A stretch of DNA of 64,000 bases, taken from the NCBI GenBank assembly GCA_026645945.1, contig JAPKMO010000001.1, positions 7,427 through 71,426 on the forward strand, read 5' to 3'. Below, one piece after another: positions 1 to 64,000 of this stretch. How positions within the stretch are numbered: the stretch's first letter is position 1; each line of letters begins with the position of its first letter. The position numbers and the translations under genes are program-made. The notes beneath the pieces are model-generated. The model ran no database searches. It was not told the origin of the DNA and saw only the letters and a program-made list of their open reading frames with translations. Source of the DNA: Anaerolineae bacterium. GTDB lineage: Bacteria > Chloroflexota > Anaerolineae > Aggregatilineales > Phototrophicaceae.

Positions 1-2
1 CC

Positions 3-380
3 GAAACCGGACGCAGCCGCTCAATCGTCCACTCGGTCGGTTACGTGGCATCGGCCAGGACAGAAGCGCCAGAACTGGCGGCGAACCTGATTCTGTATCT
101 GGTCAGCGATGAAGGCCAGAAGTTCTTCGCCGATGCGGGTGGGGTGGCTCCCGCCAACCCGGCCATGCAGGAGCGTTGGGTGGAATCGTTTGGCGAAGCC
201 GGCGTGAACATCCAGGCGTTCGTGGACGCGCTGCAAGATTCGCAGGGTGTGACGGTTTTTGACGAAATCTGGGATAAAATCAACACCGAGCTGGTGGTGA
301 ACATCTTTGATCTGGGCATGAGCGTCGAAGAAGCGACCCAACTGGCCTGCGAATTCATTGATACGCAGCTCCCGCAGTAA
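3..380 (+). CDS. Carbohydrate ABC transporter substrate-binding protein, C-terminal part (5' truncated by window edge)
   Basis: Frame is open from base 3 (ETGRSRSIVHSVGYVASART...) to TAA at 380. SBP-like C-terminus, followed by two carbohydrate ABC permeases. Confidence 0.8.
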   Translation, partial: ETGRSRSIVHSVGYVASARTEAPELAANLILYLVSDEGQKFFADAGGVAPANPAMQERWVESFGEAGVNIQAFVDALQDSQGVTVFDEIWDKINTELVVNIFDLGMSVEEATQLACEFIDTQLPQ

Positions 381-404
381 ACCTTTCATCGGTTTTTCCG
401 CATT

Positions 405-432
405 GGGGTGGGTTAAAAAACCCGCCCCTTTT
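405..432 (+). terminator. Stem-loop with U-tract between SBP and permease genes
   Basis: GGGGTGGGTT-AAAA-AACCCGCCCC followed by TTTT. Confidence 0.6.
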
Positions 433-438
433 CTGTGA

Positions 439-1380
439 ATGCCGGCCATGTGGAATGCTTTGCTCAACCAGTTCGGACGAACACCGTTAACCCGGCGCAA
501 AGCTCTGTGGGGGATGGCGCTGGTCGCGCCTAACGTCCTGGGGCTGATGTTTTTTTTCGGCGTCCCAGTTTTGATGGCCTTTGCGACCTCGCTCCAGCAG
601 TGGAACGCCGTTAAACCGCCGGTTTTTGTGGGGCTGGATAACTTCAGCCGGTTGGTGGGGGACGCGGCCTTCTGGCAGGCGCTGGGCAACACGGCCAAGC
701 TGCTGTTGTTAACCGTCCCGGCGGAAATTTTCCTGGCGCTGAACGTGGCGGTTATGCTCAACCAGCGGCTTCGCGGGCGGGGCTTCTTCCGCACCGTGTA
801 TTTTCTGCCGGTCGTCACCTCGACGGTGGCGGCGGCCATCGTCTGGACGTGGATTTTTCAGCCGCGCTACGGGCTGGTGGGCAATCTGCTCGCGCCGGTG
901 GGTCTGCGCGACCAACCCTGGCTGACCCGCCCCGATCTGGTGCTGTTCCCGATCGCGGCGGTAACGGTCTGGCAGCGTTTGGGTTTTGATATGGTGCTGT
1001 TTCTAGCCGGGTTGCAGGCCATCCCGCGCGTGTTATACGAGGCGGCTATCATTGACGGCGCGAAAGGCTGGCAGCGTTTTCGGTTTATCACGCTGCCGCT
1101 GCTGTCGCCGACAACCTTCCTGGTGATGGTGCTGTCGGTCATCAATGGTTTTCAGATTTTCGACCAGGTGTATATCATGACGGCGCGCACGACGCGCGGC
1201 GGGGTGGGGGGCAGCGCCACAACGCTGTCGTATTTTCTATACCAGAGCGCGTTCGTCCAGTCGGAATTTGGATATGCGTCAGCTGTTGCGCTGGTGCTGT
1301 TTTTGATTACGCTGGGCGTGACGGCTGTTCAACTCCGAATGCAGCGGCGGTGGGTTTATTATGAAGCGGGGGAACGATGA
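439..1380 (+). CDS. Carbohydrate ABC transporter permease (MalF/UgpA type)
   Basis: Multiple TM segments; EAA motif LYEAAIIDGAKGWQRFRFITLPLL. Confidence 0.92.
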   Translation: MPAMWNALLNQFGRTPLTRRKALWGMALVAPNVLGLMFFFGVPVLMAFATSLQQWNAVKPPVFVGLDNFSRLVGDAAFWQALGNTAKLLLLTVPAEIFLALNVAVMLNQRLRGRGFFRTVYFLPVVTSTVAAAIVWTWIFQPRYGLVGNLLAPVGLRDQPWLTRPDLVLFPIAAVTVWQRLGFDMVLFLAGLQAIPRVLYEAAIIDGAKGWQRFRFITLPLLSPTTFLVMVLSVINGFQIFDQVYIMTARTTRGGVGGSATTLSYFLYQSAFVQSEFGYASAVALVLFLITLGVTAVQLRMQRRWVYYEAGER

Positions 1381-2243
1381 ACGTCCAGGCGACCGAACGA
1401 CCACCGGCCTATACTGATCTGTCCGTGTCGCTGAAGATTGTGACGTACCTGATGCTGGCGATGGGGGCGGTAGTGATGGTGATGCCTTTCGCCTGGATGG
1501 CCTCGACAGCCTGCAAGCCGCCCGCCGAACTCAGCACGCTGCCGATACGCTGGATTCCGCAGAATCCAGCGTGCATCGAAAACTTGCAGCAGCTTTACAA
1601 AACTTCGCCGAACTTCAGCCGGTATATGTTAAATTCGGCCATTATGACGGTTGGGCGCACACTGGGCCAGCTCGTGACGTGTTCGCTGGCGGCTTACGGC
1701 TTCGCGCGGTATCCCTTTCCGGGGCGCAACGTGATTTTTGCGCTGTGCTTGGGGCTGTTGATGGTGCCGTTCCAGGCTATTCTGATACCGGAATATCTGC
1801 TGCTGCGCCAGCTTGGCTGGCTGAACAGCTTCGCCGCGCTGATCGTCCCCGGCGCGTTCAGCGCCTTCGCCATGTTTTTGCTGCGGCAGGCGTTTCTGCA
1901 AATCCCGCTGGAACTGGAAGAGTCGGCTATGATTGACGGCGCGAACCCGCTGCAAATCCTGCGGTTTATCACGCTGCCGCTGTCCGGCCCAGCGCTGGCG
2001 GCTTTCGCCGTCATCACCGTTCAGGCGGCCTGGAACGACTTTTTGTTCCCGCTGGTAGCGGCCAATACCCCGGATACGCGCGTCGTCACCATCGGCATCA
2101 GCCTGCTGCAAGGCGAACGCAGCACGCCCTGGAATCTGCTGATGATGGGATCGTTCCTGGCGACGGTGCCGATGCTGGCGCTGTTCGTGATGCTCCAGCG
2201 ATATTTTATCGAAGGCGTGGCGATGTCCGGCATTAAGGGTTAA
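1377..2243 (+). CDS. Carbohydrate ABC transporter permease (MalG type)
   Basis: EAA motif LEESAMIDGANPLQILRFITLP; ATGA overlap with the upstream gene. Confidence 0.92.
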   Translation: MNVQATERPPAYTDLSVSLKIVTYLMLAMGAVVMVMPFAWMASTACKPPAELSTLPIRWIPQNPACIENLQQLYKTSPNFSRYMLNSAIMTVGRTLGQLVTCSLAAYGFARYPFPGRNVIFALCLGLLMVPFQAILIPEYLLLRQLGWLNSFAALIVPGAFSAFAMFLLRQAFLQIPLELEESAMIDGANPLQILRFITLPLSGPALAAFAVITVQAAWNDFLFPLVAANTPDTRVVTIGISLLQGERSTPWNLLMMGSFLATVPMLALFVMLQRYFIEGVAMSGIKG

Positions 2244-3633
2244 GCGCCGCGCGTATCTGCCCCGCCAGGCTGCGGGCGCGGGCGGGCGCATCGCCGATGT
2301 AGTCTTCGGCATGGAGCAGCGCGCGCGTTTCTTCGGCTGGCACAAAACGGGCGAGCGATTCGTCGGCGCTCAGGCGGCCGGCCAGCGGGTTTGGCTTCCC
2401 CTGGCGAATTTCCTCCCAGGCGGCCAAGCTGTGCTGCCGGATGACCTCGTGAAGTTCCTGCCGGCTGCCTCCCCGGCGGACGGTTTCCATCAGCAGGCGC
2501 TCGGTGGCAGCGAACACGCCATAGGTGTCCAGGGTGCGGCGGACGGCGGTTTCATCAATTCGCAGCCCGGCGACGATGCGCTGCGCTCGCAGAAACAGTT
2601 CGTCGGCGGCCAGGAATGCCTCCGGCAGAATCAGCCGCCGGTTGGCGGAATCGTCCAGCGTGCGTTCCAGCAGGCTGTGGGCGGCGTTGTCCCAGGCGGC
2701 GCGGGGCAGGGCGGCCAGAAAACGCGCCAGGCTGTCCAGATTTTCGGCATGGATGGGGTTGCGTTTGAACGGCATGGCCGATGACCCCACCTGCGCTGCG
2801 CCGAACGGTTCAGCCCATTCGCCAAGCGGCGGTGACTGAAGCAGCCGCAGATCGAAGGCGAAGCGGTAGATGGTCATGGCCGACCCGGCCAGCGCGTTAA
2901 GGACTTCCCAATCCTGGCGGCGTGGATAAGTTTGTGTGGCGATGGGGAAAGCCGGCAGGTCTAAAGCAGCCATCACGCGGGATTCCAGTTCGGCAGGCGT
3001 CATGGCCGTGCCAGCCAGCAGGTGGGCGTAAGAAGCCCGCGTGCCGACCGCGCCTTTCAGCCCCTTGCCGCGAATCTGCCCCCGCGCGCGCCGCAGGTTT
3101 TCATAGTCGGCCAGCAAGTCCTGGGCATACCCGGCCAGCCGGTAGCCGATGGTGGTCGGTTCTGCCGGCTGCAAGTGGGTGAAGGCCATACACACATGGT
3201 CGGCCTCGCTTTCGATGCGGTCGGCGAGGGCCAGCAGCAGCGCGCGCAGCCGGTCAAGCAGCAGGTTTAGGCCGTCGCGCAGGCGCAGAGCATCGGCATT
3301 ATCTTCGATGTCCGCGCTGGTCGCGCCCAGATGAATGATGCCGCCGCCGATCGGACACTGTTCGGCGTAACAGCGAATTTCGGCCATCAGGTCGTGGTGG
3401 ATTTCGGCTTCGATTTGAAGCGAACGCTCCAGATTAATATCGTCCTGGCGCGCGCGTAAATCGGCGGTCTGCTGCACTGTGACCAAGCCGGCGGCCTGCT
3501 GCGCTTCGGCCAGCGCCACCCAGATGCGCCGCCAAAGCTGCCGCTTGCGCGCTTCTGACCAGAGCTGCCGCATCTCCGGCGAGCCGTAGCGCCAGCTAAA
3601 CGGGCTGAGGAAAACATCGTGCGAGAAGGTCAT
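2233..3633 (-). CDS. purB: Adenylosuccinate lyase
   Basis: Fumarase/ASL signature GSSAMPFKRNP; HLGATS and TH(LQ)PA motifs; N-terminal SPFSWRYGS. Confidence 0.9.
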   Translation of the reverse strand: MTFSHDVFLSPFSWRYGSPEMRQLWSEARKRQLWRRIWVALAEAQQAAGLVTVQQTADLRARQDDINLERSLQIEAEIHHDLMAEIRCYAEQCPIGGGIIHLGATSADIEDNADALRLRDGLNLLLDRLRALLLALADRIESEADHVCMAFTHLQPAEPTTIGYRLAGYAQDLLADYENLRRARGQIRGKGLKGAVGTRASYAHLLAGTAMTPAELESRVMAALDLPAFPIATQTYPRRQDWEVLNALAGSAMTIYRFAFDLRLLQSPPLGEWAEPFGAAQVGSSAMPFKRNPIHAENLDSLARFLAALPRAAWDNAAHSLLERTLDDSANRRLILPEAFLAADELFLRAQRIVAGLRIDETAVRRTLDTYGVFAATERLLMETVRRGGSRQELHEVIRQHSLAAWEEIRQGKPNPLAGRLSADESLARFVPAEETRALLHAEDYIGDAPARARSLAGQIRAALNP

Positions 3634-4982
3634 GAGCGTTTTTGCAGCAGGAAGGTCGGCACGATTGAGCCGCCGCCGGCGGTTACGTTGAGCAGCGCCA
3701 CCGACGACAGCCGCGTGAGGCAGCCGTGTACAGTGTGGCCGTAAAAAACATAGGGGTTGGCGTCAATGAAGCGCGGGCTGATGTCGAGCTTGCCGTCAAT
3801 GATGGCCGGGAAGTCGCGGTAGATCGGCTCGACACGTTCCTGAACGACGTGCGGTGTGGTGAGCGCCTTTTGCAGCGCGGCGTTCCAGTTTTCGGCGGTG
3901 GTTTCCCATCCCAGTACCACGCCGGAACCGCCGTATTCGTCATTGGGTTTTAAGACGAACTGCTCGCGGTTTTCCGCCACGAAAGGCAGCAGGTCAACCT
4001 CCTGGTCGTGATAGGTGGTTTTACGCTCCGCCACGCGCCGCGTCCAGGGGATGTGCGCGGCGATGGAGGCACGCTGTTTTTCGGTGAACAGGCGTGCGTT
4101 CTGTTCGTCACTTAAAAAGGCCAGGCTGCTTTTTTTCGCCAGCAGTTTGGCACTGAAGGAGTTGGTCATATACACGGCATGATCCTGCACCGCCCGCACG
4201 ATGGGGTTGTGAATGCCCATATGGTGAATCAATTCGCTGCACAGGACTCGTTTATAGATCAGGTCAATACGAAAAGCGCCCGCCCACAGATGCCCTCCGC
4301 GATATTCCAGGCCGCGCGGGTCGGCCAGGATGACGCGGACGCCGTGTTCCTGGAAAAAGGCGCGGATGATTTCATGTTCGTTGAGCGTCGGCACGTGTCC
4401 CCAGTCCACAATGGCGATCTGAGGGATGCCCTGGCCGCCCCAATCACGGTAGCCGCGCATGAGCGCCGCCAGCAGCCGCCCCTGCATGGGCATACTCTGG
4501 ATGGCATAAACTTTCAAAAACTGTTTCATGGGTTCCAGTTCCATAAACAGTTCGGCCAGAATATCTTCGTAGCCCATGCCGGCGGGGGTTTCGGCATTGT
4601 ACTCGACAAACTGCAAGCGCCTTTCGTGCGGCAGGAAAAACGAATCGAGCCTTGAGGTCGTCCAGGGGACTGCCGCGCCGATGTCCGCGTTAAAAAGCTG
4701 CTCCTCGTAGACTTCCAGGTCAAGCTGGGCGCGCAGGTTCGCATCGGCGGCGCAGGCTTCGTGGGCTTTGGCGAACGCGCCGAGCAGAATTTCCGTTTCC
4801 TGCTGAAGATATAACCACTGCTCTTGGAAATAAAAATGCGGGCGCAGGACGGTACAGATAGGCCGGTCGCCGAAATACAGGCCCAGCGGTTTGAAACGGC
4901 TGAAAAGCGCCTGGCTGGTTTCCAGCGCCAGCGGTTCGGTCAGAATGTCGTGGTAGGTGTCAATGGCTTCCTGGAGCAGCAT
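3630..4982 (-). CDS. Circularly permuted ATP-grasp (type 2 / GSP-synthase-like) peptide ligase
   Basis: SRLDSF...FVEYNAETPAGMGY, FVLKPNDEYGGSGVVLGW, HVVQERV. True start inferred at ATG 4982 (MLLQEAID), 5 nt after the upstream stop. Confidence 0.8.
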   Translation of the reverse strand: MLLQEAIDTYHDILTEPLALETSQALFSRFKPLGLYFGDRPICTVLRPHFYFQEQWLYLQQETEILLGAFAKAHEACAADANLRAQLDLEVYEEQLFNADIGAAVPWTTSRLDSFFLPHERRLQFVEYNAETPAGMGYEDILAELFMELEPMKQFLKVYAIQSMPMQGRLLAALMRGYRDWGGQGIPQIAIVDWGHVPTLNEHEIIRAFFQEHGVRVILADPRGLEYRGGHLWAGAFRIDLIYKRVLCSELIHHMGIHNPIVRAVQDHAVYMTNSFSAKLLAKKSSLAFLSDEQNARLFTEKQRASIAAHIPWTRRVAERKTTYHDQEVDLLPFVAENREQFVLKPNDEYGGSGVVLGWETTAENWNAALQKALTTPHVVQERVEPIYRDFPAIIDGKLDISPRFIDANPYVFYGHTVHGCLTRLSSVALLNVTAGGGSIVPTFLLQKRS

Positions 4983-4987
4983 CGGGA

Positions 4988-5974
4988 TTATTCCGCGCCT
5001 CGGCTCGCTGCGGCGGTTTTTTTGCCTTTCAGCAGTTTGGCCCACACGTAACGATCCAGCGTGCGTTCGTTCGATTTCGCCAGCCGGATTACCATGTCGG
5101 CCATATGCGTGACCATCCAATCGAAGTTTTTGCGCCCCAGCGAGTTCACGTCCATGTCCGGCGCGGGATTCATGTATTCGATCACGTAAGGCAGACCGTC
5201 TTTGATGGCGAACTCGACGGCGTTCATATCGTAACCGACGGCCTGGCAAAGCGTGATCGAATCGCGCACCAGACGGTCATAAAGTTCCGGCGAAAAATCG
5301 TGATCGTCGTGGTAGTGTCCCTGGCCGTCCTTGCCGGGTTTGTATTTCATCACATGGACATCCGACCCGCCCAGGCAGTAACAGCGGGCGTAGTTATCCC
5401 ACTGGATGTACTCCTGCAAGATCATTGTTCGCAGGCCGCTCTGGTTGTAGCGCCAGATCAGCTCGGCAATCGAATGCACGATGTACACTTCTTTCCAGCC
5501 GCCGCCGTGCGCGTCCTTGAGGACGCAGGGCGTCCCGCCGATCTGCTCGACGAGGTGGTTCCAGTCAAGCGGGTATTTAAGATTACGCAGGCTTTCGTCG
5601 TGGACGATGCCGGGAACATAATCTTTATTGGGCAGCACGATAGTTTTTGGCGAAACGACGCCGAGTCTGGTCGCCAGTGAGGCATCGAAAAATTTGTCAT
5701 CCGCCGTCCACATAAACGGGTCGTTGATAACCTTGACGCCCTGAAGCACCGCGTTTTTGAGATATGAGCGATAGTAGGGGACTTCGTGGGAAATGCGGTC
5801 AATGATGACGCGGTACGGGCAGGGATCGTTCATCATCGTGCCGCCGACTTTGACATATTCGGCGATCACGCCGGCCTGACGCTGATTCACTTCTTCGATG
5901 AAGGCCGGCGGCCAAGACCATTCTCTGCCGACAAAGAGACCAACCCGCAGGAGTTCCTGAGCCTTTTTCGCCAT
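4988..5974 (-). CDS. RimK/GshB-like ATP-grasp ligase
   Basis: IIDRISHEVPYY, DDKFF, VLKDAHGGGWKEVY, MILQEYI, AVEFAIKDG.PYVIEYMNP ATP-grasp motifs. Confidence 0.82.
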   Translation of the reverse strand: MAKKAQELLRVGLFVGREWSWPPAFIEEVNQRQAGVIAEYVKVGGTMMNDPCPYRVIIDRISHEVPYYRSYLKNAVLQGVKVINDPFMWTADDKFFDASLATRLGVVSPKTIVLPNKDYVPGIVHDESLRNLKYPLDWNHLVEQIGGTPCVLKDAHGGGWKEVYIVHSIAELIWRYNQSGLRTMILQEYIQWDNYARCYCLGGSDVHVMKYKPGKDGQGHYHDDHDFSPELYDRLVRDSITLCQAVGYDMNAVEFAIKDGLPYVIEYMNPAPDMDVNSLGRKNFDWMVTHMADMVIRLAKSNERTLDRYVWAKLLKGKKTAAASRGAE

Positions 5975-6014
5975 ATCGCTCTCCGAAACAAACAGTAATC
6001 TTTGAGGTGGTTCA

Positions 6015-6023
6015 ATTATATCA
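6015..6023 (-). promoter_or_regulatory. Extended -10 promoter element (TG-A-TATAAT) upstream of the RimK-like gene
   Basis: Plus-strand ATTATATCA equals minus-strand TGATATAAT, about 40 nt upstream of ATG 5974. Confidence 0.5.
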
Positions 6024-6069
6024 GCGGCGCTCGAAAATGCTTAATGGACAAACGGAAAAGAATGAGTTT

Positions 6070-6183
6070 GATAGACAGTGGGCTTAAGCCCACTGTCTCA
6101 GTTTTAGCTTACTGTCTCAGTTTTAGCCCACTGCCTCAGTTTTAGCTCACTGGCAGCGGGCTTCAGCCCGCTGTCCACTCAGG
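6070..6183. repeat. Composite REP-like element: 26-bp perfect palindrome, three 19-bp tandem repeats, second hairpin
   Basis: AGACAGTGGGCTTAAGCCCACTGTCT (6073-6098); ACTGYCTCAGTTTTAGCYY x3 (6092-6148); CAGCGGGCT-TC-AGCCCGCTG (6154-6173). Confidence 0.85.
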
Positions 6184-6216
6184 ATCAGGCACCGTCTAAT
6201 GGGTTTATCCATGAGT

Positions 6217-6936
6217 TCAGTCGTGACCGCTGATGTACAACAGCATCATCTTCTGCCAGAAGGGCCAGTCGTGCGCCCAGCCGTCCCATTCGCGCAGCGC
6301 ATTGCCGATGCCCTTGTTCCATAACAGCGCGGAAAAATCGCGCGCCTGCTGGATGAGCCGGTCTTCCCGCCCGGTCGCCATGATGATGTCCAGCCGGCGC
6401 AGCAGCGACAGCCGCCGGTCGTCGTATTCGGCGGCAATGAACTGCATCGGATTGTTGAAGAACACGTAATCGTCGCTGTAGCCGCCGGTGAAGCCGCGAA
6501 TATCGTACAGCCCGCTGAAGGCCAGAATACGATTAACCTGATCGGGATGTTTGAGGCTGAAGGTCATGGCATGGTAAGCGCCGAAACTGGCGCCCATTGT
6601 GATGAGGAAGGGATTATCGTTCTTTTTCAGCATGAAGGGCAGCACTTCGTTGTACAGGTAGCCGTCGTACTGGGCGTGGCGGTAAGCGCGCCCGCCGGGG
6701 TGCGCCCACCAGTTGTACCAGCTTTCGGAGTCAATACTGTCCACACAGAAGACGTGCAGCCAGCCGTTTTCGAGATGCTGGCGCAGCGCCGCCATCATGC
6801 CCCGGTCTTCCCACTCGTAAAACTTGCCGCGCGAGGTGGGAAAAACGAGGACACGCGCTCCGGCGTGTCCAAAAACCAGCAGTTCCATATCCCGGTTGAG
6901 CGCCGGGCTGTGCCAACGGTGATATTCTCGATTCAT
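6217..6936 (-). CDS. Alpha/beta-hydrolase fold esterase
   Basis: Nucleophile elbow GASFG, C-terminal WAHDW His; family N-terminus MNREYHRWHSPAL. Confidence 0.88.
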   Translation of the reverse strand: MNREYHRWHSPALNRDMELLVFGHAGARVLVFPTSRGKFYEWEDRGMMAALRQHLENGWLHVFCVDSIDSESWYNWWAHPGGRAYRHAQYDGYLYNEVLPFMLKKNDNPFLITMGASFGAYHAMTFSLKHPDQVNRILAFSGLYDIRGFTGGYSDDYVFFNNPMQFIAAEYDDRRLSLLRRLDIIMATGREDRLIQQARDFSALLWNKGIGNALREWDGWAHDWPFWQKMMLLYISGHD

Positions 6937-6948
6937 CAGTTTAGTCGC

Positions 6949-8094
6949 TCACGATAGGCCGGCTGCCACCATCACCGCTGCGGCTGCATTTAAGACGCCA
7001 CTGCCCTGTTTTTCGGGCGGCACATTGGGCAGACGCCTGGCGGTTTCGGTCAGAATAGCGCGGATTTGGCGCGGCGTCAAACGCGGGTTGGCTTCCAGCA
7101 TTTGCGCGATGACCGAAGCGACAATTGGCGCAGCGACCGATGTGCCGTCTACATGCTGGTGAAGCGCGTCTACGATCTTGTGCGCGTGGATGCGCTGTTG
7201 AAGCAGCGCGTAGGTGTTTTCGTCGGCGTTCAAAGCGGCATCGCGCGGCAGACCGAGGTCGCGGTAGCCGCGTTTGAGCAGGTGCAGGATGCGCGCTTCG
7301 TCCGAGGTTTCAAGCAGGGGGGCCAGCCAGCGCACTTCCCGCGCAGTCGGCGATTCCGGCAGGATGGGTGAGGCGATCCAGTTGGCCGTCGCCAGGATGT
7401 CCGGCTTGCGGCTGCCGTCGTAAACCCGCCCGTAGTTATGGTGGTAGAGCGTCCAGAGCGTAATATCCCGCGAGTTATGGTCGTTGATACCGCCGACCGT
7501 GAGAGCATCGGCGGCGCTGGCCGGGGGCAGCACATAATCGGTATCGCGGTTGCCTGCCGCGACGACGACATTGAGGCCGGCTTCGGTCAGCTTGCGGACG
7601 GCGCGGTGAAGCGGATGATCGGGGTCGGCGCTGGCGAAGTCGCCGCCGACCGAAATATTGACCACCCGCACCTGAAAGCGGCGGTGCGTATCCAGCAGCC
7701 AGCGCAGGCCGCGCAGGATGTCGCGTTCTTTGATCTGGCCTTTGGGCGTGCTGACCTTGACCAGGACGAGCCGGGCAGCAGAGGCGATGCCCCGGTATTT
7801 GCCGCCGGAAGCGCGCCCATCGCCGGCGGCGATGACGCTGGTCATCTGCCCGTGCCAGCTTAAATCGCTGACGGTGAAGTTTGACTTTTGTTCGATGACG
7901 TGGTTGGTCGAAGCGTCGGCATGAACCAGAATGCGGCCTTCCAGGTCGGGATGGGGATAAAAGCCGGAATCGACAAAGGCCATCACCACCCCGCGCCCGG
8001 TGTAGCGGGACAATGCTCCAGTGCGCTCCGGCGTGGAAAGCAGAGCCGGGAGGCCAGTTTCGGAGAAGGGATAGTTGGGTGTGAAAAGCGGCAT
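6949..8094 (-). CDS. S8 (subtilisin) family serine peptidase, apparently cytoplasmic
   Basis: Triad motifs FVDSG (D), WHGQMT (H), DGTSVAAP (S), oxyanion AAGN; no hydrophobic signal peptide. Confidence 0.88.
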   Translation of the reverse strand: MPLFTPNYPFSETGLPALLSTPERTGALSRYTGRGVVMAFVDSGFYPHPDLEGRILVHADASTNHVIEQKSNFTVSDLSWHGQMTSVIAAGDGRASGGKYRGIASAARLVLVKVSTPKGQIKERDILRGLRWLLDTHRRFQVRVVNISVGGDFASADPDHPLHRAVRKLTEAGLNVVVAAGNRDTDYVLPPASAADALTVGGINDHNSRDITLWTLYHHNYGRVYDGSRKPDILATANWIASPILPESPTAREVRWLAPLLETSDEARILHLLKRGYRDLGLPRDAALNADENTYALLQQRIHAHKIVDALHQHVDGTSVAAPIVASVIAQMLEANPRLTPRQIRAILTETARRLPNVPPEKQGSGVLNAAAAVMVAAGLS

Positions 8095-8196
8095 ATTTAC
8101 AGGTGGTTTCGTCGTTGGGTTTCAACCTTTAGGCTATACCAAAACGCCTGGAAATCAATCCGGGCCTTTTGAATTATTGCTGAATTTTACCAGCAG

Positions 8197-9399
8197 TTAA
8201 TGGGTGGGCCGGTCTTTCGGCGGCTGAACGGCCATGAAATCGGTGATGAAACGCTGCGTATAGTCATTAAGCAGGGACTGGACGCGCGTCTGGTCTTCGG
8301 AAACGACAACCAGGCCGGCGTGGTGTTTTTTGTCAATGCGCCACACCACTTCCGGGTCATTATAGGCCGACATATCCGGGTATTCCTGGCGCGCCAGCGA
8401 CACCAGCAGCCCGCCGTGTTTGCGCCTGCGTTCGGGAAGCCGATAAACCTGGCCGCGCGCGTGGGCGATTTCCAGGCGCGCCCATTCGGCCCACAGGTTT
8501 AGCCCGGTGGCAGCCTCGATGAGGTCGGCGATAAACGCGCCGCCCACCCGCGCCGCGATCTCCAGAAAATAATAACGTCCTTCGGCATGGCTGCGGATGT
8601 ATTCAGCATGGGTTACGCCGTGCGGCAGGCCGAGCGTTTGAATCACCTGTCGGTTGAGCGCGTAAAGCGCCTGGGCTTCATCGGACTCCGGGGGCAGGGT
8701 GCGGGTCGTGAAAATGCCGCCTTCGTGCGCCACGTTCATCGGCGGCTGGCCGTACTGCTGGGCGCTGGCGAAGATGATTTCGCCCTCCCAGATGATCGAG
8801 TCGACGTGAAAAACATCGCCGGGGATGTACTGCTCCAGCAAAAAATGAGACTGCCGGTCGCCCAGGGTGTCCAGCCAGCGCCACAGTTCTTCCGGCTCGT
8901 GAATCTTTTTGATGCCCATCGCGCCGGCCTCGGTGCGCGGTTTGAGTAGCCAGAGCGGGGGAACGTGCCCCATGTAGTCCCGCAGGCGGTCGTAGTTAAA
9001 AACCGGCGTGAAGGGCGGCACGGCGATGCCGCCGTCAGACGCTTTTATCCGCATCGCCAGCTTGTCGCGGAAGAAGCGGGTGAGCGTTTGCCCCGCGCCC
9101 GGCAGCCGCAGATGCTCGCGCAGCGCCGCCACCGTTTCAACATCGTATTCGTCTAGCGCGAAAATACGCCGGATGTCCTGGGCGCGGCACAGATAGCTGA
9201 CGGCGTTTATCACATCTTGCAGGCGGCTCAGGTCGGGCATCAGCAAAAAATCGTCAATGCTCTCGCGCGGCCACTTTTCATCCTTCAGCTTTTCTTCGGT
9301 CAGCAGCAGCACCCGGCAGCCCTGGCGCTTGGCTTCTCGCAGAAAGGCTTCCCCCTTAAAATAGCTGGACAGGCACAGGATGGTTATCGGCTCGGACAT
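8197..9399 (-). CDS. ATP-grasp domain protein (carboxylate-amine ligase-like)
   Basis: RDKLAMR, LLKPRTEAGAMGIKK, LLEQYIPG, THAEY, FLEIAARVGG. Start inferred at ATG 9399 (MSEPITI) with GAGG upstream. Confidence 0.85.
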   Translation of the reverse strand: MSEPITILCLSSYFKGEAFLREAKRQGCRVLLLTEEKLKDEKWPRESIDDFLLMPDLSRLQDVINAVSYLCRAQDIRRIFALDEYDVETVAALREHLRLPGAGQTLTRFFRDKLAMRIKASDGGIAVPPFTPVFNYDRLRDYMGHVPPLWLLKPRTEAGAMGIKKIHEPEELWRWLDTLGDRQSHFLLEQYIPGDVFHVDSIIWEGEIIFASAQQYGQPPMNVAHEGGIFTTRTLPPESDEAQALYALNRQVIQTLGLPHGVTHAEYIRSHAEGRYYFLEIAARVGGAFIADLIEAATGLNLWAEWARLEIAHARGQVYRLPERRRKHGGLLVSLARQEYPDMSAYNDPEVVWRIDKKHHAGLVVVSEDQTRVQSLLNDYTQRFITDFMAVQPPKDRPTH

Positions 9400-9501
9400 T
9401 TTGTTTCCCTCTGGCGGCGCTCTCGGTTGAGGGATTATCATAACATTCGGTATCAAAATTACAATGTGTGGCTGACACCCCGTTTTTGGGGATTTTCTCA
9501 T

Positions 9502-9556
9502 TTGACAACCGCTGCGATTTCCCTTACGATGGGCAAGTTAATCAAATTAATTAACT
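9502..9556 (+). promoter_or_regulatory. Sigma70-type promoter with overlapping inverted-repeat operator
   Basis: TTGACA (9502-9507), 17 bp, TACGAT (9525-9530), then AGTTAAT-N7-ATTAACT (9536-9556), upstream of the MarR gene. Confidence 0.75.
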
Positions 9557-9595
9557 ACTTTTCCCATTTTTAGATCGTATATAGCAGATAGATGA

Positions 9596-10069
9596 GTGGC
9601 TATGGGTGGGGACAGCGAAACATTTGAGCTGGCACGCCGTTTTTTGCGCGTGCTGGAAGTGCTGGGCAGGCTGACACATTACCGAATGCCGGATGATCTG
9701 GCCGGACAGCTGGCGGTAAGCCACTTTAAGGCGCTGCATATCCTGCATCACCGGCCCGGTATAGCGCAAAAAGAGCTGGCCGACTGTATGGGGCTTACGC
9801 CGGCGGCCATCTCGACAGCCGTTCAGCATATGGAGTCGTTGGGTCTGGTCGAGCGTCGAAAGCTGCAAGAAGAAGGGGCAGACAGCCGCGTGATGTGTTT
9901 GTTCCTCAGCGAAAAAGCGGCGGCGTTCATTGAGGAGTCGCACGCGAGGCGCTGTGCGGCAGCAGCCGAACTGTTAAGCGCGCTGTCGCTGGATGAGCAG
10001 CGTATGATTGTCGAGGCGCTGGAACGCGCCATGAGGGCGAAGGAGTCGGAAGGGGGTATTGAGTTTTGA
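9596..10069 (+). CDS. MarR family transcriptional regulator
   Basis: 157 aa; wHTH (QKELADCMGLTPAAISTAVQHMESLGLVER) and wing DSRV. Confidence 0.9.
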   Translation: MAMGGDSETFELARRFLRVLEVLGRLTHYRMPDDLAGQLAVSHFKALHILHHRPGIAQKELADCMGLTPAAISTAVQHMESLGLVERRKLQEEGADSRVMCLFLSEKAAAFIEESHARRCAAAAELLSALSLDEQRMIVEALERAMRAKESEGGIEF

Positions 10070-10133
10070 GGCGCTGTGAGAGGATCGTTTACTGCCGGTT
10101 TCGCCTGATACGTTAAAGGAGAGGGGAATTAAC

Positions 10134-12074
10134 TTGCAAGCACAAGCCATACAAAACCGTCGTGGAGCAGGCCGCCCGCGTATGGACAACCGCAGCCTGG
10201 GGCGGGCAATTCGTTTCCTGGGCCGGCAGCGCCGCGCCACGCTCATCGCTTACGCCGCGCTGTTGATCGCCACCATCGCGCAGCTTGCCGTACCGCAGCT
10301 TGTCCAGAACATGATAGACGCAGTGACAGGCGGCACGGTGGCGAATGCTATACTCAGTATCGAGATGCCGCTCCCAGCGCTGACGGAAGCCGCGCAAAAC
10401 CTGGCCGCGCAGCAGGCCGGCAAAACACTGGAACAGCTTCGGCTTGACCAGGCCAATGCCGAAACGCTGCTGGTTAACGCCGCCATCTTCATCGCCGCTT
10501 TTGCGATCATGCGCGGCCTGTTCTCGTTTGTCCAGGCGTACATGGCCGAAAAAGTGTCGCAGGGTGTGGCTTTTGACTTCCGCAACGATCTGTTTGCGAA
10601 AATTCAGCGCCTTTCCTTCAGCTACCACGATCAGAACCAGACCGGCCAACTGATGATCCGCGCGACGGATGATGTTGAAAAGGTGCGCCTGTTCATCGCT
10701 CAGGGTTTGGTGCTGGCCGCGCAGGCGTTTATTTTGCTGACAGTCACGCTGGTGATTCTGCTGACCACCAACTGGCGGCTGACGCTGGTGGTGCTGCCGA
10801 CGCTGCCGCTGGCACTGGTGCTGTTCATCATTTTTGGGGCCGTCAGCCAGCCGCTTTTTGTCGAGGTGCAGCGGCGTATTTCGCGGATGAACACGGTTTT
10901 GCAGGAGGCGCTGGCGGGTATCAAGGTCGTTAAAGCGTTCGTGCGCGAACCATATGAGCAGAAACGTTTTGACCGTGCCGCCGATGATCTGTTTTTCCAG
11001 AGCATCAAAGTCAGCCGGACGTTCGCTTTCCTGTTCCCGATCATCTTTTTGATCGCTCAATTGGGGCAGGCAGCCATCTTGTATTTTGGCGGGCAGCAAA
11101 TTCTGAACGGTACGCTCAACTTGGGCGAGTACCAGAAGTTCAGCCTGTACCTGGTGTATGTCTTTTTCCCGCTGGGGCAGTTGGGGTTCATCATTTCGCT
11201 GATGTCGCAGGCGTCGGCTTCGGCCTCACGCATTTTTGAAATTCTCGACGCTCAAAGCGACGTGACCGACCGGCCCGATGCCATCACACTGCCGCCGATT
11301 GAAGGGCATGTTGAATTCAAAAACGTCACCTTCCGCTACTTCGGCAGCAGTGAGCCGGTTTTGAATGATGTGAGTTTTACCGCCGCGCCGGGGCAGACGG
11401 TTGCGCTGTTGGGCGCGACCGGCAGCGGTAAAACGACGATCATCAACCTGATTCCTCGGTTTTACGATGCCAGCGAAGGCGCGGTTTTGATTGACGGCCA
11501 CGACCTGCGCGAGGTGACGCTGGACAGCCTGCGTTCGCAGATCGGCATTGTTTTGCAGGAAACCAACCTGTTCAGCGGCACAATCCGGGATAACATCGCC
11601 TTCGGGCGGCCTGAAGCGACAATGGAAGAAGTGATCGCAGCGGCGAAAGCCGCCGAGGCGCACGACTTCATCACCAGCTTCCCGGACGGTTACGAGACGC
11701 CGGTCGGCGAGCGCGGCGCGACTCTTTCCGGCGGCCAAAAACAGCGTATTGCCATCGCTCGCGCCCTGCTGCTTAACCCGCGCCTGCTGATTCTAGACGA
11801 CTCGACTAGCAGTGTAGACCTGATGACCGAATACCGCATCCAGAAGGCGTTGGATAAGTTGATGATGGGGCGCACCAGTTTCGTGATCGCGCAGCGTATC
11901 AGCACGGTATTAAATGCCGACCTCATCCTGGTTATGGACAAAGGACAGGTGGTGGCGCGCGGCAAACACGAGGAGTTGATGGAAACCAGCCCGATTTATG
12001 CCGAGATTTACCACTCGCAGTTGGTGGGGGATGCCGAAATCGAGACAGTTGGCGACGCGCAGGAGGCTTCGTAA
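10134..12074 (+). CDS. Heterodimeric ABC exporter subunit (TM287-like, degenerate NBD)
   Basis: TTG start with GGAG RBS; TMD plus NBD; Walker A GATGSGKT, LSGGQKQ, Walker B LILDDS, switch IAQR. Confidence 0.92.
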   Translation: MQAQAIQNRRGAGRPRMDNRSLGRAIRFLGRQRRATLIAYAALLIATIAQLAVPQLVQNMIDAVTGGTVANAILSIEMPLPALTEAAQNLAAQQAGKTLEQLRLDQANAETLLVNAAIFIAAFAIMRGLFSFVQAYMAEKVSQGVAFDFRNDLFAKIQRLSFSYHDQNQTGQLMIRATDDVEKVRLFIAQGLVLAAQAFILLTVTLVILLTTNWRLTLVVLPTLPLALVLFIIFGAVSQPLFVEVQRRISRMNTVLQEALAGIKVVKAFVREPYEQKRFDRAADDLFFQSIKVSRTFAFLFPIIFLIAQLGQAAILYFGGQQILNGTLNLGEYQKFSLYLVYVFFPLGQLGFIISLMSQASASASRIFEILDAQSDVTDRPDAITLPPIEGHVEFKNVTFRYFGSSEPVLNDVSFTAAPGQTVALLGATGSGKTTIINLIPRFYDASEGAVLIDGHDLREVTLDSLRSQIGIVLQETNLFSGTIRDNIAFGRPEATMEEVIAAAKAAEAHDFITSFPDGYETPVGERGATLSGGQKQRIAIARALLLNPRLLILDDSTSSVDLMTEYRIQKALDKLMMGRTSFVIAQRISTVLNADLILVMDKGQVVARGKHEELMETSPIYAEIYHSQLVGDAEIETVGDAQEAS

Positions 12075-12079
12075 CGGCT

Positions 12080-14011
12080 ATGATGGGTGGACTGGACGGC
12101 GGACGCCGTTTACTTGAGCGAGAGATCAGCAGGCCGAAAAACGTCGGTGTGACGCTGGCGCGCTTCTGGCGCTACTTCCGGCAGCGGTGGTATGCGCTGG
12201 CGCTGGTGCTGGTTTTGATGATCGTCACGACCTGGATACAGGTGCTTGGCCCGCGTTTGATCGGGCAGGCCGTAGATTGTTATCTGTTTGCGCGGCCCGG
12301 CTCGCTGTGCTGGTACGACCCGACCATCACACCAGACGCCGATACCGCCGCCAAGCTGGCCGGTTTGCTGAACATCGTCGGTACGCTGGCGGTGGTGTTT
12401 GTTGTCGGTTCGGTCCTCAGCGGGCTGATGTTTTTCCTGATGACCTGGGCCGGCCAGGGTGCGCTCCGGCAGATACGTAAGGACGTGTTCCGTCATTTGA
12501 ACCGGCTGCCGCTGGGTTTTTATGCTGAAAACGAGGCCGGCAATATCATGAGCCGTTTCACCAGCGACTCGGAAACCATCCAGCAGGTGTTGAGTTTCGC
12601 GTTGGTGCAGGTACTCAGCGGCGCGCTGCTGATCGTCTGGATTATGGTCGAGATGCTCCAGACCAACGTGCCGTATGCGCTGATAAGCCTCTCGGTCGTG
12701 CCGTTTATGGCGCTGGCGACATTTTACTTCTCCGCGCAGGCGCGTAAGGCGTTCCGCCTAAGCCGGCGGGAGATGGGCAGCGTGAATGCCGATCTTCAGG
12801 AGAGCATCGCCGGGGTGCGCGAGGTGCAGGCCTTCAACCGCGAAGACGAAAATATCGAGCAGTTCCGCCGGGTGAACGCCGCTAACCGCGATGCCAACAT
12901 CCGCGCTGCCAGCTTTACCAGCGCGCTCAACCCGGTGCTGGAGGCGCTGGGTTATGTGGCGCTGGCTGTCGTGGTGGTGGCCGGTGGGCTGTCGGTGCTG
13001 CGGAACGAGCCGCTGCTGGGGACGGCGGTCATCTCGCTGGGGACGGTGATCGCTTTTTTGCAATACGTCCAGCGGTTTAGCCAGCCGATTCAGCAGATCG
13101 CCGTGTTGTGGACGAACATCCAGAGCGCGATTGCCGGCGGCGAGCGGATTTTTGGCCTGATGGATGTGAAGCCGACGATTGTGGACAAACCTGATGCGGT
13201 CGAAATGCCGCTCATCCAGGGGCAGATCGAGTTTGAGGAGGTCTGGACATCCTACAAACCGGACGAGCCAGTGCTGCGCGGGGTGAGCCTGCGCGCCGAG
13301 CCGGGCCAGACGGTCGCCATCGTCGGCCCGACCGGGGCCGGCAAAACCACCATCATCAACCTGCTGCCCCGGTTTTACGACGTGACCGACGGCGCAGTGC
13401 GGATTGACGGCCTGGACGTGCGGGATGCGCGTCTGGACAGCCTGCGGTCGCAGATCGGCATTGTGCTTCAGGATACCTTCCTGTTTTCCGACACGGTGAT
13501 GAACAACATCCGTTACGGACGGCTGGACGCGACCGACGACGAAGTGATCGAAGCGGCCAAACTGGTAGCGGCGGATACCTTCATCGAACGGCTGCCGCAG
13601 GGCTACCAGACCATCCTGGGCGAGCGAGGCAGCGGCCTCAGCCAGGGGCAGCGCCAGTTGATCGCCATCGCCCGCGTTGCGCTGATGAATCCGCGCGTGC
13701 TGATCCTTGACGAAGCGACTTCCAGCGTGGACACACGCACCGAGCGGCTGATTCAGAAAGCGTTTGAAAAGCTGCTGGAGGGCCGTACCAGCTTCGTGAT
13801 CGCGCACCGGCTCAGCACCATTCGTAATGCCGATCAGGTGTTGGTTCTGAAGGACGGTCTGATCGTGGAGCGTGGCACGCATACCGAACTGCTGGCGCAG
13901 CGCGGCGCGTACTACGACCTGTACATGAGCCAGTTCCGCCGCGAGGAGGAAACGCCACCGCCTTCGACCAACGGCAGCCGCGAACCGCTGCCGCTGCCGA
14001 CAGGGGATTAA
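12080..14011 (+). CDS. Heterodimeric ABC exporter subunit (TM288-like)
   Basis: TMD plus NBD; GPTGAGKT, LSQGQRQ, LILDEAT, IAHR. Confidence 0.92.
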   Translation: MMGGLDGGRRLLEREISRPKNVGVTLARFWRYFRQRWYALALVLVLMIVTTWIQVLGPRLIGQAVDCYLFARPGSLCWYDPTITPDADTAAKLAGLLNIVGTLAVVFVVGSVLSGLMFFLMTWAGQGALRQIRKDVFRHLNRLPLGFYAENEAGNIMSRFTSDSETIQQVLSFALVQVLSGALLIVWIMVEMLQTNVPYALISLSVVPFMALATFYFSAQARKAFRLSRREMGSVNADLQESIAGVREVQAFNREDENIEQFRRVNAANRDANIRAASFTSALNPVLEALGYVALAVVVVAGGLSVLRNEPLLGTAVISLGTVIAFLQYVQRFSQPIQQIAVLWTNIQSAIAGGERIFGLMDVKPTIVDKPDAVEMPLIQGQIEFEEVWTSYKPDEPVLRGVSLRAEPGQTVAIVGPTGAGKTTIINLLPRFYDVTDGAVRIDGLDVRDARLDSLRSQIGIVLQDTFLFSDTVMNNIRYGRLDATDDEVIEAAKLVAADTFIERLPQGYQTILGERGSGLSQGQRQLIAIARVALMNPRVLILDEATSSVDTRTERLIQKAFEKLLEGRTSFVIAHRLSTIRNADQVLVLKDGLIVERGTHTELLAQRGAYYDLYMSQFRREEETPPPSTNGSREPLPLPTGD

Positions 14012-14146
14012 AGGGGAATGCACTCGGTCCCGTCTCTCTCAGGGAGACGGTATGTAATGCGGGTTCATAAGCCCCTCGCAGATAGAGCGTTTTGGGGTGA
14101 GGGCAAACCAACAGATAAGCCATTTTGGGCAGAATGAGGTAGGATT

Positions 14147-14177
14147 AACCGCAGATTTCGGTCTGCGGTTTTTCTTT
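14147..14177 (+). terminator. Intrinsic terminator
   Basis: AACCGCAGA-TTTCGG-TCTGCGGTT followed by TTTCTTT. Confidence 0.8.
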
Positions 14178-14188
14178 GATGACAGGCA

Positions 14189-14212
14189 GACAAAGGGCTT
14201 AAGCCCCTTGTC
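14189..14212. repeat. REP-like palindrome (GGGCTTAAGCCC family)
   Basis: GACAAAGGGCTTAAGCCCCTTGTC, one mismatch. Confidence 0.7.
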
Positions 14213-14236
14213 CATACCACTTCAAAAGGCGGATTC

Positions 14237-15766
14237 ATGACACAAAAACTGGTTGAATGTATCCCCAACTTTTCCGAAGGCCGCCGCTCCCGCGTGGTGG
14301 ACGCGATTGTGAAGGCGATTGAATCGGTGTCCGGCGTGATTGTGCTGGATCGCTCCAGCGACGCCGACCACAACCGCACAGTGGTGACGTTCGTCGCGCC
14401 GCCGGAAGCGGCGGTCAAAGCGGCTTTCGCGGGCATTAAAAAAGCGTCAGAACTGATTGATCTTGACAAACATCAGGGCGAACATCCTCGGCTGGGCGCG
14501 ACCGATGTGGTGCCGTTTGTTCCGCTTTCCGGCGTGACGATAGATGAGTGCGTGGAACTGGCGCGGGCGCTCGGCGCGCGCGTGGGCGATGAACTGGGCA
14601 TCCCGGTTTACCTGTACGAAGCGGCGGCCACCCGCCCGGAGCGCACCAATCTCGAAAACATCCGGCGCGGCGAATACGAAGGGCTGAAGGAGAGCATCGC
14701 CACCGACCCGAACCGCGCGCCCGATTTTGGCCCGGCGTCGGTCGGGACTGCCGGCGCGACCGTCATCGGGGCGCGCGCACCGCTGATCGCCTTTAACGTC
14801 TACCTGGCGACCGACGATGTGAGCATCGCCAAAAAAATCGCTTCTGCCGTGCGGCATTCGTCCGGCGGGCTGCATTACGTCAAGGCGCTGGGGCTGCTGG
14901 TGGATGGCCGCGCGCAGGTCAGTATGAACCTGACCGACTACACGCGCACGCCGGTCGCCCGCGTGGTGGAGATGGTACGCCGCGAGGCCGCGCGTTACGG
15001 TGTGATGATACACCATACCGAACTGGTAGGGTTAATTCCACAGGCGGCGCTGGTGGACGCGGCGCAGTGGTACTTGCAGCTCGACCAGTTCGCGCCCGAT
15101 CAAGTGCTGGAAACACGGTTGTATGCGGCGATGGGGCAGGGCGAGGCCGAAACGCCGTTCACAGAGCGGCTGGCGGCAGGGACGGCCACGCCAGGCGGCG
15201 GGTCGGCGGCGGCTTATGCCGGGGCGATGGCGGCGGGGCTGGCGGCGATGGCGGCGCGGCTGACCATCGGCAAGAAAAAATACGCCGACGTGGAAGCACG
15301 GATGTACGAAATCGCGGCGCGGGCGGACGACCTGCGCGCCTCTCTCGAACGCGCCGTTGAATTGGACGCGCAGGCGTTTGACGCGGTGATGGACGCCTAT
15401 AAACTGCCGAAGGACACCGACGCCGAGAAAGCCGAACGCGAGGAAGCGGTCGAAGTGGCGACGCATGGCGCGGCGCATGTGCCGCTGGACGTGTGCCGGC
15501 AGGTGGCCGAGGTGCTGGAACTGCTGGCGGAGGTGGCCGAGAGGGGCAATGTCAACAGCGTGACCGACGCCGCTTCCGGCGCGGCGATGGGCGTGGCGGC
15601 CTTCACGGCGGCCAGCATGAACGTCCATGCCAACGCAGCGGGCGTGCGCGACAAGGTGGCCGCGCATGTATGGCTGAACGCGCTGGCCGAACTGCGCGCC
15701 CGGATGCAGGCGGCGGAAAATCGCGTTCATGCCGCGCTAAAGGAACGCGCGAAGCTGGAGATATAG
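14237..15766 (+). CDS. ftcD: Glutamate formimidoyltransferase / formiminotetrahydrofolate cyclodeaminase (bifunctional FTCD)
   Basis: LVECIPNFSEGR, DHNRTV, HPRLGATDVVPFVP, QVSMNLT; C-terminal cyclodeaminase TPGGGSAAA; in hut cluster. Confidence 0.93.
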   Translation: MTQKLVECIPNFSEGRRSRVVDAIVKAIESVSGVIVLDRSSDADHNRTVVTFVAPPEAAVKAAFAGIKKASELIDLDKHQGEHPRLGATDVVPFVPLSGVTIDECVELARALGARVGDELGIPVYLYEAAATRPERTNLENIRRGEYEGLKESIATDPNRAPDFGPASVGTAGATVIGARAPLIAFNVYLATDDVSIAKKIASAVRHSSGGLHYVKALGLLVDGRAQVSMNLTDYTRTPVARVVEMVRREAARYGVMIHHTELVGLIPQAALVDAAQWYLQLDQFAPDQVLETRLYAAMGQGEAETPFTERLAAGTATPGGGSAAAYAGAMAAGLAAMAARLTIGKKKYADVEARMYEIAARADDLRASLERAVELDAQAFDAVMDAYKLPKDTDAEKAEREEAVEVATHGAAHVPLDVCRQVAEVLELLAEVAERGNVNSVTDAASGAAMGVAAFTAASMNVHANAAGVRDKVAAHVWLNALAELRARMQAAENRVHAALKERAKLEI

Positions 15767-15780
15767 AGGTGAGATTAACC

Positions 15781-15940
15781 GCCAAGACGCCAAGAGCGCC
15801 AGGAAAGAACCAACCCCTGGCACTCGCGGGGCAGCCGCATGTAGGCGGGCGCACAGCCGTGCGCCCCTGCTGGCGTCTTGGCGATTCAAACTGTATTTAA
15901 GGTATAATTTAATGTAGGGCGCGGCACTGAGACTGCGCCC
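15781..15940. repeat. Nested inverted repeats / GTAG-type REP hairpins
   Basis: GCCAAGACGCCA (15781) ... TGGCGTCTTGGC (15871-15882) enclose GTAGGC-GGGCGCAC-AGCC-GTGCGCCC; a second GTAG-GGCGC...GCGCCC hairpin at 15914-15940. Confidence 0.65.
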
Positions 15941-15961
15941 GAATAATCTTTTTCGGAAGTT

Positions 15962-17533
15962 TTGATTATGCGCGTGATTGAACTCGATGGCGACGGCTTG
16001 ACGATTGACGATGTGGCCGCTGTCGCCGCTGCCTGGCGGCATCCCACTGAATTCACCGTTCGGGTATCCCCGGCCTCGCTCGAAAAAGTGAAACGTTCCC
16101 GTCAAGCGGTGGAAGATTTTCTGGCGCGGGGCGAGATCATCTACGGCATCACCACCGGCTTCGGCGACTTTAAAGACCGGCTGATTCCGCTGGACAAAGT
16201 ACAGCAGCTTCAGCGCAACATCATCATGAGCCATGCCGTCGGCGTCGGCCCACTGCTGGACGCGCCTGCCGTGCGCGCCATGATGCTCATTCGCGCGCAA
16301 ACGCTGGTCAAGGGTTACAGCGGCGTGCGCCCGGCAGTGATTGATACGCTGGTGGCGATGATTAACCGGGGCGTGTATCCGGTTATCCCGACCCAGGGAT
16401 CGCTGGGCGCGTCCGGCGATCTCGCGCCGCTGGCGCATATGGCACTGCCGATCATCGGCGAAGGTGAAGCGTTCTATGAAGGCGAACGGCTGCCCGGCGC
16501 GGAGGCCATGCGGCGGGCGGGAATCAAACCGCTGGAACTGGAAGCCAAAGAAGGTCTGGCGCTGACCAACGGCACGTCGTTTATGTGCGCGGTCGGCGCG
16601 CTGACGGTCGCGCGCGCCGAGATGCTGGCGAAAACGGCGGACATCGCGGCGGCTTTGAGCCTGGAAGCCCTGCGCGGCACGCCGGCGGCTTTTGATGAAC
16701 GCATTCATGCCGTGCGGGCGCATCCGGGGCAGGCCGCGTCGGCGGCGTTTTTGCGGCAGTTGTTACAGGGGTCGGATTTTCTCCGCTTGTTCGACCCGCT
16801 GGATGTGCAGGACGCCTACAGCCTGCGCTGCACACCGCAGGTTCATGGCGCGGCGCGGGACGCCATTGCCCAGGCGCGGCATACGCTGGAAGTGGAGATG
16901 AACTCCGCCAACGACAACCCGCTGATTTTCGTTGACGAGGCCGGCGCGACGGTGTTGAGCGGCGGTAATTTTCATGGCGAGCCGGTGGCGTTGGTGATGG
17001 ATTATCTCAAAATCGCGCTGGCGGAAATCGCCAACGTCAGCGAACGACGGCTGGCAAGGCTGATAGACGAGAAAGTAAACAAGCGGGTTTTGCCGGCTTT
17101 CCTGACCCGTGAAGGCGGTCTGAACAGCGGCTTCATGATCGTACAGTACACCTCGGCGGCGCTGGTGAGCGAAAACAAGGTGCTGGCGCACCCGGCCAGC
17201 GTGGACTCGATTCCGTCGTCGGCCAACGCGGAAGACCACGTTTCGATGGGGCCAATCGCGGCGCGGCAGGCGGCGGAGATCGCGGGCAATCTCGAAAATG
17301 TGCTGGCGCTGGAACTGTTCGCGGCGGCGCAGGGCATCCATTTCCGGCTGGAAACGCTGGGGGCCGGGGCGCGCTTGGGGCAGGGGACGGCGGCGGCATA
17401 CCGGCTGATTCGTTCGCGCGTGCCGGTGATTGAGGCCGATACGGTGATGTACCCGCACGTCGAGGCCCTACGCGAACTGGTCGAAACCGGCGCGGTGGCG
17501 CGGGCAGCGGGCGCCGCTTTAGAATTAGAATAA
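15962..17533 (+). CDS. hutH: Histidine ammonia-lyase
   Basis: YGITTGFG, MIO-forming GSLGASGDLAPL, QDAYSLRC, GGNFHG, EDHVSMG. Start could be ATG 15968. Confidence 0.95.
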   Translation: MIMRVIELDGDGLTIDDVAAVAAAWRHPTEFTVRVSPASLEKVKRSRQAVEDFLARGEIIYGITTGFGDFKDRLIPLDKVQQLQRNIIMSHAVGVGPLLDAPAVRAMMLIRAQTLVKGYSGVRPAVIDTLVAMINRGVYPVIPTQGSLGASGDLAPLAHMALPIIGEGEAFYEGERLPGAEAMRRAGIKPLELEAKEGLALTNGTSFMCAVGALTVARAEMLAKTADIAAALSLEALRGTPAAFDERIHAVRAHPGQAASAAFLRQLLQGSDFLRLFDPLDVQDAYSLRCTPQVHGAARDAIAQARHTLEVEMNSANDNPLIFVDEAGATVLSGGNFHGEPVALVMDYLKIALAEIANVSERRLARLIDEKVNKRVLPAFLTREGGLNSGFMIVQYTSAALVSENKVLAHPASVDSIPSSANAEDHVSMGPIAARQAAEIAGNLENVLALELFAAAQGIHFRLETLGAGARLGQGTAAAYRLIRSRVPVIEADTVMYPHVEALRELVETGAVARAAGAALELE

Positions 17534-17584
17534 GATTTTGTGGACGGGTTTCTAAACCCGCCCACATATTCAAAAGGTATTCTT

Positions 17585-19252
17585 ATGACCAACCTGCCAT
17601 TCGCAAAACCCCACGTGGTTCGTGCGCCGCGCGGCACGCAGCTAACCTGCAAAAACTGGCTGATCGAAGCGGCTTACCGCATGGTGCAGAACAATCTTGA
17701 CCCAGACGTGGCCGAAAAGCCCGATGAACTGATCGTCTACGGTGGGCGAGGCAAAGCCGCGCGCAACTGGGACTGTTACGAGGCGATTCTTGAATCGCTG
17801 AAAAATCTTGAGCCGGACGAAACCTTGCTCATCCAGTCTGGCAAGCCGGTGGCCGTTTTTAAGTCGCACCCCGATGCGCCCCGTATGCTGCTCGCCAACA
17901 CCAATATCGTGCCGCACTGGGCGACGCAGGAGCAATTTGATCGTTTTGAAGCAAGTGGGCTATTAATGTATGGGCAAATGACGGCTGCATCTTTCATTTA
18001 TATTGGAACTCAGGGCATTCTGCAAGGCACTTATGAAACGTTCGGCGCGCTGGCGCGGCAGAAGGGCTGGCCGTCCCTGCGCGGCCGGTTTGTGCTGACG
18101 GCGGGACTGGGCGGCATGGGCGGCGCGCAGCCGTTGGCGGTCACGATGAACGAGGGTGTCGGGCTGATCGTGGAGATAGACCCGGCGCGGGCGCAGCGGC
18201 GGCTCGATCACCGTTACGTAGACGTGGTGGTGGACGAACTGGAGGAGGCCATGACGCTGGTCGAGGAAGCCGTAAGGGATGGCAGGCCGCTTTCGGTGGG
18301 GCTGATCGGCAACGCCGCCGACATCTTCCCGGAACTGGCGCAGCGCGGTGTCGTGCCGGATGTCGTCACCGACCAGACGCCAGCGCATGACCCGCTGATG
18401 TACGTGCCGAACGGTTTGAGCCTGGCGGACGCCGAACGCCTGCGCCAGGCCGACCCGGCGGAATACACGCGCCGTTCGATGGCGGCGATGGCGCGGCACG
18501 TCGAAGCCATGCTGGCCTTCCAGCAGCGCGGCGCGGAAGTGTTCGACTATGGCAACAATTTGCGCCAGCGCGCTTATGATGCGGGCGTGGCGAACGCCTT
18601 TGATTACCCCGGCTTTGTCCCGGCCTACATTCGCCCGCTGTTCTGCGAGGGCAAAGGCCCGTTCCGTTGGGTGGCGCTGTCCGGCGAAGCGGAGGACATC
18701 TACCGCACCGACGAAGCCATTATGGCGCTGTTCCCGCAGGACGCGCATCTGGCGCGCTGGCTGAAGATGGCGAAAGAACGGATTCACTTCCAGGGGCTTC
18801 CGGCGCGCATCTGCTGGCTGGGTTATGGCGAACGGGTGAAAGCCGGGCTGAAGTTTAATGAAATGGTCGCCAGCGGTGAACTGAAAGCGCCAGTTGTCAT
18901 CGGGCGCGATCATCTAGACGCCGGCTCGGTAGCTTCACCGAACCGCGAAACAGAAGGGATGCGCGACGGCTCGGACGCTATCAGCGATTGGCCGATTCTG
19001 AACGCGCTGATAAACGCCGTCGGCGGCGCGACCTGGGTCAGCGTGCATCACGGCGGGGGCGTCGGCATCGGTTACAGCCAGCACGCGGGGCAGGTGATCG
19101 TGGCCGACGGCACGCCGGAAGCCGCGCGCCGCTTGGAACGGGTGCTGACCACTGACCCTGGCCTGGGGGTGGTGCGCCACGCCGACGCCGGTTATCCTGA
19201 AGCGATTGAAGCAGCCCGTCGGCATGGGATTAAAATGCCGATGTTAAAATGA
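17585..19252 (+). CDS. hutU: Urocanate hydratase
   Basis: [53 protein letters not shown]. Start at ATG 17585 (MTNLPF). Confidence 0.96.
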
Positions 19253-20517
19253 CGCGGCGAATTGATCTGCTGGTTTACAACGCGGGTCAGGTCTGCACCG
19301 TCCCGTCGGTTGGCGGCGGGCCGCAGCGCGGGCAGATGCTCGGCACGCTGGGACTGGTCGAAAACGGCGCGGTCGCCATAGAACGCGGGCGAATTGTTGA
19401 AGTCAGCGCGACGGCAGAACTGCGAATGCGCTACGATGCCGCGCGCGAAATCAACGTTCAGGGCGGGGCGGTTGTGCCGGGGTTTGTTGACCCGCATACA
19501 CATTTGGTGTGGGTGGGCGACCGGGCGGCGGAATTTGAAATGCGGATCGCCGGGGCGTCCTATATGGAGATCATGAAGGCCGGTGGGGGCATTAACCGCA
19601 CCGTGCAGCAGGTGCGCGCTGCCCCGGTTGAACAACTGGTGGCGGAAACGCGGGCGCGGCTGGACCGGATGCTGCGCCTGGGGACGACCACCGTTGAGAT
19701 CAAAACCGGCTATGGCCTGGATACACCCAACGAAATCAAACAACTGGACGCCATTTACCGCCTGGCTGCCGATCATCCCATGACCATCGTCTCGACCTTC
19801 ATGGGCGCGCATGCCGTCCCGCCGGAATACCAGGGGCGCGCCGATGATTACATAAATTTAATTGTGGATGAGATGATTCCGTCGGTGGTCGAATTCGCTG
19901 CCGCCCATGACCAGCCGACTCCGTTTGTGGATGTTTTTTGCGAGCCGGGCGCTTTCGATGCGGCGCAGTCGCGCCGGGTGCTGGAAGCAGGGCGCGGGGC
20001 AGGGATGCCGCTCAAAATCCACGCCGACGAATTTGCCGGAATCGGCGGCACGCGGCTGGCAGTGGAGATGGGCGCGGTTTCGGCAGATCATCTGGTCGCC
20101 ACGCCCGCCGAGGACATTGCCGCGTTAGGCGGCAGCGGTACGGCAGCGGTCGCGCTGCCGGCCACACCGTTCGGCCTGGGGCATACCGACTTTACCCCGG
20201 CGCGCAAAATCATCGAGGCGGGCGGCATTCTGGCGCTGGCGACCGACTGCAACCCCGGCACGGCCTGGTGCGAATCCATGCCGTTTGTGATGGCGCTGGC
20301 CTGCCGCTATTTACGCCTGACCCCGGCGGAGGCGCTGGCGGCTGCCACCCTGAATGCGGCTTACGCTGTCGGCTTGGGCGAACGTATTGGCAGCCTGGAG
20401 CCGGGCAAACAGGCCGATATGCTCGTTCTGGAAACGCCGGACTACCGCCACCTGGCCTATCGTTTTGGCGGAAATCTGGTGCGTTCGATCATCAAAGCCG
20501 GCCGGGTGGTCGAGTAA
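19249..20517 (+). CDS. hutI: Imidazolonepropionase
   Basis: [45 protein letters not shown]. Confidence 0.95.
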
Positions 20518-20520
20518 CAC

Positions 20521-21441
20521 TCAAGGTTCGATGCCCTGCGGGACGGATTTAACAAACCGCCGTGCCATACGTTCCGGCGCGATCATCGAAATTAACACGC
20601 CGAGGCCGATCAACAGCCCGCCTATAACCAACTGCGGCGTAAGTTCCTGGCCCAACGCCACACCTAACACCGCGCCGACCAGCGGCTGCGCGAAAAAGAA
20701 CAGCGAGGCGACGGAAGCATCCACCAGGGCGAAGGCGCGATTCCACAGCCACATGGCTACGGCAGTTGAAACGATGCCCAGATAAAGAATGCCCAGAATC
20801 GTGCTGCCGTCAATAACGCCGATAGGCCGGGTCTGCATTTCCAGCGCCGCCGCCGGCAGCGTCAGCATCAGACCGCCCACCAGCGCGTAAAACGAAACGG
20901 TTGTGGTGTCCAGCCGGGCGCTGGCGCGCCGCACCAGTACAGAATACAGCCCCCAGGTGAGCGCCGCCACCGCCAGCGCGAGATTGCCGAAAAAAGCGGC
21001 GGAACTGAAATCGGCCTTGCCGGGGTCAATGATGATGACGACACCCAGCGTCGCCAGCGAAACCGCCGCCAGGCGCTGCGCGGTTAACCGCTCGCGCAAA
21101 ATAAGCGCCGCGAAAACCAGGATGAAAGCCGGGGATGCGCTGGTGATGAGCGCGCCGTTCACCCCGGTAGATTGATCGGTGCCGACAAACTGCGCGCCGA
21201 CGCTGACTCCAAAACCAACTAACCCCACGCCGAGCAGCTCCAAAATTTCCCGGCGGTCAAGCCGCCTCCGGCGAGAGCTGCGCCGCAGCAGCGCCAGGAT
21301 GAGGACGGCCATTCCCAGACGCACCGAAAGCAGGGTGAAGGGCGGGATGGTCTGCAAAACGATGTCGCTAATGATGTACATGGCGCCCCAGATGGCTGCC
21401 GCCGTGAGGCCGTAAATCGCGCCGCGCAGGGTGTTGGACAT
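20521..21441 (-). CDS. DMT/EamA family transporter
   Basis: About 10 TM segments in two EamA repeats; start inferred at ATG 21441 (MSNTLRG). Confidence 0.88.
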   Translation of the reverse strand: MSNTLRGAIYGLTAAAIWGAMYIISDIVLQTIPPFTLLSVRLGMAVLILALLRRSSRRRRLDRREILELLGVGLVGFGVSVGAQFVGTDQSTGVNGALITSASPAFILVFAALILRERLTAQRLAAVSLATLGVVIIIDPGKADFSSAAFFGNLALAVAALTWGLYSVLVRRASARLDTTTVSFYALVGGLMLTLPAAALEMQTRPIGVIDGSTILGILYLGIVSTAVAMWLWNRAFALVDASVASLFFFAQPLVGAVLGVALGQELTPQLVIGGLLIGLGVLISMIAPERMARRFVKSVPQGIEP

Positions 21442-21595
21442 GCTTCGCGCCTTCAATGATGCAAAAACCGTTCGATGGAAACTCACTGTAACGTGTTTGA
21501 AGCGCGCCGCGCAAGGGGAAAGATAAATTAGGTGAATGTTGAAAAAAAATTAAATGACAGCCGGGACTCCAATTTAGGCGAGCAATGAGAAAATT

Positions 21596-21623
21596 TTGCA
21601 TTTCGCCGCCCGCATGGTATTCT
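21596..21623 (+). promoter_or_regulatory. Putative promoter of the liv operon
   Basis: TTGCAT, 16 bp, (TG-G)TATTCT in an AT-rich intergenic region. Confidence 0.45.
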
Positions 21624-21760
21624 TACGCCCCAGGCACTTGTATTAAATAACTAAATCAACACAGGGAGGTTTTGAGCAGTAACAACAGTGAACTTTTTCA
21701 CAAGGGATTGTAAGATTTCCGGCGACCTACTTAATATGGGATTTGTCTAAGGAGGGAGAT

Positions 21761-22963
21761 ATGCAGTTTAAACGTTTGGCATTTTTGTTTGTTGTCGCCG
21801 TCCTGGCTCTGAGCGTGCCGCTGGTGGGTGCTCAAGATGCTAAGGTCATCAAGATTGCGAGCCAGAGTCCGCTTTCTGGCCCGCAGTCTGTTCTGGGTAC
21901 GTCAATCCGCAACGCCGTCGAGCTGGCGATTGAGCAGCTTTCCGGCCCGCTGGTTGAAATGGGCTATTCGGTCGAATTTGTCCCGTTTGATGACCAGGCG
22001 ACCCCGGACGTTGGCGTGGCGAATGCTAACCTGCTGGTGAACGATGCGGCCATCATGGCGGTTATCGGCCACCTGAACAGCGGCGTGGCGATTCCTTCAT
22101 CGGAAGTTTACAACGACAACGGCTTGGCGATGGTATCCCCGGCCAACACCAACGTTGCGATTACCGATCGCGGGCTGCCGGTGGTGAACCGCATCTGCGG
22201 GCGTGACGATACCCAGGGCGCGGCGGGCGCGGCCTTCGCGGCGACGCTGGAAGGTGTTGAGACGGTTTATGTGCTGCACGACACGACTGCTTACGGCCAG
22301 GGCGTGGCGGACTTCTTCCAGAAGGCTGCAGCAGAGCAAGGCCTGACGGTGCTGGGCTTTGAAGGCACGACCGAAACGGCCAACTTCGAGGGTGTGATCC
22401 AGCCTATTCTGGCGCTTGACCCTGACCTGATTTATTTCGGCGGCATCTACTCCCAGACGGGCATTTTCATCAACCAGGCGCGCGCGGCCGGTTATGAAGG
22501 TCTGTATATGGGGCCGGACGGCTTCGATGCCTCCGAATTTGCGGAACTGGCCGGCGAGGCTGGTGTGAACACCTATTACACGTCGGTGGCTGCTCCGCCC
22601 ACTTTCTACCCGGCGGCTGCTCAGTTCATTGAAGACTACACCGCCAAGTTTGGCGAACCGCCGCAGCCGTTCGCGGCCCAGTCCTACGACTCGACCGGTA
22701 TTGTGCTGGCCGCTATTCAGCGGATTCTGGAATCTGGCGAGGCGCTGACCCGTGAGGCGGTGGTAGCGGCAGTGCGTGCGACCGAGAACTATGAGGGCAT
22801 CACCGGCACGTACACGTTCGACGACAACGGCGACCCCGAACTGGCGACTTACGTGATTCTCCAGATTGTATCGAGCGATCCGGCTGAGTGGAACGAGAAC
22901 GTTGTGCTGGATCAGTTCCTGGCCCCGTCACCGCTGGTAGCGGCGGCAGAGGCTGAAGGTTAA
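21761..22963 (+). CDS. Branched-chain amino acid ABC transporter substrate-binding protein (LivK/LivJ family)
   Basis: Signal peptide MQFKRLAFLFVVAVLAL; SPLSGP, GHLNSG, RICGRDD motifs; GGAGG RBS. Confidence 0.92.
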   Translation: MQFKRLAFLFVVAVLALSVPLVGAQDAKVIKIASQSPLSGPQSVLGTSIRNAVELAIEQLSGPLVEMGYSVEFVPFDDQATPDVGVANANLLVNDAAIMAVIGHLNSGVAIPSSEVYNDNGLAMVSPANTNVAITDRGLPVVNRICGRDDTQGAAGAAFAATLEGVETVYVLHDTTAYGQGVADFFQKAAAEQGLTVLGFEGTTETANFEGVIQPILALDPDLIYFGGIYSQTGIFINQARAAGYEGLYMGPDGFDASEFAELAGEAGVNTYYTSVAAPPTFYPAAAQFIEDYTAKFGEPPQPFAAQSYDSTGIVLAAIQRILESGEALTREAVVAAVRATENYEGITGTYTFDDNGDPELATYVILQIVSSDPAEWNENVVLDQFLAPSPLVAAAEAEG

Positions 22964-23063
22964 GTCGGAGATCAACCAGCACAGGTATATGGCGGCGGCG
23001 CTATGCAGTGGGTGGTAGCCCGCCGCCCTTGTTTCAAGCATATATACGGCACGGAGTAGATTT

Positions 23064-24224
23064 ATGTTGGACGCCCGGCGCTCTCTGGGTTCGGTATCCT
23101 CTCCCTCGATTTTAGAGTGGGGCTACCGTTTTATCCTCTTTCCAATCGGGCAGATGCTGGTTTTTATCGTCGGCGCTGCCCTTTTTCTAACCCTACTGGC
23201 TTTCCTGCTGGCACTGGCATTCCCAGAGCCGCGCCCCAATATCGTTTTGATGGATCAAGTGAATCGCCAACTGCCGGGCATGATTATTAGCGGCATCACC
23301 ATCGGCTTCGTTTATGCGATGATCGCCCTGGGATATACGCTGGTATACGGCGTTCTGAAGTTTATTAACTTTGCGCACAGCGAAATTTTTATGGTCGGCT
23401 CGGTAGTCGGTTTTGAAGTGATGCAGCGTCTCTCAGAGGCGGGACATCTACCGTCCTGGAGTCCGGTTTTGCTGGTGGTCGTGGTTGTGCTGGCGGCGAT
23501 GCTGGCGAGCGGCCTGCTGGCCGTTCTCATCGAGCGGGTGGCCTATCGCCCGCTGCGGGGCGCGCCGCGTTTAGTGCCGCTCATTTCCGCTATCGGCATC
23601 TCATTTTTTATGGTGGACTTGGTGCGGGCGGTAGAAGCCATCACGCGCAACGATTTTAACCTGACATACCCGCTGAACAGTCTGGAGTGGGTTCGTAATC
23701 CGGTTAAACTGGCGATTGGCGAAAACACGGTCAACATCCGCCCCACGCAGTTTATCGTGGTGTTGGGCGCGGTGGTGACGCTGATCGCGCTGAACTACTT
23801 CGTCAACGGCACTAAGTTGGGGCGGGGTATCCGCGCCGTTTCCCAGGATATGACGACGGCGGGTTTGATGGGCATCAACGTAAACCGGATGATTTCGCTG
23901 ACGTTTTTTGTCGGCGGCGCATTCGGCGGCGCGGCAGGCGCGCTGTTTGGAATGAACGTCGGCACGGTGACGCCCTTTGTTGGCTTTATACCTGGCATTA
24001 AAGCCTTCACGGCGGCAGTTCTGGGCGGCATCGGCAACGTTACCGGGGCGCTGCTGGGCGGCCTGACGCTGGGGCTGGTTGAGTCCTTCCTGAACGGCCT
24101 GCTAGTTTATTTCCCGGCACTGGGACAGCGTTACACGGACGTGTTTGCTTTCTCGGTATTGATCCTGATTCTGATTTTCCGTCCCAGCGGCCTGCTGGGT
24201 GAGCGCGTGGACGAGAAGGTGTAA
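23064..24224 (+). CDS. livH: Branched-chain amino acid ABC permease
   Basis: GYTLVYGVLKFINFAH, GIKAFTAAVLGGIG. Confidence 0.9.
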   Translation: MLDARRSLGSVSSPSILEWGYRFILFPIGQMLVFIVGAALFLTLLAFLLALAFPEPRPNIVLMDQVNRQLPGMIISGITIGFVYAMIALGYTLVYGVLKFINFAHSEIFMVGSVVGFEVMQRLSEAGHLPSWSPVLLVVVVVLAAMLASGLLAVLIERVAYRPLRGAPRLVPLISAIGISFFMVDLVRAVEAITRNDFNLTYPLNSLEWVRNPVKLAIGENTVNIRPTQFIVVLGAVVTLIALNYFVNGTKLGRGIRAVSQDMTTAGLMGINVNRMISLTFFVGGAFGGAAGALFGMNVGTVTPFVGFIPGIKAFTAAVLGGIGNVTGALLGGLTLGLVESFLNGLLVYFPALGQRYTDVFAFSVLILILIFRPSGLLGERVDEKV

Positions 24225-24229
24225 GGCAC

Positions 24230-25672
24230 ATGGCAGTAAAATCTTCTGTTCAGCAGAATTCGCGGGCGATGTTTCGTGCCGCCCTCAAGCGTCCGGCGGT
24301 CGTTGGCAGCCTGCTCGTCGCGTATATCCTGGTGGCGGTTTTGATTTTAAACTCGCTTGACCGGAGCAACTTGTGGTTTCCCTTCTACAGCACCCTCACG
24401 TTTCCGGTGTTGGTTCTCTCGCCGTTTATCATCTTGGCGGCGCCGGTTCGCGGCTGGTTTAAGGGAGTGTTGGTTGCCGCGTTGTTATTTCTCGTCATCC
24501 CGTATCTGGGAATGCGCGACAGTTCGTATCTGGAACTGGTGATTCAAATCTGCATCTTTGCCGGGCTGGCGCTGGGTCTGAATATCGTGGTTGGCTTCGC
24601 CGGGCTGCTCGACCTGGGTTACATCGCCTTTTTTGCGGTGGGTGCTTATACGTGGGCGATGTTTACCTCCGGCGCGAGTACGGTTTTTAACATCAACGGC
24701 TGGCTGGTTTCCGGCTCTGCGTTTTATCTTTTTATCTTTCTGGGCATTTTTGTAGCGGCTATCGTCGGCATTTTGCTGGGTTTGCCTGTGCTGCGCCTGC
24801 GCGGCGATTATCTGGCGATTGTCACACTTGGTTTTGGCGAGATGATCCGGGTGATTGCCAACAATCTCGACCAGCCGATTAACTTCACCAACGGTTCGCA
24901 GGGGTTGTTCGGGGTGGGGCGCCCGCCGGTGCCTTTTTTCCTGCGGGACGGCGTTTTAGCGGTTGAGAGTGCTTTGGGTTTATCAATAGCCAACGTTGAC
25001 CCGCTTTCCCAGCAGTTGTTATTTTATTTCATCGCCATCGCCATCATCGGCGTTATCATCGTGGTGGCGCGGCGGCTGGATAACTCGCCCATTGGCCGCG
25101 CCTGGACGGCCATCCGTGAGGACGAGGTAGCGGCGATTGCGATGGGCGTGCCGCTGGTGCGGATGAAACTGCTGGCGTTTGCGACGGGCGCATCATTTGC
25201 AGGCGCAATTGGCGTGATTTATGCCGCCAAACAGACGTTCGTCAGCCCGGAGAGCTTCAGCCTCATCCAGTCCATCAGCATCCTGGCGATGGTGATCGTC
25301 GGCGGGATGGGCGGGATTCGCGGCGCGCTGTTGGGTGCGGTGATTGTGACTATGCTGAACCTGCTGGTGCTGAAGAATCTGTCGTTACAGATTAATGCCC
25401 TCCGCAACATTGATTTTGTCATTCCGATCATCAATTATCACATTCGAGACTGGCCGACGCAGCTTGAGCCGGCGAAATACGAGCGGCTCATTTTTGGCTT
25501 GCTGCTAATTGTAATGATGATCTTTCGACCGGCAGGGCTGCTGCCCGAACCCCGCCGCCGCATGGAACTGCAAGAGAAGGACGAGGAGATCGTGGACGAA
25601 GAAATCTCCTCGGAAGCGGGGGATGAACAACCGGTTGTGTCGGCAGTGCGGCCCGATGCCGAGCAGGCTTAG
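24230..25672 (+). CDS. livM: Branched-chain amino acid ABC permease
   Basis: GLNIVVGFAGLLDLG, LRLRGDYLAIVTLGFGE, AIREDE.AA.AMG. Confidence 0.92.
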   Translation: MAVKSSVQQNSRAMFRAALKRPAVVGSLLVAYILVAVLILNSLDRSNLWFPFYSTLTFPVLVLSPFIILAAPVRGWFKGVLVAALLFLVIPYLGMRDSSYLELVIQICIFAGLALGLNIVVGFAGLLDLGYIAFFAVGAYTWAMFTSGASTVFNINGWLVSGSAFYLFIFLGIFVAAIVGILLGLPVLRLRGDYLAIVTLGFGEMIRVIANNLDQPINFTNGSQGLFGVGRPPVPFFLRDGVLAVESALGLSIANVDPLSQQLLFYFIAIAIIGVIIVVARRLDNSPIGRAWTAIREDEVAAIAMGVPLVRMKLLAFATGASFAGAIGVIYAAKQTFVSPESFSLIQSISILAMVIVGGMGGIRGALLGAVIVTMLNLLVLKNLSLQINALRNIDFVIPIINYHIRDWPTQLEPAKYERLIFGLLLIVMMIFRPAGLLPEPRRRMELQEKDEEIVDEEISSEAGDEQPVVSAVRPDAEQA

Positions 25673-25681
25673 GAGGTTTCG

Positions 25682-26488
25682 GTGTCTTCATTACTGGATG
25701 TGCGTAACCTGACGAAAAAATTTGGTGGCCTGACGGCAGTGAACAATGTTACGATTGGCATTGAGCCGCAGAGCATCAGCGCCATCATCGGCCCCAACGG
25801 CGCGGGCAAAACGACCCTGTTTAACCTGCTTACCGGCATCTACAAACCGGACACAGGAACGATGATGTTCGATGGGCATTCGCTGGTGGGGCTGCGCCCC
25901 GACCAGGTGAACGCCGCCGGGATGTCGCGCACGTTTCAAAGCATCCGGCTGTTTCATGGCATGACCGTGTTAGAAAACGTAATGGTTGGAATGCACTCGC
26001 GGCTTAATATTTCGCTTTTTAACACGCTGACCCGCACCGCTGGGTTTAACAGACAGGAAGTCCATGTCAAACAAAAAGCCAGCGATCTGCTGCGTTTTGT
26101 GGGACTGGCTGGCAAAGGCGACGAGGTCAGCCGCAACCTGCCCTATGGCGATCAGCGCCGCGTTGAGATCGCCCGCGCGCTGGCGAGCGACCCTAAACTA
26201 ATTCTGCTGGATGAGCCGACGGCGGGCATGAACCCCCAGGAAACGGTGGATGCGATGGCACTGTTCCGCCGGGTGCGCGACGAACTGGGGGTTACGGTTG
26301 TCCTCATCGAACACGATATGCGCGTGGTGATGGGCATCAGCGAGTATATTTCGGTGCTGGACTACGGCCAGAAAATCGCTGAAGGCACACCCGACGAAAT
26401 TCGCAGCAACCCGCGCGTGATCGAGGCTTATCTGGGCCGCCGCGCTGCCGGTGTGGTCGAACCTGAAACAAGCGCGGAGGTGAATTAA
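25682..26488 (+). CDS. livG: Branched-chain amino acid ABC ATPase
   Basis: GPNGAGKT, LPYGDQRRVEIARAL, LLDEPTAG, IEHDM. Confidence 0.93.
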   Translation: MSSLLDVRNLTKKFGGLTAVNNVTIGIEPQSISAIIGPNGAGKTTLFNLLTGIYKPDTGTMMFDGHSLVGLRPDQVNAAGMSRTFQSIRLFHGMTVLENVMVGMHSRLNISLFNTLTRTAGFNRQEVHVKQKASDLLRFVGLAGKGDEVSRNLPYGDQRRVEIARALASDPKLILLDEPTAGMNPQETVDAMALFRRVRDELGVTVVLIEHDMRVVMGISEYISVLDYGQKIAEGTPDEIRSNPRVIEAYLGRRAAGVVEPETSAEVN

Positions 26489-27205
26489 ATGCCGCCACTG
26501 TTAGAACTGCAAAACGTCCACACCTTTTACGGTCATATTCACGCCCTCAAAGGTATCGACCTTTTTGTCGAGGAGGGTGAGGTCGTTACCCTGGTCGGCT
26601 CGAACGGCGCGGGGAAAAGCACCTCGCTGCGTTCGATCAGCGGTATGGTGCGCTCCAAGCAGGGCAGCATCCGGCTGGCAGGCCGCGACATCACGGGCAT
26701 GAAACCGCATGAAATCACCGCTCTGGGCGTGGGACACGTCCCGGAAGGCCGCCGCATCTTCCCGCTGCTGACCGTACAGGAAAATCTGGAAATTGGCGCC
26801 TGGAACGTCAAGAGCCGTTCCGAAATCAGCCGCCGCACCGAGCAGATGTTTGAGTTATTCCCGCGCCTGAGAGAACGTTTCCAGCAGAAAGGCGGCACGC
26901 TTTCCGGCGGCGAACAGCAGATGCTGGCGATTGCTCGCGCGCTGATGGCCGAACCGCGCATTCTGCTGCTGGACGAACCTTCGATGGGGCTTGCGCCGGT
27001 GCTGGTGGAAGGTATTTTTGAGATCATTAAAAAGATCAATGCTCAGGGGACGACCATCCTGCTGGTTGAACAGAACGCGCTGATGGCGCTGGAAGTTGCC
27101 CGGCGTGGCTATGTGCTGCAAAGCGGCAGTCTGGTTTTGCAGGATACGTCCGTCAACCTGATGAATAACGAGATGGTCAAGCGTGTTTACTTGGGTGAAA
27201 ACTGA
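26489..27205 (+). CDS. livF: Branched-chain amino acid ABC ATPase
   Basis: GSNGAGKS, LSGGEQQMLAIARAL, LDEPSMGLAP, VEQN. Confidence 0.93.
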   Translation: MPPLLELQNVHTFYGHIHALKGIDLFVEEGEVVTLVGSNGAGKSTSLRSISGMVRSKQGSIRLAGRDITGMKPHEITALGVGHVPEGRRIFPLLTVQENLEIGAWNVKSRSEISRRTEQMFELFPRLRERFQQKGGTLSGGEQQMLAIARALMAEPRILLLDEPSMGLAPVLVEGIFEIIKKINAQGTTILLVEQNALMALEVARRGYVLQSGSLVLQDTSVNLMNNEMVKRVYLGEN

Positions 27206-27287
27206 CCGGCCTCGCTTCAACGCTGCGCCGCAAAGTGGATGAACGGGCGCAGTTCGATTTTCGTTCCTTTTTGACCCCACCTCCAAA

Positions 27288-27313
27288 CCTCCTCCCCGAA
27301 TTCGGGGAGGAGG
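27288..27313. repeat. 26-bp perfect palindrome (CCCTCCCC/GGGGAGG REP-like family)
   Basis: CCTCCTCCCCGAATTCGGGGAGGAGG. Confidence 0.8.
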
Positions 27314-27434
27314 CTTAAGACATCATTTTTCCTGTATAAGATACCAGAAAGAAGGCTTTTGCCGTGCTGCGCCGGTTTTCAATCCGGTGTTATACTTCCC
27401 GCACGATAAATTTTGCTCACAGGATGAACCGATT

Positions 27435-29048
27435 GTGAAACCGATGTCTTTTGATTTTCAGTCGCGCCGTTCGATGGTGGTCGCCCGGCGCGGCATGGTG
27501 GCCGCCAGCAATCCACTGGCGGCCCAGGCCGGGTTGAATGTCCTACGGCAGGGGGGCAACGCCGCCGATGCGGCCATCGCCACTGCCGCCATGTTAAACG
27601 TCACCGAACCGGCCTCCACCGGCATTGGCGGGGACTGCTTCGCCCTCTTTTTTGACGCCAAAACCAGACAGATCACGGCGCTTAACGGCAGCGGGCGCGC
27701 GCCCGCTGCGCTCACACCGGAGCATCTGCGCGGGTTTACTGATGTGCCGGAACGCAGCGCCCATGCCGTAACCGTGCCGGGCGCGGCGGCGGGCTGGTAT
27801 GACCTGCTGCGGCGTCATGGCACGATGAGCCTCAAAGATGTGCTGGCGGAGGCGATCTATCACGCCCGCGAGGGATTTCCCGTTCATCCGGTTTTTGGGG
27901 CAAGCTGGCAGGCGTCGGAGGGCTTTTTACGTAACGCGCCCAATGCCGAGGAATACCTGCCTGGCGGGCGCGCGCCGCAGGTCGGGCAGATTGTGAAGCT
28001 GCCAGGGCTGGCGAACACGCTGCAAGCCGTCGCCGAAGGCGGGCCGGAAGCCTTTTACACCGGGCCGGTTGCCGATGCCATCGTTTCCACCTTGCAGCAG
28101 CTCGGCGGCGTGATGACCCATGATGACCTGAAAAACCATACTTCAAGCTGGGGCGAGCCGATTTCGATCAGCTATCGCGGCGTCGTGGTTTACGAACATC
28201 CCCCGAACGGGCAGGGTTTGGCGGCCTTGCAGGCCATGAATATCGCGGCGGGTTGGGAACTGGGCGCGCAGCCCTGGGATTCGCCAGAACGTCTGCACCT
28301 GATGGTGGAAGCGATGCGGCTGGCTTTCGCCGATGCGCGCCGCTACATCGCCGACCTGCACACCAACCCCGCGCCGGTTGAGGCGCTGCTGAGTCCGGCA
28401 TATGCGGCGCAGCGCCGCGCCCTCGTTTCGGCTAACCAGGCCATGCAGCCGCCGTCCTACGGCCTGCCGCTGGGCGGGTCGGACACGGTGTACCTGAGTG
28501 TGGTGGACGGCCAGGGTAATGCCTGCTCGTTCATTAACAGCCTGTATATGGGTTTTGGGGCGGGCATTGTGGCGAAAGGCACGGGCGTATTCCTGCAAAA
28601 TCGCGGCGCATGTTTCACGCTCGAACTCGGTCATCCTAACATTCTGGCCGGTGGCAAACGTCCGTACCATACCATCATTCCCGGTATGGCGCTTAAGGAT
28701 GGCGAACTGTGGGCCAGCTTCGGCGTGATGGGCGGTTTTATGCAGCCGCAGGGACATTTCCAGGTGATGAGCGCCATGCTGGACGACGACCTCAACCCGC
28801 AGGAGGCGCTGAACCGCCCGCGCTGGTGTCTGCTGGACGGCACGGGCAGCAGCGTGCTGGCGCTGGAAGAAGGTTTCCCTGTGGCGGCGATGGCGCGGCT
28901 GGCCGAACTCGGCCATACAGTGCGCCCGGTGTCTGGTCGCGCGCGGGGCGTTTTTGGCGACGGGCAGATCATCCGGCGCGACGCCGAAAGCGGCGTGTTG
29001 TTCGGCGGCAGCGACCCGCGTAAGGATGGCCTGACGGCGGCTTTCTGA
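27435..29048 (+). CDS. ggt: Gamma-glutamyltransferase family protein
   Basis: GGNAADAAIA, STGIGGD, Ntn nucleophile DTVYLSVVD, RPYHTIIP, VMGGFMQPQ, GSDPRKDG. Start uncertain (GTG 27435 or ATG 27444). Confidence 0.92.
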   Translation: MKPMSFDFQSRRSMVVARRGMVAASNPLAAQAGLNVLRQGGNAADAAIATAAMLNVTEPASTGIGGDCFALFFDAKTRQITALNGSGRAPAALTPEHLRGFTDVPERSAHAVTVPGAAAGWYDLLRRHGTMSLKDVLAEAIYHAREGFPVHPVFGASWQASEGFLRNAPNAEEYLPGGRAPQVGQIVKLPGLANTLQAVAEGGPEAFYTGPVADAIVSTLQQLGGVMTHDDLKNHTSSWGEPISISYRGVVVYEHPPNGQGLAALQAMNIAAGWELGAQPWDSPERLHLMVEAMRLAFADARRYIADLHTNPAPVEALLSPAYAAQRRALVSANQAMQPPSYGLPLGGSDTVYLSVVDGQGNACSFINSLYMGFGAGIVAKGTGVFLQNRGACFTLELGHPNILAGGKRPYHTIIPGMALKDGELWASFGVMGGFMQPQGHFQVMSAMLDDDLNPQEALNRPRWCLLDGTGSSVLALEEGFPVAAMARLAELGHTVRPVSGRARGVFGDGQIIRRDAESGVLFGGSDPRKDGLTAAF

Positions 29049-29083
29049 TAGACAGTGAGGCTTTAGCCAGCTGTCCGCTCAGG
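29047..29083. repeat. Degenerate copy of the 6070-6183 REP element
   Basis: GATAGACAGTGAGGCTTTAGCCAGCTGTCCGCTCAGG shares both flanks with 6070 and 6171-6183. Confidence 0.7.
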
Positions 29084-29150
29084 TATAGTCTAAATGGTTT
29101 ATCTATAAGCAGCGTGAGGCGTATGGATGGCAATGGAAGGGGTGTGAAGC

Positions 29151-29441
29151 ATGGCTTCCGATCAACCCCCAATGTTTGCCCGGCGGCGTATTGTCGTGTG
29201 CCGGGGGCAGTTCTGCAACATGGATCGCCGGGCGGATAAACTGCTGCGGCGCTTGGAGCCGTTGGTAGACGAAATCAACGGCGGCGTGTATCCGAAGCCG
29301 GTCAAGCTGGAGATCGCCAACTGCCTGAGCATGTGCGGCGCGGGGCCGAACATCGTCATTTACCCGGCGGACGAGGTTTTTAACCACGTCACCGAAGTCC
29401 TGCTTGAAACCATCATCGGCGAACACGTGCGGGAAAAATAG
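29151..29441 (+). CDS. Thioredoxin-like (2Fe-2S) ferredoxin
   Basis: C-X4-C (VVCRGQFC) ... C-X3-C (NCLSMCGAGPNIVIYP). Confidence 0.85.
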   Translation: MASDQPPMFARRRIVVCRGQFCNMDRRADKLLRRLEPLVDEINGGVYPKPVKLEIANCLSMCGAGPNIVIYPADEVFNHVTEVLLETIIGEHVREK

Positions 29442-29469
29442 GGACACGCCAGCCGCGTCCCTGTGGTTT

Positions 29470-31107
29470 TTAAACAATGTACGGCGTGCTTGCGCCGGTT
29501 TTCGCCATGCCGCGCGGGTCAATCGTTACATTGATGCAGGCCGGTTTGCCGCTGGCGAATGCGCGCTGTAAGGCCGGCAGCAGCTCGTTCGGGTGTTCCA
29601 CCAGTTCGCCATGACCACCCATCGCCTCTACGATGCGGTCGTAGCGTGTGGGGGCCAGCGTGGTAGCGACGGCGCGTTCTTCGCCGACTATCTGAATCTG
29701 CGGCGTGCGTATCTGCCCCCAGCCTGCGTCGTTGCCGACGATGGCGACCACCGGCAGACCGAAGCGCACCGCCGTATCGAACTCAAAACCGTTGAGTCCA
29801 AACGAACCGTCGCCGCTGATAATCAGCACTTTTTTCTCAGGAAACAGGTGTTGGGCGGCGATGCCAAACGGCGCGCCGACGCCCAGGCAGCCCAGCGGGC
29901 CGGGGTCGAGCCACTGGCCGGGCAGCGTCACGTCAATGACTTTGGCGCAGGCGCTTACGATGTCGCCGCCGTCGCCGATGAGGATGGTATGGTCGTCCAG
30001 AAAATCGTTGATAGCCGCGCCGAAGCGAAAGTGATTGATCGGCACGTCGTTTAGCTGTTTCCATTTTTCCAGTTCGGCGTTTTTGCGGTTTTCGATCTCG
30101 CGCAGGTCGCGCAGCCAGCTTTCCCAACGCACACCCTGTAAGCCTTCGGCCAGCGCCTCCAGCACCAACCGCGCGTCGGCCACCAGCGCCACGTCCGCCC
30201 GGCGGTTGTGGTTCAGTTCGGCGGCATCGTTTTCGATCTGGATGAGCCGGGCGTTCGGGTTCCAGTCCTCTTGGCCGTACTTGAGCCGAAAGTCCAGCGG
30301 CGTGCCGAGCAGGATGACGGCGTCGGCTTCGCGCAGCGCCTTACCGCGCGCCGATTTAAAGCAGTTGGGGTGGGTCATCGGCAGCGTGCCGCGCCCCGCG
30401 CCGTTGGTGAAAACCGGCATGGCGGTTTGTTCGGCCAGGTCGCGCAGCGCCTTGCTGGCCTGATCCCAGTAGACCTGCGTTCCCGCGATCAAAACCGGTT
30501 TTTGCGCTGCCCGCAGGATTTCAAACATCCGTACCACCGCGCTGGGTTCGGGTTCGACAGGCCGGACGGCCACACGCGGCGGGGTAGGCGGCGGCTCGAT
30601 GGCGTTGAACAGCACGTCAAACGGCAGTTCGATAAAAACCGGGCCGGGCCGCCCGCTTAAGGCGGTTTCAAAGGCTGCCGCCATCTGTTCGGGAATTTGT
30701 CCGGTTTCGGTGATGGTGAAACTGGCTTTGGTGAAATCATGGAACATGCCGACCTGAGGCATTTCCTGAAGCGCGCCCATGCCTTTGGTGCGGAGCGGCG
30801 CTGCGCCGCCGATCAAAATCAGAGGGCTGCGGGCCTGGTAGGCGTTGGCAACCGCCGTAACGGCATCGGTCACGCCGGGGCCGGCTGTCACCACCGCCGC
30901 GCCGATGTTGTGGGTCAGGCGGGCGTGGGCATCGGCGGCGTGGGCGGCGGCCTGTTCGTGGCGAAAATCAATCACTTTAATGTTGTTGTTCAGGCAGCCA
31001 TCATAAATGGGCATAACGTGGCCGCCGCACAGTGTATAAATGGTTTGAACGCCCTGCGCCGCCAGCGACCGCGCGACCAGTTCTCCGCCCAGCGTAAACA
31101 TAGACAA
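29470..31107 (-). CDS. Thiamine diphosphate-dependent enzyme (acetolactate synthase / 2-hydroxyacyl-CoA lyase-like)
   Basis: RHEQAAAHAADA, TAGPGVT, TPP motif GDGSFG...N. Confidence 0.88.
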   Translation of the reverse strand: MSMFTLGGELVARSLAAQGVQTIYTLCGGHVMPIYDGCLNNNIKVIDFRHEQAAAHAADAHARLTHNIGAAVVTAGPGVTDAVTAVANAYQARSPLILIGGAAPLRTKGMGALQEMPQVGMFHDFTKASFTITETGQIPEQMAAAFETALSGRPGPVFIELPFDVLFNAIEPPPTPPRVAVRPVEPEPSAVVRMFEILRAAQKPVLIAGTQVYWDQASKALRDLAEQTAMPVFTNGAGRGTLPMTHPNCFKSARGKALREADAVILLGTPLDFRLKYGQEDWNPNARLIQIENDAAELNHNRRADVALVADARLVLEALAEGLQGVRWESWLRDLREIENRKNAELEKWKQLNDVPINHFRFGAAINDFLDDHTILIGDGGDIVSACAKVIDVTLPGQWLDPGPLGCLGVGAPFGIAAQHLFPEKKVLIISGDGSFGLNGFEFDTAVRFGLPVVAIVGNDAGWGQIRTPQIQIVGEERAVATTLAPTRYDRIVEAMGGHGELVEHPNELLPALQRAFASGKPACINVTIDPRGMAKTGASTPYIV

Positions 31108-31185
31108 TACTCCTCAGCAGCAGTTACCCGGCAGTAAAATAAATTATGGTGGGGCGAACCAGGCGTCCGCCCCCGAACGATTGGC

Positions 31186-32361
31186 TCAGGCTTTCTGGAC
31201 GAGGAGGCGGCAGGCGGTTTCGGCCAGCATCGCCGCGCCGATATGCAGCACCGACTCGTCAATGTCAAAAATCGGGCTGTGGTGCGGGCGGTTGACCGAA
31301 TCGAGTTTCGCGCCCAGGTTGAACATCGCGCCCGGCGCCAGGCGGGTCATGTAGCTGAAGTCCTCTGCGCCCATACCCGTTTCCTCGCTGTACAGATGTT
31401 CTTCGCCAAATAGGTCAATCGTGACCTGTTCGATAAGGTCGGATACGCCAGGATCGTTATACATGGCCGGATAACCCCGGCGGATGGACAGGGTATAATC
31501 GCCGCCCAATGCGCGCGCCACGCTCATCGCCCGGTCGAGTTCGTCCCAGAGTTTCTGGCGGGTTTCCTCGTCAAAACTGCGAATCGTGCCGTTGATTTTT
31601 ACGCTGTCGGGGATGACGTTGTTGGCGTCTCCGCCATGAACCGAGCCGATGGAGATGACCGCCGCGCGCACCGGGCTGATGCGCCGCGCCCGGATGCCAT
31701 GAACGGCGTTGATAACCTGCGCCAGAAGGTAAATCGGGTCGGTGCCGTACTGTGGGTAAGCGCCATGACAGCCTTCGCCGGTGATGGTGGCCTCGAACGA
31801 ATCCACCGCCGCCGAAGCATAACCGCCCCCGGTGCGGATTTTGCCTGCCGGGATGCCGCTGGCGATGTGCAGGGCGATAACGGCGTCCACGCCTTCCATT
31901 GCACCATCTTCGATCATGCGGGTCGCGCCGCTTTTGCCTTCGTCGTCTTCGTCTTCTTCGCTGGGCTGGAACAGGAAACGAATTTCGCCCGCCGGGCGGT
32001 CTGGCATATCCGCCAGCATTCGGGCTACCCCCAGCAGGATGGCGGTGTGGGCATCGTGGCCGCAGGCGTGCATCGCGCCGGGCGTCTGCGAACGATATGG
32101 CACGTCGTTGGCTTCATGAATCGGCAGCGCGTCCATATCCGCCCGGATGCCGATCACCGGACGGCCTTCGCCCAGCCGCCCGACGACGCCGGTTTTGCCG
32201 ACGCCGGTTTCGGCTTCGATGCCCATTTCGTGCAATGCCTCGGCGACCAGCCGAGCGGTGCGATATTCCTGAAAGCTGATTTCTGGGTGCATGTGAATGT
32301 CGCGCCGCCAGGCGACCATAGTTTCTTGCAGGCCGCGCGCCCGTTCCAGAATTGATGACAT
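31186..32361 (-). CDS. M20D family amidohydrolase
   Basis: HMHPEISFQE, IRADMDALP, MHACGHDAH, FQPSEE, MGAEDFS, HHSP.F. Confidence 0.93.
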   Translation of the reverse strand: MSSILERARGLQETMVAWRRDIHMHPEISFQEYRTARLVAEALHEMGIEAETGVGKTGVVGRLGEGRPVIGIRADMDALPIHEANDVPYRSQTPGAMHACGHDAHTAILLGVARMLADMPDRPAGEIRFLFQPSEEDEDDEGKSGATRMIEDGAMEGVDAVIALHIASGIPAGKIRTGGGYASAAVDSFEATITGEGCHGAYPQYGTDPIYLLAQVINAVHGIRARRISPVRAAVISIGSVHGGDANNVIPDSVKINGTIRSFDEETRQKLWDELDRAMSVARALGGDYTLSIRRGYPAMYNDPGVSDLIEQVTIDLFGEEHLYSEETGMGAEDFSYMTRLAPGAMFNLGAKLDSVNRPHHSPIFDIDESVLHIGAAMLAETACRLLVQKA

Positions 32362-32521
32362 GCTGGCTCCTCATTTAACGACGATGAATTGGTTGTTAAC
32401 GTTTTTAAGTATAACAGATTCCAGCGGGGTGGGGCTGTGCGCCGCAAGGCCAGATTCTGCCCCCATTTACTGGGGTAGTAATTTGAAACCAGCTATGTTA
32501 TGGTAGGCGCTAAGATCGGCT

Positions 32522-34000
32522 GTGCAGGGAGCGTCAAATGTGATTAACCAGAATCAAGCAGCCCGCATCAGCATCACGGGGTCGCTCTCCATTCATGGTT
32601 GGAGCCATTTGGATGCTGTTTTGCTGGCTTCGCTGGCGACGGAATCGCCGCTGCTGCTGGTCGGGCCGCATGGTACGGCCAAGTCCCTGTTGATCGAGCG
32701 GATTGCCGGGGCGCTGGGCCTCTCGATGCGGCATTACAATGCTTCGCTGTTGAATTATGATGATCTGGTCGGCATTCCCGTGCCGGAGGAAGATAATAAC
32801 AGCCTGCGGTTTATCGCCACGCCGGGTTCGATCTGGGATGCCGAATTTGTGTTTTTTGATGAAATTTCCCGCTGCCGACCCGATTTACAGAACAAAATGT
32901 TTCCGATTATCCACGAACGGCGCGTAGCGGGCATTCAATTGTCCCGGCTGCGCCACCGCTGGTCGGCGATGAACCCGCCGGCCCCGGACGAACCTCTGCC
33001 GAACAATGCCAACCAGCCGATGAACTATTATCTCGGCTCCGAGCCGCTTGACCCGGCGCTGGCCGACCGCTTTCCATTTGTGGTGGCCGTTCCTGGTTGG
33101 CGGCAGCTTTCAAAGGATGACCGCCGGCGGGTGGTTTCGCACCAAGAAAGCGCGGAATATGCGCCGGCGGACGATTCGCTGTCTGGCCTGCCGGAACTGG
33201 TGGACGCCTGCGCCGCGCGCATCGCCGCCCTGGAAGTGGAACTGGATGATTGGGTGTCTGATTATCTGCTGCTGGTGATGGACTTGTTGGACAAAGCGCA
33301 GTTAGCGCAAAGCCCCCGGCGCGCCCGGATGCTGGCGCGTTCGGTGATCGCCGTCCATGCCGCCCGGCTGGTGTTGGAAGGCGAGGACGCCAGCCTAGAC
33401 GACAGCGCCGAAATCGCGCTGATGTACGGCCTGCCGCAGAACGCGGCGGAAGTGCCGCCCTCGCAGGCGACGGTGGCGGCGGTACACCGGCAGGCGTGGG
33501 AAATCGCCTCGCTGATGGATGATGATGTCTGGCGGCAAATCCTGGAAGAACGGGACTTTGCCCGCCGGGTGGTGATGGCCGACCAGTTGGGATTTAACGA
33601 TCTGGACATCTCGCGCCTGATTACGCAAGCCCTGGGCGCTGAGGCCTCCGAACCCAGACGGATCGGCCTGGGGACAGCGATTTTCCTGGCTTATCGTGAT
33701 CGCCGCGAATTAACCTCCGCCGCCTGGGAGCCGCTGGCGCAGCTGGCGGTGCGCGTGCTAGAGCCGCGTCCGGTGTCGGCGCTGGTTCGTCCTGGTTCGG
33801 ACGTGACGGTATGGCAGGAGATTAAAGATTGGCTGGCCGCGCCGGATGACAGGGCGAATAACTTTTTGTCGAGGCTAACGCGGAACTATGTTCTGTGCGG
33901 CTTCCCGGAGTTGTGGCGGCGCGAAAACTGGCGGGAGGCATTAGATCGTTTTGTCGCCGACCTGGAGTTATTCGGTATTCGGGAGGTGAATCAGCCATGA
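32522..34000 (+). CDS. MoxR-like AAA+ ATPase with uncharacterised C-terminal extension
   Basis: Walker A GPHGTAKS, Walker B FFDEISR, AMNP, LDPALADRF. Start codon uncertain. Confidence 0.85.
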   Translation: MQGASNVINQNQAARISITGSLSIHGWSHLDAVLLASLATESPLLLVGPHGTAKSLLIERIAGALGLSMRHYNASLLNYDDLVGIPVPEEDNNSLRFIATPGSIWDAEFVFFDEISRCRPDLQNKMFPIIHERRVAGIQLSRLRHRWSAMNPPAPDEPLPNNANQPMNYYLGSEPLDPALADRFPFVVAVPGWRQLSKDDRRRVVSHQESAEYAPADDSLSGLPELVDACAARIAALEVELDDWVSDYLLLVMDLLDKAQLAQSPRRARMLARSVIAVHAARLVLEGEDASLDDSAEIALMYGLPQNAAEVPPSQATVAAVHRQAWEIASLMDDDVWRQILEERDFARRVVMADQLGFNDLDISRLITQALGAEASEPRRIGLGTAIFLAYRDRRELTSAAWEPLAQLAVRVLEPRPVSALVRPGSDVTVWQEIKDWLAAPDDRANNFLSRLTRNYVLCGFPELWRRENWREALDRFVADLELFGIREVNQP

Positions 34001-34677
34001 GCCAGCAGCAAAACGCGCCTGGCCCGTCCCGCCCCAGCCCATTTGCCACTGCCGGCCAGCGGCCTGCCAGCAGCCCTCCGCGCCCGGCCAACAGCCCTGC
34101 GCCCGCCGCGCCGCCCGGCCAGCGAGTGGGGGGACTGCCCCGGTTTGGCCCGAATAAAACCCACTGGCGTATCGTGCCGGTGACCGATTCTGTCGTGCGT
34201 TTTGATCTGAGAGGATTGGGCGACCCGTTTCACCGGCTTCTGGGCAAACCGCTGGATGTCCGATTGGCGGATGCCGAGGCAGCGATCAAAGCCATCGAAA
34301 CCGGCGGCGAGTATTTAAACGATCTGGAAATGCTGCTGGAAACGGCCTGGCAGGAATACAATCTGCACGGGGCGGTACTTCTGTACCCCTGGCGCAAAGA
34401 ACTGCCTCAAGTTATGGTGGGGCGTGTGGTGACAGGGGATGACACCGATGATGAAGAATATGAAGACGACAAACCGGCTGCGCCGGTCTTTCTGCGGGCG
34501 CTGGATATGCGCCTGGTGATGAATATTCTGGCGCGCACCCGGTCAAACATTCTGTTAAGCCGCGCGCCGCTGGGCCTGGAATACCAATATCTGGGCCAAT
34601 CGCTGCTCACCGATGACCCGCGCTTGGTCATGCTGGCCCGCGCGACGGGCTGTATCGAAGAACCACTGATGAGATGA
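33997..34677 (+). CDS. Hypothetical protein (Pro-rich N-terminus, acidic patch)
   Basis: ATGA overlap with the AAA gene, GGAGG RBS, 226 aa; no recognisable family. Confidence 0.7.
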   Translation: MSQQQNAPGPSRPSPFATAGQRPASSPPRPANSPAPAAPPGQRVGGLPRFGPNKTHWRIVPVTDSVVRFDLRGLGDPFHRLLGKPLDVRLADAEAAIKAIETGGEYLNDLEMLLETAWQEYNLHGAVLLYPWRKELPQVMVGRVVTGDDTDDEEYEDDKPAAPVFLRALDMRLVMNILARTRSNILLSRAPLGLEYQYLGQSLLTDDPRLVMLARATGCIEEPLMR

Positions 34678-34708
34678 CCTTTCGTGGATTGCCGGAAAGG
34701 ACGAACCC

Positions 34709-36106
34709 ATGCAGACAGCGGATGAAAGTATGAGGCTGGCTGCTCGGCTGGTGGGCTGCGTGCCTGCCGCCACCATCGAAATGGAAACGCTGTGCCGTCT
34801 GGCAGGCGTAAAAGTCAGTTCAGCCGTGCCGACGGCGGCGGTTGAGTGCGTTCATCGCCCGCATCTGCTGATTAACCCGGATTTTGCCGCCCGCCACTGC
34901 CAGCGCGACGAACATCTGTTTTTGCTGGTGATGCACGAACTGTGGCATATCATCCTGGCGCACACCCGCTTGCAGCCGCGCATGACGCCGGCGCACAACG
35001 TCGCTTTCGACGCGATCATCAATGCCGGGCTGTCGCGGCAGTATAACAAACCGGAATATCGCGGATTTTTCGAGGCTTTAAATCCACCCGACCAGTTTCC
35101 GCATCTGCTGCTGCGTCCGCCGGAAGGCTGGCCGTCCAACCCCGTTTACCCGGAGGTTGGCCCGGTAGGGACGCGGCAGATTTTGGAACGGCTGTATCCG
35201 CCGCCTGGCACGAAAGCCGTCCCCATGCCGTTTTACGACGAAATCCTCCAGCTGCTGCGCCGGTACGCCGAAGAAAACGGCTGGGTGTGGCCCGCTGGCG
35301 AGCCGTTTTTGCTGGGCGATCATGATAACCTGAACGCCGAAGGCAAAGCCCTGGCCGACCCGCTGTTAGGCGATCTGCTGCGCCGCATTGCCAGCAAAAT
35401 GCCGGCGCAGTTGGGCGAACGCGGGTCGGGCGGTGCGCGCCAGGAACAGGCGGAAGATGTGGCCGCAGCTACCGAACGCGCCCGCCGCGCTTTTTCACAG
35501 ATTTTGCAGCGTTGTTTAGGCCCGCGCGCCGGGGGACAGCGCCGCCGCGCGCGAGTTCCCGTGAGCAGCATCACCGGGACGGGCGTGCTGCCGAACCCCC
35601 GCGACCGGCTGGCATCGGCCCGGAAGCGTTTGGGGCTGCCGGGGACGATCTGGAATCAGGCCGGGATGGTGCGCGCGCGTGTTCCCGAAAAACCAAGCAA
35701 GGCGCACATTTACCTGGACGTGTCCGGCTCGATGGCCGAAGTGCTGCCGCACGTCCTGGGGTTGGTTTTACCCTATGTCGCCAGGGGGCAGGCGGAAGTT
35801 TTCCAGTTTTCCACGTTCGTCGAGCCGCTTCCGTTTGCCCAACTGCGGCAGGGACGGCTGCAAACCACCGGCGGGACGGACATCAACTGCGTGTTGGAAC
35901 ACGCGCTGGCAGTCGAGCCGTCGGTGCATAAAGTGCTGCTGCTGACCGACGGCGCGACCGGCACGCCGGAAGATCAGCTGGCCGACCAGATGCGCGGGCG
36001 GAACATCCGTGTGTACGTTGTCCTGCCCGCCGAATCGGCCTGGGAAGATGATCTGCGTGAACTGGCCGCTTTTATGGCCGTCCTGCCGCCGCTGTGGGGC
36101 GCATGA
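34709..36106 (+). CDS. Metallopeptidase-vWA fusion (DUF2201-like)
   Basis: HELWH (HExxH) in the N-terminal half; C-terminal MIDAS YLDVSGSM, TGGTD, LLTDG. Confidence 0.85.
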   Translation: MQTADESMRLAARLVGCVPAATIEMETLCRLAGVKVSSAVPTAAVECVHRPHLLINPDFAARHCQRDEHLFLLVMHELWHIILAHTRLQPRMTPAHNVAFDAIINAGLSRQYNKPEYRGFFEALNPPDQFPHLLLRPPEGWPSNPVYPEVGPVGTRQILERLYPPPGTKAVPMPFYDEILQLLRRYAEENGWVWPAGEPFLLGDHDNLNAEGKALADPLLGDLLRRIASKMPAQLGERGSGGARQEQAEDVAAATERARRAFSQILQRCLGPRAGGQRRRARVPVSSITGTGVLPNPRDRLASARKRLGLPGTIWNQAGMVRARVPEKPSKAHIYLDVSGSMAEVLPHVLGLVLPYVARGQAEVFQFSTFVEPLPFAQLRQGRLQTTGGTDINCVLEHALAVEPSVHKVLLLTDGATGTPEDQLADQMRGRNIRVYVVLPAESAWEDDLRELAAFMAVLPPLWGA

Positions 36107-36115
36107 CGGCTGTTT

Positions 36116-38146
36116 TTAAGCCTGATCGCCGGACGTATAGCGGTCGAACCACTCGACCATGTGCGTTAACCGGCTGATACGGTGTTCGGGTTCGCCCGAC
36201 CGCGACAACTCATGCCCTTCACGCGGGAAGCGCACCAGTTCAACCGTACCGCCGCTGCGATGCACGTAAGCAAAAAGCTGTTCGCCCTCTGAAATCGGCA
36301 CACGGAAGTCGTTCTCACTGTGTATAAGCAGCAGCGGCGTTTTGATTTTGTGGGCGTGCGCCAGCGGGGACTGCTGCCACAAAAACATCGGGTCGTCCCA
36401 CATTTCCATGCCGTATTCCGTGCCGATGAAGCTGAAAATATCGGTCGTGCCGGTGAAACTGAGCAGGTTATAAACGCCGCGCTGCGCTACCGCCGCCCGG
36501 AAGCGGTCGGTATGGCCGACAATCCAGGCGACCATGTAACCGCCATATGAACCGCCGGTGATCGCCATCCGCGCAGGGTCAACGAAGCCTTTTTGCAGCA
36601 GGGCGTCCACGCCGGCCATCAGGTCTTCGTAGGCCACGTCACCCCAGGCGGCGTGCAGCGCCATTTGGAACGCCTCGCCGTAACCGTCCGCGCCGCGCGG
36701 ATTGGCGTAAAACACAACGTAACCGCGCGCGGCATGGAACTGCCACTCGTGCCACATGGATTTCATACTCGGCCCCCACATGACATGCGGGCCGCCATGA
36801 ATATTAAAGGCCAGCGGGTAGGTTTTACCGGCTTCGTAACCGACCGGCAGCATGTACCAGCCCTGGATTTCGACGCCGGCGGGGGATGTCCAGCGCAGTT
36901 CGTGGGTTTCCTGGACGATCACGCGCTCCAGGAATTTTTGATTAACTGTCGTCAGCGGCGCGAGCGAGGCCGCGCCGGGGGGCTGCCAGTAAAGTTCGGA
37001 TGGATTCGACGGCGTGCTGGCGGCAAAGGCGATACCGCCGTTTGGGCTTATGTCCAGGCTTTCGGCGTGCATATTGCCGGCGATGATTTTTTCAACCACG
37101 CCGTCGGCCAGCGTCAGCCGGTAGATTTCGATATTACCCCGGCTAAGCGCCGTAAAAACCAGGCCGCTGCTGTCCGGCAGCCAGCGGAAATCGGCTGCCG
37201 AACGGTCGAAGGTCAGCGTCAGGTCGCGCGGCTCGCCGCCGTCTGCCGGTAAAATCGCCAGCCGCGTGATCCGTTCGCTGATGCGTTCGCGCGGATAGCG
37301 CACGTAAGCCACCCAGCGGCCATCGGGCGAGGGCAGGGGGGCATGGCTGGCATAATCGTCGCCGGTCAGTTCTTCGTGCGCGCCGTCGCCGACGCGAATG
37401 CGGTACAGGGTACTCCAGCGCCAGGGTTCGCCGCGTGCAGGGTCGTCGGTGCGGGCTGTGTACAGGTACTGGCCGTCCGGCGACCACTGCGGCTGGCTGT
37501 GGTCGGCGTCTATGTCGGTCAGCCGGCGCGGTGTGGCTTCGTCATCATCGGTGGGGATTACGTAAACCTGCGCGAAGCGGTCGTCCAGGTAGGCTGTGCC
37601 GCTGCGGTAGGGAATGCGCCGCACCAGACGCGGGTCCCAACGCCGCGCCTCATCATATTCCTTGCGTTCTTTGCGGTGTTTGCTTTCCATCTTATCGGCG
37701 GGCTGCGGCTCTTCCTCGCCCCGGTCTTCACGTTCCCGCTCGTCGGCGTTGGCGGCGCTCAAAAACGCGATCTGCCCGCCGTCCGGCGACCAGGCCGGGC
37801 TGTGCGCGCCGTTCGGCATATGTGTGAGCGGGCGGGGTTCGCCGCCCGGCTCCACCACCGGCAGCAGGTAAAGCTGCGATTTGTCGTTACGGCCAGAAGT
37901 AAACGCCAGCGTTTTGCCATCAGGACTCCAGCGCGGCTGGGTGTCTTTTCCGCTGCGGGTGAGCTGGATGGGTGTTCCGCCGGCTGTCGAAACCAGCCAG
38001 ATATTACGTTTATAGCCGTTTTCCAGCCGGTCAATCGTGACCTGCACGTAGGCGATCCAGCGTCCGTCGGGGCTGATGCGCGGGTCTTCGACAGTAGTGA
38101 TATGGCAGAGGTCTTCCGCCGTGATGGGGCGTTTGTCCTGAATCAT
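36116..38146 (-). CDS. S9 family peptidase (acylaminoacyl/dipeptidyl peptidase) with beta-propeller
   Basis: Repeated P.WSPDG motifs, IHGGPH, GGSYGG, ENDFRVP, EGHEL. Confidence 0.93.
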   Translation of the reverse strand: MIQDKRPITAEDLCHITTVEDPRISPDGRWIAYVQVTIDRLENGYKRNIWLVSTAGGTPIQLTRSGKDTQPRWSPDGKTLAFTSGRNDKSQLYLLPVVEPGGEPRPLTHMPNGAHSPAWSPDGGQIAFLSAANADEREREDRGEEEPQPADKMESKHRKERKEYDEARRWDPRLVRRIPYRSGTAYLDDRFAQVYVIPTDDDEATPRRLTDIDADHSQPQWSPDGQYLYTARTDDPARGEPWRWSTLYRIRVGDGAHEELTGDDYASHAPLPSPDGRWVAYVRYPRERISERITRLAILPADGGEPRDLTLTFDRSAADFRWLPDSSGLVFTALSRGNIEIYRLTLADGVVEKIIAGNMHAESLDISPNGGIAFAASTPSNPSELYWQPPGAASLAPLTTVNQKFLERVIVQETHELRWTSPAGVEIQGWYMLPVGYEAGKTYPLAFNIHGGPHVMWGPSMKSMWHEWQFHAARGYVVFYANPRGADGYGEAFQMALHAAWGDVAYEDLMAGVDALLQKGFVDPARMAITGGSYGGYMVAWIVGHTDRFRAAVAQRGVYNLLSFTGTTDIFSFIGTEYGMEMWDDPMFLWQQSPLAHAHKIKTPLLLIHSENDFRVPISEGEQLFAYVHRSGGTVELVRFPREGHELSRSGEPEHRISRLTHMVEWFDRYTSGDQA

Positions 38147-38217
38147 GACGATCCTTTATGATGAGTTCAGTTGTGTGAAAAAAAGTGTAAGCGATTATAA
38201 CGCAGATTGCCGGGCGG

Positions 38218-38249
38218 CGTGAACCTTTTATCCCCGGCCTCGTAACAGG
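38218..38249 (+). promoter_or_regulatory. ECF-type promoter upstream of the sigma gene
   Basis: CGTGAACC-N13-CTCGTAACAGG (AAC-N16-CGT); near-identical copy at 42336-42368. Confidence 0.7.
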
Positions 38250-38282
38250 GATTGTGCGAGGGAAACAGCCGGAGTAGCGGGC

Positions 38283-38822
38283 TTGCAGCGGGACGAAGAC
38301 CTGGCTAGAGGTTTGCAGCAGGGCCACCGAGGCGACCTGGTTGAACTGGTCGAGCGGCATCACAGCCCGCTGCTGGGATATTTATACCGAATGACGGGCG
38401 GCGACCGCTCGCTGGCGGAAGACCTGGCGCAGGAAACTTTCGTGCGAGTGCTGCGCGGCATTGCCAGCTACCGGTATCCGCGCCCGTTTAAACCCTGGCT
38501 GTACAGCATTGCCACCAACCTGGCGCGGGATTATTACAAACAGGCCGACCAGCGCCATACCGTCTCGATGCCGGAAGACCCGCCGCCGGAGGAAAGCGCC
38601 GCGCCGGAGGAACGTCTGATTGATGACATGCAGGCGCAGCAGATCGCCCTGGCGCTGATGAACCTGCCGGCGCACCAGCGGGAAGCGGTTATCCTGCGTT
38701 ATTACCAGGAACTCTCGCTGGCGGAGATCGCCGAGGTGCTGGCGATTCCAGTGGGGACGGTGAAATCTCGCCTGAGCCTGGGGATAAGCCGGCTGCGGGA
38801 ACTGGTATTGGAGCGAGAATGA
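38283..38822 (+). CDS. ECF sigma-70 factor
   Basis: AEDLAQETF, FKPWLYSIATN, region 4 LSLAEIAEVLAIPVGTVKSRL; TTG start. Confidence 0.93.
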   Translation: MQRDEDLARGLQQGHRGDLVELVERHHSPLLGYLYRMTGGDRSLAEDLAQETFVRVLRGIASYRYPRPFKPWLYSIATNLARDYYKQADQRHTVSMPEDPPPEESAAPEERLIDDMQAQQIALALMNLPAHQREAVILRYYQELSLAEIAEVLAIPVGTVKSRLSLGISRLRELVLERE

Positions 38823-39685
38823 TGGCCGACGAGCGAAACATCTACAGAGAAGACGACGAACAACGCCGTCTGCGGGCGCTGCTGGCCGAGGATGCCGAGA
38901 CGCCGGAAGAAACCGAGGCGCTGCTGGAGACGGTTCGTTTTATCCGGCGGTGGGACGCGCCGTCGCCGACGTGGAAGGAAACCGCGCGGCTGGTCGAAAA
39001 GCTGCTGCCGGAAGTGCCGCAGCCGGAGCGCCGGCATCCTGGGCAGTGGTGGCCGCTGCTGATTTTGCGTGCCGAAGCGCGAATCATCCGCCGTGAAATC
39101 TGGCTGGCCTCGGCGCTGGTGATGGCGCTGGGCGTGGTGGTGACGCTGGGCATCAGCAGCACAGGCGCCGCCGCACCGCTGACTATCCTCGCGCCGGTTG
39201 TGGCGGCAGTCGGCATGGCGCTGCTTTACGACTCCGATATGGAGCAGGTGTTGGAACTGGCGGACTCGACGCCGGTTTCGGCGCGTTTGCTGCTGCTGGC
39301 ACGGCTGACCCTGGTATTTGGCTTTAATCTGGCGCTTGGCCTGGCGGGAAGTGTCGTGTTGGCGCTGCTGCGCGCCGATGTGCTGCTGTGGCCGCTGGTG
39401 ATGTCCTGGCTGGCGCCGATGGCCTTCCTGTCGGCGCTGGCGTTCATGCTCAGTGTGGTGACAGGGGATGCCGTCGCCGGGGCGGTCTTCAGCCTGACGA
39501 TCTGGGGGATGCACGTTTTCGTGCGCGCCATGCCCGCGTCGGGTGATCTGACCTGGATTTTGTCGCTGCCTGGCCTGGCCGACCCGGCCACACGACCGTT
39601 CCTGTTTGCGGCGGCGCTGCTGCTGGTGATGGCCGCCCTGTGGTTGGCCGGTGATACCGAACGGAGAATTGGAGAGACATGGTGA
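38819..39685 (+). CDS. Putative anti-sigma factor / ABC-2-like membrane protein
   Basis: About 75-aa charged N-terminal domain then about 6 TM segments with LELADSTPVSARLLLLARL; overlaps the sigma stop codon. Confidence 0.65.
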   Translation: MMADERNIYREDDEQRRLRALLAEDAETPEETEALLETVRFIRRWDAPSPTWKETARLVEKLLPEVPQPERRHPGQWWPLLILRAEARIIRREIWLASALVMALGVVVTLGISSTGAAAPLTILAPVVAAVGMALLYDSDMEQVLELADSTPVSARLLLLARLTLVFGFNLALGLAGSVVLALLRADVLLWPLVMSWLAPMAFLSALAFMLSVVTGDAVAGAVFSLTIWGMHVFVRAMPASGDLTWILSLPGLADPATRPFLFAAALLLVMAALWLAGDTERRIGETW

Positions 39686-40656
39686 GTGGTAAAGCTGAGG
39701 ACTTCAAAACAGCCAATCTGCGTTTTTCGCTGCCGGTCGGCGCGCTCAGGAGCGCGGCGCTGTACCTGGCCGTCCTCGCCGGGTTGATCTTCCTCATCAG
39801 CCGCGTCCCGCGCGACTTCAGCATGACGCTGGATGAGACTCGTCCGCTGGCGCAGGGGGCGGCGGTGGCGCTGGGCGGGCTGGCAGCCTGGGGTCTGATC
39901 GGCGCGGGACGCGCGGTGCTGCGCCGCCCGCGACAGATCGCCTGGCGGGTGAGCCTGCGTCTGGTGGGGTGGATTGGTCTGGTCGCCAGCGCCGCCGGGG
40001 TGCTGGTGCTGGTTTCCGGCGATAACACCCCGCCGACGGGGATGCCGGTGGCCGGCCCGCTGCGCGCCGTTGAAGCGGTTATCCCGCTGGTACTGGCGGT
40101 GCAGGCCGCGCTGATTTTTTCGCCGGACGACGAACCGGCGCTGGAAGTGATGCTGGCCTGCCCGCGCCCGATTTCGTGGCTGCTGCTGGAAAGGCTGATG
40201 GTGCTGTTCCTGGCGCAGGCGGGCGTGGCGCTGGCCGGGGTGGTAATGAGCCGGGTGCTCCAGCCGGAACTGGATGTGCCGCTGGCGCTGGCGCGCTGGC
40301 TGCCGCCGGCATTTTTCCTGGCTGGTGTGGGGGTTTACGTCACGCTGCGCTCGCGGGTGGCGGCCTTCGGCGCGGCGGTGGCCGGCGTGGTGTGGTTTGT
40401 GTTTGCGCTTTTCGGGCGCGGGTTGATGCCGGGCGTGCCGACCTTCTGGCCGCTGACGCTGCTTCAGCCGTTCATCTGGGCATTCAACCCGTATTTGCAG
40501 CCGGAGGACGTGCTAACAGCGGATTATAACCTCAACCGGGTGATCGTTCTTTCCTTCGGGGTGCTGCTGTTGATGGGCGCCGTTCGCTATCTGCGTGATG
40601 AGGAGCGCGTGCTGGGTGGGGCGCGCCCGGCCAAAACCGGCGAGAAATTTTCATAG
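39679..40656 (+). CDS. ABC-2-like membrane protein
   Basis: Multi-TM; DDEPALEVMLACPRPISWLLLERL motif typical of ABC-2 type permeases. Confidence 0.65.
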   Translation: MVSGKAEDFKTANLRFSLPVGALRSAALYLAVLAGLIFLISRVPRDFSMTLDETRPLAQGAAVALGGLAAWGLIGAGRAVLRRPRQIAWRVSLRLVGWIGLVASAAGVLVLVSGDNTPPTGMPVAGPLRAVEAVIPLVLAVQAALIFSPDDEPALEVMLACPRPISWLLLERLMVLFLAQAGVALAGVVMSRVLQPELDVPLALARWLPPAFFLAGVGVYVTLRSRVAAFGAAVAGVVWFVFALFGRGLMPGVPTFWPLTLLQPFIWAFNPYLQPEDVLTADYNLNRVIVLSFGVLLLMGAVRYLRDEERVLGGARPAKTGEKFS

Positions 40657-40685
40657 GCCAGCAGGCAAAAGGGGAGGATTTTAAG

Positions 40686-41525
40686 ATGATCGCCTGGGCG
40701 CAGCTTCGCGCAATCGCAGGTTACGAGTTTCGGATGCACTGGCGGCGGCGGGCGCTGCTGGTGATGATATTGGCCTTCGTCGTGCTGACGGGCGCGAGCA
40801 TCCTGATCGCGGGGGGCAGCCTGTTAAAGCCGGAAAACCTGGACGAAACCCGCTATCAGCAGGTTGTTTCCGCCTATGCCATCTTCACGGCCTGGATGCC
40901 GCTGGGGGTTGGTCTGGCGTTGATCCTGCCGGTGATGGTGGCGGATACCATCCCGCTTGACCGGCAGTACGGCGTGCGCGATCTGCTGGACAGCCTGCCG
41001 GTGTCCAGGGCGGTTTACCTGGGTGGCAAATTGGCGGGCATGTGGGCAGCGGTGCTGATCGGCCTGGGTATGTCCCTGGCCTTTGTGGCCCTGGCCTGGA
41101 CGCTGCGCGTCGGCGTGTTTGACCTGGGCAGTTATGTGGAGATGGCGCTTGTTGGCGCGGCGGCGGTCGCCATCCTGAACGGCGGCCTGGGCGTGCTGCT
41201 GGCGGTCGGGCAGCCCACCCGCCGCCGGGCCATCCTGGTCGTCATCGGCGCGCTGGCGCTGTTCATTTTTGTGCTGCCGGCGATCACCAATAACTGGGAT
41301 TTACGCCTCAGTTTTAACGGCCAGATTCTTAACCCGCTGCGAATGCCCATCATCAACCGCTATCTGTTTAACGTGCAGGCCGAGGCCGGCCTGAGCATCG
41401 AAAGCGCCGCGCTGATGGTTCCGCCGGAGATGGTGCGCGATACCATCCTGGCCGGCCTGGCAGAATTAGCGGCGGTCTGGGCGCTGGCCTGGGGCTGGCT
41501 GCGCTGGCGGGACGTTGGGCGATGA
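40686..41525 (+). CDS. ABC-2 family permease
   Basis: DRQYGVRDLLDSLPVSRAVYLGGK; about 6 TM. Confidence 0.8.
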   Translation: MIAWAQLRAIAGYEFRMHWRRRALLVMILAFVVLTGASILIAGGSLLKPENLDETRYQQVVSAYAIFTAWMPLGVGLALILPVMVADTIPLDRQYGVRDLLDSLPVSRAVYLGGKLAGMWAAVLIGLGMSLAFVALAWTLRVGVFDLGSYVEMALVGAAAVAILNGGLGVLLAVGQPTRRRAILVVIGALALFIFVLPAITNNWDLRLSFNGQILNPLRMPIINRYLFNVQAEAGLSIESAALMVPPEMVRDTILAGLAELAAVWALAWGWLRWRDVGR

Positions 41526-42340
41526 ATACCCGGTGGCTGGTTCAACTGGCCGGTGTGACGCGCTACGAGTTTTTTCTGGTGTGGCGCGGAAAGACCATGT
41601 TGGTGATGGTCGTTATGCTGCTGGTTATGGGTGCGATATTTTGGGGAATCATGAATGAAGGCGTGCAGTACGCCCGGATGACCGTCGGCGTCGAGGTGTT
41701 TCCCCTGGAGATAAAAGCGGACATGAGTCGCACACTTGCCTCGATGATCTGGGGGCCGCTGTGTATTGCGCTGGTTGGTGTGCTGCCAGTGCTGGCTTCC
41801 GACATGATCCCGAAAGATCGTCAGAGCGGCGTCTATCCCCTGCTGGAAAGCACGCCGCTGCCGACCGGCGTTTACCTGCTGGGCAAGCTGTTCGGCCTGT
41901 GGTTAAGCGTACTTTCCGGGCTGCTGGTCGTCATGGTGGGCGTGGGCATCATCTTCTGGCGGCTGCTGGATGGATTCGACCTACGCCCGTATCTGGAAAT
42001 CTGGGGCATCGGCGCGGTTTCGCTGCTGATCTTAAACGGCGGTCTGGCGGTGCTGCTGCCCTGCGGCTTGTCCAACCGGCGCGCCGCGCTCATTCTGATG
42101 GCGGCTGTCATGGGCGGCGCGCTCTTTCTGGGCGGGGAGGGCGTGTGGGGCTATCTGAATCCGATACGCGCCCCCATTGTGATGCACTATTTCACCGGCT
42201 TCATACCTGGGCGACCGGAGTTAATTTCGCATTTCACCGGGCGCGACGTATTTTTGAGCGCGGCGGCAGGTGCGGCAGAACTGGCCGTATTTGGGGCGCT
42301 GGCCTGGGGCTGGCTGCGCTGGGGCTTTGAGCGCACGTGA
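41522..42340 (+). CDS. ABC-2 family permease (paralog of the previous gene)
   Basis: DRQSGVYPLLESTPLPTGVYLLGK; shares a C-terminal ELA.xxALAWGWLRW motif with the previous gene. Confidence 0.8.
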   Translation: MNTRWLVQLAGVTRYEFFLVWRGKTMLVMVVMLLVMGAIFWGIMNEGVQYARMTVGVEVFPLEIKADMSRTLASMIWGPLCIALVGVLPVLASDMIPKDRQSGVYPLLESTPLPTGVYLLGKLFGLWLSVLSGLLVVMVGVGIIFWRLLDGFDLRPYLEIWGIGAVSLLILNGGLAVLLPCGLSNRRAALILMAAVMGGALFLGGEGVWGYLNPIRAPIVMHYFTGFIPGRPELISHFTGRDVFLSAAAGAAELAVFGALAWGWLRWGFERT

Positions 42341-42368
42341 ACCCAAACGCGCGGCTTCTCGTAACAGG
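42336..42368 (+). promoter_or_regulatory. Second, operon-internal ECF-type promoter
   Basis: CGTGAACC-N14-CTCGTAACAGG, 21 nt upstream of the ABC ATPase ATG. Confidence 0.7.
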
Positions 42369-42389
42369 CGGCAGAACAGGAGAAACAAA

Positions 42390-43271
42390 ATGATCGAAAT
42401 CACGAATCTGACGAAAACCTATGCGGGCAAAGTCCATGCCCTTAACGGCATCGAACTGGAAATCGGCAGCGGCATGTTCGGGCTGGTCGGCCCCAACGGG
42501 GCAGGCAAAACCACGCTCATGCGTATCATCGCCGGGCTGCTGCGTCCAACCGCCGGCAGCGTGCGCGTGTTCGGCCATGATCTGGCGTCACAGCGAGGCC
42601 GGCAGGAAGCGAAAGCCCTGCTGGGTTATCTGCCGCAGGAATTGGGGTTTTACCCGAATCTGAGCGGGCGGGAATTTCTGGATTATATGGCAATCCTCAA
42701 GGGAGTGACGGACAGCCGGGAGCGAAAGCAGCAGATCGGCGAGCTGGTCGAACTGGTGCGGCTGACCGAGGTGGCTGACCGGCGTTTAAAAACCTATTCC
42801 GGCGGCATGAAGCGACGTATCGGCATCGCCCAGGCGCTGCTGGGTAAGCCGAAGCTGCTGATTGTGGACGAGCCGACGGTCGGGCTTGACCCGGAGGAGC
42901 GCGTACGCTTTCGCAATCTGCTGTCGGAGATGGCCGGGCGCTGCACCGTCATCCTATCCACGCATATCGTGGAGGACATCAGCCACAGCTGCTCCGATCT
43001 GGCGGTGATGGACAAGGGGCGAGTGGTGTTCCGGGGAGCGCCGGGCGACCTGATTACACAGGCGCGCGGCCACGTGTGGACGATCACCACCAAGGGGGAG
43101 CAGCCCAACGGCAGCCTGGCGGTGGTGTCCACGCTGCAACTGCACGATGGGGTATCGTACCGCGTCCTCGGCCAGCCGGGCGCCCTGTACCCATCGGCGC
43201 AGGCGGTCGAGCCGAGTCTGGAGGACGGTTACATCTGGCTGATGCGCCGGAGCGCGGGTGTAATGGCCTGA
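42390..43271 (+). CDS. ABC transporter ATP-binding protein
   Basis: GPNGAGKT, YSGGMKRR, IVDEPT, STH; start ATG 42390 after an AGGAG RBS. Confidence 0.93.
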   Translation: MIEITNLTKTYAGKVHALNGIELEIGSGMFGLVGPNGAGKTTLMRIIAGLLRPTAGSVRVFGHDLASQRGRQEAKALLGYLPQELGFYPNLSGREFLDYMAILKGVTDSRERKQQIGELVELVRLTEVADRRLKTYSGGMKRRIGIAQALLGKPKLLIVDEPTVGLDPEERVRFRNLLSEMAGRCTVILSTHIVEDISHSCSDLAVMDKGRVVFRGAPGDLITQARGHVWTITTKGEQPNGSLAVVSTLQLHDGVSYRVLGQPGALYPSAQAVEPSLEDGYIWLMRRSAGVMA

Positions 43272-43344
43272 TGGCTGGCGCGCGCTGCCGATTCCGGCGC
43301 TATAATCGCGCTTTGGATTCGGCATGTGCGAAAGAGGGTAGAAA

Positions 43345-44550
43345 ATGACCGTCTCGAAAGCGCAGTTGAAAATCAGCGATTCCGAACACCTGAGGCGCTG
43401 CGAGCGCCTGCTGGAATATGTCCAGGCGGAAAAACTGGCCGGGGTTGTCCTGTTCGACAGCGACTATATCCTGTACTACACGGGCTTTGCCTTCATCCCG
43501 ACCGAGCGCCCGATGGCGTTTTTGATGAATGCCCAGGGGCGGCGCGCGCTGTTTGTCCCCCGGTTGGAGGTGGAACACGCGCGGGCTAACGCGCTAGTGG
43601 ATGACGTGGCGTTTTACCTGGAATATCCGGGCGACCCCCACCCGATGGCTGTTCTGGCCGAAGCGTTGGACGGTCTGGGGATGAAAACCGGCAGCCTGGG
43701 CGCGGACGGCGACGGGTATCCTTGGATTCTGGGTTATCGCGGGCCGCGCCTGTCGGAGGCTGGCGCGGCGGCGGTTGTCCCCATCCGGGCGTTTATCGAA
43801 GACCAGATGGCGATCAAATCCCCGGCAGAACTGGCGCTGCTGCGCGAAAGCTGCCGCTGGGCGAACCTGGCGCATACGCTGTTACAGCGGTATACGAAGC
43901 CCGGCAAAACCGAAACGGAAGTCAGCCAGCAGGCCAGCGCCGAAGCGACCCGCGCTATGCTGGACGCTATCGGACCGATTTACCGGGGGCAGAATGCCTT
44001 TGCCGAGGGCGCGATAGCCGGTTATCGCGGGCAGATCGGGCGCAACGCGGCGATTCCGCACGCGCTGGCGAATAATATCGTCTTTCAGGCCGGCGACGTG
44101 CTGGTGACGGGCGCGACCGCGCCGGTGTGGGGATATGTTTCGGAACTGGAACGCACGATGATAATCGGCCAGCCGACCGGCGAGCAGCGTCGTTTTTTTG
44201 AGCATATGGTCGCGCTTCAGGATACGGCGATGGCGGCGATGGAGCCGGGAAAACCCTGCGCCGAGGTAGACCGCGCCGTGCGCGCCTACTATGAAAAACA
44301 CGACCTGATGCCATACTGGAAACACCACGTCGGCCATGCCATCGGCCTGCGCTACCACGAAGGGCCGTTCCTTGACCGGGGGGACAACACCACGATGGAA
44401 CCCGGCATGGTTTTTACGGTCGAGCCGGGTTTATACGTACCCCAACTGGGTGGCTTCCGCCACTCGGACACTGTTGTGATTACCGGGGATGGGGTTGAGA
44501 TGCTGACCTACTACCCACGTGACCTGGAAAGCCTGGTTATCCCGGCATGA
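43345..44550 (+). CDS. M24 family Xaa-Pro peptidase
   Basis: Creatinase-like N-domain; HHVGHAIGL.YHEGP, TVEPGLY, FRHSDTV. Confidence 0.9.
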   Translation: MTVSKAQLKISDSEHLRRCERLLEYVQAEKLAGVVLFDSDYILYYTGFAFIPTERPMAFLMNAQGRRALFVPRLEVEHARANALVDDVAFYLEYPGDPHPMAVLAEALDGLGMKTGSLGADGDGYPWILGYRGPRLSEAGAAAVVPIRAFIEDQMAIKSPAELALLRESCRWANLAHTLLQRYTKPGKTETEVSQQASAEATRAMLDAIGPIYRGQNAFAEGAIAGYRGQIGRNAAIPHALANNIVFQAGDVLVTGATAPVWGYVSELERTMIIGQPTGEQRRFFEHMVALQDTAMAAMEPGKPCAEVDRAVRAYYEKHDLMPYWKHHVGHAIGLRYHEGPFLDRGDNTTMEPGMVFTVEPGLYVPQLGGFRHSDTVVITGDGVEMLTYYPRDLESLVIPA

Positions 44551-44603
44551 AGGGGTATTTTAAGGGAAGGGCGCGGCGGCCTGCCCGCGCCCTGATGCGC
44601 TGT

Positions 44604-45032
44604 TTATGGCTGCGAGGACTTTTCCCGGAGCAGTTCGAGGTAGCTGCCCAGGATATCGCTCACCGTGATGATGCCGACCAGCTTGCCCTGGCTGACGACA
44701 GGCAGACCGCCAAACTTGTAGGTGCGTAAAAGCTGCGCGGCCTGTTCGGCGGAGGCGGAAGCGTCAATCGTCATCGGGTCGCGCGTCATGCAGGCTTCGG
44801 CGATGACGTTTTGCAGCAGCTCCCGATTCTGGCGGCGCTCGTGCAGGACAAACGGCGAGTTCATCGCCAGCCGCACGTCGCGGTCGGTGATGATGCCGAT
44901 AACCCTGCCGTCTTCAACGACCGGGACCTGGCGGCAGGCGCGTTCTTTCATCAGGCCGATGACCTTGGCCAGCGGCGTCTGCCGTTCAACGGTGATCGGG
45001 TTGGGGGTCATAATATCTGCAACAGTCAGCAT
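44604..45032 (-). CDS. CBS domain-containing protein
   Basis: Two CBS repeats (IGIITDRD, LVGIITVSD). Confidence 0.9.
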   Translation of the reverse strand: MLTVADIMTPNPITVERQTPLAKVIGLMKERACRQVPVVEDGRVIGIITDRDVRLAMNSPFVLHERRQNRELLQNVIAEACMTRDPMTIDASASAEQAAQLLRTYKFGGLPVVSQGKLVGIITVSDILGSYLELLREKSSQP

Positions 45033-45077
45033 GGTTCACCACTTTTCAAAAGAGGCGGCGTAAAAGCCATTTACTTT

Positions 45078-45632
45078 CTATGCAGATTTTACCATGCTGC
45101 GGGCGAATTCCGCCCCTTTTTCCAGCGCCTTATAGTTCGCTTCTAAAAGATGGCGGCGGCGTTCGGGTAGATGCGCTTCGAGCGCACGGCGGATGGCCGC
45201 CGGCGGCAGAGCCGGGAGGACCTCCAGCACTGCACCGAGCATCACCACGTTTGCCATCCGCAGGTCGCCCAGGCTGTCGGCAAGCTGAGTGGCCGGGACG
45301 GGCAGCACAGAAATATCGGTGCGGCGGCTTTCCTGGTTTATCAGCGACGAGTTAACGGCCAGCAGGCCGCCGGGCGCGACTTCGCCTTCGTATTTGGTGA
45401 AGGAAGGGTTGTTAAAAACAACTACCGCCTGAGGATGGCGCGTGACAGGCGAGCCGATGGGTTTGTTGCTGATAACGACAAAACAATGCGCTGTGCCGCC
45501 GCGCATTTCCGGCCCATAAGATGGAATCCAGGTTACTTCCAGACCTTCGTCCATAGCCGCGTAAGCCAGAAGCTGGCCGGCGAACATCACCCCCTGGCCG
45601 CCAAAACCGGAAAAGAGAAATTCTTTCTGCAT
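45078..45632 (-). CDS. 2-oxoacid:ferredoxin oxidoreductase gamma subunit
   Basis: SGFGGQG, PSYGPEMRGG, NVVMLGA. Confidence 0.92.
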   Translation of the reverse strand: MQKEFLFSGFGGQGVMFAGQLLAYAAMDEGLEVTWIPSYGPEMRGGTAHCFVVISNKPIGSPVTRHPQAVVVFNNPSFTKYEGEVAPGGLLAVNSSLINQESRRTDISVLPVPATQLADSLGDLRMANVVMLGAVLEVLPALPPAAIRRALEAHLPERRRHLLEANYKALEKGAEFARSMVKSA

Positions 45633-45641
45633 CGTCGCCTC

Positions 45642-46421
<780 letters not shown>

Positions 46422-46442
46422 TCCTATTCCTCCTCTAAACCG

Positions 46443-47510
46443 CTAAACCGCAATCTGAAGTCGGCTGTAACTTTCTTCAATGGCAGCCAGGATTTCGTCC
46501 GGCATGGGTACAATGCCGCCGGTGCGACCGTAGAACGTAACCGGTATCTGGCCGCCAATCGCCAGCCGCACATCTTCGACCATCTGGCCGGCGTTCATCT
46601 CGACGACCAGGCAGCCGCTCGCCTGGTCGGCCAGCTCGGAAATACGCCGTTCCGGGAAAGGCCAGAGCGTTTGCGGACGCAGCAGGCCGACCCGCAGGCC
46701 TTTTTCACGGGCGGCCTCGACCGCGCTGTAGGCGATGCGCCCGGCTGTTCCAAAGCCGATGACGAGCAGTTCGGCATCTTCGGTGGCGTATTCGACCGAA
46801 CGCTGCTCGTTTTTTTTGATCTGCTTCAGCTTTTTCTGTATCTTCAGGTTAAAGGCTTCTTCTTCCTCTCCTTTTAGGTACAGAGAGGTGATAACGCGCT
46901 TTTCGCGCGCTTTTGCGCCGGTCAGCGCCCAGTCGGGGACGTTTTTCTGGAGCGGGCGCATGGGGGGCAGTTCGGCAGGTTCCATCATCTGGCCGATTTG
47001 GCCGTCGGCTGCCAGCAGCACCATATGGCGGTATTTGTCGGCCAGGTCGAAAGCTAACCCTACAAAATCAATGGCTTCCTGTACCGAGGCCGGGGCGAGG
47101 ACAATGGGGTGAAAATCGCCATGCCCGGCGGAACGCGTAACCTGAAAATAATCGGCCTGCGAAGGCAGGATATTGCCCAGCCCTGGCCCACCGCGCATGA
47201 CATCCACGATCACGCAGGGCAGCTCCGAACCGGCAATGTACGACATGCCCTCCTGCATCAGGCTCACGCCGGGGCTGGAGGATGAGGTCATCACACGGGC
47301 GCCGGTGCAGGCCGCGCCGTAGACCATGTTAATGGCCGCAACTTCGCTTTCGGCCTGTAAAAACACGCGGTCGAGTTCGGTCATGCGCTGGGAGAGATAT
47401 TCGAGAAGTTCGGTCTGGGGGGTGATCGGGTATCCGAAGTAGGCTTCCAGGCCGGCCCGGACGGCGGCCTCGGCAATCGCTATGTTGCCTTTAAGCAGTT
47501 CTTTCGTCAT
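46443..47510 (-). CDS. 2-oxoacid:ferredoxin oxidoreductase alpha subunit (VorB-like)
   Basis: [34 protein letters not shown]; start ATG 47510 (MTKELLKG). Confidence 0.92.
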
Positions 47511-47767
47511 ATTGTAACCGCCTCTTGTACCGCTTTCGTTCGTTTGGCTGCTTCTCGGTAAACGGTGATGCATACATCGGGGCAGATGATGGCGCAAACG
47601 GCGCAGCCGGTGCAGTCGCCATCGGGGTCAACAAACAGGGCGGGGTGATAACCTTTTGCGTTAAGTTGATTCTCGGCCATAAAAATTACATTTTGGGGAC
47701 ATACAGTGGAGCAAAGGGTGCAGCCCTTACAGTGGTCTTGATTGATGGTTATTCTTCCTATAGTCAT
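47507..47767 (-). CDS. 2[4Fe-4S] ferredoxin (delta subunit)
   Basis: [12 protein letters not shown] and [12 protein letters not shown]; start ATG 47767. Confidence 0.92.
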
Positions 47768-47997
47768 ACAAACACCCTCGAAATTAAGACAGCAATTGAT
47801 CTGTATCCTCACCTTAAGGGTTTTTACCCCTCACTGCCAGTAAAGAACGTCATATATTCATGTGTGAAGTATCACGCATTGACGGATTAGAACGGACGTG
47901 CTATCATTAAGGTCTTGATTTCTTCACAGCTCACTATAGAATAGAGACAAACCCGACTGAACCCTTGTGAACCCATAAAGTCCGCGCGCGGGGGAAG

Positions 47998-49047
47998 ATG
48001 AACCATATGGATACAAATCTGGCTATTGAGACTAATGACCTGGGGCGCGTGTATCGGCTGCGCGGCCCAAAACGAAAGGGGGATGCAAAACAACTGGTGG
48101 CGCTGGACGGTGTTAACCTGGAAATCCGGCGCGGCGAGCTGTTTGGCCTGCTAGGGCCGAACGGGGCAGGGAAAACCACCGTCATTAAAATCCTGGCGAC
48201 ACTTCTGCTGCCGAGCAGCGGCGTGGGGCGGGTCGAAGGATTGGATGTGACCCGCGATGTCCAGGAAATCCGGCGGCGTATTAGTATGGTCAGCGGCGGC
48301 GAAACCAGCGGCTACGGGCTGCTGACGGTTGAGGAAAACCTGTGGATGTTCGCGCGGTTTTACGGGCTGGACAATGTCACCGCCCGCAAACGGATTGACG
48401 CGCTGCTGGAGGTTGTCGGCATTGCCGACCGCAAACGCACAAAAATTTCCGACCTTTCCACCGGTTTACGCCAGAAAATGAATTTTGTGCGCGGTTTTAT
48501 CAGCGATCCCAATGTTGTTTTCCTGGACGAACCGACTTTAGGGCTGGACGTAACCGCTGCGCGTGACGTGCGCGGCTTCGTCAAACAATGGATGCACGAT
48601 CACCCTGACCGGACGGTGCTGCTGACGACGCACTACATGGCAGAAGCGGACGAGCTGTGCGATCGGCTGGCGATCATTGACCGGGGAAAGCTGCTGGCCT
48701 GCGATACGCCGGAAAACCTTAAGCACCGCCTCCAGCGCGAGGCGATTTTTAACCTGAAGGTGGGGCCGCTGGGGCCTAAACCCAGCCGTGACGCCATGAT
48801 CGAAGCTGTACCGGGCGTTCGGCAGGCCACCATCGTCGAGCAGAACGGCCATACCGAACTGAACCTCATACTGGCGCAGGAAGATGTGCTGTCGAACGTG
48901 CTGGCGCACCTGACGCGGCGCGGCTCCAGCCTGATTTCGCTGGAAAAGCGCGAACCCACCCTGGAAGACGTGTTCGTTGATCTGGTGGGTCGCCGTCTGG
49001 ACGTGGACACGTCGCATCATGCGGAGGGCGAACATGCTGCCGGCTGA
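47998..49047 (+). CDS. ABC transporter ATP-binding protein (DrrA-like)
   Basis: GPNGAGKT, LSTGLRQ, FLDEPT, TTHYM, EPTLEDVF. Confidence 0.92.
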   Translation: MNHMDTNLAIETNDLGRVYRLRGPKRKGDAKQLVALDGVNLEIRRGELFGLLGPNGAGKTTVIKILATLLLPSSGVGRVEGLDVTRDVQEIRRRISMVSGGETSGYGLLTVEENLWMFARFYGLDNVTARKRIDALLEVVGIADRKRTKISDLSTGLRQKMNFVRGFISDPNVVFLDEPTLGLDVTAARDVRGFVKQWMHDHPDRTVLLTTHYMAEADELCDRLAIIDRGKLLACDTPENLKHRLQREAIFNLKVGPLGPKPSRDAMIEAVPGVRQATIVEQNGHTELNLILAQEDVLSNVLAHLTRRGSSLISLEKREPTLEDVFVDLVGRRLDVDTSHHAEGEHAAG

Positions 49048-49876
49048 GCGCGTGCAGAAAGCGACCGGCCTCCGGTTATTCTGGTACACCATCTGGGCGC
49101 GGGCTTATCCGCGCATCATTGGCTCTACGCGGGAAAAAAGCTGGCTGTTTTTTGAAACCGTGCTGCCGCTGATGGGTACGGCGTCCTATGTGTTCGTCTA
49201 CCGGGCCATTGGCGCGCCGGAAGCCTACACCGGTTTTGTCGTGCTGGGCGGCGCAATGACGGCCTTCTGGCTGAACGTGCTGTGGGCGATGGCAAGCCAG
49301 CTTTACTGGGACAAAGACGGGGGCAATTTAGAGTTATACGTGGTTTCGCCCGGCCCGTTGATGGCGATTCTGCTGGGTATGGCGGTCGGTGGCATTCTGA
49401 TGACGGCCACACGCGCGGTTATCATCCTGGGCGTCTGTTCGTTTCTGTTCAACGTCAGCTACCAGATTGCCAGCCTGCCGCTGCTGGTGTTGATTTTTGT
49501 GGTGACGATGGCCGCCCTGTACGGCATGGGCATGATGTTCGCTTCGATCTTTCTGGCTGCCGGGCGCGAAGCCTGGCACATCTCCAATTTGCTGCAAGAG
49601 CCGATTTACCTGGCGTCCGGCTTTTACTTCCCGGTCAAGGCAATGGGCTTCTGGATTGCGACCTTCGCTTCGGTCATCCCGCTGACGCTGGGCCTGGATG
49701 CGATGCGGCAGCTCATTTTCGCCGGGGATCCAACGCTGGGGTTTTTATCGGTTGAAGTTGAACTGATAATCCTGCTGGTGCTGTCCGTCGTTTTCATCTA
49801 TGGCGCGATCAAGATGCTGGCTAAACTCGAAGAAATTGGCCGGCGCGAAGGCCGCCTGATCGAACGCAGGAGGTGA
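49034..49876 (+). CDS. ABC-2 type permease
   Basis: Multi-TM; start ATG 49034 after GGAGGG; SGFYFPV, PLTLGLD. Confidence 0.88.
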   Translation: MLPAERVQKATGLRLFWYTIWARAYPRIIGSTREKSWLFFETVLPLMGTASYVFVYRAIGAPEAYTGFVVLGGAMTAFWLNVLWAMASQLYWDKDGGNLELYVVSPGPLMAILLGMAVGGILMTATRAVIILGVCSFLFNVSYQIASLPLLVLIFVVTMAALYGMGMMFASIFLAAGREAWHISNLLQEPIYLASGFYFPVKAMGFWIATFASVIPLTLGLDAMRQLIFAGDPTLGFLSVEVELIILLVLSVVFIYGAIKMLAKLEEIGRREGRLIERRR

Positions 49877-50769
49877 GCATGTCCATCACACGCAGCTTTC
49901 TGGATACGCCGTTCGTTCGGCGCAGCAACCGACTGCGAACGTTCATCACGGCGGCCTGGCTGGGCTGGCAGATCGAGTCGAACTGGGCCGACCCGTTTCT
50001 GTTCGCCATCTATTCAATCGTCCGCCCCGTCACCAGCGTGCTGATTCTGGTGGTGATGTACAGCGTTATCACCAACGGCGCGCTGCAAGAACCGATTTTC
50101 GCTTACATCTACTTGGGTAACGCGCTGTATATCCTGGTGGGGCAGGTGATTACGGGCGTAAGCTGGTCGGTCATTGACGACCGCGAACATTACCGCACGC
50201 TGCGCCAGCTTTACACGACGCCGATGGACGGTTATTTTTACCTGATGGGACGTGGGGTAGCACGGCTCATCATCGGCCTGATCTCGGTGCTGATTACCAT
50301 CGGCTTCGGTATCATCGCATTCCAACTGCCGATTTCCATCGGCGCGATTAACTGGCCGATGCTGCTCGCCAGCACGATTCTGGGGGTTCTGTCGCTGGCG
50401 GCTATCGGTATGGTGGTCGGCTCGCTGACGCTGATGCTGGCGCGGCACTTCTGGTCGCTAGGGGATGCGATTTCCGGCGCGTTATACCTGTTCACCGGCG
50501 CGATTTTCCCGCTGGACGTGCTGCCGGCTTGGCTGCGCCCGATTGGTTTTGCCTTCCCGGTGACGTACTGGCTGGAACTGGCGCGGCGGGCCATCCTCGG
50601 CCCGAATGCGGCGAAGTTCCCCACTTTATCGGGCTTTTCTGACCTGGAACTGACCGGCATCCTGGCGGCGATCACGCTGATGCTGCTGGTTTTTTCGTGG
50701 TTTTTTTACCGTTGGGCGCTGCACCGCGCCAAAGAAAACGGCATTTTTGATATGGAAACCTCATATTAG
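49873..50769 (+). CDS. ABC-2 type permease
   Basis: Multi-TM; GAIFPLDVLP.WL, PVTYWLE. Confidence 0.88.
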   Translation: MSMSITRSFLDTPFVRRSNRLRTFITAAWLGWQIESNWADPFLFAIYSIVRPVTSVLILVVMYSVITNGALQEPIFAYIYLGNALYILVGQVITGVSWSVIDDREHYRTLRQLYTTPMDGYFYLMGRGVARLIIGLISVLITIGFGIIAFQLPISIGAINWPMLLASTILGVLSLAAIGMVVGSLTLMLARHFWSLGDAISGALYLFTGAIFPLDVLPAWLRPIGFAFPVTYWLELARRAILGPNAAKFPTLSGFSDLELTGILAAITLMLLVFSWFFYRWALHRAKENGIFDMETSY

Positions 50770-50775
50770 AGGAAC

Positions 50776-50819
50776 CCCCCTCACCCCCGCCCCGCTCCCC
50801 CGAATTCAGGGGAGCGGGG
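50776..50819. repeat. REP-like hairpin (CCCTCACCCC..CTCCCC/GGGGAG family)
   Basis: CCCCGCTCCCC-CGAATTCA-GGGGAGCGGGG; shares the CCCCGAATTC core with 27288. Confidence 0.7.
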
Positions 50820-50880
50820 AGCAGCGCGCGGCTTTCCTAGGAAGTAACAGCGTTTGCAGACATGACTAGCCGCCGTTCGA

Positions 50881-52197
50881 TCAGCCGAATTTTTCGCGCA
50901 GCAGGTCTTCCAGGGTTGGCGTGCCGACCACCTGGAGTTCGTAGCGGACGCGCTCCATCGGCAGCTTGATTTTGATGACGCGCCGTAGGTCAATTGGCGT
51001 GGCGACGATGACCAGATCGGCGTCGGCGCTGTTGATGGTCTGTTCCAGTTCGGCCATCTGTTTCGCGCCGTAACCCATCGCCGGCAGCACATGGCCGGTG
51101 GTGGGATATTTATTGTAGGTGTCCACAATCGAGCCGACGGCAAAGGGGCGGGGATCAATAATTTCTGCCGCGCCAAAACGCTGCGCCGCAATGACGCCTG
51201 CTCCGTAGGCCATTTCGCCATGAGTCAGCGTCGGGCCGTCCTCGACCACCAGCACGCGCTTGCCGCGAATGGCGGCGGGGTTGTCCACGAACAGCGGCGA
51301 GGCGGCCTCCAGAATAACCGCGCCAGGGTTGGCAGCCTGGATATTTTCGCGCACTTTGCGGACATTCGCATAGTCAGCAGTATCTACTTTGTTGATGAGT
51401 ACCACATCGGCTGAGCGCAGGTTGGCCTCGCCGGGATGGTAAGCGATCTCGTGGCCGGGGCGGTGCGGGTCTACGACGACGATATGCAGGTCGGGGCGGT
51501 AGAAGGGCAGGTCGTTGTTACCGCCATCCCAGACGATTACGTCGGCTTCTTCTTCGGCTTTTTTCAAAATCGCGCCGTAATCCACACCTGCGTAGATGAC
51601 CGCGCCTCGGTCAATGTACGGCTCGTATTCTTCGCGCTCCTCGATGGTGCATTCGTATTCATCCAGGTCGTCATACTCGGCGAATCGCTGTACTGACTGC
51701 GCGACCAGATTGCCGTAGGGCATGGGGTGGCGCACGGCCACGACGCGGTAGCCGAACGACTGCAAAGCGCCGACGACATAACGCGAGGTCTGGCTCTTGC
51801 CGCTGCCGGTACGCACCGCGCAGACCGATACGACCGGCCTGCTGCTTTTGATCTGGGTGGCAGCCGTACCCATCAGCCGGAAGTCCGCCCCGGCGGCCAG
51901 CACCTGCGACGCTTTGTGCATCACATATTCGTGAGAGATGTCGCTGTAGGCGAAGATGACCTGTTCGATCTGCCGGTCACGAATCAGGTTGAGCAGGTCG
52001 CGCTCATCATAAATCGGGATGCCCTGGGGATACAGGCTGCCGGCCAGCTCGGTGGGGTAAAGGCGGTCTTCGATGCCGGGGATTTGCGTGGCCGTGAAGG
52101 CGACAATTTCGTATTGTTCGTTGTCGCGGAAAAAGGTGTTAAAGTTGTGGAAGTCGCGACCGGCTGCGCCCATAATCAGCGTGCGTATACGAGCCAT
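50881..52197 (-). CDS. Cyclic-2,3-diphosphoglycerate-synthetase-like P-loop enzyme; probable arginine synthetase (ArcE) homolog
   Basis: GAAGRDFHNFN N-terminus, AVRTGSGKS P-loop, IEEREEYE, WDGGNND, EDGPTLTHG, LPAMGY; 438 aa from ATG 52197 with GAGGAG RBS. Family assignment is from recalled motifs. Confidence 0.7.
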   Translation of the reverse strand: MARIRTLIMGAAGRDFHNFNTFFRDNEQYEIVAFTATQIPGIEDRLYPTELAGSLYPQGIPIYDERDLLNLIRDRQIEQVIFAYSDISHEYVMHKASQVLAAGADFRLMGTAATQIKSSRPVVSVCAVRTGSGKSQTSRYVVGALQSFGYRVVAVRHPMPYGNLVAQSVQRFAEYDDLDEYECTIEEREEYEPYIDRGAVIYAGVDYGAILKKAEEEADVIVWDGGNNDLPFYRPDLHIVVVDPHRPGHEIAYHPGEANLRSADVVLINKVDTADYANVRKVRENIQAANPGAVILEAASPLFVDNPAAIRGKRVLVVEDGPTLTHGEMAYGAGVIAAQRFGAAEIIDPRPFAVGSIVDTYNKYPTTGHVLPAMGYGAKQMAELEQTINSADADLVIVATPIDLRRVIKIKLPMERVRYELQVVGTPTLEDLLREKFG

Positions 52198-52353
52198 AAT
52201 GATTGAGAACTCCTCTGAATTTGGTTGATGTGAACGACCGAAATGCATTTTTTCTAGTGTAACCTGTATGAGAGCGGTTATCCACATGCTTTCTATCACC
52301 AATCGCGCTACAATCGCCCCTCTGGTGCTTCTGGTCATCAAAGGATCTTTAAC

Positions 52354-53076
52354 ATGACTCTGCGCGTGACAGTATGGAATGAAGGCCGCCACGAAAGAAC
52401 CCATGATAAAGTGCAGCAGGTTTACCCGGAGGGGCTGCACCAGCCGATTGTCAGCTTCTTGCGCGATCAGGGGATGCAGGCGCACGCGGCCACGCTGGAC
52501 GAACCCGAACACGGCCTGACGGAAACGGTGCTGGCCGAAACCGACGTGCTGATCTGGTGGGGACACATGGCACATGACGATGTGCAGGATGCCATCGTTG
52601 ACCGGGTTCAGCGGCGTGTGCTGGAAGGCATGGGGTTAATCGTGCTGCATTCTGGGCATTTCTCGAAAATCTTCAAACGGCTGATGGGGACAAGCTGCGA
52701 CCTGAAATGGCGCGAAGCCAACGAACGCGAGCGCATCTGGGTGGTATCGCCAGGACACCCGATTGCCGAGGGTTTGGGGGAATACTTCGAGATTCCGCAC
52801 GAGGAGATGTACGGCGAATTTTTTGATATACCGTCGCCGGACGAGCTGGTGTTTGTAAGCTGGTTCCAGGGCGGCGAGGTGTTCCGCAGCGGGTGCTGTT
52901 ATACACGCGGGCGCGGCAAAATTTTCTACTTCCGCCCCGGCCACGAAACCCACCCGACCTACTACCAGCCGGAAGTGCTGCGGGTGATCGCTAACGCCGT
53001 TCGCTGGGCCGCGCCAGTCGCCGGGCCAGCTGTGACGTTCGGCCAGCGTCCGCAGCCGTTGGAGAAACTCGGCTGA
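52354..53076 (+). CDS. ThuA (trehalose utilization) domain protein, class I glutamine amidotransferase-like
   Basis: [36 protein letters not shown]. Confidence 0.9.
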
Positions 53077-53085
53077 CGGCATATT

Positions 53086-53119
53086 ATAGGAGCGGTTGAG
53101 CTGTTGCTCACGCTCCTAT
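53086..53119. promoter_or_regulatory. Stable stem-loop between thuA and nadC
   Basis: ATAGGAGCG-GT-TGAGC-TGTT-GCTCA-CGCTCCTAT. Confidence 0.5.
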
Positions 53120-53156
53120 TATCTCTTATGATTATAATAAATAAGCAGGTGAAAAG

Positions 53157-54035
53157 GTGGAGGAGGCGAAAGCCCTCTCCGATATAACCATGTTTGAGCA
53201 GTCCGCAGCCAAACAGCTTATCAAAATGGCGCTGGCCGAAGACCTGGGCAAGCGCGGGGACATTACTTCGCTGGCGACGATTCCCGCTAAAGTTCGTTTG
53301 TGCGGGCATTTGCGGGCGAAAGCCGACGGCGTGCTGGCCGGCCTGCCGCTGGTCGAGATGGTTTACCGCCAGGTAGACCCAAACGTGACCGTATCGTTTT
53401 ATGCCCAGGACGGCGAGCGAGTCGCTGCCGGGACCGTCGCTGCCGAAGTGACCGGCCCCGGACGCTCGGTGCTGACCGGGGAACGAGTCGCTCTGAATTT
53501 CGTCCAGCGTCTCAGCGGAATTGCTACCCTGACGGCGGAGTTTGTCGCTGCTGTGCAAGGCACACGGGCGGTCATCCTGGATACGCGCAAAACGACGCCG
53601 GGCTGGCGGTCGCTGGAAAAATATGCGGTGCGGATGGGCGGCGGGCAAAATCACCGGATTGGCCTGTATGATATGGTGCTGGTGAAGGACAATCATATTG
53701 ATGGGGCGGGGGGGATCACGCCGGCGGTGAACGCGGTACGCGCCTATTTGCCCGCCCGCGATGCGCTGATTGAGGTTGAGGTACGCACGCTGGATGAACT
53801 GCGCGAGGCGCTGTCGTTGGGTGTAGACCGCATCCTGCTGGACAACATGGACGAAGAGCAAATGCGCGCTGCCGTCCGTCTGGCGGCGGGGCGCGTGCCG
53901 CTGGAAGCCTCCGGCAATATGAGCCTCAAACGGGTGCGGGCAGCTGCCGAAACCGGCGTGAATTTTATCAGCGTCGGCGCGCTCACCCATTCCGCCCCGG
54001 CGCTTGACCTGTCTATGAAAATCACACGGGTGTGA
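53157..54035 (+). CDS. nadC: Nicotinate-nucleotide pyrophosphorylase (quinolinate phosphoribosyltransferase)
   Basis: EDLG.GDITS, ERVALN, DTRKTTPG, NHR.GL.D, KDNH, EVE, LLDNM, EASG. Confidence 0.95.
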   Translation: MEEAKALSDITMFEQSAAKQLIKMALAEDLGKRGDITSLATIPAKVRLCGHLRAKADGVLAGLPLVEMVYRQVDPNVTVSFYAQDGERVAAGTVAAEVTGPGRSVLTGERVALNFVQRLSGIATLTAEFVAAVQGTRAVILDTRKTTPGWRSLEKYAVRMGGGQNHRIGLYDMVLVKDNHIDGAGGITPAVNAVRAYLPARDALIEVEVRTLDELREALSLGVDRILLDNMDEEQMRAAVRLAAGRVPLEASGNMSLKRVRAAAETGVNFISVGALTHSAPALDLSMKITRV

Positions 54036-54048
54036 TGTAGGGGAGTTA

Positions 54049-55164
54049 ATGATGGAAAACGTGATTTCATCCGCAGTCATGACCGATCATGAAACGCTGA
54101 TCGAACAGGAACAAGCGGCCATCGAACGTATCCGGGCGGCGCGGCGCGTCCTGGGCGATCAGGTCGTTATCCTGGGACACCATTACCAGCGCGATGAAGT
54201 GATACAGTTTGCCGATTTTCAGGGCGACAGCTACCAGTTGAGCCGGGAAGGTGCGAAGGTGGCCGCTAAATACATCGTGTTCGCCGGCGTTCACTTCATG
54301 GCGGAAAGCGCCGTCATCCTGGGGCGCGATGACCAGACCGTGATTCTGCCGAACATGCAGGCCGGATGCAGCATGGCCGATATGGCGAACCTGGAACAGG
54401 TGTTAAGCGCCTGGGTGGAGCTAGAAGATGTGCTGGGCGATAACCCGGCCAATATCATCACACCGATCACCTATATGAACAGCACCGCCGACCTAAAGGC
54501 ATTCGTAGGCGAAAACGGCGGGACGGTCTGCACATCGTCGAATGCGCGCGGCGCGCTGGAATGGGCTTTCGCGCAGCGTGAGAAGGTGTTTTTCTTCCCT
54601 GACCAACACCTGGGGCGCAACACGGGCAAACGGATGGGTTTACCGCTGGAGCAGATGGTGCTGTGGAATCCCTTCAAACCCTACGGCGGCCTGACCGACG
54701 GCCAGATTCGCGGCGCGCGGATCATTCTGTGGCAGGGGCATTGCAGCGTTCACCAGCAGTTCCGCCCGGAGCATGTTGATCTGTGGCGGCGGCATCATCC
54801 CGATGTTCATATCCTGGTGCATCCTGAATGCGCGATGGAGGTGGTGGACAAAGCCGATTATATCGGCTCGACGGCTTACATCATCAAAATGGTGGAAAAC
54901 GCGCTGCCGGGCAGCAAGTGGGCTGTCGGCACGGAAATTCACCTGGTCAACCGCCTGAAGAATGCTCACCCGGACAAAATGGTGGAATCGCTGTCGCCGT
55001 TTTCGTGCCTGTGCAGCACCATGTACCGCATTAGCCCGATTGACCTGGCGAACGTGCTGGAAAACCTGGCGGCAGGCCGAGTCGTTAACCCGATCACCGT
55101 GCCGCCGGACATCCGCCGGAATGCCAAACTGGCGCTCGACCGGATGCTTGCCATACCAAAGTAG
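54049..55164 (+). CDS. nadA: Quinolinate synthase
   Basis: ILGHHYQR, GVHFMAE, three Fe-S cysteines (AGCSMAD, GHCSVH, CLCSTM), HPEC. Confidence 0.95.
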   Translation: MMENVISSAVMTDHETLIEQEQAAIERIRAARRVLGDQVVILGHHYQRDEVIQFADFQGDSYQLSREGAKVAAKYIVFAGVHFMAESAVILGRDDQTVILPNMQAGCSMADMANLEQVLSAWVELEDVLGDNPANIITPITYMNSTADLKAFVGENGGTVCTSSNARGALEWAFAQREKVFFFPDQHLGRNTGKRMGLPLEQMVLWNPFKPYGGLTDGQIRGARIILWQGHCSVHQQFRPEHVDLWRRHHPDVHILVHPECAMEVVDKADYIGSTAYIIKMVENALPGSKWAVGTEIHLVNRLKNAHPDKMVESLSPFSCLCSTMYRISPIDLANVLENLAAGRVVNPITVPPDIRRNAKLALDRMLAIPK

Positions 55165-55173
55165 CGAAATGGA

Positions 55174-56790
55174 ATGAACAATCTTCGCACCCACACACTC
55201 ATTATCGGCTGCGGCATCGCCGGGGCGGCGGCGGCTTTGCACCTCAGCGATGATCCGGCGCATGATGTTATCATCATCACCCGCGCTGCCGAGGCTTCCG
55301 ACACAGCTTCAACCTGGGCGCAGGGCGGCATCGTCACGCGCGGCCTGGACGATTCGCCCGATCTGCTGGTTCGGGACATTTTGGAGGCCGGGGCGGGGCT
55401 GAGTTCCCCGCATATGGCGCGCATCCTGGCCGAAGAAGGGCCGGAACTGGTGCGCTTTGTGTTAATCGAACGCTGCGGCGTGAGTTTCGACCACACCGAC
55501 GATGGCGAACTGGTCTACGGGTTGGAGGGCGCGCACAGCACCCGGCGGATTCTGCACGTCGGCGACCAGACCGGCGCGGCCATTATCAACGGGATGCTCA
55601 AAACGCTGGCCGAGCGCCCCAACGTCACGCTGCTCACCCACCACACGGCGGTTGACCTGATTACGTTTCCGCATCATGCGCTTGACCCGCTGGCGGTTTA
55701 TGGGCCGATCACCTGTCATGGCGCGTATGTGCTGAATCGTAAAACCGGGGAAGTAAACCGCGTTCTGGCCGGGCAGACCATTCTGGCGACCGGCGGGCTG
55801 GGGCAGATTTTCCGCAACACCAGCAATCCAAAGGGCGCGCGCGGCGATGGGCTGGCGATGGCCTGGCGCGCCGGGGCACGGGTCGTTAACGCCGAATACG
55901 TGCAGTTCCACCCGACTACGCTCAGCGTGCGGGGCGCGCCGAACCTGCTCATCAGCGAGGCGGTGCGCGGCGAAGGGGCGGTGCTGCTGACGCCGGATGG
56001 CCGCCCGTTTATGGCCGATTATGCGCCGGAATGGAAGGATTTAGCGCCGCGCGATGTGGTGGCGCGCGCCATCCATACCGAGATGCTGGAACACGGTTAC
56101 GAACACGTCTACCTGGACATCGCCAGCAAACACCCCGCCGATTTTATTCGCAGCCGTTTTCCGCTGCTGGCGGCCAACTGCGCCCAGTACGGGCTGGACG
56201 TAACGCGCGATCTGATTCCGGTTGTTCCTGCCGCGCATTACTTCTGCGGCGGCATCCTGACCGATGAATGGGGGCAGACCAGCTTGGAAGGGCTGTATGC
56301 CGTCGGCGAAGTAAGCTGCACCGGGCTGCATGGCGCGAACCGGCTGGCAAGCACCAGCCTGCTGGAAGGGTTGGTCTGGGGCGACCGGGCGGCGCGCCAT
56401 ATCCTGCCCCGGCGGCGTGACCCGGTGGATGATGCCCGCGTGCCGGGGTGGGTCTACCGGGGGGACAGCGAGCCGGACCCGGCCTTGATCGAGGTGGACA
56501 TGACCACCATTAAAAACGTGATGTGGCATTACGTCGGCCTGGTGCGGACGGCGGAACGCCTGGCGCGTGCCGAGCGCGAACTGCGCCATCTGTGGCACGA
56601 AATCGAGGAATTTTACCGCAGCCAGCGGTTGAACGATGCCTTGGTGGGGCTGCGTAACGCGGTGCAGGTGGCGCGCATCGTCACGTTTTCGGCGCAGCGC
56701 AACCGCGTCAGCCGGGGAGCGCATTACCGCGCCGACGCGGCGTCCGCGCTGCCGATAACCGAAATGCCCGCCAGCCGGATGAGCCGATGA
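55174..56790 (+). CDS. nadB: L-aspartate oxidase
   Basis: IIGCGIAG, WAQGGI, EGAHS.RRILH, QFHPT, SEAVRGEG, PAAHY, HGANRLASTSLLEG. Confidence 0.95.
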   Translation: MNNLRTHTLIIGCGIAGAAAALHLSDDPAHDVIIITRAAEASDTASTWAQGGIVTRGLDDSPDLLVRDILEAGAGLSSPHMARILAEEGPELVRFVLIERCGVSFDHTDDGELVYGLEGAHSTRRILHVGDQTGAAIINGMLKTLAERPNVTLLTHHTAVDLITFPHHALDPLAVYGPITCHGAYVLNRKTGEVNRVLAGQTILATGGLGQIFRNTSNPKGARGDGLAMAWRAGARVVNAEYVQFHPTTLSVRGAPNLLISEAVRGEGAVLLTPDGRPFMADYAPEWKDLAPRDVVARAIHTEMLEHGYEHVYLDIASKHPADFIRSRFPLLAANCAQYGLDVTRDLIPVVPAAHYFCGGILTDEWGQTSLEGLYAVGEVSCTGLHGANRLASTSLLEGLVWGDRAARHILPRRRDPVDDARVPGWVYRGDSEPDPALIEVDMTTIKNVMWHYVGLVRTAERLARAERELRHLWHEIEEFYRSQRLNDALVGLRNAVQVARIVTFSAQRNRVSRGAHYRADAASALPITEMPASRMSR

Positions 56791-56800
56791 GGGTATAACG

Positions 56801-57982
56801 ATGAATCCGGATTTTATTTATCTCGACCACAGCGCGACGACGCCGACCGACCCGCGTGTCGTGGAGGCGATGATGCCGTACTGGACGGCGCAGTTTGGCA
56901 ACCCCTCCAGCCTGCACCGGGCCGGTAAAGTTGCAAAACTGGCGCTGGACACGGCGCGCGAAGCCGCCGCTGCGGTATTAAACTGCGCGCCTGCCGAGAT
57001 CGTCTTTACCAGCGGCGGTACGGAGAGCGACAACCTGGCGCTGAAAGGCGTGGCGCGGGCGATGCGGGCGCGTGGCCGGGGCAGCCATATCATCACGACG
57101 GCGGCTGAACACCATGCCGTCCTGGACGTGGCGAAAGAACTGGCCGATGACGGCTTTGAGGTGACTTTTCTACCGGTGGATGAATTTGGCCGCGTGACCG
57201 CTGGGCAGGTATTGGAGGCCGCGCGCGACGATACGATACTGGCGAGCGTGATTTACGCGAATAACGAAGTCGGAAGCCTGAACCCGATCTCGGAAATCGG
57301 CGCTGCGCTGCGCGAGCGGCGTATTCCGTTCCATACCGATGCAGTGCAGGCTCCTGGCAGCCTGCCGCTGGATGTGAAGGCGCTCAATGCTGACCTGATG
57401 AGCCTTTCGGCACACAAGTTTTATGGGCCGAAAGGTATCGGCATGCTGTATGTGCGGCGCGCTGTGCCGCTTCAAGCGCAGATGGTCGGCGGCGGGCAGC
57501 AGTCGCACCGCCGCAGCGGAACCGAACCGGTCGCGCTGATCGTGGGGCTGGCGGAGGCGCTGCGGCTGGCCGAAGCCGAACGCGAGGAAACTGCCGCGCG
57601 GCTGGCTGCCCTGCGCGATATGCTGATCGAGCGTGTGCTGGCGACCATCCCGGAGGCGGCGCTGACGGGACACCCGACCGAACGCCTGCCGGGGCATACC
57701 AGCTTCGCTATGAAAGGGCTGAACGGCGATTCGATTTTGCTGGACTTGAATGAAGTTGGCATCGGGGCCAGCGGGGGAAGCGCCTGCACGACCGGCCAGC
57801 AGGAGCCGAGCCACGTGCTGGTAGCGATGGGCATAGACCCCGACCGGCTGATGGGGCAGATGCGGTTTGTGCTGGGCAAACACAGCCAGCCGGAGCATAT
57901 AGACCGGCTGCTTTATCACCTGGCCGCCCTGGCCGAACGTCACCGGGTCATGGTGCCGGAGATCGAACGCCGGATTGAATGA
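56801..57982 (+). CDS. Cysteine desulfurase (IscS/NifS family)
   Basis: YLDHSATTP, FTSGGTESDN, HTDAVQ, SAHKFYGPKG, GSACT. Confidence 0.93.
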   Translation: MNPDFIYLDHSATTPTDPRVVEAMMPYWTAQFGNPSSLHRAGKVAKLALDTAREAAAAVLNCAPAEIVFTSGGTESDNLALKGVARAMRARGRGSHIITTAAEHHAVLDVAKELADDGFEVTFLPVDEFGRVTAGQVLEAARDDTILASVIYANNEVGSLNPISEIGAALRERRIPFHTDAVQAPGSLPLDVKALNADLMSLSAHKFYGPKGIGMLYVRRAVPLQAQMVGGGQQSHRRSGTEPVALIVGLAEALRLAEAEREETAARLAALRDMLIERVLATIPEAALTGHPTERLPGHTSFAMKGLNGDSILLDLNEVGIGASGGSACTTGQQEPSHVLVAMGIDPDRLMGQMRFVLGKHSQPEHIDRLLYHLAALAERHRVMVPEIERRIE

Positions 57983-57996
57983 CGAAACGCGGGAGT

Positions 57997-58026
57997 CAAA
58001 AGCCCCTTCTTGCAAGGGGCTTTTTG
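57997..58026. terminator. Bidirectional intrinsic terminator
   Basis: CAAAAGCCCCTT-CTTGC-AAGGGGCTTTTTG with T-tracts on both strands, between the convergent cysteine desulfurase gene and the ncRNA. Confidence 0.85.
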
Positions 58027-58033
58027 CTACCTG

Positions 58034-58143
58034 TGGACGTGGGGGTTCCGCCACCCCGTCTGCGAAGTCGTTAACAGCCGGTTTTCACGTTTGACCAATG
58101 CGCCTTCTCGCTACTGCCTCCACATCGAGACTATTTCACGCCC
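58034..58143 (-). ncRNA. Miniature tmRNA-like RNA (tRNA-like domain only, 110 nt)
   Basis: Minus strand: GGGCGUG / AAAUAGUCUCGA / UGUGGAG ...50 nt... CUUCGCA / GAC / GGGGU-GGCGGA-ACCCC / CACGUCC / A. Acceptor stem with G3-U, P2a helix and T arm; own promoter and terminator. Confidence 0.8.
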
Positions 58144-58154
58144 ATGATAGATTC

Positions 58155-58182
58155 ATTATATTACAGGCGACGTTAATTTCAA
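58155..58182 (-). promoter_or_regulatory. Sigma70-type promoter of the tmRNA-like gene
   Basis: Minus-strand TTGAAA (58182-58177), 16 bp, TATAAT (58160-58155), 11 nt upstream of G1. Confidence 0.75.
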
Positions 58183-58202
58183 GGGTGAACGCCGCAGGGC
58201 TG

Positions 58203-58601
58203 CTAATGCAGCTTTTCGAGATGATTGGTGAGCGTGCCATCCAGATAGGCACGAACGGCTTCATCAGGATTTGCGATGGTCGTGATGTATGCCCGGATGC
58301 CGGCCTGTTCAAAAGCGAGGTACGCGCCTCGCCCCATGCCGCGCACAATCGCTACCTCGCAGTCCATAATGGGCGACAGCATCTGGTTATGTCTGGAGTC
58401 GGCTTCTGCGCCGAGGCCATGTTCATGATGTTCGTGTTCATCATGATGATGGCCTTCTGCGGCGTGGTGGTGGCTCGGTTTAGCCAGGACTTCTCGATGG
58501 ACAACTGCTCCATCTTCGATGGTGTAGACCAGATAGGACAGTGCGCGGCCAAAATGCCGGCTGATGGATTGGCCGTCGTCGGTGACAATGGCGATTTTCA
58601 C
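58203..58601 (-). CDS. NifB/NifX family (FeMo-cofactor-binding-like) protein with His-rich insert
   Basis: KIAIVTDDG..ISRHFGRA, CEVAIVRGMGRGA; GTG start with AAGGAG RBS. Confidence 0.85.
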   Translation of the reverse strand: MKIAIVTDDGQSISRHFGRALSYLVYTIEDGAVVHREVLAKPSHHHAAEGHHHDEHEHHEHGLGAEADSRHNQMLSPIMDCEVAIVRGMGRGAYLAFEQAGIRAYITTIANPDEAVRAYLDGTLTNHLEKLH

Positions 58602-58645
58602 GTTTAGCTCCTTACAGATATAACGATATTCAGGGCTTCAATTGG

Positions 58646-59617
58646 CTACCGTGCCAATTCCTGAGCCAGTTCGATCAAATCCAGGTCAATCTCTTTTTTG
58701 TGGGAGATTACTTCGGAAAGTGGCGTGGTGGTAACTTCGCCCCTGTTCAACCCGACCAGGACGTTGTACTCGCCGCGCTCCAGGCAGCGGATGGCTGCCG
58801 CGCCCAACCGGGTCGCCAGCAGGCGATCAAATGCGCCCGGCTGCCCACCGCGCTGGATGTGTCCCAATTTGGTGATGCGGAGTTCAAAACCCAACTGCTT
58901 TTCGTTCACTTTGAAATACTCATCCAGTTCTTCGGCATCGTGCTGCGCGCCTTCGGCCACCACGACGATGGCATGAGCCTTACCGCGTTCGTAAGCGGCG
59001 CGCAGTTCGCGGGCGATTTCTGCCGGCTGGACTTCAACCTCTGGGATGACAATGGCCTCCGCGCCGCCGGCGATTCCGCTCATCAGCGCCAGATAACCGC
59101 AGTCGCGCCCCATGACCTCGATTAAAAAGGCGCGCTGGTGCGATGAAGCGGTGACTTTCAGGCGGTCGATGGCTTCCAGGGCGATATTCAGGGCGGTATC
59201 CACGCCGATGGTAATTTCCGAGCCGTAGAGGTCGTTGTCAATGGTCGAGGCGACACCGACGACCGGAAAGCCCATTTCGGAAAGGGCGAAAGCGCCGGCT
59301 TGCGATCCGTTGCCGCCGATTACCACCAAGCCGTCAATATCCCGCTTCCGCAGTTCACGGATGGCGCGCAGCCGTCCTTCTTCGGTTTTAAACTCAGGAC
59401 AGCGGGCGCTGCCGAGAATCGTGCCGCCCAGTTGGATGATGCTGCTGACATCGCGCGCGCCCATTGGCCGCATACTGCCGGCGATGAGGCCGCTGTAACC
59501 CTGTTCGACGCCGTAGACTTCCCACCCTCTGGCGACGCCGGTTCGCACGACGGCGCGAATAGCCGCGTTCATGCCGGGGGCGTCGCCCCCGCTCGTTAAA
59601 ACGGCAATGCGTTTCAC
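58646..59617 (-). CDS. pfkA: ATP-dependent 6-phosphofructokinase
   Basis: TSGGDAPGMNA, GGTILGSAR, IGGNGS, STIDND, EVMGR, GHIQRGG. Confidence 0.95.
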   Translation of the reverse strand: MKRIAVLTSGGDAPGMNAAIRAVVRTGVARGWEVYGVEQGYSGLIAGSMRPMGARDVSSIIQLGGTILGSARCPEFKTEEGRLRAIRELRKRDIDGLVVIGGNGSQAGAFALSEMGFPVVGVASTIDNDLYGSEITIGVDTALNIALEAIDRLKVTASSHQRAFLIEVMGRDCGYLALMSGIAGGAEAIVIPEVEVQPAEIARELRAAYERGKAHAIVVVAEGAQHDAEELDEYFKVNEKQLGFELRITKLGHIQRGGQPGAFDRLLATRLGAAAIRCLERGEYNVLVGLNRGEVTTTPLSEVISHKKEIDLDLIELAQELAR

Positions 59618-59835
59618 ATGCCCTCCTCAATTTTTTATGGGTCTTATTCGGCGGCTTCCGCCGGGACAAACACGCCCGTATAAGTCTACTCCGTTCGGAA
59701 ACGAATCCCAAGCGCGGCGTTGGCAGTTGACCAGGATGGGGCAGGGTGTTTTTGCGGCATAATGCTGTTATAGTTCTGGCTGCGATTGGATAGAAAACGT
59801 GGGATGCGGCATTTGTATCAGGCGAGGGGATAAAA

Positions 59836-60621
59836 ATGACTTTTGAGACGCTGCTTTACCAGATAGACGGCGCAGTGCTGACCATCACCATGAACCGGCC
59901 CGACCGGCTGAATGCGATGAATAATACGATGCGCCGGGAATTAATCGCCGCTTTTTCGCGGGCTGCCGACGATGAAACGGTGCGCGCGGTGGTGCTGACC
60001 GGGGCAGGGCGGGGTTTTTGTTCCGGCGCGGACCTGGCGGCGGCAGTGGAAGACGGGACGCCGGTAAATTTTGGCGAACTGCTGCGGGAAACCTATAATC
60101 CGCTGGTGCTGCTGATGCGCCGCCTGCCAAAGCCGATCATCGCTGCTGTGAACGGTGTGGCTGCCGGGGCAGGGATGAGTCTGGCGCTGGCCTGCGATTT
60201 ACGGATCGTGTCCGAAAGCGCCTCGTTCATGCAGGCGTTTGTCAAAATCGGTCTTGTGCCGGACAGCGGCGCGACCTGGCTGCTGCCGCGCCTGGTCGGC
60301 TTAACGCGCGCCCTGGATTTGATGCTTACCGGGCGGCGCGTGGCGGCGGATGAGGCGCTGACATTTGGGCTGGTTAACGAGGTCGTGCCGGACAGCAGCC
60401 TGATGGATACGGTATACAAAACGGCGCGCGCTTTTGCCGATGCGCCCACGCGCACCATCGGGTACATCAAACAGGCGGTAGATTTTGCGCTCGACCATGA
60501 TCTGGCGGCTGCGCTGGAAAAAGAAGCCGAACTCCAGGATTTGGCCGGGGCGACCAACGATCACCGGGAAGGTGTGGCGGCTTTCCTGGAAAAACGTCCC
60601 CCACAGTTTACAGGCCGGTGA
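59836..60621 (+). CDS. Enoyl-CoA hydratase/isomerase (PaaG-like)
   Basis: MNRPDRLNA, GRGFCSGADL, VNGVAAGAG, GLVPDSG, EGVAAFLEKR.P.F. Confidence 0.9.
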   Translation: MTFETLLYQIDGAVLTITMNRPDRLNAMNNTMRRELIAAFSRAADDETVRAVVLTGAGRGFCSGADLAAAVEDGTPVNFGELLRETYNPLVLLMRRLPKPIIAAVNGVAAGAGMSLALACDLRIVSESASFMQAFVKIGLVPDSGATWLLPRLVGLTRALDLMLTGRRVAADEALTFGLVNEVVPDSSLMDTVYKTARAFADAPTRTIGYIKQAVDFALDHDLAAALEKEAELQDLAGATNDHREGVAAFLEKRPPQFTGR

Positions 60622-60626
60622 GCGGC

Positions 60627-61610
60627 TCAGTCGCTGCCGCGCAGCCGGGGGTCGAGCGCATCGCGCAGGGCATCGCCGAGCAGGTTAAAACCCAGGACGA
60701 TCAGAATGATCGTCAGGCCTGGGAACAGCATCACCCACCATTTGCCGGAGGCCAGCGCCGGCTGGCTTTCGGCCAGCATCTTGCCCAGTTCTGGCCAGGG
60801 CGGCTGCTGCCCCAACCCCAGGAAACCCAGCGCCGCCGTCGTAATCACTGCCGTGCCAAGCATCAGGGTGGCCTGCACGATCAGCGGGGCAAGGCTGTTG
60901 GGCAGCACGTGAGAAATCATGATGCTGAACCCCCCCGCGCCCACGCTGCGTGCGGCCATCACGTATTCGGTATTACGAATTGAAATCGCCATCGAACGAC
61001 TGAGGCGGGCAAAAGTGGGAATCTGCGTGATGGCAATCGCAATCATGCCATTGGTCAGGCTGGCCCCAGCGACCGTTACCAGGGCGATAGCCAGCAGCAG
61101 CGATGGAAACGCCAGAATAACATCCATTGAGCGCATCGAGACGCTTTCGACCCACCCGCTGAGGAAACCTGCTGCCAGGCCGATGGCGACGCCAATAGTG
61201 AGCGAAATACCGACCACAAAAAAACCAACGCTGAGCGAAACCGACAGGCCATGCCCCACGCGGCGCATGATGTCCCGTCCGTTTTTATCCGCGCCGAAGG
61301 GATACTGGCAGGACATTTCGCTTAGCGGCTGTTTTTCCACGTCGTTAAGCTGCGAAGTGAGCCATCCCACCAGGCAGTCCGGCGGCTGGTAGCGCGCGCT
61401 GAGGTTGTTATCGCGCACCGCGTCGTAGTTATCCAGCAGGGGGACGATGATGGCAATGGTAATCGAAGCAACCGCGAGAAACCCGCCGATCCGTGCACTG
61501 GGGTTTCGCCATAGGCGGCGCAGGATGTCTCGCAGCATTTCCAGTCGAACGTTGTCTCGATTGAGACGTTTTACGGGTTCGGAGGATTTGATCTGGGTTA
61601 TAGTACTCAT
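60627..61610 (-). CDS. Dipeptide/oligopeptide ABC permease (DppC/OppC)
   Basis: FGADKNGRDI, EYVMAARSVGA, HVLPN, LGFLGLG. Confidence 0.92.
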   Translation of the reverse strand: MSTITQIKSSEPVKRLNRDNVRLEMLRDILRRLWRNPSARIGGFLAVASITIAIIVPLLDNYDAVRDNNLSARYQPPDCLVGWLTSQLNDVEKQPLSEMSCQYPFGADKNGRDIMRRVGHGLSVSLSVGFFVVGISLTIGVAIGLAAGFLSGWVESVSMRSMDVILAFPSLLLAIALVTVAGASLTNGMIAIAITQIPTFARLSRSMAISIRNTEYVMAARSVGAGGFSIMISHVLPNSLAPLIVQATLMLGTAVITTAALGFLGLGQQPPWPELGKMLAESQPALASGKWWVMLFPGLTIILIVLGFNLLGDALRDALDPRLRGSD

Positions 61611-62614
61611 CAGGCTACTCGAATCCGGGGATCAACCAGAGCGTACAGAATGTCAACAGTAAAATTAATGATGACATAAATAAGGGAAACGATCAGCGTA
61701 ACGGACTGCACGATAGGATAATCGCGGGCGATGATCGAATCAAACAACCACTTGCCGATCCCCGGCCAGGAATAGATGGTTTCCGTCAAAACCGCCCCAG
61801 AAAGCAGCGTGCCAAGCTGCAAGCCGATAATGGTGACGATAGGCAGCAGGGCGTTCCGCAGCGCGTGAGAAAAGATGACCGGACGTTCGCCCAGACCTTT
61901 GGCGCGGGCGGTACGAATGTAGTCCTGGTTAAGCACTTCCAGCATGGATGAGCGGGTGATGCGGGCGATGATCGCCAGCGGCACGGTGAATAAGGTGATG
62001 GCCGGCAAAATGAGATGCGAAAGGGTATTTTGCAGGGCTTCCCAGTTGCCGGTTAAGATTGAATCGATCACAAACAGGCCGGTTCGGGTTTCCAGTTTGA
62101 TGCCGGAGTCAATGCGACCGATGAACGGCAGCAGCTTGAGCTGGACGCCGAATAAATAAATCAGCAGCAGCCCCAGCACAAAAATCGGTACGGACACGCC
62201 CAGCAGCGCCCCGAACATGGTGGCCGTATCCACCGGTGAGTTGCGCCGCACCGCCGAAAAAATGCCCATCGGCACGCCGATGACCGTCGCCAGGGTGATC
62301 GCAACCAGCGACAGTTCGATGGTAGCCGGGAAGCGGCTGCGTAGTTCATTCGCAATCGGAATGTTGCCGCGCACCGTGTTACCCAGGTCGCCTTGCAGCA
62401 GGTTGCCGATCCAGATGATATATTGTTCCGGCAGCGGCTTGTTCAGTCCCAGCCGTTCCCGGATAGCGGCGATATTTTCCGGCGTGGCCCGCTCGCCCAG
62501 GATGGCAATTGCCGGGTCGCCGGGGATGAGCCGGAGCAGCATAAATACCAGAATGGAAACGCCGATGATAACGGGGATAGATTCCAGCGCGCGGCGGATA
62601 ATATACTTGGACAT
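61610..62614 (-). CDS. Dipeptide/oligopeptide ABC permease (DppB/OppB)
   Basis: RLIPGDPA, RFPATIEL, DYIRTARAKGL, HALRNA, WPGIG. Confidence 0.93.
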   Translation of the reverse strand: MSKYIIRRALESIPVIIGVSILVFMLLRLIPGDPAIAILGERATPENIAAIRERLGLNKPLPEQYIIWIGNLLQGDLGNTVRGNIPIANELRSRFPATIELSLVAITLATVIGVPMGIFSAVRRNSPVDTATMFGALLGVSVPIFVLGLLLIYLFGVQLKLLPFIGRIDSGIKLETRTGLFVIDSILTGNWEALQNTLSHLILPAITLFTVPLAIIARITRSSMLEVLNQDYIRTARAKGLGERPVIFSHALRNALLPIVTIIGLQLGTLLSGAVLTETIYSWPGIGKWLFDSIIARDYPIVQSVTLIVSLIYVIINFTVDILYALVDPRIRVA

Positions 62615-62687
62615 GTTTCACTTCTTGCTGATTACAAAGACGTGATTGTATTCTCTAAACCGTTTCAGATCAATCAGAATAAAGAAG

Positions 62688-62713
62688 TTGGGGCAAGGCG
62701 CGCCTTGCCCCAA
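62688..62713. repeat. 26-bp perfect palindrome (GGGGC-type REP-like)
   Basis: TTGGGGCAAGGCGCGCCTTGCCCCAA between the SBP and permease genes. Confidence 0.8.
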
Positions 62714-62741
62714 AACGATGAACTATTTCTGGCAGGCAGCC

Positions 62742-64000
62742 TTAACCCAGGGTGACGTACTTGTACAGTTCTTTACCAAACGGGCTGGGAACCCAACCGC
62801 TCACCCGGCTGCTGAAAGCCAGCGGCACCGGGCCGTGAGCAATGTAGATGCGATCTGCTCCGGCGGCATGGATGGCCTCGGCCTCTTTGTACAGCGCGTC
62901 ACGGGTGGCGGGGTCGGTCAGCGCCCGCGCTTCCTGAAGCCGCTTCGCCACTTCCTCGTTCTGATAGAAACCTTCGCGCGGCAGCGGCCTGTTCACGTCG
63001 TGGAAGAAGTAGCCGATGAAGTTGTCCGGGTCGCCGTTGTCGCCCGTCCAGCCCAGTTGGTACAGGCCGAGCAGGTTGCCCCGCGAGCGTTCGGACAGGT
63101 AGGTTGACCAGTCGCCGGCGGAGGTCAGTTCGGCGGTGATGCCGACGGCGGCCAAGTCGGCGGCCATCGCGTTAGCAATCGCCTCGCCATCCGGGTTGTA
63201 GGGGCGAACAACCGGCATGTAGTACAGGCGCACCGGGATGGTGTCCACTACTTCGTCGGTGATATTGCCGTTTTCATCCACCCCCAGGACGTTCACCTGG
63301 CTCAGACCATCCGGGAACCCGGCCTGGGCCAGCAGTTCCTTGGCCTGTTCGGGGTCATAGGGGGTCTTTACATCCGGGTTGAAGCCGATGGCAATGGTGG
63401 GCGGGTTCATCGTGTTGGCGGGCATGGCTTCTTCGTTGTAGAAAGCGTCCACGATGGCTTCACGATTGATTGCCAGCGAAATCGCCTGGCGCACCAGGGG
63501 ATCGCGGAATTCCTGGATGCGGTAGTTGAAGGCCAGATAGAAGGTGTTGAACGACGGGCGATAGACGATATACATATTATCGCTGGCTTCGATGGTAGGG
63601 ATGTCCTCGACATTGGGCTGTTCGAAGCCGTCAATTTCGCCGGCCTGGAGGGCAGCAAAACGCGCGGCGTTATCCGGGATAGCCTTGTATTCAATGCGGG
63701 TGACATTGCCCGGAATTTCGGCCCAGTAACCCTCGTACCGTTCCATCACGACCTGGACATCCGGCACCCACTCAACGAACTTGAACGGGCCGGTGCAGAC
63801 GTAGCCGACTTCCGGCGTGCCATAAGCAGCGCCGGCGGCCTCAACGGCAGTAGGGCTGGCGATCTGGAAGTTTGACATCGCCAGGTTGTTCAGGAACGCG
63901 CCCATCGGCTGCGACAGGGTGATGACGACTTCGTATTCGCCGGTAGCCTGCACGTCGGTAATGAGGGAGGCATCATCGAAACCACCGAACTGCGCTTCGT
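62742..64000 (-). CDS. Dipeptide ABC transporter substrate-binding protein (DppA family), 5' truncated by window edge
   Basis: CTGPFKFVEW, VRQAISLAINR, GWTGDNGDPDNF; frame runs off the window end. Confidence 0.9.
   Translation of the reverse strand, partial: EAQFGGFDDASLITDVQATGEYEVVITLSQPMGAFLNNLAMSNFQIASPTAVEAAGAAYGTPEVGYVCTGPFKFVEWVPDVQVVMERYEGYWAEIPGNVTRIEYKAIPDNAARFAALQAGEIDGFEQPNVEDIPTIEASDNMYIVYRPSFNTFYLAFNYRIQEFRDPLVRQAISLAINREAIVDAFYNEEAMPANTMNPPTIAIGFNPDVKTPYDPEQAKELLAQAGFPDGLSQVNVLGVDENGNITDEVVDTIPVRLYYMPVVRPYNPDGEAIANAMAADLAAVGITAELTSAGDWSTYLSERSRGNLLGLYQLGWTGDNGDPDNFIGYFFHDVNRPLPREGFYQNEEVAKRLQEARALTDPATRDALYKEAEAIHAAGADRIYIAHGPVPLAFSSRVSGWVPSPFGKELYKYVTLG

What the first reader, a model, noticed from the sequence alone, without database searches (positions are those of the whole stretch)
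58034..58143. Stand-alone miniature tmRNA-like RNA: full tRNA-like domain without the normal mRNA-like domain
Seen in sequence (minus strand): 5' GGGCGUG pairs with 3' CACGUCC (7 bp, G3-U wobble), followed by discriminator A. A 12-nt D-loop AAAUAGUCUCGA follows, then a 7-bp helix UGUGGAG/CUUCGCA, the GAC linker and a T arm. It sits between a TTGAAA-16-TATAAT promoter and a strong terminator, so it is its own transcription unit. Established: G3-U plus A discriminator are the AlaRS identity elements, and a stemless D-loop ending UCGA, P2 helix and GAC-T arm define the SmpB-binding tRNA-like domain of tmRNA. Normal tmRNA is about 350 nt; here only 50 nt lie inside P2, too few for the pseudoknot ring. 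The order is standard (not the permuted two-piece form), and both ends pair, so it is not a simple integration scar. The MLD-less tmRNAs I know of are mitochondrial (e.g. jakobids). Inference: an alanylatable SmpB-binding RNA acting in tag-free ribosome rescue, as an SmpB decoy or regulator of trans-translation, or as an Ala donor. CCA is not encoded (3' end reads A-CAG) and would need to be added.
Basis: partly seen in the sequence, partly recalled or inferred. Interest (0 to 1): 0.92.

Follow-up and report, generated by a model that had tools for sequence, protein, structure and literature searches.

The report
Tag-less second tmRNA gene in Anaerolineae
This is a real, separately transcribed small RNA that copies only the alanine-accepting tRNA-like end of the ribosome-rescue RNA (tmRNA) and replaces the tag message with a new conserved arm. 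It sits beside a normal tmRNA gene in about a quarter of the genomes sampled from one family of Chloroflexota bacteria (less often in the rest of the order), and no database or paper I could search describes it.

Summary
Window 58034-58143 (minus strand) encodes a 110-nt RNA with its own promoter and terminator.

The RNA is a paralog of this lineage's own tmRNA tRNA-like domain (TLD). It has a 7-bp acceptor stem with G3·U, discriminator A, a stemless 12-nt D-loop ending UCGA, helix P2, a GAC linker and a T-arm. The genome also has one normal ssrA (387 nt, tag ANNNTYALPMAA) and one smpB.

I found 58 distinct homologs, all in the class Anaerolineae (Chloroflexota). They occur in 40 of 151 genomes of the family and in 6 of 8 families of the order.
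- 95.8% of base-pair cells are paired, and 28 of 31 pairs show compensatory changes.
- The only invariant pairs are G1-C, G2-C and G3·U, and A73 is kept in 58/58. From memory, these are the positions known to determine AlaRS recognition.
- Elbow positions 18/55 covary without exception (A/G 51, G/U 7).

Instead of pseudoknots and a tag frame, the interior holds P3, an AGUA/GAAA sarcin-ricin-type internal loop, P4 and an invariant GAAGGCGCA loop.

Rfam's tmRNA model scores six members above its cut-off. The window's own copy is not among them and is atypical, because it lacks 10 nt (one strand of P3).

Function is not shown. Most likely the RNA is charged with alanine and acts at or on trans-translation without tagging. 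No expression data could be obtained. Earlier notes of this scan report other mini-tmRNAs (Patescibacteria, phages), but a sequence look-up did not find this family.

The parts
58177..58182 (-). -35 box TTGAAA
   Evidence: Promoter scan 11/12 match with 16-nt spacer. 34 of 44 homologs have a >=8/12 promoter ending 5-14 nt before G1, against 5 of 196 control positions.
58155..58160 (-). -10 box TATAAT, 11 nt upstream of G1
58034..58143 (-). Mini-tmRNA gene, from G1 to discriminator A (110 nt in this copy; about 120 nt in relatives)
   Evidence: Model R1 scores it 98.5 bits. The alignments are A1, A2 and A6.
58137..58143 (-). P1 5' strand GGGCGUG (acceptor stem, G3 of the G3·U pair)
   Evidence: G1-C, G2-C and G3·U are invariant in 58/58. 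Pairs 4-7 covary: GC 36, CG 15, UA 4, AU 3 at pair 4.
58125..58136 (-). Stemless D-loop AAAUAGUCUCGA, ending in the GA of the tandem G·A pairs
   Evidence: UCGA is nearly invariant. A18 covaries with T-loop G55: A/G 51, G/U 7, none mixed. The genome's own ssrA reads AAAUAGUUUCGA.
58118..58124 (-). P2 5' strand UGUGGAG. The 10-nt deletion specific to this copy lies just 3' of it.
   Evidence: All 7 P2 pairs show changes on both sides. The deletion is seen against L010/L011 and all other members.
58112..58115 (-). AGUA, 5' strand of the sarcin-ricin/loop-E-type internal loop
   Evidence: A50/G7, G58, U57, A57 of 58. The motif assignment rests on the remembered consensus AGUA/GAA and is an inference.
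58109..58111 (-). P4 5' strand GCG
   Evidence: Pairs with CGU at 58087-58089. Compensatory types are GCG/CGY, GCC/GGC, AUG/CAU, CUG/CAG, GGU/ACC, ACC/GGU and GUGG/CCAC.
58099..58107 (-). Invariant loop motif GAAGGCGCA within the P4 loop (58090-58108)
   Evidence: A, A, G, G, C are 56-58 of 58. Positions 1 and 7 of the motif covary non-canonically: G..G 48, A..C 9, G..C 1.
58087..58089 (-). P4 3' strand CGU
   Evidence: helix 6: 98.3% of cells paired, and all 3 pairs have changes on both sides.
58083..58086 (-). GAAA, 3' strand of the sarcin-ricin/loop-E-type internal loop
   Evidence: G56, A51, A58, A57 of 58.
58076..58081 (-). P3 3' strand CCGGCU, orphaned in this copy because its 5' partner is deleted
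   Evidence: In the other members P3 is 6 bp, 97% of cells are paired, and all 6 pairs have changes on both sides.
58061..58067 (-). P2 3' strand CUUCGCA
58058..58060 (-). GAC linker (equivalent of tmRNA 333-GA-334 plus C)
   Evidence: Invariant. The tmRNA feature is described in PMC1168896.
58042..58057 (-). T-arm GGGGU-GGCGGA-ACCCC (5 bp, with a 6-nt loop in this clade and 7 nt elsewhere)
   Evidence: All 5 pairs covary and 100% of cells are paired. Loop types are UGCAAUU, GGCAGUA and the canonical UUCGAUU/UUCAACU.
58035..58041 (-). P1 3' strand CACGUCC (U70 of the G3·U pair)
58034..58034 (-). Discriminator A; no CCA follows (CAG)
   Evidence: A in 58/58. The lack of an encoded CCA is the rule in this genome.
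57998..58025 (-). Intrinsic terminator AAAAAGCCCCUU-GCAAG-AAGGGGCUUUU
   Evidence: Terminators are found in at least 23 of 48 homologs.

Best explanation
This gene encodes a tag-less paralog of tmRNA, a mini-tmRNA. It probably arose by duplication of ssrA early in this Anaerolineae lineage, with the pseudoknot ring and tag frame replaced by a compact arm (P2 extension, P3, an AGUA/GAAA S-turn loop, P4, and the loop GAAGGCGCA).

Shown:
- It is homologous to the resident ssrA TLD.
- It is a conserved, covarying structure.
- It has its own promoter and terminator.
- It coexists with a normal ssrA and a single smpB.
- It has no conserved reading frame.

Inferred:
- The transcript starts a few nucleotides before G1 and is trimmed by RNase P and 3' nucleases.
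- It receives CCA after transcription and is charged with alanine by AlaRS.
- Its tRNA-like elbow binds SmpB and its acceptor/T minihelix binds EF-Tu, so Ala-mini-tmRNA can enter stalled ribosomes as ssrA does.
- Having no message, it cannot add a degradation tag. It either gives a tag-free outcome (one Ala added, then release by a factor recruited through the conserved arm) or competes with ssrA and so tunes tagging.

The conserved arm must have a specific partner, a protein or rRNA, which is unknown.

The window's own copy lacks one strand of P3 and may be impaired.
For: - Homology. The genome's own ssrA reads 5' GGGGGUGAAAUAGUUUCGAC and 3' ...GGAC-T arm-CACCUCC-A-CUG. The element reads GGGCGUGAAAUAGUCUCGAU and ...GAC-T arm-CACGUCC-A-CAG. 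In other genera the mini-RNA and ssrA have identical acceptor stems.
- Rfam RF00023 scores six members at 49.7-60.8 bits (cut-off 47). It aligns P1, the D-loop, 12 bp of P2a, GGAC and the T-arm, and replaces 296 model positions with a 47-nt insert.
- Structure. 58 distinct sequences, 95.8% of cells paired, and 28 of 31 pairs with changes on both sides.
- Selection on alanine identity. Only G1-C72, G2-C71 and G3·U70 never vary, and A73 is kept in 58/58. PMC3968760 names G3·U70 and A73 as the AlaRS keys.
- Elbow. Positions 18/55 are A/G in 51 and G/U in 7, never mixed. Positions 54/58 are U/A in 29 and G/G in 28. SmpB binds the elbow and needs the D/T-loop interaction (PMC3968760). The tandem GA/GA and C21-G333 features are kept.
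- Coexistence. ssrA is present in 111 of 111 high-quality family genomes, and smpB is single-copy.
- Transcription unit. Promoters in 34 of 44 copies against 5 of 196 controls.
Against: - There is no expression, processing, charging or binding data.
- Most members have non-canonical T-loops (G55 in place of U55, and G54·G58 in about half). Compatibility of these with SmpB, EF-Tu and the ribosome is unproven. The bona fide ssrA of the window's genus does use an AG D-loop and a UGCGA-type T-loop.
- The distribution is patchy: 40 of 151 genomes in the family and 18 of 151 in the order sample. The RNA is therefore dispensable.
- No partner gene is linked to it.
- A TLD-only RNA expressed in E. coli inhibits tmRNA, according to PMC4131195 and PMC11915505. 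That favours a competitor role over a rescue role.
- The window copy itself fails the tmRNA model and lacks P3.
Confidence: 0.5

Rival explanations
1. It is a pure decoy or regulator. The RNA titrates SmpB (and perhaps AlaRS or EF-Tu) away from ssrA and lowers trans-translation under some condition, without any chemistry on the ribosome.
For: - A TLD-like molecule strongly inhibits tmRNA in E. coli whether or not it can be charged, perhaps by titrating SmpB (Mao et al. 2009, as cited in PMC4131195; PMC11915505).
- The RNA always coexists with ssrA and a single smpB.
- It has its own promoter, so it could be regulated separately.
Against: - Strict invariance of the alanine identity set and A73 would not be needed for SmpB titration.
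- The most conserved part is the new arm and loop. A simple decoy would not need it, and the 67-nt and 81-nt TLD-only forms in other Anaerolineae lack it.
Confidence: 0.22
2. It uses a tRNA-like scaffold for another job. The TLD serves only for processing and stability (RNase P, CCA addition, possibly charging). The working part is the S-turn arm and GAAGGCGCA loop, which binds a protein or pairs with an RNA target unrelated to ribosome rescue.
For: - The arm and loop are the best conserved sequence. Blastn hits in distant relatives cover only this core, and the invariant columns lie there.
- S-turn loops are common protein or tertiary docking sites (established knowledge, recalled from memory).
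- The non-canonical covariation inside the loop implies a specific fold.
Against: - Selection on G3·U, A73, the elbow pairs 18/55 and the GA/GA platform goes beyond what a stability module needs.
- No conserved neighbouring gene points to a partner.
- The tested pairing with the ssrA pseudoknot-1 region covaries in only 1 of 4 informative genomes.
Confidence: 0.17
3. It is an alanine donor for a non-ribosomal aminoacyl-transfer reaction (cell wall, lipid or peptide modification), like specialised tRNA isoacceptors that avoid the ribosome.
For: - The alanine identity elements are invariant.
- There is no anticodon or message.
- The T-loop departs from the canonical form in most members, which could reduce ribosome or EF-Tu use.
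Against: - No Fem/MprF-type or other aa-tRNA-dependent transferase gene is linked in 46 neighbourhoods.
- Retention of the SmpB-platform features specific to tmRNA (stemless D-loop, GA/GA, P2) would be unexplained.
Confidence: 0.06
4. It is a decaying ssrA pseudogene, a genomic-island integration scar, or a chance fold.
For: - The window copy alone folds no better than shuffles (z = -1.56).
- It fails ARAGORN and Rfam.
- It has a 10-nt deletion that removes one strand of P3.
Against: - 58 distinct homologs across six families show compensatory changes in every helix, including helices absent from ssrA.
- Both gene ends are present, the RNA has its own promoter, it lies on a contig other than ssrA, and no integrase lies nearby.
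- Only this single copy, not the family, could be degenerate.
Confidence: 0.03

Closest known systems
Standard one-piece tmRNA (SsrA, Rfam RF00023)
   Same: It shares the 7-bp acceptor stem with G3·U70 and A73, a stemless 12-13-nt D-loop ending UCGA, the tandem GA/GA pairs, helix P2a, the GGAC/GAC linker, a 5-bp T-arm, and the standard 5'-to-3' order. The lack of an encoded CCA matches the resident ssrA. Six members pass the Rfam cut-off.
   Different: It has no pseudoknots, no resume codon, no tag frame and no stop codon. It is about 120 nt rather than about 387 nt. Its interior is a new P3 / S-turn / P4 arm. Its T-loop is mostly UGCAAUU or GGCAGUA. It is a second gene beside a normal ssrA.
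TLD-only tmRNA of mycobacteriophage DS6A, and the 'Standard, no CDS' entries of the tmRNA database (PMC4131195, PMC11915505)
   Same: These are also tmRNA tRNA-like domains without a tag frame. The DS6A-type molecule is reported to inhibit host tmRNA.
   Different: Those are about 65-nt RNAs with only a capped P2, carried by a phage or a plastid, or are the sole tmRNA of a reduced genome. This one is chromosomal in free-living bacteria, coexists with ssrA, and has a conserved extra domain of about 60 nt. The database lists 0 NoCDS entries for Chloroflexota.
Mitochondrial tmRNA of jakobids and oomycetes (Rfam RF02544)
   Same: These are also TLDs without a tag frame, thought to work with SmpB (PMC11915505).
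   Different: The mitochondrial form is usually permuted, is the only tmRNA of the organelle, and has no conserved arm. No Rfam hit to RF02544 was found here.
Mini-tmRNAs noted earlier in this scan (Patescibacteria, 134-150 nt; phages, 80-117 nt)
   Same: They follow the same general idea: an alanine-type TLD is kept and the message is lost.
   Different: They are different sequence families. A by-sequence look-up of this family found nothing. They come from other taxa, and I could not compare structures. Those notes are unchecked leads.
Sarcin-ricin / loop-E (bulged-G, S-turn) motif
   Same: The internal loop reads 5'-RGUA-3' / 5'-GAA(A)-3' and is flanked by two helices. It is nearly invariant.
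   Different: The assignment rests on consensus alone, recalled from memory. There is no GAGA tetraloop as in the 23S SRL, and no 3D evidence.

Membership tests
tmRNA (SsrA), tRNA-like domain | 7-bp acceptor stem with a G3·U70 wobble pair and an A discriminator (AlaRS keys) | tested here: met
   G3·U in 58/58 and A73 in 58/58. G1-C and G2-C are also invariant, while pairs 4-7 covary. In the window: GGGCGUG/CACGUCC-A.
tmRNA (SsrA), tRNA-like domain | Stemless D-loop of 10-13 nt, tandem non-Watson-Crick 19-GA-20 / 333-GA-334, and a first P2a pair C21-G333 (PMC1168896) | tested here: met
   The D-loop is 12-13 nt and ends UCGA. GAC is invariant. The first P2 pair is U-A in 31 and C-G in 27.
tmRNA (SsrA), tRNA-like domain | T-arm of 5 bp with a 7-nt T-loop that interacts with the D-loop (elbow) | tested here: met
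   The 5-bp stem is 100% paired and all 5 pairs covary. Positions 18/55 covary as A/G 51 and G/U 7, never mixed. The loop sequence is canonical (UUCRANU) in only 7 of 58. The window clade has a 6-nt loop.
tmRNA (SsrA), tRNA-like domain | Score at or above the Rfam RF00023 gathering cut-off (47 bits) | tested here: inconclusive
   Six members score 49.7-60.8 bits, and one scores 43.7. The window copy and L023 give no hit.
tmRNA (SsrA), full molecule | mRNA-like domain with a resume codon, a tag reading frame and a stop codon | tested here: not met
   There is no conserved frame. The only recurrent in-frame stop is the UAG within AGUAG, and it follows P4 covariation to UAC. Indels of 1-2 nt occur in the loop.
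tmRNA (SsrA), full molecule | Pseudoknot ring (PK1-PK4) | tested here: not met
   About 60 nt inside P2 form nested helices P3 and P4. 296 positions of the Rfam model are unmatched.
tmRNA (SsrA), function | Alanylation by AlaRS, binding of SmpB and EF-Tu, and entry into stalled ribosomes | not testable with these tools
   These are inferred only, from conserved identity and elbow elements. smpB is present as a single copy.
TLD-only tmRNA (DS6A type) | A TLD whose P2 is closed by a short cap, about 65-80 nt, with no other domain | tested here: not met
   This family carries a conserved 60-nt arm. True short forms exist elsewhere in Anaerolineae: 67 nt in L150 and 81 nt in L145-L147.
Canonical tRNA-Ala | Cloverleaf with a D-stem and an anticodon arm | tested here: not met
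   ARAGORN finds none. There is no Rfam tRNA hit. The D-loop has no stem and there is no anticodon arm.
Sarcin-ricin / loop-E motif | 5'-AGUA-3' / 5'-GAA-3' internal loop between two helices | tested here: met
   The sequence consensus is met. The 3D fold cannot be tested here, and the consensus is recalled from memory.

The most novel reading that the evidence does not exclude
Aggregatilineales-type Anaerolineae run a second, tag-free branch of trans-translation. In this reading, Ala-mini-tmRNA with SmpB enters stalled ribosomes and takes over the nascent chain. Its conserved S-turn arm and GAAGGCGCA loop then recruit a hydrolysis or recycling factor, or contact the GTPase-associated centre. 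The protein is released with one extra alanine instead of a degradation tag. This would be an RNA-based counterpart of ArfA/ArfB in a lineage where no ArfB was found.
Probability: 0.2. Interest if true: 0.9.

Novelty: new variant of a known kind. Interest (0 to 1): 0.7.

Why it matters
tmRNA is usually described as one gene per bacterium that both rescues ribosomes and tags the unfinished protein. Here a free-living bacterial lineage keeps a second, tag-less derivative under clear selection. The selection acts on alanine identity, on the tRNA-like elbow and on a new structured arm.

This gives a natural system for asking what a tRNA-like domain alone does in a cell that also has full trans-translation. 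It could rescue without tagging, tune tagging, or do something else through the new arm.

It also matters for annotation. Some members exceed Rfam's tmRNA threshold and would be called tmRNA, while database pipelines reject them as truncated.

The family offers a compact (about 120-nt) RNA for structural work on SmpB, EF-Tu and ribosome recognition.

Tried and rejected
- ARAGORN and Rfam (gathering and E<=10) on the window copy found nothing relevant.
- Conserved gene neighbourhood: the longest flanking ORFs of 46 copies show no shared partner. PFK is upstream only in the window's genus, and there is no smpB, alaS, rnr or integrase nearby.
- Dedicated SmpB paralog: none. smpB is single-copy.
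- Replacement of ssrA: rejected. ssrA is present in 111 of 111 high-quality genomes.
- Hidden short tag frame: rejected.
- Local hairpin GCG/CGC for the start of the loop: rejected in favour of the distal P4 pairing, on compensatory changes.
- Loop pairing with the resident ssrA pseudoknot-1 region (AGGCGC/GCGCCU): it covaries in only 1 of 4 informative genomes, so rejected.
- Loop pairing with the RNA's own T-loop: inspected by eye on the listing and found inconsistent, so dropped.
- Phage carriage: the pattern scan of viral contigs gave two chance matches in a coding sequence with no model hit.
- ArfB presence or absence as a correlate: no ArfB in any of 11 genomes with or without the RNA, so it is uninformative.
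- First genome-contig scan with a 27-mer from the window copy: no hit.

Full report
**The observation**

On the minus strand of window 58034-58143 the sequence reads: GGGCGUG, AAAUAGUCUCGA, UGUGGAG, then 50 nt, then CUUCGCA, GAC, GGGGUGGCGGAACCCC, CACGUCC, A.
- A TTGAAA-16-TATAAT promoter (11/12) ends 11 nt upstream of G1, and a strong terminator follows 8 nt after the discriminator.
- On its own the element is unconvincing. The minimum-energy fold is no better than shuffles (z = -1.56).
- ARAGORN finds no tRNA or tmRNA in the window.
- Rfam finds nothing at gathering thresholds, and only terminator-type noise at E<=10.

**Relation to the genome's real tmRNA**

The assembly (4.7 Mb, 254 contigs) has a normal full-length ssrA on another contig (147 bits, 387 nt, tag ANNNTYALPMAA) and one smpB.
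- Its ssrA starts GGGGGUGAAAUAGUUUCGAC and ends ...GGAC-GGGGAUUGCGAAGUCCCC-CACCUCC-A-CUG.
- The element starts GGGCGUGAAAUAGUCUCGAU and ends ...GAC-hairpin-CACGUCC-A-CAG.
- The two share the D-loop almost letter for letter, share an unusual T-loop type, and both lack an encoded CCA.
- In other genera the mini-RNA and the resident ssrA have identical acceptor stems (GGGGGUG/CACCUCC), the same UUCGAC and the same GGAC.
- CCA is encoded in at most 4 of 46 tRNA genes of this genome, so its absence is normal.

The element is therefore a paralog of this lineage's own tmRNA tRNA-like domain (TLD).

**A conserved family**

- Blastn found homologs in 11 of 36 related genomes, and the interior was the best conserved part.
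- A 12-sequence MAFFT alignment gave a nested structure supported by compensatory changes.
- A covariance model built from that alignment (R1) found full-length matches in 40 of 151 genomes of the family, spanning 18 of 42 genera.
- In the order sample it found matches in 18 of 151 genomes, spanning 6 of 8 families.
- A phylum sample gave only one false hit.
- A class sample gave, outside the order, only an 81-nt relative in one further family.
- A pattern scan of one genome per species of all prokaryotes gave 62 hits. The model confirmed 40 of them. Apart from one record titled only 'bacterium', these carry Anaerolineae, Chloroflexota, Aggregatilineales or Phototrophicaceae titles.
- The nearest named genome is 'Anaerolineae bacterium CFX8'.
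- The same pattern found only chance coding-sequence matches in viral contigs.

**Structure and selection**

These counts are on 58 distinct sequences. The alignment was fitted to the model, so it leans toward the structure, but the independent MAFFT alignment agrees.
- 95.8% of base-pair cells are standard pairs, against 34-51% when the 3' partners are slid.
- 28 of 31 pairs show changes on both sides.
- No shuffle out of 500 reaches the observed values.
- The only three pairs that never vary are G1-C72, G2-C71 and G3·U70, and the discriminator is A in 58/58. Acceptor pairs 4-7 covary freely.
- G3·U70 and A73 are the published AlaRS keys (PMC3968760). From memory, G1-C72 and G2-C71 also contribute to AlaRS recognition.
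- The D-loop ends in UCGA and the linker is GAC throughout. This preserves the tandem GA/GA pairs and the first P2 pair (C-G or U-A) that define the tmRNA TLD (PMC1168896).
- The elbow is under selection. D-loop position 18 and T-loop position 55 are A/G in 51 sequences and G/U in 7, never mixed. T-loop positions 54/58 are U/A in 29 and G/G in 28.
- SmpB binds this elbow, and the D/T-loop interaction is needed for SmpB binding (PMC3968760).

**What replaces the message**

Inside P2 there are no pseudoknots and no reading frame.
- The only recurrent in-frame stop is the UAG of an AGUAG junction. It changes to UAC when the adjoining base pair changes.
- In place of the message there is a 3-bp extension of P2 and a 6-bp helix P3.
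- Next comes an internal loop reading 5'-RGUA-3' / 5'-GAAA-3'. Each of these positions is conserved in 51-58 of 58 sequences.
- Then comes a 3-4-bp helix P4 with many compensatory types, closing a loop of about 20 nt that begins N-GAAGGCGCA.
- The RGUA/GAA loop matches the consensus of the sarcin-ricin / loop-E (S-turn) motif. That assignment is from memory and is an inference.
- Within the loop, two positions covary non-canonically (G..G 48, A..C 9, G..C 1) in at least three families, which points to a specific fold.
- Two members carry an extra covarying hairpin in the P3/P2 junction.

**Rfam classification**

Rfam's tmRNA model aligns members end to end, with 296 interior model positions replaced by a 47-nt insert. 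Six members score 49.7-60.8 bits against a cut-off of 47. The window's genus does not reach significance.

**Context**

- The RNA is a free-standing gene.
- 34 of 44 copies have a promoter-like site ending 5-14 nt before G1, against 5 of 196 control positions. At least 23 of 48 have a strong terminator.
- Neighbours are not conserved beyond the window's genus, where PFK lies upstream. No smpB, alaS, RNase R or integrase is linked.
- ssrA is present in 111 of 111 high-quality genomes of the family, and smpB is single-copy. The mini-RNA is therefore an addition, not a replacement.
- ArfB was not found in 11 genomes, with or without the RNA.

**The window's own copy**

It is the only one of the 58 that lacks 10 nt (CCGGGCCGGG in its nearest relatives). 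The deletion removes the P2 extension and the 5' strand of P3. It scores 98.5 bits against about 131 for its closest kin. The deletion may be real, in which case the copy may be impaired, or it may be an assembly error. I could not check reads.

**What is known**

- TLD-only tmRNAs are recorded for mycobacteriophage DS6A, for mitochondria, for two plastids and for a few bacteria.
- A TLD-like molecule inhibits tmRNA in E. coli, perhaps by titrating SmpB (PMC4131195; PMC11915505).
- The 2025 tmRNA database lists 9 'Standard, no CDS' sequences and none for Chloroflexota (0 of 3,273 genomes). Its pipeline rejects truncated forms.
- Literature searches found no description of this family.
- Earlier notes of this scan report other mini-tmRNAs in Patescibacteria and phages. 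A by-sequence look-up of this family found nothing.

**Mechanism**

Shown:
- The RNA is an ssrA-derived, structurally conserved, separately promoted RNA beside a normal trans-translation kit.

Inferred:
- It receives CCA and is charged with alanine.
- It binds SmpB and EF-Tu through a maintained TLD and reaches stalled ribosomes.
- Lacking a message, it gives a tag-free outcome or competes with ssrA.
- The conserved arm has its own unknown partner.

Rivals are a pure SmpB decoy, a tRNA-like scaffold for an unrelated arm function, and an alanine donor. A pseudogene or integration scar is excluded for the family.

**Limits**

There are no biochemical tests. The S-turn assignment rests on consensus only. 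Counts come from samples of genomes, many of them incomplete.

Noticed in passing
L145:854-934, L146:318-398 (minus strand), L147:731-811: Another Anaerolineae family (3 of 3 genomes sampled) has an 81-nt TLD-only RNA. It has G3·U, an A discriminator, an A18/G55-type elbow, P2 closed by a 15-nt cap, and a CAC linker. It sits inside a tRNA gene cluster (Lys ... Asn, Gln). It scores 35-40 bits on RF00023, below the cut-off.
   Followed up: partly
L150:1501-1567 (G115:C61:16737-16803): A 67-nt TLD-only RNA: GGGGCUU...AAGCUCC-A, P2 GCCGUA-GCGA-UACGGC, and a canonical T-loop. It scores 67.6 bits on RF00023. It is a DS6A-like form in a genome of the same family that lacks the 125-nt form.
   Followed up: partly
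L001:1501-1887 (G000:C5:3103-3489): The window genome's bona fide ssrA has an AG (not GG) D-loop and an unusual T-loop, GGGGA-UUGCGAAG-UCCCC. That is the same elbow type as the mini-RNA. ssrA of other genera in the family has GG with UUCGAUU.
   Followed up: partly
L123:6622-6774 and L071:3258-3411 (minus strand): Two family members are about 153 nt long. They carry an extra covarying hairpin of about 29 nt in the junction between P3 and P2, which makes a three-way junction.
   Followed up: partly
G118:C1:255737-255864 and G118:C5:198116-198240: One genome holds two copies of the mini-RNA (91 and 68 bits).
   Followed up: no
L067:1501-1606 (minus strand): A weak phylum-level hit (31 bits). It has an acceptor-like GGAGGUG/CACCUCC stem (A3-U, not G3·U) around a long perfect hairpin and a T-arm-like hairpin. 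It is not a family member and its nature is unknown.
   Followed up: no
window 54049-58601: nadA (54049-55164), nadB-like flavoprotein (55174-56790) and a class-V aminotransferase / NifS-like gene (56801-57982) lie on the plus strand and converge on the RNA gene. A NifX-like Nitro_FeMo-Co domain protein (58203-58601) and PFK (58646-59617) lie upstream on the minus strand.
   Followed up: partly
Family-wide; listing: The P4 loop shows a strict non-Watson-Crick covariation, GAAGGCGC versus AAAGGCCC (48 versus 9, with one intermediate), which recurs in three families. It suggests a G·G / A·C tertiary pair.
   Followed up: partly
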